A DNA stretch of 64,000 nucleotides from Octopus bimaculoides (lineage: Eukaryota), in the NCBI RefSeq assembly GCF_001194135.2, contig NC_068986.1, positions 95,758,706 through 95,822,705 of the forward strand, read 5' to 3'. Of the stretch, positions 1-64,000 are shown piece by piece. Every line of letters starts with the position of its first letter. Position 1 is the first letter of the stretch. A model generated the notes under the pieces. That model saw only the letters and a list, made by a program, of their open reading frames with translations. It was not told the DNA's origin and ran no database searches. The position numbers were made by a program, and so were the translations under genes.

Positions 1-385
1 AGCAACTGATGCTGGAGCAAAGATACTCTGACATGCTGAAACACCCATGAGAGTAAATAGATTTGAACCAGTGAGCTCTGGCTCAACAGTCTAGAAATAT
101 CTCAGCAAGAAAGTGAATCTCTGTCTCATCAACAACATTTTAACATCTACATTTCCAAACTGGGTTGGATAAGTCAGTAATACAACATATTACAACCTGT
201 TTCAGTCATTGATCATCTTAAAATCTGACTCTACTAATGACTTCAACCATGTCTTTCTGAACTGCAACTCTTCCACAAGTAGATAACCATTTACAATTCA
301 GAGCACTTTTTCACCCAACACTTACCATATCACTACATCACATGTCTATTATGTCTACACAACAGTTATTTCCCTTGCAAATATC

Positions 386-694
386 CTTTCTTTTCAACTA
401 TGGGCACACGGTGTAGATTTTTTGGGGAGGTGGACAGTTGATCACATCGACCCTAGGACCCAACTGGTACTTAATTTATCCTTTTCTACTCTGGGCACAT
501 GGCCCAAAAATTTTGGGGAGGGGGCCGGTCGATTAGATCTACCCCAGTACACAACTGGTACTTAATTTATTGAACCCGAAAGGATGAAAGGCAAAGTTGA
601 CCTTGGCGGAATTTGAACTCAGAACGTAGCGACGGGCGAAATACTGCTAAGCATTTCGCCCAGCGTGCTAACAATTCTGCCAGCTTGCTGCCTT
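386..694 (-). mobile_element. tRNA-derived SINE (family B) with a duplicated 3' part
   Basis: Minus-strand head GGCAGCAAGCTGGCAGAATTGTTAGC...GAGTTCAAATTCC (A/B boxes); body CTTTGCCTTTCATCCTTTCGGG; TSD TTGCAAATATC (375-385 / 700-710). Confidence 0.8.
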
Positions 695-1258
695 TTCCTT
701 TGCAAATATCAACTGATGTCTTCTCTACCCATCAGTTCTAGAATCATCTATGCTCCACCCATCATTTATCATCATTATCAATTTGCATCCACTTTTCCAT
801 GTTGGCATGGGTTGTATGGGCTGTCATAGACTGAGTCAATTCTTATTTGGGTTTACTGCCCTTCTAGACAGATCAGGAACCACACCTCATGAGTACATTC
901 CATTTTTGGTTTGTTTTCTGCAGCTGAGTGCCCTTCCTATAGTCAACCATTTTACACAGTGTACTAGGTGCATATGGTATCAGTGCTTGAGAGACTGTCA
1001 TGTCCTAAAGTTAAAATTATTTATTCTCTACAGCCTCCATATTCATATAGCATTCATATTTAATGTTATTAAACAACAACAACAACAACAAGCATAGTAA
1101 TAATTTCTTTCAGTCATACACACACGGCAACAAATTTAATGAGAAGATATAATTGATTATATTGATACTACAGTTCTATATTTAAGAGATGAGGAATTAT
1201 GTACATTATTTACATTATTTACATTTGACGGATATTTGTTCTCATCTTGTTTGTTGTT

Positions 1259-1304
1259 AACACAACGTTTCAGCTGATATACCCTCCAGCCTTCTTCAGG
1301 TGTC
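1259..1304 (-). ncRNA. Minimal type I hammerhead ribozyme (PLE-type), sense in the RNF121 pre-mRNA
   Basis: GACAC-CTGAAGA-A-GGCTG-GAGGGTATAT-CAGCT-GAAAC-GTT-GTGTT: CUGANGA and GAAA core, stem I GACAC/GTGTT, stem II GGCTG/CAGCT, palindromic ACGT minimal stem III, GUU cleavage triplet. Confidence 0.65.
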
Positions 1305-1502
1305 TTGGGGAAATTTTGAACCTGAGTTCTCATTCCTAAGGTTAGTAGTTTGCGCTCTTAACCACTACGCTATATGCTCGTGGGCATATGGCATACTAAC
1401 CCCAAGATTCCGAGTTCGATTCCAGGCAGTGACCTGAATAATAATAATAATAACATCAAAAAATACCTTAGGAATGAGAACCCAGGTTCAAAATTTCCCC
1501 AA

Positions 1503-1548
1503 GACACCTGATGAAGGCTAGAGGGTATATCAGTTGAAACGTTGTGTT
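1503..1548 (+). ncRNA. Second minimal hammerhead copy (stem II weakened)
   Basis: GACAC-CTGATGA-A-GGCTA-GAGGGTATAT-CAGTT-GAAAC-GTT-GTGTT; core intact, stem II has G.U pairs and one mismatch. Confidence 0.55.
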
Positions 1549-1883
1549 AACAACAAACAAGATGAAGACAAATATCTGTCAAATGTAAATAATGTATATT
1601 GATACTAGTACTCGACTTATTTTACCAAGCCTAGAAAGATGAATGCTGAAGTCAGCTATGATGTGATTTGAACTCAGAAGAAAGATGTAAAAACAGTGCA
1701 AATATTCTGTTCTTCACACCATTACACATAAGCAAATAATAATAATTGAATACATAACAACAGCATACAAACAATTGTAATTATATTTATATTAGGTTCC
1801 AGATATTGAAGGTGTTGCACCTGTGTGTGGAGATGAGGGCAGGACAAAACCAGGTTAGGATAAATTGATGCCAGACACGTGAT

Positions 1884-1892
1884 AAAGGATAC
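1884..1892 (-). other. RNF121: U12-type (minor spliceosome) 5' splice site GTATCCTTT
   Basis: Exact match to the U12 donor consensus RTATCCTTT immediately after exon 6, interrupting the RING domain. Confidence 0.85.
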
Positions 1893-2026
1893 ATATGATT
1901 ACATGTTAATTTGCAGGTTTTTTCTATGATTGCATTCTCATTGTTCATAACAAGAATGTCATTACCACACACTGCGCACATGTTCTGTTCCAACGTCTTT
2001 GTCGGCAAACCAGTGGTTGTATAAAA
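1893..2026 (-). CDS. RNF121: RNF121 coding exon 6, first half of the RING domain (FYTTTGLPTKTLEQNMCAVCG...KLTCNH)
   Basis: TTACAG acceptor, 134 nt, RING ligands CAVC...CNH; ends AT|GTATCCTTT. The remaining exons (FHEFC.. onward) were not found in 1-1892. Confidence 0.95.
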
Positions 2027-2234
2027 CTGTAATGAAATTCAGACAAATATATTAGCATGTTTAATTAATAAAAGCAGTGAACGGTAGCATGATACTATAA
2101 CTGCAGTTTTCTTTGGTTAATAATTTTATTGCTGATACAGTTTATGAAATGGGGGAAGGAGAGGTAAGGCATACAGTTATTGTATAAAACTATAAGGAGC
2201 CTGTTAATTAATGATTTTCAATTATAGGTACAAT

Positions 2235-2606
2235 GTTGTTGCACTCCGTCGCTTACGACTTCGAGGGTTCCAGTTGATCCGATCAACGGAACAGCCTGCT
2301 AGTGAAATTAACGTGCAAGTGGCTGAGCACTCCACAGACACGTGTACCCTTAATGTAGTTCTCGGGGATATTCAGCGTGACACAGTGTGACAAGGCTGAC
2401 CCTTTGAATTACAGGCACAACAGAAACAGGAAGTAAGAGTGAGAGAAAGTTGTGGTGAAAGAGTACAGCAGGGTTCGCCACCATCCCCTGCCGGAGCCTC
2501 GTGGAGCTTCAGGTGTTTTCACTCAATAAACGCCCGGTCTGGGAATCGAAACCACGATCCTATGACCGTGAGTCCGCTGCCCTAACCACTGGGCCATTGC
2601 ACCTCC
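2235..2606 (-). mobile_element. tRNA-derived SINE (family C)
   Basis: Head GGAGGTGCAATGGCCCAGTGGTTAGGGCAGCGG...GGTTTCGATTCC; 11-bp TSD ATAGGTACAAT (2224-2234 / 2607-2617); second copy at 51710-52099. Confidence 0.85.
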
Positions 2607-3449
2607 ATAGGTACAATAAATCAGGGGGAAAAAACAATATCTAAATAAACTTACATAAAGAGCAGAAAGAAATTTGATTAATTAATAAGTACTCAGAAGG
2701 ACATAGGCTGTAAGGTGAAGGTGCTTTACTATTAATAACCACATAGATGCCAGTGCTGCTTGACTGGCACCCGTGCCAGTGGCATGTAAAATGCACCCAC
2801 TACACGCTTGGAGTGGTTGGCATTAGGAGGGGGCATCCAGCTGTAGAAACCTTGCCAAATCAGATTGGAGCCTGGTTCAGTTGCCTGGCATACCAGTTCT
2901 CAGTCAAACCACCCAATCCATGCCAGCATGGATGTGTAGATGACCAACATGCTAAAAATGGCAGCTAAATCTCTCATTGTCTTGAAAAAACAATGACACT
3001 TTGGAGAATGTGTCTTGGAAAAGGACAACATTTTGGATAATGTGATTGTGGATGTATTATCGGAGAAAAGATGGGATGTCAAGACTAGAGTTCCTCTGGT
3101 CATAGATCTGCTAGATCAGGGCTAACCTAGCATTCAATAATAACACCAAATAAACATCACTATGTTTTGTCAAAAGATGTCAATAATCACACTTTTAAAT
3201 GAATCATGTACAATGTTCTTCCAGCAAACATTGACCACCATGACAAAGATCTGATGAACCCAATGTGGAAGCATTTTTATGGTCACTTCATCTGCTAGAA
3301 ATAGCAGACAAATCTCCCTCAAAACATACTCTACCAACTTAAGAAAGTAAGAACATTTTCGATAATATAGCATATGATCTCAGGCCTGGTTGGTACCATA
3401 GCCAATACAAAAACTAAATCTATGGTGGAGAGACAATAACTGTATTTTA

Positions 3450-3713
<264 letters not shown>

Positions 3714-3799
3714 TCACCAAGGTAAAACATGTAATAACACTTAATAGAAAATAGATGATAAGTTACATTTCTTTAAATAATTGTTTGTGTGTGAGTTTA

Positions 3800-3834
<35 letters not shown>

Positions 3835-4949
3835 ATGCATGCGTGTGTGTGTGTGTGTGTAGTGTTTAAGAACATTAGATCATTAAAGTATTTTATACAT
3901 GCTTATAGTAAAGTGCATATGCCCATTATGTATACACACCTGCACACATTTTTAATGAATATATATTCACACACAAATGCTTATGTACAGAATATGGACA
4001 ACAAAATAGCATAGGTATGCATCTTACTTATCTTCTGGGGTAGAGGTAATTAATTAATATTCAATGTAAAACATAGGTTGAAAGTTCAAATTGAAATGAA
4101 ATTAAATGTTGTGTATTGTGTGTGTATATGTATAGTTTTTTTTACATCTGTAGATGCACTTTGATGTTTAAATATCTCACCATACAATTATATTTATGCT
4201 ATTACTAAATTTAAGTCAAAGTTGTACATAAACTATAGAAATACAGATCAAAATGAAACTAAACACACATACTGTCATCTTCTAACCAACACCAGAGTAT
4301 CATTAGAATGAAAGAAGATTTCTCCAGTGAAAAAGATTACTCTCTCTCTCTCTCTCTCTCACACTCACACACACACACAATGCCACTATAGATTTTAAAC
4401 AGCCTGTTTTTTTTTCAACTAAGATTAGGTTGGGTAAGACTTACTGTGGCAATATTCTATGACCACAGGTCCTTTTCCACTCTAACTCTTATTTGTTTTC
4501 AAGTAGTATAGTATTTTATTCCTAGTGTTTCACAAATTGAACTGCCAGGTCATAGGACACACTGTTTAGAGTGGAACATAAAGAAACATTATTGCTGCCT
4601 AAGTAGTGCCAATGCAAAGATACACACACACACACTTACACATGCAGTACAGTCTTCCATACAGTTTCTGTCTACCAAATTTCACTCAGAAGGCATTGCT
4701 GAACCCATGGCTATGGTAGAAGACACTTGTCCACTGTGTCATGCAATAGGACCAAACATGAAACCATGTGGCTGCAAAGGAGCTTCTAAACCAAACAGCC
4801 ATGTTTGCACTAATATATAAAGATGCATTGTGTGTGTGTGTGTGTGTGTGTGTTTGTGTGGTGGGGGACATACAAATGACATCTTCAAACTACCCCAAGT
4901 AAAAATCCAGAGGAAGACATATACATGGAAAGACTCACTCACCAGCTAC

Positions 4950-5640
4950 CTATTTAAAACTGTATATGGTTATGATATATTCACACTTAGAGTTTGCTTC
5001 ACCAGTCTGGAACCCCTACCTTCAATCTCCTGGAAACTGTTCAGAAACATCAAACTAGATGAATACTTGCCATCAGGTAGCTACCATACTCTAAATGTCT
5101 TGCTTCTCTGGGCATGGGCATGGACACATTTAAGCTTTGATGTCTAGCAACCTACTTGGTAGAAACCCACAAGATTATCCACCATCTTTCCAACAACAAC
5201 CTTGGGCACCTTATTGAACTCCACATCTCAAACACTCATTGACATGCTTACAAAATCCAAAAAAACAACACAGCACCCATGATTTTGTGAAACATTTTTT
5301 CATGCTCAGAATTGCTGAAACATGCAATAAACTACCCACATCAGTTGTTAGCTGTTGGGACACAACGTTCTTCAAAACTTCTATGCATCCTGAAAATCCC
5401 TAACACTACACCTAATGTCCCCACCCCTGGCTTTTTTTTATAACTTATTTATTGTTCACTTTCATGTCTTTTTGGACATTATTCTATGTAAGCTTATGAA
5501 AAATTCCTGTATTTATATGGTAGTACGTGCTACGTCTATAATCTGTCTATAAGTGAGGAAATGAAAGAGAAAACATATCTGATAAGTTGTAGTGCACCTG
5601 AGCACTGTATACAATATGTTCATCAATAGTATTTTAGTGT
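4950..5640 (+). mobile_element. Decayed CR1-clade LINE 3' end
   Basis: Frameshifted translation contains HLEFASPVWNPY and RIAETCNKLPTSVVSC (CR1 C-terminal motifs), followed by a 3'UTR/tail. Confidence 0.65.
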
Positions 5641-6126
5641 TTGAATAGCAGGAGCAAGGGAGATAACCTTCTTTGTTCTTAAAAGTTAAATTTTATATAG
5701 AAATTACTTAGATAGGTTCCGGCCGATGTTGGCCCAGGCCATGTCTAATTAAATAGCACCACCTGGAAGAGATACACAGTCAGCTCTTGGGCACCATAGC
5801 CCATTCAAGCAGAGACTTATTGTTTGCAGAGACATATCCAGGTGTTGGTGGTTTGTCTGGTATTTGTTGGAGGTAATCATCTAAGGACCAATAATGATAA
5901 GGTTGCTGCTATCTCATCTGTTGGACTTCTAATTGCCAAAGGCAACACTCTCCATGGTACTGCAGAAGACATGGTTGAGATTCTGCAGATACAATACTAC
6001 TCTGCTTTCAGCAATCCCAGTATTGTTAACCTGGCCAACATATAGGAAAAAAAACAAACACAGCACACCTTTTCTGGCACATCATTTCATGCCTTGGACA
6101 TCATAACAGCTATTAGCAAAATAGAG

Positions 6127-6309
6127 AAGAGATGTTAAAATGTAAGAGAATTTTAATTCATGCAGACGATCGTTTCGAACAGCGATATAAAAATCAGGCA
6201 AATTCATGGCTGAATTTCTTTTCAACCATGAATTTGCCCGATTTTTATATCGCTGTTTGAAATGATCGCCCTTCATGAATTAAATTTCTCTTACATTTAA
6301 ACATCTCTC
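6127..6309. repeat. Fold-back palindrome (~88-bp arms, 6-nt loop)
   Basis: 6127-6214 is the imperfect reverse complement of 6221-6309 (e.g. CAGCGATATAAAAATC / GATTTTTATATCGCTG). Confidence 0.8.
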
Positions 6310-6391
6310 TCCATTTTTAACAAATTTGCTGAGTTTTATGGGATTCCTTTCCATTAATTCACATAACACACTATATATAAATATATATATA

Positions 6392-6744
6392 CATCATCAT
6401 CATCGTTTAACGTCCGCTTTCCATGCTAGCATGGGTTGGACGATTTGACTGAGGACTGGTGAAACCGGATGGCAACACCAGGCTCCAATCTAATTTGGCA
6501 GAGTTTCTACAGCTGGATGCCCTTCCTAACGCCAACCACTCAGAGAGTGTAGTGGGTGCTTTTACGCGTCACCCGCATGAAAACGGCCACGCTCGAAATG
6601 GTGTCTTTTATGTGCCACCCGCACAAGAGCCAGTCCAGGGGCACTGGCAATAATCTCGCTCGAAAATCCTACAAAGGCCAGTCAGGCAGTACTGGCAACG
6701 ATCTCACTTGGCCTGCCAGGTCTTTTCACGCACAGCACATTTCC
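6392..6744 (-). mobile_element. 5'-truncated RTE LINE (last codons + 3'UTR + (GAT)n tail)
   Basis: Its 5' end matches the RTE ORF end at 26683-26706. The same tail recurs at ~2745-2930, 11901-12083, 12090-12255, 21586-21747, 26122-26358, 33118-33445, 37059-37250, 44771-44948, 45705-45880, 53240-53557 and 59901-60143. Confidence 0.8.
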
Positions 6745-7966
6745 CTATATATATATTACAGTGAGTTTCTGCACAATTTCTGTCTACTAAATTTACTTAC
6801 AAGGTATTAGTTGGGTATGAGGTATAGTAGCAAACATTTGACATAGGTGCTACACAGTGCAATGGAACTGAATTCAAAACTACATGGTCGCAAAATGAAC
6901 TTCTTAACCATACAGCCATACTATACAGGATATATTTTAGCCAACACTGTATGTAACAGACAAATGTACAAGTCCTCTCTCTCACTCTCTCCGAGTGTGT
7001 AGGGTGATGAAATCAACGTGGTTGAATTCCACCTGAACATCAGCAGGTATATGTTCACAGGAAAAAAATGTGAGCTGAGAGTGTGGTGCAACTGCTTGTA
7101 ATATCACGAATTTCATTAGGCACACCCATGGACCAGATAGGGTGTCAATCTAAGCAGTATGTAACACCTACCAACTGTGTGCTATAATCAACAAGTGAAG
7201 AATTTAAATTTCAATTAGTTACATCTTATCAGCTTCAGTGTCATTTGAATCACGCAGGTTTTCTCACAAATTGTTTATATCAGTTAATATTTAAAATAAA
7301 TAATCTAGTGGCATAGATTTGGCAATTAATGTCCAAAAAATATATAATTATCTAATTAGAGATCTTACAAATTTATTCTAGGTAAGAAATCTCTCAATCA
7401 AGAATAATTTAGGGGTCATAAACACTACAGAGAAATTCTGGTTTGGTTACTGAAGAACCATAGTTTCAACCAAGCCTGAGTTTCATAAAGTTCCTGTGTA
7501 GGGTGCAACTATGACTGTAACCACACAGCCATGCTTGCACACTGAGATCAATCTCATGTCTTCTACCATAGCTTCAGTTTATTTAATGTGTCGTGAGTGA
7601 AATTTGGTAGATGATAAAGCTTCAAAAAAGTTACTGATTAATGTCAAACAAAAATATCTTGTACGACTTATTCCATCCAACTCTCTCTCTCACACACACA
7701 CACACACGCACATATGCATGCACGCGCGCACGCACACATCTCACTATCAGAAATCAGAAATGTAAAGAAACTGATTATCTCATTGGGAAACTGTTCACAA
7801 AATATATGATCTAAAATCAAATAAAAATCTTCGAATGTCTTCTTAGTCATATCATGTAATCTTATATAAAATTCTTGTATTTAAATGGTAGTATATGCTA
7901 TGTCTATAATGTGTGTATAAGTGAGGAAATGAAAGAGAACTGTGCTCTTTGAATAAGTAACAGTAC

Positions 7967-8121
7967 CTGGGTGTTGTACCAGTGAGAGGTTTCCGTGTTG
8001 CTCGAAAGGTCACATAAGCTGTGATGATGGAGAAAATCAACCAGATGATAATGAAACGGACCCAATGGTATTTGATGGAGAATAGCACAGGTATCAACCA
8101 CATTCCTATCAAGGTGGCTCT
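7967..8121 (-). CDS. RNF121: RNF121 coding exon 4 (RATLIGMWLIPVLFSIKYHWVRFIIIWLIFSIITAYVTFRATRKPLTGTTP-R)
   Basis: CTGTAG acceptor, AG|GTACTG donor, 155 nt; conserved TFRATRKPL..TTPR; transmembrane segments. Confidence 0.95.
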
Positions 8122-11061
8122 CTACAGTGGTATAAAAAAATTAGTCACTGGTTAGGATAAATAAGGTGAAGACAAGACAGATTGGATACAACAGAACAGA
8201 CAGGAATAAATAAGAGAGCAAGGTAAATTAAATGATATATGACTGAAAGGGTGGGGGAATAGATTAGTATAAATGGAATAGGAAATAGAGGCTAGGAATA
8301 AGTTAAATAAGATGGAAACAAGGAAACAAGTGAGATAAGATGAGGATATGTTAGATGGGATGGAGACAATTGAGAGACAATAGGGACAAACTAGAAATGG
8401 AGGGGAAAACTAGGTGGTATGAGAACAAATTAGATAGGATGGGGCCATATTAGATGAAATAAGTAAGATGAGACAGTGAGAAAAGATTAGATGGAATAGT
8501 TTAAATTTAATGTGACAGAAGATTGGACAAGAAAGAACAAGGTAAGTGGAACAGACAGAAGGAGAGGAGACGGTGGAGGATGGACAGACAGAGAAGACAT
8601 GCTGGTGGCCAGACATACAAAGAGACCATATTGGAGGACAGAGATATAGAGAGGAGAGACAAAGAAGACATACAGGCTCAGAACATTGAAGAACAGAAGA
8701 CATATTAGAGGGCAAATACACAGAGTACATGCTGAATGTTAGACTAAAAGTACACACAAAGAATAGAAACAGAAATGAAGTCAGACATACAGGTTGATTC
8801 AAAAACAAAGAGAATTAAATATATGTATCATGTCACAGCATTTATTACACAATATTTATTGCCACATAGTATTTTGATGTCATATGCAGTACATATAAAG
8901 TCAAACACAGAGTTTATAATGTCACAGTATGTGTCATGTCACACATGGTACAAGTTTTGTTATATAAAACACTTATCATGCTGTATGCAATATTATGCCA
9001 CAATAGTTAACATATCACAATATTTATAAAGTAAAACAGAATTTATTATGTTACACACAGTATTTATCATATATAATACAGTATTCACAGTATAGTAAAA
9101 GAAAAAAAATTATTATTGTAGACAAAAGGCAAAATTATAGTTAACCAAATCAAACAAACATAGTTAAAATATTTAGCTAATTAAGCAGGTGGCCTTCAGC
9201 ATATAATATAGGAAGGTTTACAGACCCAAGAGCTCAATGCCTCCAATAAGTTTAAGAACTTGTAACCAGTAAGATACTATGGTACCTAAATCATTCAGAC
9301 ATTTCACCAGTCATCAACTGTCTGTCTTGCTGTCTTTCTCTCTCTCTAAGCATAATATTTATATCTAAGAAATGTCATTTATTCCTCATTATTTTTCTTT
9401 TGATAGCTAAATTTGTCTTCAATGAATTGAAACTTTAAGCAGGTTTTTCAACCACAAAGTGCTCTATTAGGATTAAGGGCTCCATCTAAGTCTATCCAAT
9501 ATAGAAGTGGCTGTTACAAAAATGATGACGGTTGCACAAATTCAGTCTCTTCATACAGATGTCTCATGGCCAAATATGGCACTTGATTTCCAAATGTTAT
9601 TAAATGATTACAAATTTACCTTTTCCTATGCAGTGAAAAAAGAAATGATAATAACCATAACCCTTTTCGGGGCCTCTGAGGCTAATAGACACAAGTTATC
9701 CTTAGACTGAGTTTCTTGCCTGGTAGTTACAACAAAATGGATTCTGCTAAGGCACTCAAGATTCAGGTGGGGTGTTAAACCAGTGCCAACCCCACCAAGA
9801 ATAACAATAGTCCTTTGAATTAGCTTCCAAGCAGTTTCCATCAACTAAATTTCATTTACAAGGCATTGCTTAACCTGAGGCTATAGTAGAAGACACTTAC
9901 CCAAGGTAGCATGCAATGGGGTTTGTGCAGAAACCGAGCAGTTGCAAAGTGAATTTCTTAAATAAAGAACCATGCCTGCACCCACTAAATTTTATCACCA
10001 ACAACAGTAACAACAAACAATCCTTAAGTCTAAGAGGAAGCCTCTATGTGGTCACTTGACTTGCTAGAAACAACAGCAAATTTCCCTCAAATCAAACATT
10101 ACTATCTTAAAAAAAGGAAAGGGTACATTAGATTATGCAGTCTTAATATACTATGTCTCTGATAAAAAGAAAAGATGGTCACACCTGGCACATCTTTGAT
10201 TACAGGTCAGCTGTATTAAAGTTAACTTGAGGTTAAATAACAAATATTTTCCTGTACATTTTAATGCTTTATTGGAATGGAAAAGTTTGCAAACCTTGAA
10301 GACTTGAAACAAGATCAACAGGAGATTTGGAAAAGATCCTTCAAGATACTAACATCAAGGATGAGAAATGAAAAAAAAAAAAAAAAGAAAAGGTTTCTGG
10401 TCTCAAAATAACAATTATGTTGGGTCAAGACAGACTTACTCATGTAGTCTAGTGAGCATTATTTAAAAAAATGGAGAACTGATTGACTCCCACTTCTCTT
10501 CTTAGGACAAGACTTTACTCAAGGCACAGTACTGGCCATCATTTTAGGCAATATAAGCACTAGTACTAGAATGAATTAAATGTATAGGAGGCCCTGGAAT
10601 ATTTTGAAGAGAGACATGTTTAATGAGACAATATGGAAATTATTTTCAACAGACTAAGGAAACAACAATGAACAAACAAAACCAAACATTCTAAAAATAA
10701 ATAGCAATAGATCTGCAATGTTAAATATTTAAAAGAAAGATTTTAAAAAATGGAAGTAAAGAAAGCAATCTAGAAGAAATATTAAAACCTTTTTGATACC
10801 ATCTCCACCTCACCTAAGATTACCTCTGGTTTACAGATATAAAACTGTTCACATTTGAATTAAAACCTTTCATTAATAATTTATGTAAGAAACTTCTGTT
10901 ATGTTCCTAATATCAGATTAATAAACTAAATAATGAAAATGTTATTTTACTAAATCTTCCCAATTTCTTGGTTACTTTCAAAATTAATTAAAACATATAA
11001 GCAAAATATTTCATTAGCAATATGGCAAGTAAACGGTTAAGAGAGAAGAGTAAGATATAAC

Positions 11062-11203
11062 CTGATATGATTTGAAGTGACGTTTCTTCCACTGCATGAG
11101 GATGATCTGTGCAATACCAAGGGTGACCAACAGGATAAGCACCATCTCTGCGTGCATTGCTTCATGGCCACGGTGTTTTTCATGTAGCCTCTGGTGTTCA
11201 ATT
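11062..11203 (-). CDS. RNF121: RNF121 coding exon 3 (IEHQRLHEKHRGHEAMHAEMVLILLVTLGIAQIILMQWKKRHFKSYQ)
   Basis: 142 nt, near-identical to the RNF121 HRGHEAMHAEMVLIL motif; not in the ORF track. Acceptor ...GTCGAAG (AAG), donor CAG|GTTATA; phase 2 to 0. Confidence 0.95.
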
Positions 11204-11900
11204 CTTCGACAGAAGAAACAAAATGCCTGATATTAATTTAGGGTTTAATGTCAGGCATTTTGTTTACAGATTTTCTTTTTTCATTAAATCTCTGACATTA
11301 CAAAACACATTTTAATTGAAACATGAAAACCAAGGATAACTTTGGATGATAGAATGTGATGAATTAACTGTCCTTCTCTCCCCATTGTCTGCAAAATGCT
11401 ATTTAACCTGACTTTGGAAATCTGGCTTCATGTCATCAAGACGGTTCATTATAACATTGAGAATTTACTAAACCATGCTGTTAAATATTAAATGTAATGA
11501 AAACTATTCTTAAATTACAAGACTGTATTTATAATATGCATACATTTTTATACACAGACACATATGCACATAAATACACCCATATGCATGCATACATATA
11601 CTGGCAATACTAATTTGACTAGGACTTCAAGTTTTACCTTTAACATCTTATTCAACCAGGTAAAACTTGAAGTTCCAGTCAAATCAACATTATCAATAAA
11701 TTTTACTCTACTAAATGTTTAGAGTATATATCTACATTATATATCATACACACACACACACACACACATATATATAAACATACATTTATATGTATATACA
11801 TATGTATATATATATACATATATCTACATATGTAAACATACATCTATATGTATAAACATATATTACATATATATATCTACATATGTAAACATATCTATAT

Positions 11901-12255
11901 GTGCTGGTGGCACGTAAAAAGCACCTACTACATTCTTGGAGTGGTTGGCATTAGGAAAGGCATCTAGCTGTAGATATTTTGTCAGATCAGATTGGAGCCT
12001 GGGACAGCCCCCTTCTGGCTTGACAGTCCTCAGTCAAACCATCCAGCTCATGCCAGCATGGAAAGCGGACGTTAAACAACGACAACAATCATCATCATCA
12101 TCATCATCATCATCGTTTAATGTCCGCTTTCCATGCTAGCATGGGTTGGACGATTTGACTGAGAACTGGCGAAACCGGATGGCAACACCAGGCTCCAATC
12201 TAATTTGGCAGAGTTTCTACAGCTGGATGCCCTTCCTAACGTCAACCACTCTGAG
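11901..12255. mobile_element. Two RTE 3' tails joined tail-to-tail
   Basis: + copy 11901-12083 and - copy 12090-12255 meet across an (ATC)n tract. Confidence 0.8.
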
Positions 12256-12264
12256 ATGATGATG

Positions 12265-12304
<40 letters not shown>

Positions 12305-12339
12305 GTATAAACATATTATATATACATATATGACATAAA

Positions 12340-13078
12340 TATGAGGGTGGGCTGAAAAGGTCAAAGGCTGACTATGAAGGGGTGAAATCTTGCATGCATT
12401 CATTTCAATTCTTAATAACTGCATTGTTTCTTTCCAGGTAAACTGACATTTCACTGTTTAAACAAGACTTCAAATGTAATAAGTAGTGATTTCTCTAGAA
12501 AATGAACAAAATTTAGCAAGGACCTGTAGAAAAAGATTTTCTCTCCTAAGGACATTCATGCTGACAAGGTTGCTGAATTAGGGGATGACACTCCAGTTTT
12601 ATCAACAGTGAGCAGCTTAATTTAGGAGGGATAGAGAGAATCTTGACGATGACCCAAGGTCTGGGCGTCCTGCACCTACCACCTCTGAGGAAAATATTGA
12701 TTGTCCTCGCTACATGGTAATGAATGACAGGTGATTGACTATGAATTGAATAGCCAATGCTATTAGTATATCCTGTGTGGGAGTTGAGAATATTCTGCAC
12801 AATAAACTTGGCATTAAAGGTTTTTGCTCGGTAGGTGTCACATCTGACACCGGATCAAAAGATCACCAGGCCGATCAAATCATGGGAAAATCTAACATTG
12901 ATTGAGGCAGATCCAGCTGGTTTCCTTGAATGTTTACTAAGCCAAGATGAGTGTTGGGTTCATCACTTTGAACCAGAAACAGACAATCCATGCAGTGGAA
13001 ACACCCCTCCTCATCTGCTCCAAAGAAGGCCAATGTCGTTTCATTAGCAGTGAAGGTGATGGCTCCAGTTTTTTGAGA
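12340..13078 (+). mobile_element. Decayed mariner transposase fragment
   Basis: TIR-like GAGGGTGGGCTGAAAAG; frameshifted motifs DDPRSGRP, V(S/P)HLT and QDECWVHHFEPET..MQWKH; truncated at a TA tract. Confidence 0.8.
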
Positions 13079-13116
13079 TATATATATAAACATGTATACA
13101 TATATACATACATATA

Positions 13117-13949
13117 CAGGGTGCTGTGAATAAATTGTCTAAATTACACAAAAATGAAAATAACACTGACATCTCATTTTAACAGATATATTTACCAAAA
13201 TTACATAAAAATATCTTGAAATACTAAAAAGTAAATTTATTCAATAAAATTGCCATTGGCTTCAACCACTGGATGGTCTCCTTGTTTAAGTTGGTGAATG
13301 CTGCTATAATCCTTGCCTTCAGTTCTTCTTTGGTGTTACAAAGAGTTTTGTTGGTCTCTCACTCAACTGCGCTCCACACATAATAATCAAGAGGGTTGCA
13401 GTCTGGGGAGTTAGGTGGCCAGATGTTAGGGGTGATGTGGTCACAGAAATTGTCTGACAGCCATGACTGGGTTCTCTTGCTTGTGTAGCACGGTACAAAG
13501 TCCTGTTACCACACATAGGGTCTTCAAGCAGCCACCCTCTTGACTCAGGTCAACACTACCTCCTCCAGGCACTTGATGTAGGCCTCTGTGTTGAATCTGA
13601 GGCCGTATGGGAAGATGAATGGAGGCATAATGTCACCATCACTAGTGATCACTCCAAATACCATGATGTTGACTGGATGTTTGATTTTTATCACTCTTGG
13701 TACATGTCCTCAGATTGACACCCAGACACTCTGAAATGTTTGTAATGGAGATTCCGGCATGAATGCCAAGCAGTACAGCATGTTGTTTCCAAATTTCTGG
13801 CAGAGTGACTTCCATCATGGTGCTGTTTTTCTCACAGATGGTGCCCAACCAACCCTACTATACTGTGTAGCTGACAAAATCAAAAACAAACAATGTGCAT
13901 GCAGGAAATTAAAAATATAAAATGGCGATAATTTACCCATCACACTCTG
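13117..13949 (-). mobile_element. Non-autonomous Tc1/mariner (maT, DD37D-type) element
   Basis: TA-flanked termini CAGGGTG.../...CACACTCTG; homologous over its length to 36116-37002; transposase remnants (PDCNPLDYY region). Confidence 0.85.
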
Positions 13950-14145
13950 TATATATACACACACACATATATATCAAACATATATATATATAACATATAT
14001 ATATATACATATGTTTATACACATACATACACATACACATATGTATACACACACACATGCATGCATATGTATACACACACACATCATCATTATCATCATC
14101 CTTTAATATCAGTTCTCCATGCTGGCATGAGTTGGATAGGGCAAT

Positions 14146-14176
<31 letters not shown>

Positions 14177-14187
14177 CATATATATAA

Positions 14188-14234
<47 letters not shown>

Positions 14235-14338
14235 NNNNNNNNNNTGAAACACACATATACACACATATATATATATATATACATATACACATATATATAC
14301 ACATATATACATATACATACTCATATACACATATATAC

Positions 14339-14379
<41 letters not shown>

Positions 14380-14751
14380 CACACACGCACATACAAGTGG
14401 CTAAATATGAATACAACTGTTGTATACTTATATTAAATATAGTAATACAAATAAACATCAGTCTTTGTATTTCTCCATAGACATAAAAAAAAGTGAATGT
14501 CTGACTCGAGTTTCGACTCTAATTGGAGTCTTCCTCAGAGACCATGTACATCTCATGCTGTCCACGAAGAAAGAAACAACTAATGGCATTATAAGCTCAC
14601 TAAATATTAGTAGCATCAATGCTAATTTGCATAATACTAATATGTAACTAGTAGCTTGTTCAGTTAATTACTAAACTGTGCATTGAACATATGAGCTGTA
14701 GGATGAATATGTAGCTGAACTGAAATAGCACAAGATTTAACCAAAGTTATG

Positions 14752-14784
<33 letters not shown>

Positions 14785-15210
14785 NNNNNNNNNNNNNNNN
14801 NNNNNNNNNNNNNNNNNNNNNNNNNNNNNNNNNNNNNNNNNNNNNNNNNNNNNNNNNNNNNNNNNNNNNNNNNNNNNNNNNNNNNNNNNNNNNNNNNNNN
14901 NNNNNNNNNNNNNNNNNNNNNNNNNNNNNNNNNNNNNNNNNNNNNNNNNNNNNNNNNNNNNNNNNNNNNNNNNNNNNNNNNNNNNNNNNNNNNNNNNNNN
15001 NNNNNNNNNNNNNNNNNNNNNNNNNNNNNNNNNNNNNNNNNNNNNNNNNNNNNNNNNNNNNNNNNNNNNNNNNNNNNNNNNNNNNNNNNNNNNNNNNNNN
15101 NNNNNNNNNNNNNNNNNNNNNNNNNNNNNNNNNNNNNNNNNNNNNNNNNNNNNNNNNNNNNNNNNNNNNNNNNNNNNNNNNNNNNNNNNNNNNNNNNNNN
15201 NNNNNNNNNN
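14785..15210. other. Assembly gap (representative; others at 19320-19584, 26359-26682, 27767-28500, 49434-49526, 55528-55767, 60144-60798, 62056-62303)
   Basis: Runs of N, mostly flanked by microsatellites or young repeats. Confidence 0.99.
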
Positions 15211-15475
15211 TATATTAGAAAAAAATAAGGTACTCAGAGATCTGGATGGTTGTACATTTACAGATTTTTATTAATATGTCACATGTTTTTTATAAATCAT
15301 ATATTAGCCCTTGCATCTATTCTAGTACAATCTCCAGATTCTACTAGATTCTGGAGATTCTACTAGAATAGATGCAAGGGCTAATATATGATTTATAAAA
15401 ACATGTGACATGTTAATAAAAATCTGTAAATGTACAACCATCCAGATCCCTGAGTACCTTATTTTTTCTAATATA
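15211..15475. repeat. Near-perfect 265-bp fold-back palindrome
   Basis: Arms 15211-15342 and 15346-15475 are reverse complements with only a few mismatches/indels; centre at 15344; left end abuts an N gap. Confidence 0.9.
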
Positions 15476-15520
15476 TAATACCTGTACATTATCTCCAAAC
15501 CTTCTAATATATATATATAC

Positions 15521-15556
<36 letters not shown>

Positions 15557-17445
15557 ACATTACTTCTAAATATACACACAGTTGTCCTGAGATAAGACAC
15601 AAGACCATTATGGACAGCATCTCTTTTTGAAAGAAATCAACCCAAAACTAAAAGCTAACAAATACCTCATTAGTACTACCCTAGTTGTAAAGGAATACTA
15701 TCTTATGGTACAAGGCAGAATACATTGAAGAATCTAGTATCCCTGATTTACAAAACGATGGATAGGTCATGGCTGGAATACTTCTGATCATAGGCTTCCT
15801 CAATCAGGGCTGATCAAGAATGAAGCAACAACAGTACCAAAACGTACTTGGGTCTAATAGATTCAGGTACCAAAAGTGAAGTTATTTGGCTTTTGATACA
15901 ATATCATACTTATGACAAAATATGAACTGCTGGACACTCAGTTAATTGTCAGAAGTCTTATTGACTTGTTAGGCCTACATCAGTCAATGGTGACCACAAA
16001 TCTGTACATGTATGTGTGGGCCTGGGTATACTCTTTCTTTTTTTTTGTTTTGTTTTGTGGAAGATAAGCAGTTGTTTATGCATGCAAGTCTTCTCTCGCC
16101 AAACTACTGATGTTTATCTATGGGAAGAGCAAGCAACTAGGTCAATACAACTTGGCACTAGTGTTGCTGTTGGTCGCAAGTGTTACTGTTAGAAATCAAA
16201 GAACCTTCTAATTGACTTAGCTCTCTGCTAATTTAATAATTGCTAATTTTGATACAAAGTCACATGAGCCAATCAGGGAAACTTAGTGTGACCAAATCTC
16301 TTTCAAATCACACTTTACCAGCTTAAAATGCACATTGGACAACACAGTCTCATATATCTCACTAAAAAAAAATATGTGGGAGAAGGGAACAGTCACAGCT
16401 AGGATATGTTTGATCACAGGTTTGCTTAACAAGGGCTGAACTGGGACAAAAAAACAACAAGGACACTAATTTTGACAAGAAGGATTGAATCAACCCCAGC
16501 ACTTGTGTTATCAACCCTGCAAAGATGAAAACAAAAACAAGATTCGTTTCAATCAAGAACATAAACAGATCTAATTTAATATCACATTTCATCTTTTCTT
16601 TCACAATAACACTTAATGTTAATTGGTAAATTAAAACACTAGTGGTAGTCTAAGTGGATTACAAATAGTTGTTGTTTAACCCCAGGTGAGCCCTGATTCA
16701 GTAAGTCTGTCATCAAAGGTGTTCAATATGTGATAGTTCATCCTTCCATTTCTTCATTTTCTTTTTAATCAAACATAGTATATCTAGGACTACATTATCC
16801 AGTGTATCTTTCTATTTTCTATATGTAAAAACAAAAATCTATGTTTATTGATCAAACAGATCAATGTTGTCTATGCTTTGCTGACACAGTCCAAGACTGA
16901 AACATTCCTGTTACTGTCATTGTTTCTATTTGTTAGTCGCAATTTTTTTGTTTTCTTTCTCCAACCAAAAGGAAAATTTCAAATCCTTGAGAATTCTTTT
17001 GCACACGTCACTCAGTACATCTATTAATATACATGATTTGTATGTGAATCATCTTTCCTCTTTATTCCGATATTTTCTCAACATTTTCCCACTTAATTTT
17101 TCTACTAAAAGTTTAAATATAAACCTTCATAATGAGATTTAAATTAAACAGTCTCATATCATAGTGAAAATCAAGTTTTTCTTTTTTCCAGTTTATTTAC
17201 AAGAAATTATAAAGTTGCATATTTGGGAGCAATTCAATCAATTTACATCTTTTTATGTTCTGAATTCAAATCCCACAAAATTAACTTTGTCTTTCATCCT
17301 TCTGAGATTGATAATATAAGTTTACAAGTACATGGGTTGAAATAACTGACTCTACTCCATAAAAGTGATGTCCTGGTATGACCACAATCTAATGTCTAAA
17401 ACCAGAAAAAGAATGTAAGAAATTAATAAAAAATTGTTTTCTTAC

Positions 17446-17486
17446 CTCCATCGTTCTTCCTCTGATAATTTGGACAGATCTATTGT
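17446..17486 (-). CDS. RNF121: RNF121 coding exon 2 (TIDLSKLSEEERW-R)
   Basis: TTTATAG acceptor, GTAAGA donor, 41 nt. Matches the RNF121 motif (V)DMSDLSPEEQWR; phase 0 to 2. Confidence 0.9.
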
Positions 17487-18404
17487 CTATAAACATAAAT
17501 AGAGAAATAAAAATAAAGATTATGTCATTTAATACAAAATACATTTCAACAGCAGTCATCAAAAATACTCAACACAACATAATGATGGTAGTCATCTTTA
17601 TCATCATGTGGTTATATTTACAAATCTATGACCTTCCATTGTTGGTTACTTCAATGACTATACAGTGGTATCAATTAGTTTAAAGACAAGACTATATTGA
17701 TAATTAAACCTTTAGTATTTATTTAAACTATACAGGACTAAAAACTACATATGATATGAATAACAAGATATTTTCTTACTCTTTTAAATTATGTAAGTTG
17801 AACACAAAAATTTGAATTAGAATAATGCAGTTATTGTCGCTTAAGCCACAAAAATTAACGTTACTTATAATACAAAAAATTTAGAAAAAAGTATTTAAAT
17901 TTCAATATTTGGAAATTGAATGAATTATCTGACTATATTGCCAAAATATGAGAAGTAATTTCAGATAATGTGATTAAGATTATAGATTCAATTGCCATAG
18001 ATACAATTCTATTTTATGAAATTTCAGGTACCTGACCAAATATTAACAAAATGTAATTTTATTCTTTTTGTTTCTTAATGCACACATTCCAATTTATTGA
18101 AAAGAGTATATATCATATTTCAACTGTTCATGAATTTAATGGGATTCATGTTTGTGATGTTATTGATGTATTAATGATTGAGTAGGCTAATTAAAAATTT
18201 CTCATTTAAACGTCCATCAATTAAAAATGTAAAAAAAATTCTATTTCTATTCATATAGCTTATATATGAATCCAAAGTGATTAAGCTGACAGAAATAAAA
18301 ATAATTAGCATTTAATTATCAGTGTTTTCTTGTATATAAATTAAGTAACATCACTGTATATGTGTACATACATACATATATATGCGTGTATACACACACA
18401 CAAC

Positions 18405-18850
18405 TCAAAAGTAAAGTAGAGTAGGTTCATCTAGGACTCTTGACAAGAAGAGGTCCAGCCTTGATTTAAAAACACCTACATCTACTTTGTGTAGATTCCT
18501 TAGACTCTTTGGGAGAATATTAAAAAGGTGTGAGCCCCTGAAACCCAAGCTGTTGCAGTAACTGGTCCTTAAGCACGATGGCATTACTGAGATCTTTGGC
18601 ACTATACAGTGTCATCCCGTTCTGGCATTGGTTTAGCTTTCAATGCCAAAATTTGGCACAATTCCTTCCAGGATCTTCCAGATGTATATTACTGCATACC
18701 TCTCCTGTCTTCTCTCCAGGGAGTAGAGTCTTAGCTGTTTCAGCCTTTCCCAGTAGTTGAGCAGTTGCAAAGAGATGATCTTCTTTGTGAATCTTCTCAG
18801 GATTGCTTCAAAGTCCGCTGTTAATTTCACACTGGTGGGTGACCACTGCA
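18405..18850 (-). mobile_element. CR1-like LINE 3' fragment
   Basis: WSPT...RRFTKKI...YWERLKQLRLYSLERRQERY and SLGFRGSHLFNILPKSLRNL...FKSRLDLFL. Confidence 0.85.
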
Positions 18851-19110
18851 TAGTACCAAGGGTACTGTCCACTGCATCTCACATAAGAACAAGGTACTGC
18901 AACAGCCTCGGTTTCAGAGGACCTCAGCTCTTTAATGTCCTGCCAAAACAATTGAGAAACCTGCAAGACATGGATATAGAGGTCTTCAAAACAAAACTTG
19001 ACACTTGTCTCTCCACGATACCAGACAAACCAATGGCTCGAAATGAGACACATTTGAGGGCAGCAAAGTCAAATTCTCTTATACACCAGATGTGCCATCA
19101 AAACTCTTGA
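18840..19110 (+). mobile_element. CR1-like LINE 3' fragment (opposite orientation)
   Basis: HCIVPR...YCNSLGFRGPQLFNVLPKQLRNL...FKTKLDTCLSTIPDKP...RAAKSNSLIHQ. Confidence 0.85.
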
Positions 19111-19584
19111 TTGGACTATATCAGGTGGAGGAGAAGAGCCATGCAAGGAACGTGAAGAGAGCACAGGATAAGGACGGAAATTCATGGCAGCTACTTGGCT
19201 GAAACGCATAAATAAATTAAATATATATATATATATATGCCAGAAGAGTAGCCCGCTCACTTATTTGTATCTTTACTTCATTGGACACTAAACTCTGCTT
19301 GTGAAGACCTGTTATTATANNNNNNNNNNNNNNNNNNNNNNNNNNNNNNNNNNNNNNNNNNNNNNNNNNNNNNNNNNNNNNNNNNNNNNNNNNNNNNNNN
19401 NNNNNNNNNNNNNNNNNNNNNNNNNNNNNNNNNNNNNNNNNNNNNNNNNNNNNNNNNNNNNNNNNNNNNNNNNNNNNNNNNNNNNNNNNNNNNNNNNNNN
19501 NNNNNNNNNNNNNNNNNNNNNNNNNNNNNNNNNNNNNNNNNNNNNNNNNNNNNNNNNNNNNNNNNNNNNNNNNNNNNNNNNNNN

Positions 19585-19631
<47 letters not shown>

Positions 19632-21104
19632 ACATTCTCCATTAATATCTTGATGAGCAAAAACTAAACACTGTTAAAATGCTAGTAATTTATGAATCAA
19701 ACTAGCTGCCTAGAATGTTCTGTAATATTCAAAACAGTCTATCTAATGTATTTAAGTTCAAGCAAGTTTATAACCAATATCTCTGTTTACAGTTAAGAGG
19801 TTACTCAGTCACTGATGAAATCCCAACTTCCCTGCCCAATTCATCTTTTTTGTTCACAAAGCTATGAATATATAGAGACAAACTGTTTACATCAGCATAT
19901 TACACAGTGTTGGCTAAAAGCAATATGAACCATCCTCAAAATTCATATGTTCAATTCTTGTCTCTCTTCTATGCATGTAGACTGAAATATTACTTCCGCA
20001 GACAGTCCCCAAGTGTTGCCAGTTCAAATTTCTTACTTATTAAAGTTCAAGGAATTCAAAAGTCAAAAATACAAATCTTGAAGACTGTTTGTATGTAAAT
20101 ATAGTCTGCAGCACAAAATACAGTAGCATATAGAACAATACAATACAGTCATGTATAAAATAACAGTTCAGTAGAGTAGAATAGAGTAGTTAACAGTAGA
20201 TTAAACTAGAGTACAGTAAGCAGTATAATAGTGAACAGTAGAGTAAAACAGAGTGACAGAGTACAATACTGTAAAGAACAGTATATTAGAATACAGCTGA
20301 ATTAAAGGAAAGAAAAATGTTAAAATTATTATAAGCAGTGCAATGTTGGTGACATTATATAGAAATATGTTTGTGAGAAAGCGATTGCTAAACAGAGACA
20401 GAGAGAAAGAACATTGCCATTGTAATGAAAGCAAATAGTAATAACAAACTTTGTGATGACTAAAAATTAAGATGCTTAAAACAGCAAAATGCAAAGCACC
20501 AATAAAGCAAGGATTAACTCCATGTAGCAAACATATGCCAAACTTAGAAATGAATTCTTTCATTGTCCACAAATACTTGTAACATAGTGCAATGGTTGAG
20601 CTAACAATGAAGCCTCTACATAGTTGCATAACTTGATAGAAATAGCAGCCAAATGACTCTCATACCACAATCAACTGTCTTAAATAAAGGCAGATACACT
20701 GAGCAGTGTACTTCTAAGTATACAAAAAGATGAAATGGTCACAGTTGGAACACCTCTAATCATTAATCCACTCAGTCAGAACTGTCCTGGGACTGAACAA
20801 CAATTTAACAGTAAATTCATGTTACTTGACTATTTACAGACCATGGCTATAGATAATGATATGTAATAGGCACATGCAACCATTCTACATAGCTAATTCT
20901 TTCTCATTTCATAATCATTCTTGCTCTACTCTGATAAAAATCCATGATTGACACAAAACTCTTTCGCCCAGAATCAAACTTAGTACAAAGAATGACATAA
21001 TCTTAAAGGCAGTGCTCCAGCATGGCTGCAGTCAAATGACTGAAACAAGTAAAAGAGTAAAGAGTATAAATTTGGGAATAGCTACATTTTTGTCTATGTG
21101 ACAA

Positions 21105-21146
<42 letters not shown>

Positions 21147-24009
21147 CCTTTCTGCTGAAGGCACAAGGCCTGAAATGGGGGGGGGGAGGTAAGTCAATTA
21201 TATTGACCCCAGTGCTTAACTTGTACTTATTTTACTGACACTGAAAGGATGAAAGGCAAAGTCAACCTCAGCAAAATTTGAACTCAGAATGTATAAACAA
21301 ACAGTATGCTGCTAAGCAAACTTTGGAATATTTTGGGTGACACATTAGGCTGGTCAAGCTAAATTTCCCAAGTAGTTTCCATGAAGAATGAAGTCTTCAT
21401 TATTTGTGCTCCATCCTGCCTCTCCACTGGAGCTACATCCATCCAGGAGTATGTCACTCTTAAGAAACTGTAACAATTACTGGACTTTATTTCAATATTG
21501 TTTATTATGATGGTCTTACGCACACTAAGTGTTTTAAAGTGTGGTTGGTTTTCATTTAATCATCTTCGCAAAACTAACTATTTTTCACTCTCTGAGTGGT
21601 TGGCGTTAGGAAGGGCATCCAGCTGTAGAAACTCTGCCAAATCAGATTGGAGCCTGGTGTAGCCATCTGGTTTCACCAGTCCTCAGTCAAATCGTCCAAC
21701 CCATGCTAGCATGGAAAGCGGACGTTAGATGATGATGATGATGATGATAAACTTTTTGTACTTTTGTACTTACTGTATGACAATGCACACCATCACTAGT
21801 TGCCTCAGATTCCACTGTTTTACTTTCAAATTTTAATGAGGATTAAAAATCAACTTAAGATTATGAAAAGAAATACACTAGTGGTTCACTAAACACCACC
21901 AATCACCATAAATAAAATTTTTTAACATTGGCACAAGACCACATATTTTGAGGGAGAGATATAATCAATTATATTAGCCTCAATACATGACTGGTACATA
22001 TTTTATCAACCCCAGAATGATAAAAAAAAAAGCTGATTTTGTTGGCAGCTGAACTCAGTGTGTGTACAAACAACACAACAATACTAGAAACATTTTGTCC
22101 ACTATTCTACCAACCCTACCAATCTATAACCTTGCATTAATTATGAATAGTAAGTTTCTTTTGTGATGAGCCCTTAAACTTGTAGGTGAAAGAAGTAGGA
22201 AATGGTGAGATAGATGTGTGACTTTCCCAATAATACCAGTAAAATAGACCAAATTTCTTCAACTTGGAATTATATCCAAGTTTCTGACCTAGTTTAACAG
22301 AAACTTACAGATTCAAAATAAGTATCCTCCACCAACCAAAAGCAATGATATTAGTTATTTTGAGCAAAAGCTTTTTGTTAAAGGTCTTTAATCCATTTGT
22401 AAAACCAAACCATATTACATACCTCATTTAGTTTATAATGGGTCTCAGGATAGTGATGGCGCATTCTGTAGGGTTTCTTGTTGGATTGTGAAAATAAATC
22501 ACCTTTAGACTTTGTCCAGCTCCAAATCCTAAACTCTCAAGAATAAAACACTATACGCTTGTGTGAATGTGATATCTACCTGTATGGCAAACAACAGCAC
22601 CAAAACAATACTTATTTTATAAAATAGCATTAAACAACTGCTGTGTAGACTTATCCAATCAATACAAGAATTAAAGAAAATAATTGTATTCAATTCACTT
22701 ATCTATGCTGTGTTGTTTAATCTCAAGCAGTCATAATAAAATAGACCTATGATCAAGAACATTCCAACCATAGTCATTCTGCCACTTTTTTTTTTACCAG
22801 ATATAGTATACTGTGGACTAATTATCCAATGTATGGGTTTTTTTCTAAGATGACAGAGAGGTTTGAGGGTGACTTGGCTGCACTTTCTAGAAGACTGAAT
22901 AGAAATACAGAGATGTTGATATAGAGGCCAATAAGAGAGATGCTATATAAACTATTTGTCTAGTTAAAATTTTCAGGAAAGAATGTATATGGTTGAATCA
23001 AACTTAGAACATAACCAATACTTAGTTTAGCCTGGTCGAATAAAAGATTTTGAATTCAGTATATAAAAAAAAACATAACTACAAAGCATTTAGACCAATA
23101 CTATCATGACTTTCAGTCCACCGTCCTTCTTGTTCTGCCAAACAATCATTTGATATAAGTCCATTTTTTAACTGGACTGGATCTTTCAAAGTCTAGTTCT
23201 TTGGATTAGCTTCTGCAACATTTCTAGCAATAATAGCTGTTGGTAAGCTTCATAAGATGGAAAATATTTTTTGGTGATGTTCTTACTCTACCAGAATATG
23301 AAGAAGACATGACAAGTGAGAGGTATCAACCATGTCAACCAATCATTACAGTGAGAATAGTTATATTTAGTATATGTTATATAGTATTACTATTAGTAGC
23401 AGTAGTCAGTAGAAGGGTTAACTTGCTGACAACAGGATTTACAATAATAGTTATATGTAGTGATACCTAATACATAGCAGAGGGTGTGTGTATGTGTTTA
23501 TGTGTAAGAGAAACACAGGCAGAAAGACTAACACTTATTCACATATTGACAACATATAACAGTAATGACAAAAAAAAAAAAAAATCCCCAACAGGTGTGA
23601 TTTGTGAAACAGAATCCACAGTGAAACTGCAATAGTAATTTGTAGCTATTCAGAGTAGTTGAAGCAACTTCAGACTAGTTAACCATAAACATCAACTATG
23701 ATTGAAATGAAACAGATGTGCAGCTGAGCAAATAATTAAGTCAGTTCACAAGCTCACAGCTTATTCCCCTCAATCAATATGGGGAGTCGATCTTCTCAAT
23801 AGTAAAATAAAATCTGAAGTTGAAAGAAACTAATGATGGCCTGCAACAACAAAAACTATTTAGTGACACTCTTAAATTTGAATGAGTTTATATGCTGTGG
23901 GTGGTTCAAGCAAAGCCCTTTATCATGCCTACATGTCATTCAAAGTTATCTAAATTTATAAACTATCTTAAATGTCTATATTTCTGAGATGAGAGATTTA
24001 TATTTTGTA

Positions 24010-24639
24010 CAGTAAACACTCGCCATATCGCGGTTCACCTATTGTGTCCTCAGTACATCATGGATTTTTCTGGCTAATATATGTAAATTCATATCACGGA
24101 CTCCTCAGTATATCGCGAGTTTCTGCGGCTGGTAGGCATTTATACCTTTTTAGATTTTAATTATTTCTGTGGTAAAATAAGCATTTTCATGCTTAAAAAT
24201 TAATAAATTAATAAATAAAAATACAGTAAAGTACTGCACTGTATAACACGTTAATTAAAATACAGTAATCCCTTGACTATCATGGGTATTACATTACAAA
24301 ATATCCAGAAAAATCCGTGATGTACTGAGTGCACGATAGATGAACCATGATGTACTGAGTGTGTGATAGGTGAAGTGCAATATGGTGAGGTAATTGTGTA
24401 TATCGAAAGAAAATATGTAGTGTACTGTAGATGAGTAAACAAAGAAGCACACATACTGTATGCCAAATGAAACTCAGGAGGTGAATGTGAGGTATTGTTT
24501 TGCATTTATAATAAAATAAACATATACAAATGATAAAAGAAATAAAAAGAGAATATACAGTACTGTTTCTACTTTGCAGATTTTTACCTATTGTGTGTGT
24601 GGGGGGGACGTAGCACCCACAATAGTCAAGAGATTACTG
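24010..24639. mobile_element. pogo/Tigger-like MITE
   Basis: TA|CAGTAAACACTCGCCATATCGCGG ... CACAATAGTCAAGAGATTACTG|TA: degenerate TIRs with TA TSD; no ORF. Confidence 0.6.
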
Positions 24640-26121
24640 TACATTGTTTATATTAGTCAGACTGGTGTCACACTTTGATTGCTGCTTTCACTACATTACA
24701 GCTGTTGTATGCGCCAGCCTTCTATATAACTTAAATTCATGAACAGTAGCTGTAGTAGCAATGGGTTACATAGAAGTGAAATCATGGTCAGTTCATAAAA
24801 GACAGTGACAATCAGATATTTTGATGGACTAAATAGTATTGTCAATGGAGAAGGTAGAGATATTCATAAATCTAAATTGGGTATTTTAATGTGACACTTT
24901 ATTACCTCAATTTACAAGCAACTGAGATAACATACTAGACCTGAATAAGTATGTTGTGACATTAACATCATATCCAAATGAGACAGTTGCTATTCATCCA
25001 CTGAATGTCATAAAAAAAACTCTGGCTAAACTTTAGGCCAATGATCTCTTGAGATTTACACTGGGTATAATACATAAGGACATAAATAAAATATATAAAA
25101 ACTATACCAGAGTTTACAACTTTATTACAGTCTGAAAAAATAATCCTGACTGACAAAGCACACAGCACAGATAAACAAACATTTTCCCTTTCCCTCCAAA
25201 AGACAATACTATAAACACCTCAAGATCATACAGGTGTACATAGTCATGTGGCTAAAAACTAACATGCAACTATTGAAAACACTTAATAATAAACATAATA
25301 ATTATTTCTAACATAGGGATAAGGCCACAAATTTGATGGGGTTAGTCGATTGAATTAACCCCAGTACTTGACTGGTAATTTAGTTTTGTCTACTCCATAA
25401 GGATAAAAGGAAAAGTTGATTTGGATGAAATTTAAACTCAGAACATAAGATACATAACTAAAGACTACAGGTATTTTGTCCTGTTCTAACAGCTCTGCCA
25501 ATCCACCAGACCTTAAAAATAGTAATAATTGTTTCTAACTTAGGTAGAAGGCCAGAAATTTAGGAATAGGAAGTTAATCAATTAAAATGACTCAAGACAT
25601 AAGTGGTACTTTATTTTACCAAACATGGAAGGATAAAAGGTAAAGTAGATCTTGGTGAGATCTGAACTCAGAACATAAAGACAAGAAGGAATACCACAAA
25701 CATTTTGCCTGATGCTCTAATAAACAGCTTTTTTTGATTATTTAAAGAACTGTGAATCTCATGATCCACTTTTTGCATCTTATGTCTTCAGTCTGGGTTC
25801 ATCCTTCCTTTTCTGGGTCTTCTTTCTTTTGTGGTTGTCTCTGACAATTTGTTATTCTTCTCCAACTTTCATATATACCCCATCATTTCAAGTCAATAGA
25901 CTTGAGCCTATTCAGGTAGACCTTTTGATACAATATCCTAGTGATGAGCACAGAACAGATTTTTTCCTGATGGTATTCTGGAAACGGTAGTTTCTGGGAC
26001 CTGCTGTTATATTCTTGCCACTACTGCAGTCTGCTGCTTTCCTCCTTTCTTTGCTTTTTCAGCTTCTCAAGGAGAAATCCCCCAACAAGCTCTGAGAACT
26101 ACAAGTGGGATTTCGGCCTTG

Positions 26122-27021
26122 CATCATCATCATCATCATCATCATCGTTTAACGTCCGCTTTCCATGCTAGCATGGGTTGGACGATTTGACTGAGGACTG
26201 GTGAAACCGGATGGCAACACCAGGCTCCAGTCTGATTTGGCAGAGTTTCTACAGCTGGATGCCCTTCCTAACGCCAACCACTCAGAGAGTGTAGTGGGTG
26301 CTTTTACGTGTCACCCGCACGAAAACGGCCACGCTCGAAATGGTGTCTTTTATGTGCCNNNNNNNNNNNNNNNNNNNNNNNNNNNNNNNNNNNNNNNNNN
26401 NNNNNNNNNNNNNNNNNNNNNNNNNNNNNNNNNNNNNNNNNNNNNNNNNNNNNNNNNNNNNNNNNNNNNNNNNNNNNNNNNNNNNNNNNNNNNNNNNNNN
26501 NNNNNNNNNNNNNNNNNNNNNNNNNNNNNNNNNNNNNNNNNNNNNNNNNNNNNNNNNNNNNNNNNNNNNNNNNNNNNNNNNNNNNNNNNNNNNNNNNNNN
26601 NNNNNNNNNNNNNNNNNNNNNNNNNNNNNNNNNNNNNNNNNNNNNNNNNNNNNNNNNNNNNNNNNNNNNNNNNNNNNNNNNNCTTCTCACGCACAGCCCA
26701 TTTCCAAAGGTCTCGGTCCGTAGTCATCGCCTCGGTGAGGCCCAATGTACGAAGGTCTTGCCTCACCACCTCAGCCCAAGTCTTCCTGGGCCTACCTCTT
26801 CCACGGGTTCCCTCAACTGTTAGGGTGTGGCACTTTTTCACGCAGCTATCCTCCTCCATTCTCACCACATGTCCATACCAGCGCAATCGTCTCTCTTGCA
26901 CGCCACAACTGATGCTTCTAATGTTCAGCTTTTTCTCTCAAGACTTCTAATGTTCAGCTTTTCTCTCAAGACTTCTAATGTTCAGCTTTTCTCTCAAGAT
27001 GCTTCTAATGTTCAGCTTTTC
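26122..27021 (-). mobile_element. 5'-truncated RTE LINE (RT C-terminus + 3'UTR), with internal gap
   Basis: QERRLRWYGHVVRMEEDSCVKKC..VEGTRGRGRPRKTW..VVRQDL (typical RTE C-terminus), colinear with the (GAT)n-tailed repeat at 26122-26358. Confidence 0.9.
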
Positions 27022-29561
27022 GGGTGGAGAAAGAAAAGTATTTAGATTGACAATGCAGGGCTAACAGCCAGGATGCCAGTTCCTAAATGTATTCCTCTGG
27101 CACAAAGGTTGTGTCCTTTGGAACATGTCTTTCCTGTGTTCTCTTCTTTTGGGGAGCTGACTAGCAAAGCTAGCAAAACAGCTGTTATTGCTATTAAAGT
27201 CACTGGAAATATCAGTTTTATTCATTTGTTAGAGTGTCTCTTTCTTTATATGTATTTTTTTCTCCCTTTTCAAATTTTGTGGTGACAATACCACTGCCAC
27301 TATAACCACCTTTTTACACCTCTCCATGCTGGCATGAGTTGGACAGTTCATTATGGTCCAAGCCAGTTCTTATTCAAAGTTATTGCCCTCCTAAATAAAT
27401 CAGAGAACCATGTTTCACTCAGTCATCTCAGTTTTGGCAAGGTTTCTACAGTTGGCTGCCCTTCCTTACACCATCCTTTTTTACAGAATGTAAATGATGC
27501 ATTTTTTCATTGCACCAATACTTGAAAAATTATCACACTCTCAGTGAGAAGAAAGAATCCTTTCAACCCTATGTTGTCTCTGCTTGATTTGTCAACCACT
27601 TTGCAGAGTGTACTGGATGTTTTTTCATGGCATCAATACTAGTGAGATCACTATGTAACTTGCAAGACTAATAAGTCCTCACTACTCTGAGAGGATGAAT
27701 GGAAAAGACTGTGGTGACATAAGCTGAGTTGCAACAGAGATGTTAAAATGTAATGGGAAAAACAGGNNNNNNNNNNNNNNNNNNNNNNNNNNNNNNNNNN
27801 NNNNNNNNNNNNNNNNNNNNNNNNNNNNNNNNNNNNNNNNNNNNNNNNNNNNNNNNNNNNNNNNNNNNNNNNNNNNNNNNNNNNNNNNNNNNNNNNNNNN
27901 NNNNNNNNNNNNNNNNNNNNNNNNNNNNNNNNNNNNNNNNNNNNNNNNNNNNNNNNNNNNNNNNNNNNNNNNNNNNNNNNNNNNNNNNNNNNNNNNNNNN
28001 NNNNNNNNNNNNNNNNNNNNNNNNNNNNNNNNNNNNNNNNNNNNNNNNNNNNNNNNNNNNNNNNNNNNNNNNNNNNNNNNNNNNNNNNNNNNNNNNNNNN
28101 NNNNNNNNNNNNNNNNNNNNNNNNNNNNNNNNNNNNNNNNNNNNNNNNNNNNNNNNNNNNNNNNNNNNNNNNNNNNNNNNNNNNNNNNNNNNNNNNNNNN
28201 NNNNNNNNNNNNNNNNNNNNNNNNNNNNNNNNNNNNNNNNNNNNNNNNNNNNNNNNNNNNNNNNNNNNNNNNNNNNNNNNNNNNNNNNNNNNNNNNNNNN
28301 NNNNNNNNNNNNNNNNNNNNNNNNNNNNNNNNNNNNNNNNNNNNNNNNNNNNNNNNNNNNNNNNNNNNNNNNNNNNNNNNNNNNNNNNNNNNNNNNNNNN
28401 NNNNNNNNNNNNNNNNNNNNNNNNNNNNNNNNNNNNNNNNNNNNNNNNNNNNNNNNNNNNNNNNNNNNNNNNNNNNNNNNNNNNNNNNNNNNNNNNNNNN
28501 TGTGCGTGTGTGTGGATGTGTGTTTGGATGTGCGTGTGTGCGCGCGTGTGTGTGGATGTGTGTGTAGATGCATGTGTGGATGTGTGTGTGTGTGTGTGGA
28601 TGTGTGTGGATGTGTGTGTGTGTGTGTGTGTGTGGATGTGCGTGCATGTGTGTGTGTGTGTGTGTGTGTGTATATGCTGGGTGTTTAATAAAGAAATAAC
28701 ATTTAAACCTGTTTCCCATTTGAAAATCTGACAGAGTAAATATATGAGAGATGGTGTAAGTGACAGTAAGCGGTAGTGAGAGAGGTGCATGTATAGATGA
28801 CTTTTCCAAAATGCTACAGTATATGCAGACCAAGTTGTTTAGCAATGTTGATCAGCTAATAAACTTGACAGGCACAGATGATGAAAGGAAGACACACACA
28901 CAAGTTTCATTTGCCTTGGTCTACTGATGACCACATCCCAATCCTTCAATTGCAGAAAGAACATACAAGCGTTTGGCTGAAGGGGCCATGTTGTCTAACT
29001 GTGTGCATACCACTTTTCTTGCTTTTCAATCCCCTCTCCAAAGCAGAGACCATCAAATTAAGTGGCAAAAAGCAATATCTTACAATCTTAAAGAGTTCAA
29101 AATAGTCTTCAGCTAGCCATTGAACTATTTCTTTGGTCCCTATTGTGTAACTGATTGAAGAGAATCTCACAGGGGAAACAAAAGCCTGATATATGCCCTA
29201 CATCTGTGAGCCATCTCAACTGACTACTATTGTACAGATTCAATGCTGTAGACATCCATACAGATTGTAATCACACATTACAAAATGTAAATGATTTAAA
29301 TCTTTACTATATTCTATGGTATATTGGATTTCATATATAGTAGGAATCTACCATCATTTAGGTTGAGAGTCACACCCCAAAATTAACAATTCTTCGGTTA
29401 ATGCTTATTATGATTTTTAAGTTCAAGTCTATAAATAATTTTGCTAACTCTTTTCAAAATCTATCTACACATTGGCCATTTTTCTCTGGAAGTTAGGAAA
29501 CTGTCATCTCAGTAAATTCTCCTATTATGTGAACTGAATTTCTTTTGTAGTGGGTCTAAAA

Positions 29562-29738
29562 CAGGGGTCCCCAAACTTTTTAGACCATCGACCCCTTCAT
29601 GGAATCCTTAACCCCTCATCAACCCCCAGGTATGTACAAGAAAATAAATAATAATAATAATTAAGGAGATGTGCATTTATCGACACCCCCCCTCCAGGAG
29701 TTGTGGGGGGTTGATATCGACCACTTTGGAGACCCCTG
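29562..29738. mobile_element. hAT-type MITE (177 bp)
   Basis: TIR CAGGGGTCCCCAAA / TTTGGAGACCCCTG; perfect 8-bp TSD GTCTAAAA. Confidence 0.9.
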
Positions 29739-29899
29739 GTCTAAAATATAAACTCCAATAAGGTTTGAAACTTCTGTCAAATTCCTGGCACCAACATTAA
29801 TATAAAAAATGTCTGTAATTGTTCTGCATTGTTGGAGATGCAATACTGAGAGCAGTGGCTTTGTGCCAGGAGTTGAGAGATCAAAATATGATAGAGGGA

Positions 29900-30670
29900 C
29901 AGGAACAAGTGTCAGAGGAGGTACATGGCTACCCTAGCAGAAAAGGGAGGAAGGATAGTAGAGATGAAGTGTGAAGATGTACCTGCAAGAAACAAAAGAA
30001 TGGATAAAAAGGGAATAGGGACACAGAATTGATGGCTGGGAGGGTAGGTGTGCAAAAGTGTGAAAGGAGAGTGACAGACAATAGAGATGAAGATAGAGAC
30101 GAATGCAGTGAATGGTGAAGATGAGTGGAGGCATGGCCAATAGTGAATCTCAGTTTGGTAAGGAAATATGAGTGGGTCAAGGAGGCGGTGATGATAGGAA
30201 TCAATGCATAAAAAGAGCATGATGGAGAGCAGTATAAAAAAAAAACTTAGATGAGAAATAAGAAGATCATATGAAGTGGGTGGGGAGAGAAGATGCACAA
30301 TGATAGAGATGAAGGTCAGAGGCCTGCAGGGGTGGTATATAGTGAGTGACAAAAAAAGGTGGAGGGGACATTGATGGCAGATATGAAATGATGATCAAGG
30401 AAAATACAATGGTAAAGGATGATGTTGAGAATGTGGGATGGGTAACAAGTTAAAAGGTTCCAAGGAGAGGAATAACTAGTAGCACAAAAAGGAGGTATAA
30501 GTGCAGTTCTATTCTCATGACTGCTGAAATCATAAAAAATATATTGGACAATAGATTCACTGAAATAAATGAAAATCAAATCAAATAAAGAAATAAGCTG
30601 GTCATGGTTGAAATGCCTTTGATTGCAAGTCTTCTGAATCAGGGTTGACCTAGGATTCAACAACAACATA
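29900..30670 (-). mobile_element. Heavily decayed non-LTR retrotransposon RT region
   Basis: Weak motif resemblance (IQKTCNQRHFNHDQLIS vs DIxKAFDRVWHxxLI); purine-rich skew; many stops. Confidence 0.35.
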
Positions 30671-32176
30671 GTCTTCTGTATCTATTACTAGAGACTAATT
30701 ACTCTCTACCAAAATTTAAAAAATTTTTTTTTGGGGGGGGTCCCTTCTTTTTTCCTTTTTTGTCAGAAAACATGAGCTAAATATGAGAAGTTTGAACTTG
30801 TAATGTGAACCTTAATTGAAATTCAAAAATAAGGAAATTTTAAACTTATTCAGATTTAAATTTCAGCTAGTTGAAAGGTAGAAAGTACAAATAAATAATT
30901 TCTGCTCTCTACTCTTCTTCTTTCTTTATTTTCCTTTGAAAGCATCCTAGGTTTAAGAATGTAAAATCTCAAAACAAAATGAGAAAAAAAAAAAAAAAGA
31001 TACATATAGAATATCTATTTTTGTCTCACTGTATACCAAGAATATAATTATAATTCTAAAGAGAAAAAATATTGTTGCTTGACCTGCTAACATACACACA
31101 TCCACACACAATACATGTGTTTGTGAGAGACAGAGACAGACAGACAGACAGAAAAACAATACAAAGAAAGCAAACAATGGGGTAAAAAAATAACCCCAGC
31201 CTTCTACTTAATATGATAATTGTTTTTCTCTGATGTAACAGAAATACCAGTTTTGCTAAACTGTGAACAGTGGAGAACATATTTTGATTAAATTGATCTC
31301 AACTAGTTTACTGTTATTGTTTCAATAATCCAATTTCTCTTCTTCACCTCTCTGAAATGACAAAAGTTCCCATGGCTGTGAGGTGAAGAAGTTCACACTA
31401 CAGTCACATGCTTCTAGGTTCAAACTCATTGTGCAACATCTAGGGCAAATGTCTTTAACCCCACAACTCTGGGTCAATCCAAGCTTTGTGTATAAAACAT
31501 CATTAGACAGGAAAACTGTGTGGACAGTCATCAGATGGACTGTTTTTATTGTTAAGTGGTAGGCTTAATCTGTTGCTTAATTCAACACCAACAGCTGGCC
31601 CTTGAATGCCTTTAACAGAATCCACTCTGTTGCAAACTTTAGACCATGTCTCTCTGGAAGATATCAAGACCTTCCACCTTTTCTTTCAACAACTTCAGAG
31701 ACCCAGCAAAATGGTCATAACTGCTGCCCTTCCTACTCTGACTATATGGAAAATACTAAAAAAAAAATTCACTTTCTTATAAAACTGACATTAAACAGCC
31801 AACCATTTACTAATTGCACTCATCTCATTCCTCTTTACTGTAGGTCTTCCTTACTATAGTTCAATTTTTTAAAATTATTTTAACCCTTACACAGGTATGT
31901 ATGATTAAGGTGATATAAAGACAGTGAGGGAAGCCTCTATGCAATCACTCAACATGATAAAAATAGCAGGTAAATCTTCCTCAAATTACCCTACCATTAA
32001 AAAAAGAGTGGGAAGGATACATTGGGTAAAGTAGTCCTGGATATTCAAAAAGACATAATGGTTCAAGGCTGAAATATCTTTGATCCTATGCCTGCTCACT
32101 TTTCTATCTTTTTGCACTTTTTTTAATGCTTTATTTTGTGTACTGTGCACATCCTCCAAGCCTTCATTGCTGTCTT

Positions 32177-32213
<37 letters not shown>

Positions 32214-32214
32214 C

Positions 32215-32448
32215 GCCTTTTTAAAGCCTAGCCAGGCTCATGGGCCTGGTTTCAATGGCATATGTGTTCCCCAGCTGGACGGGAAGCCAGTCCATCGCAG
32301 CGTTACTCATTTTTGCCAGCTGAGTGGACTGGAGCAACGTGAAATGAAGTGTTTTGCTCAAGAACACAACGCATCGCCCGGTCCAGGAATCGAAACCACA
32401 ATCTTACGATCATGGTGCTGACACTCTATCCACTAAACCACGCGCCTC
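32215..32448 (-). mobile_element. tRNA-derived SINE with CORE-like body
   Basis: Head GAGGCGCGTGGTTTAGTGG...GGTTTCGATTCC; body TGTGTTCTTGAGCAAAACACTT; T-rich tail on the + strand. Confidence 0.75.
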
Positions 32449-35400
32449 TTTCTTTACTTGACTTATATGTCTGCTTTCTGTTCCCTCTTTTAAACTTTTC
32501 AGTAGGATACTTGAGCATTATATTCAATACGCACATTATTATTAGTATCATTATCAGCATTATTATAATGAAAGGTGGCAAACTGACAGAATCATTAGTG
32601 CATTGGACAAAATGCGAAACAGCTTTTCTTCTGGCTCTTTAACATTCTGAATCTAAATCTTGTTGAGGTCAATTTTGTATTTCATTCTTTCAGAATCAAT
32701 AAAATAAGTATCAATTAAGCGCTGGGATCGGTGTAATTTACTTGCCCCCTCCCTGCAAATTATAGGCCTTGTGCCTATAGTAGAAATAATAATTATTATA
32801 ATAATATATTGAAATTTCATAATCTATGGCCTAAGATACAAATTCTGTTAATTGCATGCTGTCAAGTGGGGATGTATATAAAACTATCAGTTGCATGTAT
32901 AAAAAGCTGTCAAGTGAAGCAGGATACATAAAGAAAAGTCAGCAGGTGTAGGTATATAAAGCGAGTAAATTTGGAGAAATAAAAGGTACATAATGATACT
33001 TTCTTCAGTGCATAAGGAGACAATTTATTATTGATTGGCAAACAATTTTTGAGTCACATTTATAAGGAGTGATAGAGAACCTGAATCAGGAAGGTTAATA
33101 ATTGACCTCAATGATATCCCGTGCAGGTGGCACGTAAAATACACCATTTTGAGCGTGGCCGTTGCCAGTACCGCCTGACTTGCCTTCGTGCCGGTGGCAT
33201 GTAAAAAGCACCCACTACACTCTCGGAGTGGTTGGCATTAGGAAGGGCATCCAGCTGTAGAAACTCTGCCAAATCAGNNNNNNNNNNCACTCTCGGAGTG
33301 GTTGGCATTAGGAAGGGCATCCAGCTGTAGAAACTCTGCCAAATCAGATTGGAGCCTGGTGTAGCCATCTGGTTCACCGGTCCTCAGTCAAATCGTCCAA
33401 CCCATGCTAGCATGGAAAGCGGACGTTAAACGATGATGATGATGAATGAGTAACCAAGGATAAAGCTAATATCAATGATTCCATAGTTTACCTCCAAAAC
33501 ATATTTTATTTAAACTGTTGAATTCTCTGAGACTGAAATAACTGGGTGTTATTAGTGAACTTCAAGTCCAGTTTTAACTCTGGAAAGTTGGTAGTTAGAA
33601 AGAAGAGGAGGTGTAAACATGGGCAGTGAGGGAGTTCAGGAGGGTAATAATCAGAGACGTATATTCTTGGTGTACTAACTAAATGCTATACAACTGTCAA
33701 AGCTGGTAAATATTCTTTATAATAATTCCTGTTCTTGCAATATCATGATATAACCTGGTTGTAATTTGTTTTCAAATAACACATACACAAACTCAAAGAT
33801 TAACTACTGCTTGCAACCTTAACAAAGAATGATTGGGTACAGTGTATAGGAGAGTATCTGGTGTTTTAAAATATAGTGCAATTGAAGGCAGGAGGAGGTA
33901 TGGATGGATAAAATGGGGTTAGGTGGAATTTCATAGAATCAAAGACTGTAGTGAGAATATAGCTTGAAAATTAGTTGGTGCTGTTGTTCAACATCCACCC
34001 CTAACTTAGCCTTGATTAAGCAAACCTATGATCAACGCTACTCAATCTATGGCAACTGTCTTTTATACAAATATAGTGCACTCTGGAATACATTATTCAA
34101 TAAGTAAGGTTTGAAGGTAATTTGGTTGCTATTTTTAGTAGATTAAAAGACCACAGTCTCCAGAATATAGTGAATGAAGACTTGCTTATCTAATAGTTAG
34201 CCTGCTTTTCTTTCTTTCAGTATGTTATATTGTCCAGAATATTTAGTGCATGCTTCCCAATATGATAGTATTTAGATACAGATCTAGTGACAGTATCTTA
34301 GTGATCAGCATTGAAGCCGCTCAAGTGGTCAATGCTAGTCATTTTCAAGCTCTGAAATGTTATCTTTCGATGTAACATTTGGGTTTCATGGGGTTCAAGC
34401 CAATGAGGAAACCTTTACAAGATTGATCAATCTGCTAGAAATCATAGCTAAATCTTCATCAAATTAAATCTTACCATTTTAAAAATAAAAGAATACATTG
34501 GATAAGATGGTCCTAGATACATTATGTCTGAATAAAAGATGTGATGGTCACAGCAGGAACACCCTTCAGAGTTCTACGAAATCAAGGTTGATTTTAGACT
34601 AAATAACAACAATGTCAAAGTTAATGTTGTTGTTTATTTACTTAATTATTGTCTTTCTTTGTGTATAAAAACTCACAGCATCAGATACATCAACTAGGCT
34701 AAACCTATCTCACTCCAACTTATATTATCATATTATTAAACCCAACATGGCAAGCTAATGAATTTTCTTGATAATGTTACGACACCATAACTTCTGTTAT
34801 TGCTTATCTAAATAACAAGTAGTTTCTACTTGTGAATTACTTGTGGACTGAGCCTTTTATTAATTCTGTCTTGGTTACAGACACAACAGAGGATAGAAAA
34901 CTATACAACCCACTCAGCTGATTGTCAGGTTCTCTACTCACTCGGCCAAAATGATAATTAATAACAAAATATTTTGGCCAACTTTATAACAAGTTTATTC
35001 AAACACTTGGGATGTTGAAAAACCAAAAACCAAAAAAAAAAAAAAAAAAAAAAAAAAGACAAGGGAAGAATACTTATTAAAAATATGAGACAAGAAAACC
35101 CTGCAACCTAACACATAAGAACATATAAAATACGTTGATTGTTATGCTTTGCAGGTAAATTAACAAAGAATGCAAATATCTGACATTTGATTACAACTGT
35201 TATTGTTTAACTCCAGGCTAGTCTCAAATGAACAGACCTAAGGCCAAAAGCATTCCAGCCATGACCATCTTGTTTTTTACTTAAATGCAGTGTCTCTCGG
35301 ACCATATTATTCACTCTTTCTTTCATTTTTGTAAAACAAAACATATTTTAAAAGGCATTTGGCTGCAGTTTCTAGCAAATCAAGCCATCATATAGATATT

Positions 35401-35823
35401 TCCCTCATTGACTTGTTTGAGTAAAAATTGATATGATTGAATCACAAATGGTCAGAAGTAAAGCTAAATTAAAGGGGAAAATAATGTCAGTCTTTTTTTA
35501 AAAATAAATAAGTACATAAAATAACCCCACCAAAATAAAACAATGTATTCTTCTGGTTGCAATCAACTTGAAACATATAAGTAGACTACGTTGACCTAAA
35601 TGAATAAAACTGAAGACAAAGTCTGAAAGAAAGGAAAGGATTGGCGACAGACAGAACTGATTTATTTGTAATCAGAATATAATTGAGAGATAGTTAATTA
35701 GGTTAGTCATTATTTAGATAATCTTTAACAAATGTTGACATTTTTTTTTAATGGAGAAATTTTAAGAAGGACAGTGAGACAATATTAAAAAATATTTGAC
35801 AACAAACAATATTTAAATGCATG

Positions 35824-36039
35824 AAGGGTGGTGAGCTGGTAGGGTCGTTAGCATGCCAGGTGAAATGCTTAGCGGTATTTCATCTGCCATTACGTTCTGA
35901 GTTCAAATTCTGCTGAGGTCAACTTTGCCTTTCATCCTTTCGGGGCCGATAAATTAAGTACCAGTTGTGTACTAGAGTTGATCTAATCGACTGGCCCCAC
36001 TCCCGCAAAATTTTGGGCCTTCTGCCTAGAGTAGAAAAG
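35824..36039 (+). mobile_element. tRNA-derived SINE (family B), full-length
   Basis: A/B-box head; ~16-bp TSD AATATTTAAAT(G/A)CATG (35808-35823 / 36040-36055). Other family B copies at ~21140-21315, 25300-25700, 43880-44080, 47450-48330, 51220-51660 and 54520-54730. Confidence 0.85.
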
Positions 36040-36073
36040 AATATTTAAATACATGTGTGTGTGTATGTATGTT

Positions 36074-36104
<31 letters not shown>

Positions 36105-36115
36105 CTGTGTATGTA

Positions 36116-37002
36116 CAGGGTGTGGTGAATAAACTGTCGTCTAAATTACGCAAAAATGAAAATAACACTGACATCTCATTTTAACAGATATGTTTACCAA
36201 AATTAGATAAAAATATCTTGAAATGCTAAAGAGCAAATTTATTCAATAAAATTGCCATTGGCTTCAACCATTGCTTCTAAACAACTTTGGAATCTCTTGC
36301 AATTCTTCTGGACAGTCTCCTTGTTTAAGCTGGTAAATGTTGCCATAATACTTGTCTTCAGTTCATCTTTGGTGTTACAAGGAGTTTTGTTGGTCTCTCG
36401 CTCAACTGTGCCCCACACATAATAATCAAGGGGGTTGCAGTCTGGGGAGTTAGGTAGCCAAATGTTAGGGATGATGAGGTTGCAGAAATTGTCTGACAGC
36501 CATGACTGGGTTCTCCTGCTTGTGTGGCATGGTGCAGAGTCCTGTTGCCAGACAGGTTGTTCCAGCAACCAGCATCTTGATCCAGGGCAGTACTACCTCC
36601 TCCAGGCACTTGATGTAGGCATCCATGTTGAGTCTGAGGCTGTGTGGGAAGATAAATGTAGGTATAATGTCACCATCACTAGTGATCACTCCAAACACCA
36701 TGATGTTGACTGGATATTTGATTTTTATTACTTTGAGTACATGTTTTGGGGAGACGGCAAGCCAACGGTTGTTCTGTGTGTTCCCCGTCTGTTCGTATTG
36801 GAGCTTCTGGCATGAATGCCAAGAAGTACAGCATGTCATTTCCAAATTTCTGGCAGAGTGAATTGCGTCATGATGCTGTTGTTTTCACAGACAGTACCCT
36901 ACTGACCCTACTATGCTGTGTAGTTGACAAAATCACAAAAAAACAATGCATATGTGTAAAATCAAAAATATAAAATGGTGACAATTTACCCATCACACCC
37001 TG
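36116..37002 (-). mobile_element. Non-autonomous Tc1/mariner (maT, DD37D-type) element
   Basis: TA TSD, TIR CAGGGTGTG. The translation QQDSAPCH...PNSPDCNPLDYYVWG has 37 residues between the last two Asp; internally deleted and frameshifted. Confidence 0.9.
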
Positions 37003-37006
37003 TATA

Positions 37007-37048
<42 letters not shown>

Positions 37049-39401
37049 TATATATATTGTGCCGGTGGTACGTAAAAAGCACCCACTACACTCTCGGTGT
37101 GGTTGGTGTTAGGAAGGGCATCCAGCTGTAGAAACTCTGCCAGATCAGATTGGAGCCTGGTGCAGCCATCTGGTTCACCAGTCCTCAGTGAAATCGTCCA
37201 ACCCATGCTAGCATGGAAAGCGGACGTTAAATGATGATGATGATGATATGATGGATTCTCCCATTGATTTCAATGTGTCCAGTGGCCATTGTGATCAACT
37301 CATTGAATTACCACATGAAGTGGGTAACTATTCCAGGATTGGAATATTGATACATCCTAGCTTAATGTGACAAAGCTGAACTTTTCAATTACAGTTACAG
37401 TCTATCTAGCAGGCTTCTCAGGTTCTTTCTACCTAAATTCACTAAAAAGGTTTGGGTTGTCAACATGCCATGCATTAGGATCAAGCCCAGGACCTCGTGG
37501 TTGCAGAGTGAACATCTTAACAACTCAACCAAGCCTGTATTTAATGTGTGTGTGTGTGTGAGAGGGGAGAGGGAGGGAGAAGGAGAGAGAGAACAAATAA
37601 AAGGTGAGTGAGTTGTATCTATATTTGCTTGTAAAAAAAAATAATAGAGTATCGCTCTTGCTGCACTGCATATACAAACACTCTTAGCCTTATCACAAAA
37701 AGTGCCACCTTTGGCTCACCAACGACCTCCAATCTCTAGCCCCCAGACAAGCTGTACCTCCTGCATTTCTAAAACTATTATATAGGTCCCTGTTTTTCAG
37801 TTCTTAACAGTCCTGTATCAACTTCACCCAGGCCCACCTGACTTACATGTCTCCCATCATCGCCAAAAATGTGTCTACCACCCCCTCTCATCAGGCACCA
37901 CACTGTCACACTTTTCAATCCTTCCTCTTGACAAAAGTACTTTTTAAAAAGAGGGTCTGTGGTAGGATTCTGGGTTTTACATGTTCTATTTAAGATTTCA
38001 AACATACTGTTCTTGTTTTAAAAAAGGGAAATTTAAAAAGAAAACAAGATCTTATTGTTAACTTTTGCACAAGTACTGTCAGTGAATTAGACACAGATCG
38101 GAACTGATACAACAGACCTTTGATCAAACCATTCAAAAATTGGACCAAACGATTTGTTTTTCACCTTTTTTCAAGTCTATCGCATCTAGGACTACATTAT
38201 CATATTGGTTCTTTCATTTTTTAAAACAGTAGGTCATGGTCAGGTCGAGGAACCACACATAAGTCCCCTTGTCGACTTGTGTTATTATAGTAGTTTAGCT
38301 ACAGGTCAACCTTGACCAGGTCTGTCTACGTAGGCTAGTGTTTAAAAATAAAACGAATGGTGGAAGCTAATCAACTTTCAAAACTGTCAAACAGGATTGT
38401 CGACTTTCAGTTTAATTGACAGTTTATAAACCAGGTGAGCCGAAAGTATTTGCTTCATAGATTGACACTCCTGAAATATTTTGTCTGTAGGAAGAGTCCA
38501 TCTATCCTGGTTGGAACCCTTTCACTACCTACATTGTATGAAATGTATGAAAAATCACAACTCATACCCACTTGCTTCTCCATAAAAAGGTTCTACGCTT
38601 ACGTGAGCAAGAATCGAATATTTGCATTCAATAGAACGATGAAGTTATTGTTGAGTTCCAGATCAGTCCTGATGAAGCAAACTTATGATCAAAGACCGTG
38701 TCCATTTTTTTTTTCCGGACAAGAACACATTTAGCTGTTACTTTTAGCAAGTCGAGTAACCGTATAGAGGTTCCCTGTCAACTTCACTGCTATGCCAGAA
38801 TGGTAAAGTTTGTGCAGACGGCAAAGGGTCTTGGTGAATGATGTTCAATGTCCGAGATCAAAGTAACTCAGTCCGAATCGATATTAAGTACCAGTTAGAA
38901 CATGAGTCGACTCGATTGCTCATACATTATCCTACTACAAAATCGTATTAATTCTCAGGCAAGGAAATCGATATTATTTACATAGTCACATGGAGAGTGA
39001 TTCAGATTGTCTCCAAGGTTCTACCAGGGTTCTACCAGTTATACCAGGGTTTAGCGCTGCTTCTTTATTCTTCCATGGTTCGATTAAAAGTTCCAGTGTT
39101 CCATTCAATAAACTATAACCGCAATTTTTTTTTTAACAACACAAACTTCTTGTTTACTCAAAGAAAGACTTTTCTTTTAAGGAAATTATTATTTACATAT
39201 GCAGACGGAAAGAGAAAGAGCCAGGACAGTACTACATGGACAAAGTGAGTGTCGGTAGGAGTAGGGTTAAAAACGACATTAGAGCATAACTTCAAATCTG
39301 CAATTCTAACAGAACACAACATATTTGTGTGTTATGAAAGTGTCAGAAATAATCTGCACTAGAATTTGATACGAAAATCGCCAGTATTCATTTTTACTCA
39401 C

Positions 39402-39467
39402 GTTATTGCCGGTAATAAATTGGTGAGGGTGGTGATGCCTATGTAAACTGCCAACGTGTTCTACCAT
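39402..39467 (-). CDS. RNF121: RNF121 coding exon 1 (MVEHVGSLHRHHHPHQFITGNN)
   Basis: ATG in AAAATGG context at 39467-39465; 22 codons end at a GTGAGT donor (39401). Phase 0 matches the exon 2 acceptor. CpG-richer region. The peptide itself is not recognisably conserved, so the assignment rests on phase, size and position. Confidence 0.72.
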
Positions 39468-39900
39468 TTTGACGCACCGCAGACGACTTGGGAAGGGAGG
39501 TAACTCTTTGCAAAGTTGACCGTTCGGCAGGTTTTTAGGTAGTTTTTCTTCTGCTTTTTCCGGTAACACTCGTATACTTTCGTTGAATTCCGGTGATACT
39601 CTTTCTGGAATAGGAAATAAACAAATATATGAATGATGGATTAAATAAAATAAATGGGTAATTACGAAAGTATGGCTAAGCTGGTCGAGTGATGTAAAAG
39701 AGAAACAGATATAAATAGAGGGAGTGAGAGAGAGAGAGATAAACATATACAAAATATAGATGAAAAGACCTCCCCACCTCATCCACGCCCACAATGATAT
39801 GAAAATAAAAGGTAAAGAGGATATAGAAAAAAATTATATTTCTATGAAAAGGAAAATAAAGGAGGTGTATGTGTGAAATATCGCGAAAAAGAGAAAAAGG
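39468..39900 (-). promoter_or_regulatory. RNF121: Probable RNF121 5'UTR/promoter region
   Basis: Directly upstream of the exon 1 ATG; visibly more CpG than the surrounding sequence; TSS not definable from sequence. Confidence 0.45.
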
Positions 39901-42477
39901 GAGTAGTATGAGTGAAAGCCACCGTTACAAACATTGCTGATGAGTGAGGGGGATTAGATGCGAAAGAAAGATAGCAGTGAAAAGGAGTATAAACAAATAG
40001 AGAGAGAGTAGCATGGTGAAACTGACAAAAACAGACGATAAGGAACTTGAGAGAATATGTTTAGGAGATGAGTGAAAGTAAGGAAAATATGTAGAATCTT
40101 TTAGAGAGTGAGTGAAGAGAAACGAAATTTACTCATGTATTGAGAGGGAGAGAAAGGAAGTATTATTAGAAAGAGAGAGATGGCCGAGGATTTTAGTAAA
40201 CATACTTTGTTACCAGGACGTTTAAAGTCGTTGTTCCTAGGACATCTTTGCTCCTCCAGTTTGGAGGATTAAACAAGCAACGTAAGAACAGTGAGACGTT
40301 GATTGACTCAGGTAAATATTGACAGATTTTTTTTTCTTTTAGATTTATTAAAGTCAGAAAGAAAAGAAAAAACTACAGCATCACAAGAAAGGCGGTTTCA
40401 GTTCGTTAAAGTAAAAAAAAAAAAAGATGAAGGATGGAAGCTAAATAAAAGAGCTTCTCCCTGTCCTGGGAGAGGTTTGGAAACCTTTCGTTTATTTATG
40501 ACTTGCTTTTATCTTTCGTTGGACAAGAAAGAAACTGCTACATATTGTCGAGGCTCATTCATTGAAAAAATCTTTCTCTTCATTTTTGCTGTTCATGATG
40601 GGGGAAATGTTTAGAGTTGTTGAGGGTCTTTCTGCTTTTTTTGTATATGTTGTGAAATCTGTCATGTTGTGTGTGTTGTATTGCATTCTGTTATGTAGCA
40701 GTGTAATCTATAAGCATTGTGTGGTGTGTTACGATGTAAGTCTGTAGTGTTAGGTTGTAAAATAGCGATTCTCTTTGGTTGTATTATGGTATAGTGCATT
40801 ATGTTGCGAAGTAGTGTATCTGTGGTATGTTATGGCGTAGAGTGATGTGAAAAAGTGTGTGAGCTATTGTGTATTGTGTTATGAAATGGTGTGTTGTGTT
40901 GTGAAGTAGTGTGATTTATTTTGTTGTTAAGTAATGTGTGATCTGTTGTGTATAGTTCTATGAAGAAGTGTGATTTCTGATGGGTTGAGTTGTACATATG
41001 CCAGTTCATTTGCTGTGTATTTCGTGTCTGTCAATATTATGGCATATTTTGTTTTGAATGAATTGGATGATTTATTGTGTTGTTTTTTGTTTTATATAAA
41101 TTATATATAACATAGAACAATTCTATTGTTTTCTATTTTGTATGTGTTAATGTATGATATTTTCTGTTGTTTAACTCCAGGTCAGCCTTGATCGAGCAGG
41201 CCTATAGTGAAAGATGTTCCAGTTCTGCCCATCTAGTCTTTTTGTTTATCCAGAAATCTAGGAATAGATTATCCAACATGCCCTTCCATTTTAGTACACG
41301 AGCGTGTTAATCAAAGGAGATTTGGCAACTATTTCCAGAATTTTGATTTATCGCGTAGAGGATTCTTCTTCGGCTCGTGATATATTTTGCAGTGTGGTCT
41401 CTGTGGATATGTGATGTGGTTATTATTGTTTTGTATATAGTGTTTTGGATACGTTGTGTGAAGTGGTATGATGTCTGATGTGCATCTTTACTTAGCATTC
41501 CTGTTATGTATTATATATAAATGCATATACGGACATATACCCATATGTATTTTAGTAACGCTGTGAATTTAGGCCCCCAAGCTTTGTTATAATGTAATTA
41601 TAGTAGTGTATTGTTTGATTCATTGAGTCTATTCTTGTTTCAATTATATATATATATATATATATAATGGTGGGGGGATGTTTTATGCAGCATGGTGTGT
41701 TCTCTGATAATTGTGATCCGCTCTTTATTGTGCTCTCTCGCACTCCCTTTCTTTTGTGTGTGTGTGTGTATACACTTAGTATTGGTTTCATGCTGTGGTT
41801 GATTGAGGTAATCCCGACAATAATAATGATATACCAACTCCATTAACCAATTTGAGTGTTTTTTGTTTTTCGCTTTGTGGATTTTTAGACAATTGCACGC
41901 ACACAGTGTGTATGTATGCAGGTGTAATAATATTATGGAATACTCCATTTGATATCCTATGTCATACTGTTCTTTGTTTTCATTCCTACCCTTTTCTTCG
42001 TTGTATGTTGATATCTCGTATTGATTCAACTGGATCTTTATAATCTTTCTGAAGACTATATGGGTCTCTTGTGTGTACGTAAATATAATATATGCTGCCT
42101 ATAAAATTGTACTTTCTTTGTAATATGCAATGTATACTCGCGTTTTTTTTTTCTCCATCTTTAATTTCTCAATACATTGAGGATCGGCACCCTTTTCGTT
42201 ACACATACACACTACTTTATGTATTGGATACTTTTTCCCTCATTTGTAAACAAATGTTCACCAATGCACACGGATATACATGCCTTCACACTCGTATCTG
42301 AATTTAACAGAGTACACCTTAATTCACATTAATCGGAGTGCAACTCATAAAGCAATAAATGTGTACTAATACTTCAGAGCTGCGACAAAAGTTTTTCTTA
42401 AAACAATAACACTAAAAAAAAATTCTACATACCATTTTAAATAATCGCACACACATAATAACATAAATATATAAATG

Positions 42478-42725
42478 TCATCATCATCATCATCATCGTT
42501 TTAACGTCCACTTTCCCGAACGGAGTTGAGGCGGATCTATTTCAAAACGGAGGCAGATTTTCAACGCCCGGATGCCCTTCCTGGCGCCAACCCTCACTTG
42601 TTCAGATGCGTGGTAGTATTTCTTCATTGACGTGTTTAGGCAGAATATTGTCAATAAATGACACTGCTTGTATGACAGTGACAAGCATTTTACAACTATC
42701 ACTCAATGTCAGGACAAGGAAACGC
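42478..42725 (-). mobile_element. RTE-tail-related retroposon, second family
   Basis: (CAT)n-GTTTTAACGTCCACTTT...CGGATGCCCTTCCTG..GCCAACCCTCAC; related copies at ~44620-45015 and 45460-45580. Confidence 0.6.
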
Positions 42726-43506
42726 GCGCGCGCGCATATGTATACACACACAGCATACTTCAGTCAGTTTCCATCTACCAAATCCACTCAGAAGACACTT
42801 GCTCAAGTGCCATGTTGTGTGACTGAGCCCAGAACCATATGGTTGGAAAGCAAACTTCTTACAGCCATGGTGTGATGATGATGATGAATACATACAAGAC
42901 AATAAAGATCCACTATGAAAGATATCACACTAGAACACACTTGCCTGGGGTAGCATGCAGTGGAACTGAACCCCAAACCACATGGTTGGGAAGCAAACTT
43001 CTTCACCACACAGCAATTCCTTTGTATATTCATGTGTCATTGTGTAAACACATTCAAAAAGCTTGGGCACAAGCACACTCATTTATACAAGTGTGTGTAT
43101 ATATATATACAAGTATATATATGTGTATGTATATAAATGTGTGTGTTTGTATGAGCATGGAAAAGTGGATGTAAAAAGAAATGATGATGATGATAGTATA
43201 TATGATGGTCTTCTGTACAGTTTTTGTGTGACAAATTTCACTTACAAGGTCTGTCTGAAATCCACTCTTTTTCCATACAAGGTTTTTCACAACATAGGTA
43301 ATGTTATATACTCAACATTGGCTAATATTTAACATTGGACCATATCCTAACTCTCACATATAGTAGGTATCAGATGACTTGAGAAAGTTACTATATCCAA
43401 GGGAGATTTATCTTTCATCTGTTTTAATCCCATGAGGCTAGATCCAACTCTCTGAAGTTAGTTACTGCCAAAAGTGTATGTCTGTGTAAGTGTGTGTGTA
43501 TGTTTG

Positions 43507-43648
<142 letters not shown>

Positions 43649-45207
43649 TATACACATACATACATATATATATGTATATTTAAAGCAAGGAGGGATTAGA
43701 TAATCCAAGTGTTCACTTAAGAAGCACTCACACAACCTGCAGCTATCTGAAATTGTCTGAAGGAAAATGTCTCCCATGGAAACTTTAAGTGTCAATCAAA
43801 CAGAAAATTCCATATTGCTTACTCCTGTCTCAGAGTCTAAATAGACTCCACTATTGACTCATTTGTTATTATTATGGTAGCAAGCTGGCAGAATCATTAA
43901 GCACACTGAGCAAAAATACTTAGAGGCATTTCACCTATCTTAATGTTCTGAGTTCAGATTCCACTGAGATCAACTTTGCCTTTCATCCCTTAAAATAAGT
44001 ACCAGTAGAGCACTGGAGGACGATGCAATCAACTTACTCCACTCTTCCGAAATTCCTGGCCTTGTAGCAAAATTTGAAATCATTTTATATATATCTGTAT
44101 ATATATATATATTATCGTCATTTAACTTTCCTTTTTCTATACTGGTATGGGTTGGATGGTTCTACATGAACTGATGAAACAGAGGGCTGTGCCAAGCTCT
44201 GATGTCTGCTCTGGCATGGTTTCTATAGCTGGATGCCCCTCCTTACACCAGAGTGTACTGGGTGACTTGTGAGGTCACCCACCATGTACTTGTGGTTGAA
44301 TAAAGTCATATTACACCAGCTCATCTGGTCATGAGTTCATATTCACTGCAGGTCTTTTGTTGTTGGGGCAAATGCTTACTGCTGCAGTTCGTCCAGCCGT
44401 CAGCTGTATCACATCATCTGAGAATGTTCCCTGCCATTGGCTAGTGACTTGTCCTTTGGAGAAATACAACTCTCACCTTTCTTAATGCCTTAGAGCCTGA
44501 TGGAAGATACAAGTGATTCTTTCCTGCATTTATCATGCCATCTCATTGGTTTGTGAAGACTATAACTTCTGTGAGTAAACTTGGTAGATGGAAACTAAAA
44601 GAAGCTTATTATATCATCATCATTGTTTTAATGTCCACATTTTCATACCTGCATGGATCAGGAGTTTATTGAGGTAAATTTTCTGTGCCCAGATATCTAT
44701 CCTGTCGTCAATTGTCACCTGTTCTCAAGTAAGATAATATTTTCCTATGGCCAGATATGTTCTTACAGGATCATCATCATCATCATCATCGTTTAATGTC
44801 CGCTTTCCATGCTAGCATGGGTTGGACGATTTGACTGAGGACTGGTGAAACCGGATGGCAACACCAGGCTCCAATCTAATTTGGCAGAGTTTCTACAGCT
44901 GGATGCCCTTCCTAATGCCAACCACTCAGAGAGTGTAGTGGGTGCTTTATTGATGTTGCTTGTATGATAGTGACAATCGTTTTACAACTGTCATGCCAAT
45001 GTCAAGACAAGGGAGACATATACACTCACACACACACAGACATACATATAAACAACAGGTTTTTTCAATTTCCGTCTACGAGATCTACTCACTAGGCTTT
45101 TGTCAGCCCAAGGCTATAGTTGAAGACACTAGCCCAAAATGCCACGCAATGGGACTGAATCTGGAACCATGTGGTTGGGAAGCAAGTTTCTTATCACACA
45201 GTCATGC

Positions 45208-45253
<46 letters not shown>

Positions 45254-45263
45254 NNNNNNNNNN

Positions 45264-45306
<43 letters not shown>

Positions 45307-45904
45307 ATGCATGAATGTGTGTGTGTATGTGCACATGTGTATTTCCTTGTCTGAACATAAAACAATTGTTTTAAATGAGTGTCACTATCTTATAAGTAGT
45401 GCCATTCATTTCCAGTCTTCTATGAAAGCATGTCCAGCCTTGGGGAAATATTTATTACTTTACTTTGAAACTGGTAGATTGGCAATAGGAAGGAAGATCA
45501 CCTGGCCATAGAATATCTGCCTCAACAAATTCTGTCCTATCCATGCAAGCGTGGAAAACTGGACATTAAAACAATAATAAGCATTACCTCTTCTCTCTTG
45601 ACTCGTATCTAAAATTAAACAAAACGATGAATGATTTGCATTACACCCTTCACAACAACCCAGTGTGTAACTCCATGTACCCACATATTTATACTCTACC
45701 ACTGACTACACTCTCGGAGTGGTTGGTGTTAGGAAGGGCATCCAGCTGTAGAAACTCTGCCAAATCAGATTGGAGCCTGGTCCAGCCATCTGGTTCGCCA
45801 GTCCTCAGTCAAATCGTCCAACCCATGCTAGCATGGAAAGCGGATGTTAAACGATGATGATGATGATGATGATGATGACTACAAATAGAGCAGAAGCTTT
45901 TATG

Positions 45905-46100
45905 TAGTGATTCAACTGGCTAGAAATAACTGTCGAATATCCTTTAATTTACATGTTATCAAATTTAAAAAAAAAAAAAAGAAAACACAAAAAGGATACA
46001 TTGGACAATGTAGTCCTAGATATACTACATCAGAATATGAATGGGAAGATAACTGCAGCAATGCCTCCATAAGGGCTGACCTGGAGTTAAACAACAACAT
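45905..46100 (+). repeat. Old dispersed retroposon family with (AAC)n tail (representative copy)
   Basis: CTAGAAATA.C....GGATACATTGGA.AATGTAGTCCTAGATA...AGGGCTGACCTGG..TAAACAAC motif recurs >15 times (e.g. ~2960, 10040, 15600, 16680, 20630, 22760, 31930, 34400, 35200, 41160, 52150, 54900). Confidence 0.7.
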
Positions 46101-46871
46101 GATTGATTGTCCTCAAGGGTTAGATACAAAAGTATGTGTGTGAAGTGTTTATTTACCCACACCTACATACATTGTCAGGTGGCGTTTCTTTAATTCGCCT
46201 TATCTTTGTTTTAAGCATCTGTGATTACCAGTAGTAACAACTTTGATGATGATGATTACAATAAATAAACCATGTTGTTAGTTACTTTAGAGTTAGGCAC
46301 AAAGCCAGCTTTGATGGTGTCCAGGAAATAATAATGCTTCCGGTCATTGAGCTACGTGCCTCGCTACACATGAAACAAACACACACACACACACAACATA
46401 ACCCTGAAGGGAAAAAAGCTGAAGTTCGCCATGGTAGTATTTGAACTCACTGACATGAGACATCAAAGTGATTAGGTTTGATATGGAATACAGTCTACTT
46501 ACTGCAGCAGTAGTAGTAGTAGTAGTGATGGTGGTTGTAGTGGTTATAGCAATAGTACTGTGATGGTGGTAGTGGTGATGATTATGGAAATGGTATTGAT
46601 GATGTTAGTGGTTGTTGTAGTAGTATTAGGTGTTGGTGGTAATAGTATAAGTTATGGTGGTGTTGTAAAGAATGATGTTGATACATGTTTTTAATAAGAT
46701 ATGGAAAAGAATCTGAATACTGTAAGGCATTTAGTCTGGTGCTGTACCATTTCTGCCACTAGTTAGAGGAATTTATTATAAGAAAAAGAAGAATCATAAA
46801 TTTTGGCAAAAGGCCACTAGTTTTTTAGGGGGAGGTGATGATGTTAATAATGATGATGAAGATGATGATGA

Positions 46872-47443
46872 TGCAGTACCAGGCAGTGGTTCTTATGGCT
46901 TCTAATCTTAACTGATTGGAAGTATTAACATGTACATGTTTTGCCTTGGTGAAAAAAATGGGTTGCGGTAAATACTTTGCTCAGTACCATAGATTTGCTT
47001 GTCAGATGCTTGACCATAACCAGTTGGGCATGTCCCTTAGTGGCTGACGATATGTGCATTTCTGATCACAAGCAGAAGTAGTGGGGGAGCATCGTAGCCA
47101 TGTGTTGAGAGGAATTCTTTGGGGTTTGGATAATTCACCTTTGGAAACATGGGTGTTTTCTTCATCATCCTTAAACCACCCTCATCCAGGGACCTTTTGA
47201 GTGGGATGGGCTACTCAACCTGAAGACAATTCTGACTGGGCCCCACCTGCAAGCTCATGCACTGTTTATTTTGATATGAGATCACCATGTCGCGCATATA
47301 TGGTTGTGATGCATGTGCCTGGTGTACCCTTATAAGGCAGGTAGTCATGATAGGCAAATTGGACATATTCTCACTTTGATGGCATGATAGGCAAATTGGA
47401 CATATTCTCACTTTGATGGCATGCACTGCTCTCCCACTCAATA
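46872..47443 (-). mobile_element. Retroposon fragment between (GAT)n and (AAT)n tracts
   Basis: GC-richer block bounded by microsatellite tails; contains a 37-bp internal tandem duplication; no ORF. Confidence 0.5.
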
Positions 47444-47449
47444 ATAATA

Positions 47450-48330
47450 ATAATGGTTTCAAATTTTGCCACATGGGTAGCCATTTTGGGGGAGGGGACG
47501 TGTTAATTACATCTAGTGTTCAACCTGGTACTTAATTAATCGATACTGAAAGGATGAAAGGCAAAATCAACCTCAGTGGAATTTGAACTCAGAATGTAGT
47601 GGCAGACGAAATACTGCTAAGCATTTCGCCTGGCATGCTAACAATTCTGCCAGCTTGCTGACCTAATAATAATAATAATAATAATAATCCTTTCTACTAT
47701 AGACACAGGGCCTGAAATTTGGGGGAGGGGGATAGTTGGTTACATCAACCCCAGTACTCAACTGGTACTTAATTTATCGACCCTAAAAGGATGAAAGGCA
47801 AAGTCGACCTTGGCGGAATTTGAACTCAGAACCCTAACAATTCTGCCAGCTCACTGCCTTAATAGTAATAATGAGGATGATGGTTTCAAATTTTGGCACA
47901 AGACCAACAATTTCAGGGAGGGAGGTAAATCGATTACATCAACTCCAGGGCTCAACTGGCACTTGTTTTATCAACCCCAAAACGATGAAAGGCAAAGGGT
48001 GGATTTCAGTGGAATTTGAACTCTAAACATAAAGGACAATGAAATGCCTCTAAGCATTTTGTCCAGTACAGTAACATTTCTAACAGCTTAATAATAATAA
48101 TAATCCTTTCTACTAAAGGCACAAGGCCTAAAATTTGGTGGGAAGGGATTAGTTGATTACATCAACCCCAGTATTTCACTGGTACTTTATTTATCGACCT
48201 TGAAAGGATGAAAGGTAAAGTCAAGATAGGAGGAATTTAAGTGCTCAGAATGTTAAGACAGATGAAATATCACTAAGCATTTTGTATGACGTGCTAATGA
48301 TTCTACCAGCTCACCACTTCCATTATTATC
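47450..48330 (-). mobile_element. Head-to-tail array of four family B SINEs
   Basis: Four similar ~200-bp units (GGATGAAAGG.AAAGTC.ACCT..G.GGAATTTGAACTC), mostly separated by (AAT)n. Confidence 0.85.
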
Positions 48331-48899
48331 ATCATCATTGTTTAATGTCCACTTTCCATGCTAGAATGAGTTGGATGGTTTGACTGAGGACTGGCAAGCC
48401 AGGCTGCCCTTCCTAACACCAGCCATTCCAAGAGTGTAGTGGGTGCTTTTTACATGCCACCAGCATGGGAGCCAGTCAGGGGGCAATTGTTTCAAACTTA
48501 GGCACTAGACCAGTGGTTTTGAGTGTTGAGACAGATCGGTTTCATCAATCCCAGTACTTTATCTTATTGCCCTTGAAGCAAAGTTGACTTCAGCAGGGTT
48601 TGAACTTAAAACTTAAATAGCTGAGAGAAATACTTCAAAGCATATTTCCAGTGCTCCAACAGTTATGTCATTTCACTGCTCTCAAAAAAGTGATGATATT
48701 TGATTTCTTCATATTTTTTTTGGACACAAGGCCAGCAGTTTTGAGGGTAGGGGTTGCTCAATAATAATAATAATAATAATGATAATAGGTCTTTCAAATT
48801 TTGGTTAAAGGCCAGCAGTGTTGGTGTTGCGGTATGCCTCAGTGTTCAACTGGTACTTATTTTATCAACCCTGAAATGTAAATCGATACTGTTTAAGCC

Positions 48900-49143
48900 C
48901 AGTGGTTCTCAACCAAAGTTCATATGGCCCTTGGGGGTCCATGTAAGATTTTGTTGTTAAAATTTATCTGCAATAAATTGGTTATACTTCCACAATACAC
49001 AAAGTATTTTAATAATTATTTTTATACAATTCCTAATATTATAAAAATATAATAGGATTTTTTTAACATCCAGTGGCTAGGAGGGTCCATCCAAATAAAA
49101 TAGTAATCAAAGGGCTCCAAAGGTAAAAAATGGTAAAACACTG
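48900..49143. mobile_element. hAT-type MITE (degenerate)
   Basis: CAGTGGTTCTCAACC ... GGTAAAACACTG; approximate flanks GTTTAAGC/GTTTAACC. Confidence 0.6.
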
Positions 49144-50185
49144 GTTTAACCTTTTACTGATTTTGCCCTCCTAATTATAAGGACTTTCTTTGTAAAGAAT
49201 TTTGATGACCTTTTTTTTGTACTTCTGATGATGACAATATAGTTTTAGAGAGCTCTAGCTATGAATTAAAGCACCAGTAACAATGGCAACATGAACTGTA
49301 GTATCAGCAACAATAACATCAATAAAAGCATCATTTAACATTATCAGCATTCTAGCCAGCTCTATCATAGTACTAAGTTGAGATAGTGTTGACTACAAGT
49401 TATTTTTATTGAGGCCTTTATTGTCTCTTTCTTNNNNNNNNNNNNNNNNNNNNNNNNNNNNNNNNNNNNNNNNNNNNNNNNNNNNNNNNNNNNNNNNNNN
49501 NNNNNNNNNNNNNNNNNNNNNNNNNNTCTCTCTCTCTTTCTCTCTCTTTTTCACAAATGGCAAAACTGTCTTATATATCTGCTGGCGATATTCTCTCTCT
49601 GACACACATACATGCACACAATCACATATGCCTGAATGTCCAATATGTATCTATCAAAGTAATAATTATCTCACTACACTGGTGACAATGATATAAATGG
49701 AATCAAGGTGAAGAGCTGCAACATTTGTCACCAGGGTATCCATCATCTGAGTAATGAAACCCTTATTGATTTTGGTGGTGTGGGGGAAACAGAGTTGTGA
49801 TGTTCATGACATTTCCAAAACCATTTGTAGAATAAGGTAAGGAACTGTAATGGAAATTGAACCAGGATATTCTTGATAGCGAAGTGAACTAAGGTAATGT
49901 AGAACTAAGTGCCCTATTCCAAATACAGGTTGAAATAATACCTGCATGGGTTTTGAACTAACTGAAGACCATCTATCTTTTATCATTTTACTTGTTTCAG
50001 TCATTAGACTACAGCCATGCTTCAAGAATTTTTAGTCAGATGAATTGACCCCAGTACTATTTTTAAGCCTGATACTTATTCTATTGATCACTTCTGCTGA
50101 ACCACTAAGTTACAGGGATGTAAACACACCAACACTGGTTGTCAAGCAGTGATGGGAGACAAACACACACACATTTATATATAAC

Positions 50186-50465
50186 GAACCTCCACCAACT
50201 ATTCTGCCTTTATATCTGTGCACATCTTTCAATGCCATAAGGTCTGCAAATCTAACGGAGGCCTCAAAAGACATTTTAAGATCCACAAAGATCAGAACTT
50301 AACTGCAACTCTTGGTGGTCCAAATTGGATATGCAAACTATGTGGGTGTCTTTTCAACACATTGTCTGGTTTTAAAAAGCCACACCAGATGCTATGATGG
50401 ATCTACGGTGTAGGTAACAGGAGGTGGTCAGACTCTGCATAAGGAGTAGACAGCCACCATATATA
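50186..50465 (+). mobile_element. RTE-like LINE 3' end with two C2H2-like motifs, nested in a SINE
   Basis: CHKVCKSNGGLKRHFKIH and CKLCGCLFNTLSGF(fs)KSHTRC, then GTAGACAGCCACC-(TA)n; it interrupts a family D SINE (49975-50630). Confidence 0.55.
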
Positions 50466-51434
50466 CACATCCACATACTGGGTTTCTTTGAGTTTCTGTC
50501 TACCAGATCCACTCACAAGGCTCTAGTCAACCCAAGGCTATATAATAAAAGACACTTGCCTAAGCTATCATGCAGTGGAACTGAACCCAGAACCATGTAT
50601 TTCGAAGCAAGCTTCTTACCACACAGCCACACCACTTTTCTATCTCATTCTTTTCGAAAATGAATTCCACATCAATATATCTTGTTACTGTATTCATTGG
50701 ATGACATTAACTAAGCGCTCAGCAAATAGAGTTGAAATACTATAGTAAATGGGTACTCAACTACCTGACCTTAGGCTGTGAGTTCAAACCAGCTACAGGT
50801 ATTTTGTTAGGCTTCTGGGCAAAATACTTTGGCCCACATCACCTCTCCACTTATCTGCTGGAAGAATATGTAGCAAATAATCTGGAAACATCAATTGAGT
50901 TAGACCTTAATCTCATGAAGTCTTTAAGAGCTCTTTGGGAATTAGTTGATATTTACAAGTTTGCTCTTTCTGTTCACTGAATAAATACTAAAGGAGATGT
51001 TCTAAATTCTCTGGCTTGTATGTAGGGATGTAAAAAATAAGATAACTGAAGATGAATGGAAACAGCCTTAAATCTCTAAATTTGAAAGATATACAGAAAA
51101 AAATATCTGTGGATAACTAGTGACATCTTGTATATTGAATCACAAGGGGTTTAAACAGATATTTAAAATATATAGGAAAACATATTTCACTTTCTTGTGG
51201 AATGGTAATAATATCAACTGTTTCTAACATAAACTCAAGGTCAGAAATTTGTGGAGAGGGATTAGTCAATTACATTGACCCCCAGTACTTGATCAGTACT
51301 TTATCTTATTGATATTGAAGGGTTGAAAGGCAAAATTTATCTCAGCAATTTGAACTGTAAACATAAAGTGCCAGAAGAAATGCTGCATGGTATTTTATTT
51401 AATATTCTAATAGTTCTGCTATCCACTGCTCTTT

Positions 51435-51467
<33 letters not shown>

Positions 51468-51709
51468 AAATAATGTAATAATAATAATGATCCTTTCTTC
51501 TATGGGCACAGTTCCTGAAATTTGGGTGAGGAGCTGGTTGATTACATCGACCCCAATGCACAACTGGTACTTATTTTATTGATCCTGAAAGAATAAAAGG
51601 TAGATTTCCCCAGCAGAGTTTGAAGTCAGACAGATGAAATGCCACTAAGCATTTTGTCTCAATAAAAGATGGGATGGAACATGTTTACTTGTAGGTCTAC
51701 TTAACTAAT

Positions 51710-52099
51710 TTGTTATTGTTGTTGGCACTCTGTCGCTTACGACGTCAAGTGTTCCAGTTGATCCGATCAATGGAACAGCCTGCTCGTGAAATTAACGTGC
51801 AAGTGGCTGAGCACTCCACAGACACGTGTACCCTTAACGTAGTTCTCGGGGATATTCAGCGTGACACAGTGTGACAAGGCTGACCCTTTGAATTACAGGC
51901 ACAACAAAAACAGGAAGTAAGAGTGAGAGAAAGTTGTGGTGAAAGAATACAACAGGGTTCGCCACAATCCCCTGCCGGAGCCTCGTGGAACTTTAGGTGT
52001 TTTCGCTCAATAAACACTCACGACGCCTGGTCTGGGAATCAAAACTGCGATCCTATGACTGCGAGTCCGCTGCCCTAACCACTGGGCCATTGCGCCTCC
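51710..52099 (-). mobile_element. tRNA-derived SINE (family C), second copy
   Basis: Highly similar to 2235-2606; 11-bp TSD ACTTAACTAAT (51699-51709 / 52100-52110). Confidence 0.85.
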
Positions 52100-52466
52100 A
52101 CTTAACTAATACTTATCTAGTATTAACGAACTGTACAATTACTTGTGAGAGAGTCTCTACATGGCTGCTTGACTTGATAGAAATAAAAGCCACATTATAT
52201 ACTTTTATCTTAAATTTACCTACATTAGATAATGTAGTCCAACATACTCATTAAAAAGTAAGATGGTCACAGCTGGACTGCTTTTGATCATAGGTCTGAT
52301 GAATATCAGGGTTGACCTGGGGTGAAACAACAATGACACTACCAGCATCTACCTGACTGCTTCACCTTCTAGAAATAACAGCCTAATCTTTTTTTTAAAT
52401 TACACTCTAATGCTTAAAAGAAAGAAGAAACACATTAGATGATGTAGTCCTAGATATATTCTATAA

Positions 52467-52724
52467 CAGGGGTTTTCAAACTTTTTGACTTGCGGACCCC
52501 TTTATATTTTAGGCTTTACCTTAGGGACCCCCTTATAAATGCTTATGAAATTTATACATAAATATTTGCTTAAAATAACATATATTTTTACATTTATTTA
52601 TTTAACAGTATTTAACAAAATAGGTTTATTGTCAATTAAAAGATTTCGATTAAAAAACATATATAAAATCAAATTGCCCATAAAAAGTATTTGCTGTCCA
52701 CGGACCACAGTTTGAAAACCCCTG
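52467..52724. mobile_element. hAT-type MITE (258 bp)
   Basis: 16-bp perfect TIR CAGGGGTTTTCAAACT; 8-bp TSD TTCTATAA/TTGTATAA (1 mismatch). Confidence 0.88.
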
Positions 52725-55260
52725 TTGTATAAGACAAGTTGATCATGGCTGGGTTAAGGCTTATGTTGGACTACACACAACATAACAACAACCTGAAGTA
52801 AATATGTTTTGATACATCAGACATGTTTACACATGCTACACTGTTTGGTTACTATGCAGTATAGCGTTCCAGATATAATATTTATCTGGAGCATCATACA
52901 TAAGAGAAAACTGTGAGAAGTAGTGTGACCAAGATTCTCTTCATCCTTGGAGAGTTTAACAAACTCATTCAATAAGAAATTTGACCTTAGGAACAACTTC
53001 ACGTAAATGAGTGAGTGTTTATATAAGAAGTTTCATTTTATTTTTTGTTCAGTGAAATACAATTCATTATCAATTCATTTCTTTATTGTTGTAGTGCACA
53101 TGAGCACTATACACAATAATTTCATTATATTATAATATTTATTGTGTGTATCCTGGTTTTAAAATAAGTAACCATTTTTTGCATGCATAAGAGGTAACAG
53201 GAAGGGCATTGGGCCTTAAAACACTGCTTCAGAGAAACTATCATCATCATCGTTTAACGTCCGCTTTCCATGCTAGCATGGGTTGGACGATTTGACTGAG
53301 GACTGGTGAAACCGGATGGCAACACCAGGCTCCAGTCTGATTTGGCAGAGTTTCTACAGCTGGATGCCCTTCCTAACGCCAACCACTCAGAGAGTGTAGT
53401 GGGTGCTTTTACGTGTCACCCGCACGAAAACGGCCACGCTCGAAATGGTGTCTTTTATGTGCCACCCGCACAAGCCAGTCCAGGGGCACTGGCAACGATC
53501 TCGCTCGAAAATCCTACGGGAGCCAGTCAGGCGGTACTGGCAACGGCCACGCTCAATATCTAATTCACACATAATCATGATATCATTAATTTCTGTTTAT
53601 CATCATCATTGTCATCACCATCATTATCATTTTATGTCTACTTTCTGTACTGGCATGAGTTGGATGATTCAAAATGATCCAACAAATTGCAGGACTGCAT
53701 CGTGCTCCAGTTTTTTTTTAGTTTGGAGATAGTTTTTTACAGCTGAATGCCCTTCCTAATGCTAACCACTTTATGGTGTGTATTGGGTGCTGCTTTTTCC
53801 ATGCCACCAGTACTAGCAAGGTCATCTTGTTACTCAGAAGACAACCCCCGCCAACTCAAAGGAGAATAGGAGAGACAGAGAGTGATGACAAAGGGCAAAG
53901 TATGATGAGAGAAACAGATTTATGGACAAGAGAATTTGAAATTCATTTTATCACTTTCTTTTTTCTTTTTTTTTTATATTTTACAAATACATTAAATTCT
54001 TTGTCATCCCCAGTTTTAATAACAATTGTTATATTTCAAAACAAGAATGGTCTGGTGCTAAATAACAATGCATAACATACAAGGTAAGGATACAATAACC
54101 TCAATTAAAGTACTGGAGTACTGACCATATATAGTTATAATTTCAAATCTTTTTACTGTGTTGTGTTTCTGAATAAAGTTTCTAATTCTGTTTGCTCCAA
54201 TTTGTACTACTGAACCAAAGTAAGTGCCAATCCTTTTTCACATTTGAAGTGGGCTAGTTCTGGGGAGATCCGTACAGCTGCAAAAACAATTGCTCTAACA
54301 AATAATCCCGCTTATGTAAGCTAGGAAAATTGTATATTGTTGTTGATTAAGCAAACCTATGATGAGCGACATTCCAACCATGGTAATCCTGTCTTTTTAA
54401 AAGTTTCTAGAACTAAATCATCTAGTGTACCCTTTTTTCTTGAAAACTGGATGCTACTTCTAGCAGTTTGAGCAACTATGCAGAGACTCCCTTGGGAAAA
54501 TGCAAAACTAATAATAATAATAATCCTTTCTACTATAGGCACAACACTTGAAATTTTTTTTGGAGGAGCGATAGTCAATTACATAGATCCCCAGTGCATA
54601 ACTGGTACTTATTTAATCAACCCCGAAAGGATGAAAGACAAAATCAACCTCAGTAGAATTTGAACTCAGAACATAAAAAGAGATGAAATGCTATTAAGCA
54701 TTTTACCTAGCATGCTAATGATTCTGCCTGGTCTTCACCATAGCAGCAGCAGCAGTAGCAGTAGTAGTAGTAGTAGTAGTAGTAATAGTAGTAGTTGTAG
54801 GGATTTGTCCTATTGGCAAGGGTCATAGATTGCTAGAAGCAGACATAGTTTGCTGAACTAAACTTAAGACCTGTCTATGTGGTCACTCAACCTGCTAGAA
54901 ATAGCAGTCAGATCTTAAATCATTCTCCAAAATCTTAAATACAAGAAGATACATTAGAAAATGTCATGCTAGATACCCCTAAAAAAAAACAGGATCATCC
55001 AGTCAAAATGCCATATTTCTATCTTTTAGTCAGGCGGGGAGGTAGTGCCTGTGACCCTTCACAGAGCTTCTGAGATTAGCAGGTGGAAGAGGAGAAAGTA
55101 TCCTCAAATCGAAGCCCTGACCTAAATGCTTGCAATGTAGTGGACTAAGGGCACCCAATGTACAAGGTGATGGTTTTAAACCAGGTGACAGATTAACTCT
55201 ACCACCCAAGTGCCCATTGCAGGATTTGAATTCAGAATACAAAGAGCCAGAACAAATATT

Positions 55261-56123
55261 GGATCTTTTTGGTTTGACGGGCAACACTTGCTTTCTTAAC
55301 GAAACACTTTCAAACTTGGGATACTGGTAGAATGTGTCATATAAAACATCTTTTTCTCTTAGCCTTCTTAACAAAAATTACTTCTTAATAAGTTATTTCA
55401 TGTTAAAGTTGTCGTATTTCTGTAATTTCAACCAATCACTGACGTCTATTCAGCTGAATACAGTTACTGCTCTTTTTATAAACAATAATTTTTACCGGTG
55501 TTAAGAGTGTTATTCCCTGTTTAATTANNNNNNNNNNNNNNNNNNNNNNNNNNNNNNNNNNNNNNNNNNNNNNNNNNNNNNNNNNNNNNNNNNNNNNNNN
55601 NNNNNNNNNNNNNNNNNNNNNNNNNNNNNNNNNNNNNNNNNNNNNNNNNNNNNNNNNNNNNNNNNNNNNNNNNNNNNNNNNNNNNNNNNNNNNNNNNNNN
55701 NNNNNNNNNNNNNNNNNNNNNNNNNNNNNNNNNNNNNNNNNNNNNNNNNNNNNNNNNNNNNNNNNNNCGAACAATGTCATAAATAACAGTGACAAACGAA
55801 ATATATACCGCTGATAGTTGTTGTTGACAACGGATAGTTTTTGTTGACAAACAACGGCACTAATTTTATTCAAGGGAAAAGATCCCCTGACACCGTTGTT
55901 TACATTCCACGCCATTAATTGTTTTCACCTCAATAGACGTCAGTGATTGGTTGAAATTACCAAAATACGACAACTTTTTACATGAAATAACTTCGAATAC
56001 AAAATTTTTTATCTGTTCTATAATACAAAATATACAAGTATATGAAGTTTGAAAGTGTTTCGGTACCAAAAACACTACATAAAACATTAATGAAAAATGT
56101 TGCCCGTCAATCCAAAAAGATCC
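55261..56123. mobile_element. Long-TIR non-autonomous DNA transposon (Merlin/MULE-like), with gap
   Basis: Termini GGATCTTTTTGG / CCAAAAAGATCC; ~190-bp imperfect TIRs; perfect 8-bp TSD CAAATATT (55253-55260 / 56124-56131); inserted into a family B SINE. Confidence 0.8.
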
Positions 56124-57344
56124 CAAATATTACAAGGCATCTAATCCAATTATCTTATAGTTCTGTCAACCCACTACCATGGATTGGTAATTTTTTATCC
56201 CCCACCCTTCAAGAATAAATGGTAAAATTGACCTACGTCTGTTTGATGTTATCCAACAAGAACCCCAAATATATGAAAGACAAAGTCTGGATTTGAACAT
56301 GAGGCTCAGAGAGAGGAAGCTAGGCACTGATTCTGCTAATCCACTGCCCTATTATGATATTAATCTTAACTTTTTAATGTAAGAACAGTTAACAGAAGTT
56401 TTTTTAGGTGTTTTCACATAGTGACCCTGTTAGATTCCCTTTTATAGATAAGAGTGGAACACCAATGTGTTTAACATTCATACTATTGTTGCATCATTTA
56501 TTTATTCCAGTTGAACTTAACAGTGCAAGCCAATGAAACACTCATCTATTATGCAGTGCTCCTGCTACCTACAGCTGTCAACTAACATTTCCTCCCTCCC
56601 TCCATGTAACTTAGAATTAATAATGAATTAGTGAGCATTGCCAATGTTTTGCTCTTTGGGCTCAGTAAGGTGAGCCAATGAAACACTCATCAATTATGCA
56701 GTGCTCCAGCTGCCTACGTCCCCCACCATTCACCTTCATTTATAACATCATTTGGGGGGGGGGNNNNNNNNNNNNNNNNNNNTTGGGGGGGGGGGCTACC
56801 ATAACCCCTTCCACAATTCTACAAAGGAAATGGGATGTTTTGAACTCCTTCCTCTTTGTACTATTCTGGGTAGCACCTGATGGCACAGAACAATGTATGC
56901 TGTGCATACAGGTCGAAGATGGTGGCCGGGTGAAGCCAGTAAAACCTGTAGCAGACACCAAGTTCAATCCCCGCAAGTCAGCAGTGTGAGTGTGTAGACA
57001 TGATGTGTCTGCTGTTCATACTTCCTAGCTACTCCCTTTCTCCCACCTCTCCCTCCATCCACTTTTAACACAAACTCTACCACCAGCACCCTCTGGATGT
57101 TTGCCCTGTAAGGACACCCAATACTGAAAATATTTACATACAGGGGGGTTTTCCCCCCACCACCGCGTCCACCCCAGCACTTCTTATGATGGAGGTGGAG
57201 TGAGTCGTTTCCTTTCCTTCTCTCTTCCCTTTTCTATCTGTCTCTTTCTCTTTGCCACCCCCAGGATCTCTCTCTCTCTCTCTCTATTGCAGTCTCCCTC
57301 TTCTCCCTTCTCTCTCTTTCATATGTCTCATTCTGCCCCTCCCA

Positions 57345-57397
<53 letters not shown>

Positions 57398-59403
57398 AGT
57401 GTGTGTTTGTTATATTTCCGCCTCCCTTTGTCTCCATTTTTCTTTCTCTCTGTCTTTCTCTCTTCGTCTTTTTCTCCCATTCACACTCGGTTTATGTTAG
57501 CTTGTGTAAGTATGTATTTGTTCCTAAATGTATTTTATTTCTTTTTCTCTTCCCACCTCTCTCTCTCTGTTAAAACATGCATGTGTATCATGTATGAGTT
57601 TTTTTCTGTGTCTCATCTGTTTTGTCTGTATATCAATATTTTCTGTGTATTTGTGTGAATTCTACATCTCCTGCATGCTCCCTCTTTCCCCCCCCCCCAT
57701 AACTCTCAACGGCCCTTGCTAGTGCTCACTTATCCACCTCATTTCAACCCCTAAACCTAATCAGCCCTCCTATTCTGTGACAATTTTATTTCTAACCAAA
57801 TGACCAGTCAAGAGAAAGAGAGAGAGTGCGTGTGTGTGTGTGTGTCTGTGTCAGTACGTGTGTATGTGCACACAATATGGCTGAGAGAAAAGTACCTCTG
57901 GGGAGGATGTGTATGCTAAATAACACATATGGTAGTATTACATATGTAATATAGTGAGCGGAAGAAGTTCCATTGACATTCATAACATCACTACATTCCA
58001 TATATATATAGAGAGAGAGACAGAGAGATAGACAGACAGACATACAGACAGACAAACAGAGAGATAGACAGACAGACAGAGGTATGTCTTATGTGTATTG
58101 TTCATTTCTAATTCTTGCTAATGAAATTAGCAAGACTATCGTAAGTTTCTCAACTCAGTACATAACCTATATGAAACCAATATATTCCCCTCGACCATAC
58201 TGTTGATACTCATAATCCATGTGCTATACCTACAGGTATCAGTGATAATGGGCTGCCCGTTCCAAAGTCTAAAGATTCCTGGTTTTTCTTGAGAAGGATA
58301 CAGGAATTGTTTACTGTTTTCCTTTGCCTTCTGTTTGCTGACTGTTTACTCCACTAATCTATTGTTCTCCCTAACTTATCCTTGAGGCACAGGTCCTTAA
58401 CCCTTAGCAGGAGGCCCAGTTCATGTGATATCAGGGCTTCTCTGTATTTCAGTGAGTCTATGTAACACATGTCTTGGGGACCAACCTGCCTCTGAAACCT
58501 GTATTTGTTATCCATGGGACCATCTTCTGCTATTTGTCTTATAACTAATCTCCTTGATAGAGCCCTAGTTATAGGTTAGATAGTCGCCCTGGGGCAGAGC
58601 AGACCTGGAAATAGTAGTGACTAAGGATTAACTCCAGTGCTCCTAAGCTGGAGCCACACCATCAAATGCCATTTAATGTCTTTTCCAGGACAATTATATA
58701 CTGATCACCTCTAGGTTTTGCCAACTGAGTAGAATGTGCTATGCTGAGGAGTTATAATAATACTGAAACATGTTTGTTACTTTTATAATTGGGTTTAAAA
58801 ACAAAAGTTGCTCCCATCTGTATTGTCTTTACTTTCCAAAAATTTCAGTTAGTTAATTTTAGTAGAGCTACCCCATGCACTTGTTTTTACTTATTTATCT
58901 AAATATTAAACACCCTACTACTAAGAGTTTTTGTCTGTTGATTGTAAGTATAATATGAATTAATCAAAGTTTTCCAACTCACTGTATTACATATATCAGA
59001 TTCTACTGTGTGTGTGTGAGACAGTGATGTGTTTGTATGTCGGAGTGTGTTTGTGGTGTGATACATATTTAAGTATGTGTCTGTCTCTGACATATGGTAT
59101 GTTTTTATGTGTGGAAATGTTTGTATGTTTGTGTGGCAGTGGTGAAATTTTATGAACTGTGGGTGTGTGTATGTGTATATAAAAATCTTGTGTATAGAAT
59201 GTATGTATTTGTGATGTGATATTTATATGTCTATCTGGTTCTGATGCATGCTGTGCTTTTGTGTATTATAGATGTGTTTGTGATATAGCTGTATGGCATG
59301 TATTTATACACACACACAGTCATAAACATGCTCATATATATTTATACTGAACACACATCTGTACATACTGCATTCAGACACTGAGATATATACTCTCTCA
59401 CTC

Positions 59404-59482
<79 letters not shown>

Positions 59483-60798
59483 GAACTAGTGATAGATGAC
59501 TAAATGTCACAAGAATGTCATTTATAGATGAACACAGACAGATAAACACTTAAGTTGACATCTCCAGCCCACCCTCCTCTCAATTTACACCTCCATTGTC
59601 TCTTTTCACAACACCCCTCACCCATTACACACCTGTAAGAATGATTTCAGAACATTAACTCTTTGGCATCATTTCACACTTATCTCACCTACATGGGTGG
59701 GTAGAGTAAGTAGTAAGAAAGAGAAAGAGAGGAAGGGAAAGTATAAAAGAACTGGAGAAAAAGAGAGGCATGAGCATGAGGAAAGAAAAAGAGAGAGAGA
59801 TTGAGAGAAGATTAAAAGAGTCTCAAGATACAGTTAGATTGGTAGAGCAACTAGGATGTCTGTATGTTGTGTGCACATTATATATATATATATATATATA
59901 TCATCATCATCATCATCATCATCGTTTAACGTCCGCTTTCCATGCTAGCATGGGTTGGACGATTTGACTGAGGACTGGTGAAACCGGATGGCAACACCAG
60001 GCTCCAGTCTGATTTGGCAGAGTTTCTACAGCTGGATGCCCTTCCTAACGCCAACCACTCAGAGAGTGTAGTGGGTGCTTTTACGTGTCACCCGCACGAA
60101 AACGGCCACGCTCGAAATGGTGTCTTTTATGTGCCACCCGCACNNNNNNNNNNNNNNNNNNNNNNNNNNNNNNNNNNNNNNNNNNNNNNNNNNNNNNNNN
60201 NNNNNNNNNNNNNNNNNNNNNNNNNNNNNNNNNNNNNNNNNNNNNNNNNNNNNNNNNNNNNNNNNNNNNNNNNNNNNNNNNNNNNNNNNNNNNNNNNNNN
60301 NNNNNNNNNNNNNNNNNNNNNNNNNNNNNNNNNNNNNNNNNNNNNNNNNNNNNNNNNNNNNNNNNNNNNNNNNNNNNNNNNNNNNNNNNNNNNNNNNNNN
60401 NNNNNNNNNNNNNNNNNNNNNNNNNNNNNNNNNNNNNNNNNNNNNNNNNNNNNNNNNNNNNNNNNNNNNNNNNNNNNNNNNNNNNNNNNNNNNNNNNNNN
60501 NNNNNNNNNNNNNNNNNNNNNNNNNNNNNNNNNNNNNNNNNNNNNNNNNNNNNNNNNNNNNNNNNNNNNNNNNNNNNNNNNNNNNNNNNNNNNNNNNNNN
60601 NNNNNNNNNNNNNNNNNNNNNNNNNNNNNNNNNNNNNNNNNNNNNNNNNNNNNNNNNNNNNNNNNNNNNNNNNNNNNNNNNNNNNNNNNNNNNNNNNNNN
60701 NNNNNNNNNNNNNNNNNNNNNNNNNNNNNNNNNNNNNNNNNNNNNNNNNNNNNNNNNNNNNNNNNNNNNNNNNNNNNNNNNNNNNNNNNNNNNNNNNN

Positions 60799-60986
60799 GA
60801 ATGGACGTCAGTGATTGGTTGAAATTATAGAAATGCGACAACTTTAACATGGAATAACTTAGGGATTTCTTTGTTTTTTAAGAAGATTAAGAGAAAAAGA
60901 TGTTTTATATGACACATTCTACCAGTGTTCCAAGTTTCAAAGTGTTTCGTTAATGAAAAATGTGGCCCCCGTTTTAAAAAAGATCC
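60799..60986. mobile_element. Isolated TIR of the same long-TIR element
   Basis: Reverse complement of 55261-55450 and similar to 55932-56123; the rest is hidden in the N gap. Confidence 0.75.
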
Positions 60987-61087
60987 ATTATGTGTGTATG
61001 AACGCTGTGAGGCACGAACTTGAAAGTAGGGACGAAGTGAGTTCGCGTGTTTGCTCGGCGATAGCCAAGGAAGAAAAGGATTATTAG

Positions 61088-61465
61088 GTGCAGGCATGTC
61101 TGTGTGGTAAGAAGCTTGCTTCCCAACCACATGGTTCTGTGTTCAGTCCTTGGGCAAGTGTCTTCTGCTATAGCCTTGGGCCAACCAAAGCTTTGTGAGT
61201 GGATTTGGTAGATGGAAACTGAAAGAAGCCCATTGTGTTTATATGTGTGTGTGTATATATGTACGTATCTGTGTGTGTGTGTCTGTGTTTGTCCCCCCAA
61301 CCATCACTTGACAATCAATGTTGGTGTGTTTACATCTCTGTAACTTAGCGGTTCAGCAAAAGAGACCAATAGAATAAGTACTAGGCATGCAAACCAATTT
61401 CTTCAACTAAAACCCTTTAAGGCAGTGTTCCAGCAAGGCCACATTCAAATGACAGAAGCAAGTAA
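61088..61465 (+). mobile_element. tRNA-derived SINE (family D), representative copy
   Basis: GCAGGCATG.CTGTGTGGTAAGAAGCTTGCTTCCCAACCACATGGTTC head, CCTTGGGCAAGTGTCTT body, internal (TG)n. Other copies at ~4650-4810, 6765-6920, 7430-7540, 9820-9980, 31370-31530, 42740-43020, 45050-45210 and 49975-50630. Confidence 0.8.
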
Positions 61466-62008
61466 GAGAATATATATATAATCATCGTCATCATTATACT
61501 TCCATGTTCCATGCTAGCATGGGTTGAACAGTTTTACAGGATCCAGTGTATCCAAGGACTGCATTGAGCTCTGTTGTCTGCTTTGGCATGCTTTCTACAG
61601 CTGCAGGCCCCTCCTAATGCCCATCACTTCACTGAGTACTTTTTTCCTGCCGCCTACACTATTGCTGTTGCCATGCAGTTCACATGACTACAAACTGTGG
61701 GTTGGTGATGGTGGTCAGCTTCCTGCTAGGGGATAAGGGGATTACTATGAGAAGGGAGGGGCTAGAACAGGTTCTTGTAGAGGGATCTGCATGCCTACTC
61801 GCACCTAGTAGAAGAAAGGGGGTGGGGGACAGAAAGAGAAAATGTACTAATTCTTTCATACACGCACACGCACGTTGCACATCAACTGGAGCATGGTTGC
61901 TTTAATGCAGTGCTCAGCATGACTACAGTCCAGTGACTGAAACAAGTAAATTATAAAATATATATATATATATATGTGTGTGTGTATGTGTATGTATGTA
62001 TGCATGTG

Positions 62009-62055
<47 letters not shown>

Positions 62056-62303
62056 NNNNNNNNNNNNNNNNNNNNNNNNNNNNNNNNNNNNNNNNNNNNN
62101 NNNNNNNNNNNNNNNNNNNNNNNNNNNNNNNNNNNNNNNNNNNNNNNNNNNNNNNNNNNNNNNNNNNNNNNNNNNNNNNNNNNNNNNNNNNNNNNNNNNN
62201 NNNNNNNNNNNNNNNNNNNNNNNNNNNNNNNNNNNNNNNNNNNNNNNNNNNNNNNNNNNNNNNNNNNNNNNNNNNNNNNNNNNNNNNNNNNNNNNNNNNN
62301 NNN

Positions 62304-62351
<48 letters not shown>

Positions 62352-62650
62352 GCATGGTCGGTTACCAGAGTCATTAAGAAGTCAAAAGAATTTGTGGTGT
62401 TATTTGTTCTAACACTTTCATTCAAATCATGCACCAACGCCAGCTTTCAGAGTCAATACATATCGGTCAGTGCTTGTGCAGTCTTCTTTCTCTCCAGCTG
62501 TTACATCCTAAATGTTCCACTGAATCTAACAGGAAGAGGTCAAGAGATTGTCGCAATTTGCTTTAATCTGTATGTGAACTTGTCTGATGGTACTTCCAGT
62601 AATAAATTCTACATCAAAAGTACCATAAGGCTAGTTTACATATGGCTTAG

Positions 62651-63479
62651 CCCTTTCGGCCCAGCTGGTACACATTTGTACCAGTCAAAAATTTTACAAC
62701 CCAAATCTTTAAAATTCCCATTCTATGTGATGCAGTATAGTACCACACTGGTTTTTCTGGTAAGTATGTAGCACCTGGCATATGATTGGAGTGTATGACA
62801 CTATAATGACAGCTCAAAAGCTTGCGTGCGTTCAAACCCCCCACTATCACCGACTGCTTTTAAGTGTTTATTATTGGTTCTCATGCTTTGGTAAGTTATT
62901 CATAAGATTTTCTTCATTGTAAACATATTTACTTAATCATAAACATATTGTGCATACTTTATAAGCATTGGATAGTAATATTTTTGCAACAATGTTGCAA
63001 CACATATTTCTAAAAGTAAATAATTTTGACTGGTACACACCTGTACTGTTGTGGTTTTGTATAGGTACACACTTGTACCATTGTAATTTGTTGTATAGCT
63101 AAGATTGTACCAGTTGTGTTATAAAACTGTTCTATAGAGAAACGTCTATTTGTTGTGAATCAAGCATACATATACAATTTTCTCAATTAACTTTTGTATT
63201 ACTCCCTAATATTTGAAATTTTCATTTTTTTTTTTTTTGCAAGATTCACTGCGATATTTTGATACAACTGGTATGTACATGGTACTTCATCTAAATACAA
63301 TGGTACATGCATGGTAGATTAAAAAACCCAAATGGTACAAATATGTACCAGACTAAAAATAGTGTCTACATAATTGACACCATCATAAACCATCTAATAA
63401 ACATCAACACTATATAGTTTTCCAAAATTTTAGAGAAAATGCATGCAAATCTTGAGAAAAAAATTCCAGGTGGAAAAGG
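62651..63479. mobile_element. piggyBac-like non-autonomous element
   Basis: TTAG|CCCTTTCGG...GGAAAAGG|TTAA ends; four internal palindromic GGTACA-N4-TGTAC(C/T) motifs. Confidence 0.45.
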
Positions 63480-63632
63480 TTAAGGAACACCTTTATGCTA
63501 AAGGTTCACTCATCAAATAACACCTATGGAAATACCACACCCAAGACATCCAAGTTTCCATTGAAGCTACAGAAAGAAACATTGGTAACTTGAGAATAAA
63601 AGAAGCTATTTTAATTAACAAAGTTTTCTTTT

Positions 63633-64000
63633 CAGGTACACGACACTGCTTTTCCTCTTCCCAGGCTACAGGCCCACACCCCCAACACCCATACTGTTAG
63701 GATTGGCACTCTCAACGTCGGCACGCTGAAAGGTAGATCTGGTGAAATTGTTGAGATGCTTGAACGGAGATGCGTAGATATGTGCTGCATCCAGGAAGTA
63801 AGATGGAGAGGAGGTTCTGCAAGGTTCCTCACAGGCAAAGAACACAGGTACAAGATTTTCTGGGCAGGGAACACTGACGGGGTCGGGGGCGTAGGAATAC
63901 TTCTAGCGGAGAAATGGGTGGATAAGGTAATCGAGGTCGTTAGAGTAAGTGACAGAGTACTTAAGATCAGACTAGTGCTTCATCATAGATTAGCTACTGT
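63633..64000 (+). mobile_element. RTE LINE apurinic-endonuclease domain, open to the window edge
   Basis: Stop-free frame RIGTLNVGTLKGRSGEIVEMLERRCVDMCCIQEVRW...GVGGVGILLAEKW...VSDRVLKIRL: APE motifs I-III of an RTE ORF. Confidence 0.92.

Follow-up and report, generated by a model that had tools for sequence, protein, structure and literature searches.

A fossil head-to-head insertion in Octopus bimaculoides joining a tRNA-like head to a minimal-hammerhead tail and bearing the signature of Penelope-type integration

What kind of mobile element leaves behind two head-to-head units, each coupling a tRNA-like head to a tail with a minimal hammerhead motif, and does such a combination amount to a new class of SINE? 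These questions are raised by a 424-bp insertion at 1171-1594 of a 64-kb stretch of the Octopus bimaculoides genome, the whole of which was analyzed and is referred to here as the window. The window is AT-rich (34.9% GC) and belongs to a draft assembly with many gaps (3034 N). A first-pass annotation had interpreted the locus as a Pol III-driven element mobilized by the enzymes of a Penelope-like element (PLE), with ends defined by ribozyme cleavage and, by implication, an inverted arrangement related to dimer-acting ribozymes, and had proposed a possibly undescribed class. The analysis presented here leads to a narrower account. The locus is very likely a PLE-type insertion, and we put the probability at roughly 60% that it is a fossil left by a PLE reverse transcriptase (RT) and GIY-YIG endonuclease acting in trans on a short non-coding RNA.

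A repeat search delimited the insertion as a mobile element abutted exactly by a perfect 13-bp duplication, in agreement with the earlier reading of a retroposed insertion with a target-site duplication (TSD). Inverted arms at 1208-1342 and 1465-1599 were recovered by repeat search as well, spanning 135 nt at 94% complementarity, and the composition of the two units, a tRNA-like head followed by a hammerhead-bearing tail, is as had been described (Table 1). Both units start with GCATAT(A/G)GC and face each other across a small central palindrome, ATATGC-TCGTGG-GCATAT, at 1372-1389. When the units are aligned in their own orientations, the 3' module common to both extends from ACCTTAGGAATGAG... 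to ...AAATGTAAATAATG and contains 8 substitutions. The heads carry different deletions, another feature of the first-pass annotation that holds: compared with the minus arm, the plus arm is missing about 20 nt of the A-box/D-arm region, while the minus arm is missing 63 nt comprising the B box and the A/T-rich linker, with ACC microhomology at the deletion edges. An assembly artefact is ruled out by the 8 substitutions and the two different deletions between the arms. Because the TSD flanks the whole dimer, the dimer was formed at integration.

The two ends of the element are not inverted repeats of each other, as 33-42 extra nucleotides are present at one end only; the range given for this one-sided extension reflects the possible registers of a 9-nt TAAATAATG duplication. 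The plus arm halts at a 2-nt TA found in both element and target, as would fit internal priming. The 3' end of the element has neither poly(A) nor a simple repeat, and no RT or GIY-YIG ORF was found within the element. The locus is now dead, a fossil insertion.

Table 1. Features of the insertion and its flanks, in window coordinates.
Feature	Position	Strand	Basis
Left target-site duplication, TATATTGATACTA	1158-1170		Exact 13-nt direct repeat of 1595-1607 (13/13)
Minus-unit 3' module (tail), hammerhead included	1171-1339	-	Inverted-repeat arm; arm alignment
One-sided 3' extension of minus unit, without counterpart in plus unit	1171-1207	-	Arm alignment
Minimal type I hammerhead motif, better-preserved copy	1259-1304	-	Descriptor; predicted cleavage between 1264 and 1263
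Minus-unit tRNA-like head, 5' half: acceptor-like GCATATAGC, D arm, anticodon-loop-like ACTAACC	1340-1377	-	Sequence reading; alignment
Pol III A box, TAGCGTAGTGG	1362-1372	-	Exact match to TRGCNNAGTGG
Center of symmetry: 6-nt spacer TCGTGG between unit 5' ends (ATATGC / GCATAT)	1378-1383		Sequence reading; hairpin loop in fold
Plus-unit tRNA-like head: GCATATGGC, ~20-nt deletion of A box/D arm, ACTAACC, T arm with B box	1384-1434	+	Alignment
Pol III B box, AGTTCGATTCC (T-loop TTCGATT)	1413-1423	+	One mismatch to GGTTCGANNCC
A/T-rich linker TGA(ATA)5ACATCAAAAAATA, head to tail; plus unit only	1435-1465	+	Sequence reading; arm alignment
Plus-unit 3' module (tail)	1466-1594	+	Arm alignment; stops 33-42 nt before the 3' end of the family
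Minimal hammerhead motif, decayed copy	1503-1548	+	Descriptor; predicted cleavage between 1543 and 1544
Right target-site duplication, TATATTGATACTA	1595-1607		Same 13-nt direct repeat

The tRNA-derived character of the head is most readily seen when the two arms are read together. Each extant arm retains one promoter box, the A box in the minus arm and the B box in the plus arm, and neither has both; the 63-nt deletion has left the minus-unit head with no T arm, B box or linker. The A-box consensus TRGCNNAGTGG has three matches in the window against 0.58 expected, and the remaining two lie within clear heads of tRNA-derived SINEs. On the plus strand, the sequence continues as ...ACTAACC CCAAGATTCCGAGTTCGATTCCAGGCAGTGACC, the B box with its one mismatch included, and the head closes with an acceptor-like CAGTGACC. 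Joining the two extant heads at their common ACTAACC yields a composite, and thus a reconstruction of the full head, that is 73 nt in length and has its A box at 8 and its B box at 52, for an A-to-B spacing of 44 nt. The claim that the two heads complement each other is supported to the extent that the putative composite head, judged by its sequence, has the canonical A/B-box geometry of a tRNA. In comparison to the head of the abundant tRNA-SINE of the window (2300-2640 and 51800-52110), the composite head scores z=5.9, a score that none of 2000 shuffles reaches; by blastn, the head of the element has no match to the abundant SINE families of the window.

Dedicated tRNA detectors are silent on this head. 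ARAGORN found no tRNA in the window or in the composite head, and the Rfam tRNA model has no match at the gathering threshold or at E<=10. However, both equally miss a positive-control SINE head at 2540-2610, so their silence is uninformative. By inspection, the composite does not form a tRNA cloverleaf: the acceptor and anticodon stems are unpaired, the T stem retains three of its five pairs and only the D stem is intact. A T4 terminator run is absent from the sense strand, but as a sign of Pol III this absence is not significant, as 49% of shuffles also have none. A degenerate second tRNA half was considered for the 5' portion of the tail (TTAGGAATGAG...GACACC, with GGTTCAAAATT inside it) and rejected, since this portion has no significant similarity to tRNA 3' halves.

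The 5' ends of both arms coincide with the start of the tRNA-like head, at about tRNA position 2. Two arms ending at the same tRNA-like 5' end are expected if a full-length transcript starting there was copied, and the common end argues against a randomly 5'-truncated autonomous PLE.

Minimal hammerhead ribozymes, in which helix III is lacking, have been defined for Penelope-like elements (Cervera and de la Pena, 2014; PMC4209133). The window was searched with an explicit descriptor of such motifs, which reads in order helix I (minimum 4 bp), CUGANGA, at most one unpaired nucleotide, helix II (minimum 4 bp), GAAA, a self-complementary stretch A...U and U-H. This descriptor matches the window at three places and has no match in 300 shuffles that preserve dinucleotides. 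Two of the three are the arms of the element, with predicted cleavage at 1543/1544 (+) and 1264/1263 (-), which reproduces the sites predicted by the first-pass annotation. The third, at 14503-14538(-), is unrelated and of textbook PLE type, indicating independent occurrence of PLE-type hammerhead motifs in this genome.

In both arms, the core boxes and the cleavage triplet are present (CUGAUGA or CUGAAGA, GAAA and G-U-U), helix I is the 5-bp GACAC/GUGUU, and an unpaired A precedes helix II. The segment A15.1-C-G-U16.1 reads ACGU and is self-complementary, giving the palindromic 15.2-16.2 positions that would allow an intermolecular helix III in a dimer. In contrast to the published, highly conserved G10.1-C11.1 pair, G10.1 stands opposite U11.1 as a wobble in both arms. 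The better-preserved, minus-arm motif is laid out as GACAC / CUGAAGA / A / GGCUGG-loop-UCAGCU / GAAA-CG-U-U, followed by GUGUU, and the minimum free energy (MFE) fold of the isolated 56-nt region (-11.1 kcal/mol) consists of exactly helix I (5 bp; GACAC/GUGUU) and helix II (6 bp; GGCUGG/UCAGCU), with both core boxes unpaired. In the plus arm, an A.C mismatch and an additional G.U pair weaken helix II, which is reduced to 4 bp, and the MFE favors an alternative fold. In a check against covariance models, the Rfam hammerhead models have no match at the gathering threshold or at E<=10; the absence of a helix III hairpin may be the reason that these models miss the motif.

Relatives of the tail are few. 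A spurious 58-aa ORF of the element has a single UniProt match, the O. bimaculoides protein P0001 (80% identical); no other protein-database entry is related to an ORF of the element, and the match is in keeping with the cephalopod attribution of the first-pass annotation. P0001 is paralogous and encodes the sequence of the one-sided extension (...VHNSSSLKYRT), so this extension is element sequence. Within the window, blastn and nhmmer found no second copy of the element, only a distant relative of the tail at 24630-24723 (E=4.4e-7) with no adjoining head. A weak match was also seen at 23975-24045, probably to another repeat. Besides the distant relative, P0001 is the only other copy recovered, and it covers the tail alone; because it starts at an ATG just downstream of the head-tail junction, it is uninformative on the junction rather than negative. 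The two relatives lend no covariation support to the hammerhead, as both break the motif: read at the protein level, P0001 implies uncompensated changes of C15.2 to A and of G at 1.3 to A, and the 24630-24723 relative keeps the helix II stems and is missing both core boxes. No autonomous PLE sharing the tail was found within the window, nor any related tail beside an RT there. Searches further afield returned no exact 23-mer match in metagenome DNA. A degenerate hammerhead pattern hit one GC-rich metagenomic contig of bacterial origin, and an antisense ORF across head and tail hit only an FN3 repeat in a representative protein search; both were set aside as chance matches.

PLE insertions are often accompanied by an immediately adjacent, inverted and 5'-truncated copy (Craig et al., 2021; PMC8557442), and further hallmarks of PLEs are a tail of 30-40 bp at one end only, variable TSD length and hammerheads in the terminal repeats (PMC8557442; Evgen'ev and Arkhipova). 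The octopus locus has all the corresponding features, namely an inverted adjacent copy, a one-sided tail, a 13-bp TSD and a pair of hammerhead motifs on opposite strands; of the variability in TSD length, a single locus gives one value only (13 bp). The Penelope connection drawn in the first-pass annotation is supported by this published integration signature; ribozyme-set ends, an implied dimer role for the inversion and a new class are not supported.

We infer that the unit was transcribed by Pol III and mobilized in trans by a PLE. The template would have been a unit of about 275 nt, as reconstructed, made up of the 73-nt tRNA-derived head, the 31-nt A/T-rich linker and a Penelope-type 3' module of about 170 nt, in which the minimal, helix-III-less type I hammerhead would be followed by about 93 nt of terminal sequence. 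Target-primed reverse transcription would have produced the head-to-head inverted double copy, either through priming from both nicked target strands or through snap-back of a single cDNA, with both arms copied up to the 5' end of the RNA (GCATAT...). The same event would have generated the 13-bp target duplication and the terminal extension on one side only. Later decay would account for the losses from the near-palindromic center, about 20 nt with the A box in one arm and 63 nt with the B box and linker in the other, as well as for the lost helix II pairing of the plus-arm hammerhead. The hammerhead would have been carried along in a 3' module recognized by the PLE enzyme, with the ends of the insertion not being set by it.

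The proposal that ribozyme cleavage defines the ends is contradicted by their positions. Beyond the predicted cleavage sites, the element continues for another 51 nt in the plus arm and 93 nt in the minus arm, and its 5' ends fall at the start of the tRNA-like head, where there is no cleavage site. Nor can the inverted arrangement be tied to dimer-acting ribozymes: since the two motifs lie on opposite strands, no single transcript has both, and the two cannot pair within one transcript. A read-through transcript of the inverted dimer is predicted to fold into a hairpin of -239 kcal/mol that buries the motif. With opposite-strand motifs leaving one motif per transcript, buried in this hairpin, the inverted dimer is a by-product of PLE-type integration and not a functional unit. 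Published minimal hammerheads cleave weakly and as dimers only, and are inactive as monomers (PMC4209133). By analogy, the octopus hammerhead probably stays uncleaved in a monomeric transcript; given the reported inactivity of monomers, the 3' module would not be lost from a monomeric Pol III transcript. A SINE relying on this module would need it to remain attached to the monomeric transcript.

Whether the template belonged to a SINE family or was assembled once is a further question. The head-tail junction has been seen at one locus only, and the proposal of a new SINE class depends on that single locus. The head-tail combination may represent a true multi-copy SINE family, for which we see somewhat less than an even chance, and we propose only tentatively the fuller form of this reading, an octopus multi-copy SINE in which a tRNA-derived Pol III head is joined to a hammerhead-bearing 3' module borrowed from a PLE and recruiting the RT/GIY-YIG enzyme. 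Alternatively, the locus could be a one-off chimeric retrocopy, for which a PLE RT would have started at the 3' end of an RNA from a PLE or a PLE derivative, switched template at ...CCTTAGG to the 3' end of an unrelated, small tRNA-derived Pol III RNA with an (AAT)n/A-rich tail and copied this RNA to its 5' end, after which snap-back would have given the inverted dimer; no SINE family would then share the junction. The internal (AAT)5...A6 right after the tRNA-like 3' end does resemble a retroposon tail, although composite SINEs with internal A-rich linkers are common and the linker is compatible with a family. Template switching lands on acceptor 3' ends, and PLEs have been reported to retrotranspose host sequences in trans; the donor of the head, however, is not among the abundant SINE families of the window. 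While the other copies (P0001 and 24630-24723) attest the tail only, P0001, beginning where it does, cannot weigh against the family. If the dimer did arise by snap-back, its two arms are one witness of the junction and not two. We regard the one-off chimera as an unlikely origin.

It is considerably less probable that the locus is a plain pair of heavily 5'-truncated autonomous PLE copies whose tRNA-like stretch is part of a PLE 3' UTR or pLTR. Most genomic minimal hammerheads have been reported in truncated PLEs, some of them on opposite strands 100-700 bp apart, and the inverted arrangement and one-sided tail are generic PLE features. However, the tRNA-like 5' end lies only a few nucleotides from where either arm stops, which would be a coincidence under random truncation, and the A and B boxes, their 44-nt spacing and the head length of 73 nt favor a genuine tRNA-derived module, a kind of module that is not reported for PLE 3' ends in the PLE literature examined. 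Least credible of all, in our assessment, is a tRNA SINE mobilized by a LINE and later duplicated in inverted form, with a hammerhead-like motif arising by chance, or else a DNA transposon, MITE or foldback element. LINEs and SINEs of tRNA origin abound in octopus genomes, but the element lacks the poly(A) or simple-repeat 3' end of a LINE-mobilized copy, the TSD encloses the whole dimer rather than a single unit, and a chance hammerhead is opposed by the absence of descriptor matches in the 300 shuffles and by the independent PLE-type motif in the same window. Long inverted repeats give the locus a superficial similarity to foldback elements and MITEs, whose ends would be mutual inverted repeats, in contrast to the 33-42 extra nucleotides on one side here. 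The TSDs of cut-and-paste transposons are typically about 2-10 bp, shorter than the 13 bp found here, and it is on the asymmetric ends and the 13-bp TSD that a DNA transposon or MITE was rejected.

The preferred reading, trans-mobilization of a short non-coding RNA by PLE enzymes, invites comparison with several known systems. The locus resembles PLE insertions with minimal hammerheads in their pLTRs in its inverted adjacent copy, its one-sided tail of 30-40 bp and its TSD, and it shares with the hammerheads themselves the short helix I, the extra nucleotide before helix II and the palindromic 15.2-16.2 positions. Pairs of minimal hammerheads on opposite strands, 100-700 bp apart, have been described (Cervera and de la Pena, 2014; PMC4209133), and the two octopus motifs likewise lie on opposite strands a few hundred bp apart. 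Unlike autonomous PLEs, the octopus element has no RT/GIY-YIG coding sequence; unlike published PLE insertions, its units start with a tRNA-derived head bearing Pol III boxes; and unlike the G10.1 of PLE minimal hammerheads, its G10.1 pairs with U and not C.

The closest precedent is provided by the schistosome Sm-alpha and Sj-alpha SINE-like elements, in which a hammerhead lies downstream of a Pol III promoter (Ferbeyre et al., 1998, and Laha et al., 2000, as summarized in PMC6765202). The octopus unit has the same promoter-then-ribozyme order. The schistosome hammerheads are canonical type I ribozymes shown to cleave multimeric transcripts, in elements that are often in tandem, whereas those of the octopus are of the helix-III-less PLE type and inverted; the octopus element is also set apart by the PLE-type 3' module of about 93 nt after its cleavage site and by its occurrence in the phylum Mollusca. 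The element can therefore not be counted as an Sm-alpha element, which is defined by a canonical type I hammerhead with helix III and loop-loop contacts that is active on multimeric transcripts, and by tandem arrays: its motif lacks helix III and has no Rfam Hammerhead_1 match, and its units are inverted.

Metazoan non-LTR retrozymes are direct tandem repeats with type I hammerheads that give rise to circular RNAs (PMC7229834), and are now argued to derive from pLTRs (bioRxiv 10.64898/2026.07.22.740005), while MRC1 of Chlamydomonas is a non-autonomous PLE derivative (PMC8557442). Like these elements, the octopus unit is a short, non-coding carrier of a type I hammerhead for which mobilization by PLEs through similarity to PLE ends is proposed. 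Descriptions of retrozymes and MRC1 mention neither a tRNA-like head nor a Pol III promoter, whereas the octopus unit has a tRNA-like head, and in place of the direct tandem repeats of retrozymes it has a single pair of inverted units with hammerheads on opposite strands. The suggestion of a possibly undescribed class consequently loses ground on two sides, since SINE-like elements with a Pol III promoter and a hammerhead are already known from schistosomes, and non-autonomous PLE derivatives from retrozymes and MRC1. If an octopus family exists, it fits these known kinds and is not a new class.

Among octopus elements, the natural comparison is with the classical tRNA-derived SINEs OK, OR1 and OR2 (Ohshima and Okada, 1994) and with the abundant tRNA-SINE of the window. 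Like these, the unit has a head of tRNA origin, with canonical spacing of the A and B boxes as seen in the composite. It differs from them in the sequence of its head, the lack of a CORE-type body, a PLE-type hammerhead tail instead of a LINE-type tail, and its PLE-type integration signature. In a full-text literature search, no description was found of a PLE-mobilized tRNA SINE or of a hammerhead-bearing cephalopod SINE, and sequence strings of the element were likewise not found. Active Penelope families have been reported in octopus genomes, as have 893 unclassified SINE families among the recently active elements of O. vulgaris.

Should the locus be a one-off chimera or a truncated PLE, it would be an ordinary fossil insertion. 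If the family reading is true, it would establish a SINE-PLE partnership analogous to the SINE-LINE pairs, and the first to be defined by sequence outside the schistosome Sm-alpha case. The mechanism of PLE transposition and the role of the hammerhead in it are still unclear in the literature, and such a partnership would make it possible to separate what the PLE hammerhead does from the coding functions. A Pol III-driven passenger with the PLE 3' module alone would reveal the cis sequences needed by the PLE enzyme, and would show that a minimal hammerhead can travel without defining RNA ends. Additionally, it could help to place some of the SINEs that make up the large unclassified fraction in octopus genomes.

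The second minimal hammerhead in the window has the layout GUCU CUGAGGA A GACUC-caauua-GAGUC GAAA CUCGAG U C|AGAC, with ACUCGAGU as its helix III palindrome. It is housed in a unique segment of ~330 bp (~14420-14750) flanked by (TA)n/(CA)n microsatellites on one side and by an N gap on the other, and this segment probably corresponds to the 3' terminus of a Penelope-like element (PLE) that is truncated and belongs to another family than the inverted tRNA-headed element at 1171-1594.

Features of the window by coordinates and strand
Feature	Position	Strand	Detail
PLE-type minimal hammerhead	14503-14538	-	textbook form; independent of element 1171-1594
Distant tail relative	24630-24723	-	nhmmer E=4.4e-7
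Near-perfect palindrome	15220-15467		directly adjoins N gap
Abundant tRNA-derived SINE	2300-2640	-	GGAGGYGCAATGGCCCAGTGGTTAGGGCAGCGGACTC...GGTTTCGATTCCCAGACC...
Abundant tRNA-derived SINE	51800-52110	-	GGAGGYGCAATGGCCCAGTGGTTAGGGCAGCGGACTC...GGTTTCGATTCCCAGACC...
Abundant tRNA-derived SINE	near 32386	-	GGAGGYGCAATGGCCCAGTGGTTAGGGCAGCGGACTC...GGTTTCGATTCCCAGACC...
Repeated element, spurious ORFs MKPDGNTRLQSDLAEFLQLDALPNANHSESVVGAF... / MLLRVTRTKTATLEMVSFMC...	26201-26950
Same	36868-37206	-
Same	53403-53732
Same	59978-60814
Mariner/Tc1-like transposase remnant	36239-36845	-	…WLPNSPDCNPLDYYVWG… in ORF translation
LINE reverse-transcriptase C-terminal remnant	26350-26901	-	…RLRWYGHVVRMEED… in ORF translation

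The distant relative of the element's tail keeps the helix II stems GGCUG/CAGCU, while both of its hammerhead core boxes are changed (UAUAGA and GUAA), and no tRNA-like sequence lies upstream of it. Close by, ATAGTCAAGRGATTACTGTA occurs in inverted copies (24255-24285 and 24617-24645), suggesting that this relative may sit within another repeat. A further paralog of the tail, P0001 (UniProt A0A0L8FV75_OCTBM), is an O. bimaculoides 'uncharacterized protein' of 51 aa, homologous to 1157-1333(-) and 80% identical to a spurious ORF there whose reading frame spans the element's hammerhead and tail. Rather than a gene, this entry most likely represents a copy of the repeat that was wrongly annotated.

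The palindrome, with inner arms (15287-15343 and 15345-15401) matching at 96% and outer arms (15220-15290 and 15397-15467) at 97%, may be a further inverted-repeat insertion or a feature of the assembly. The abundant tRNA-derived SINE has canonically spaced A and B boxes and a long body; the head tested, at 2540-2610, was missed by both ARAGORN and the Rfam tRNA model. At least one of the two spurious peptides is encoded at each of the four repeated-element loci, three of which are broken by N gaps. The mariner/Tc1-like and LINE remnants were identified by eye alone from ORF translations.

RNA read across 1171-1594 from either strand is predicted to fold into a near-perfect dsRNA stem of ~135 bp (-239 kcal/mol). 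Octopus is known for heavy RNA editing, and the predicted stem, if transcribed, would be the kind of substrate that ADAR edits.
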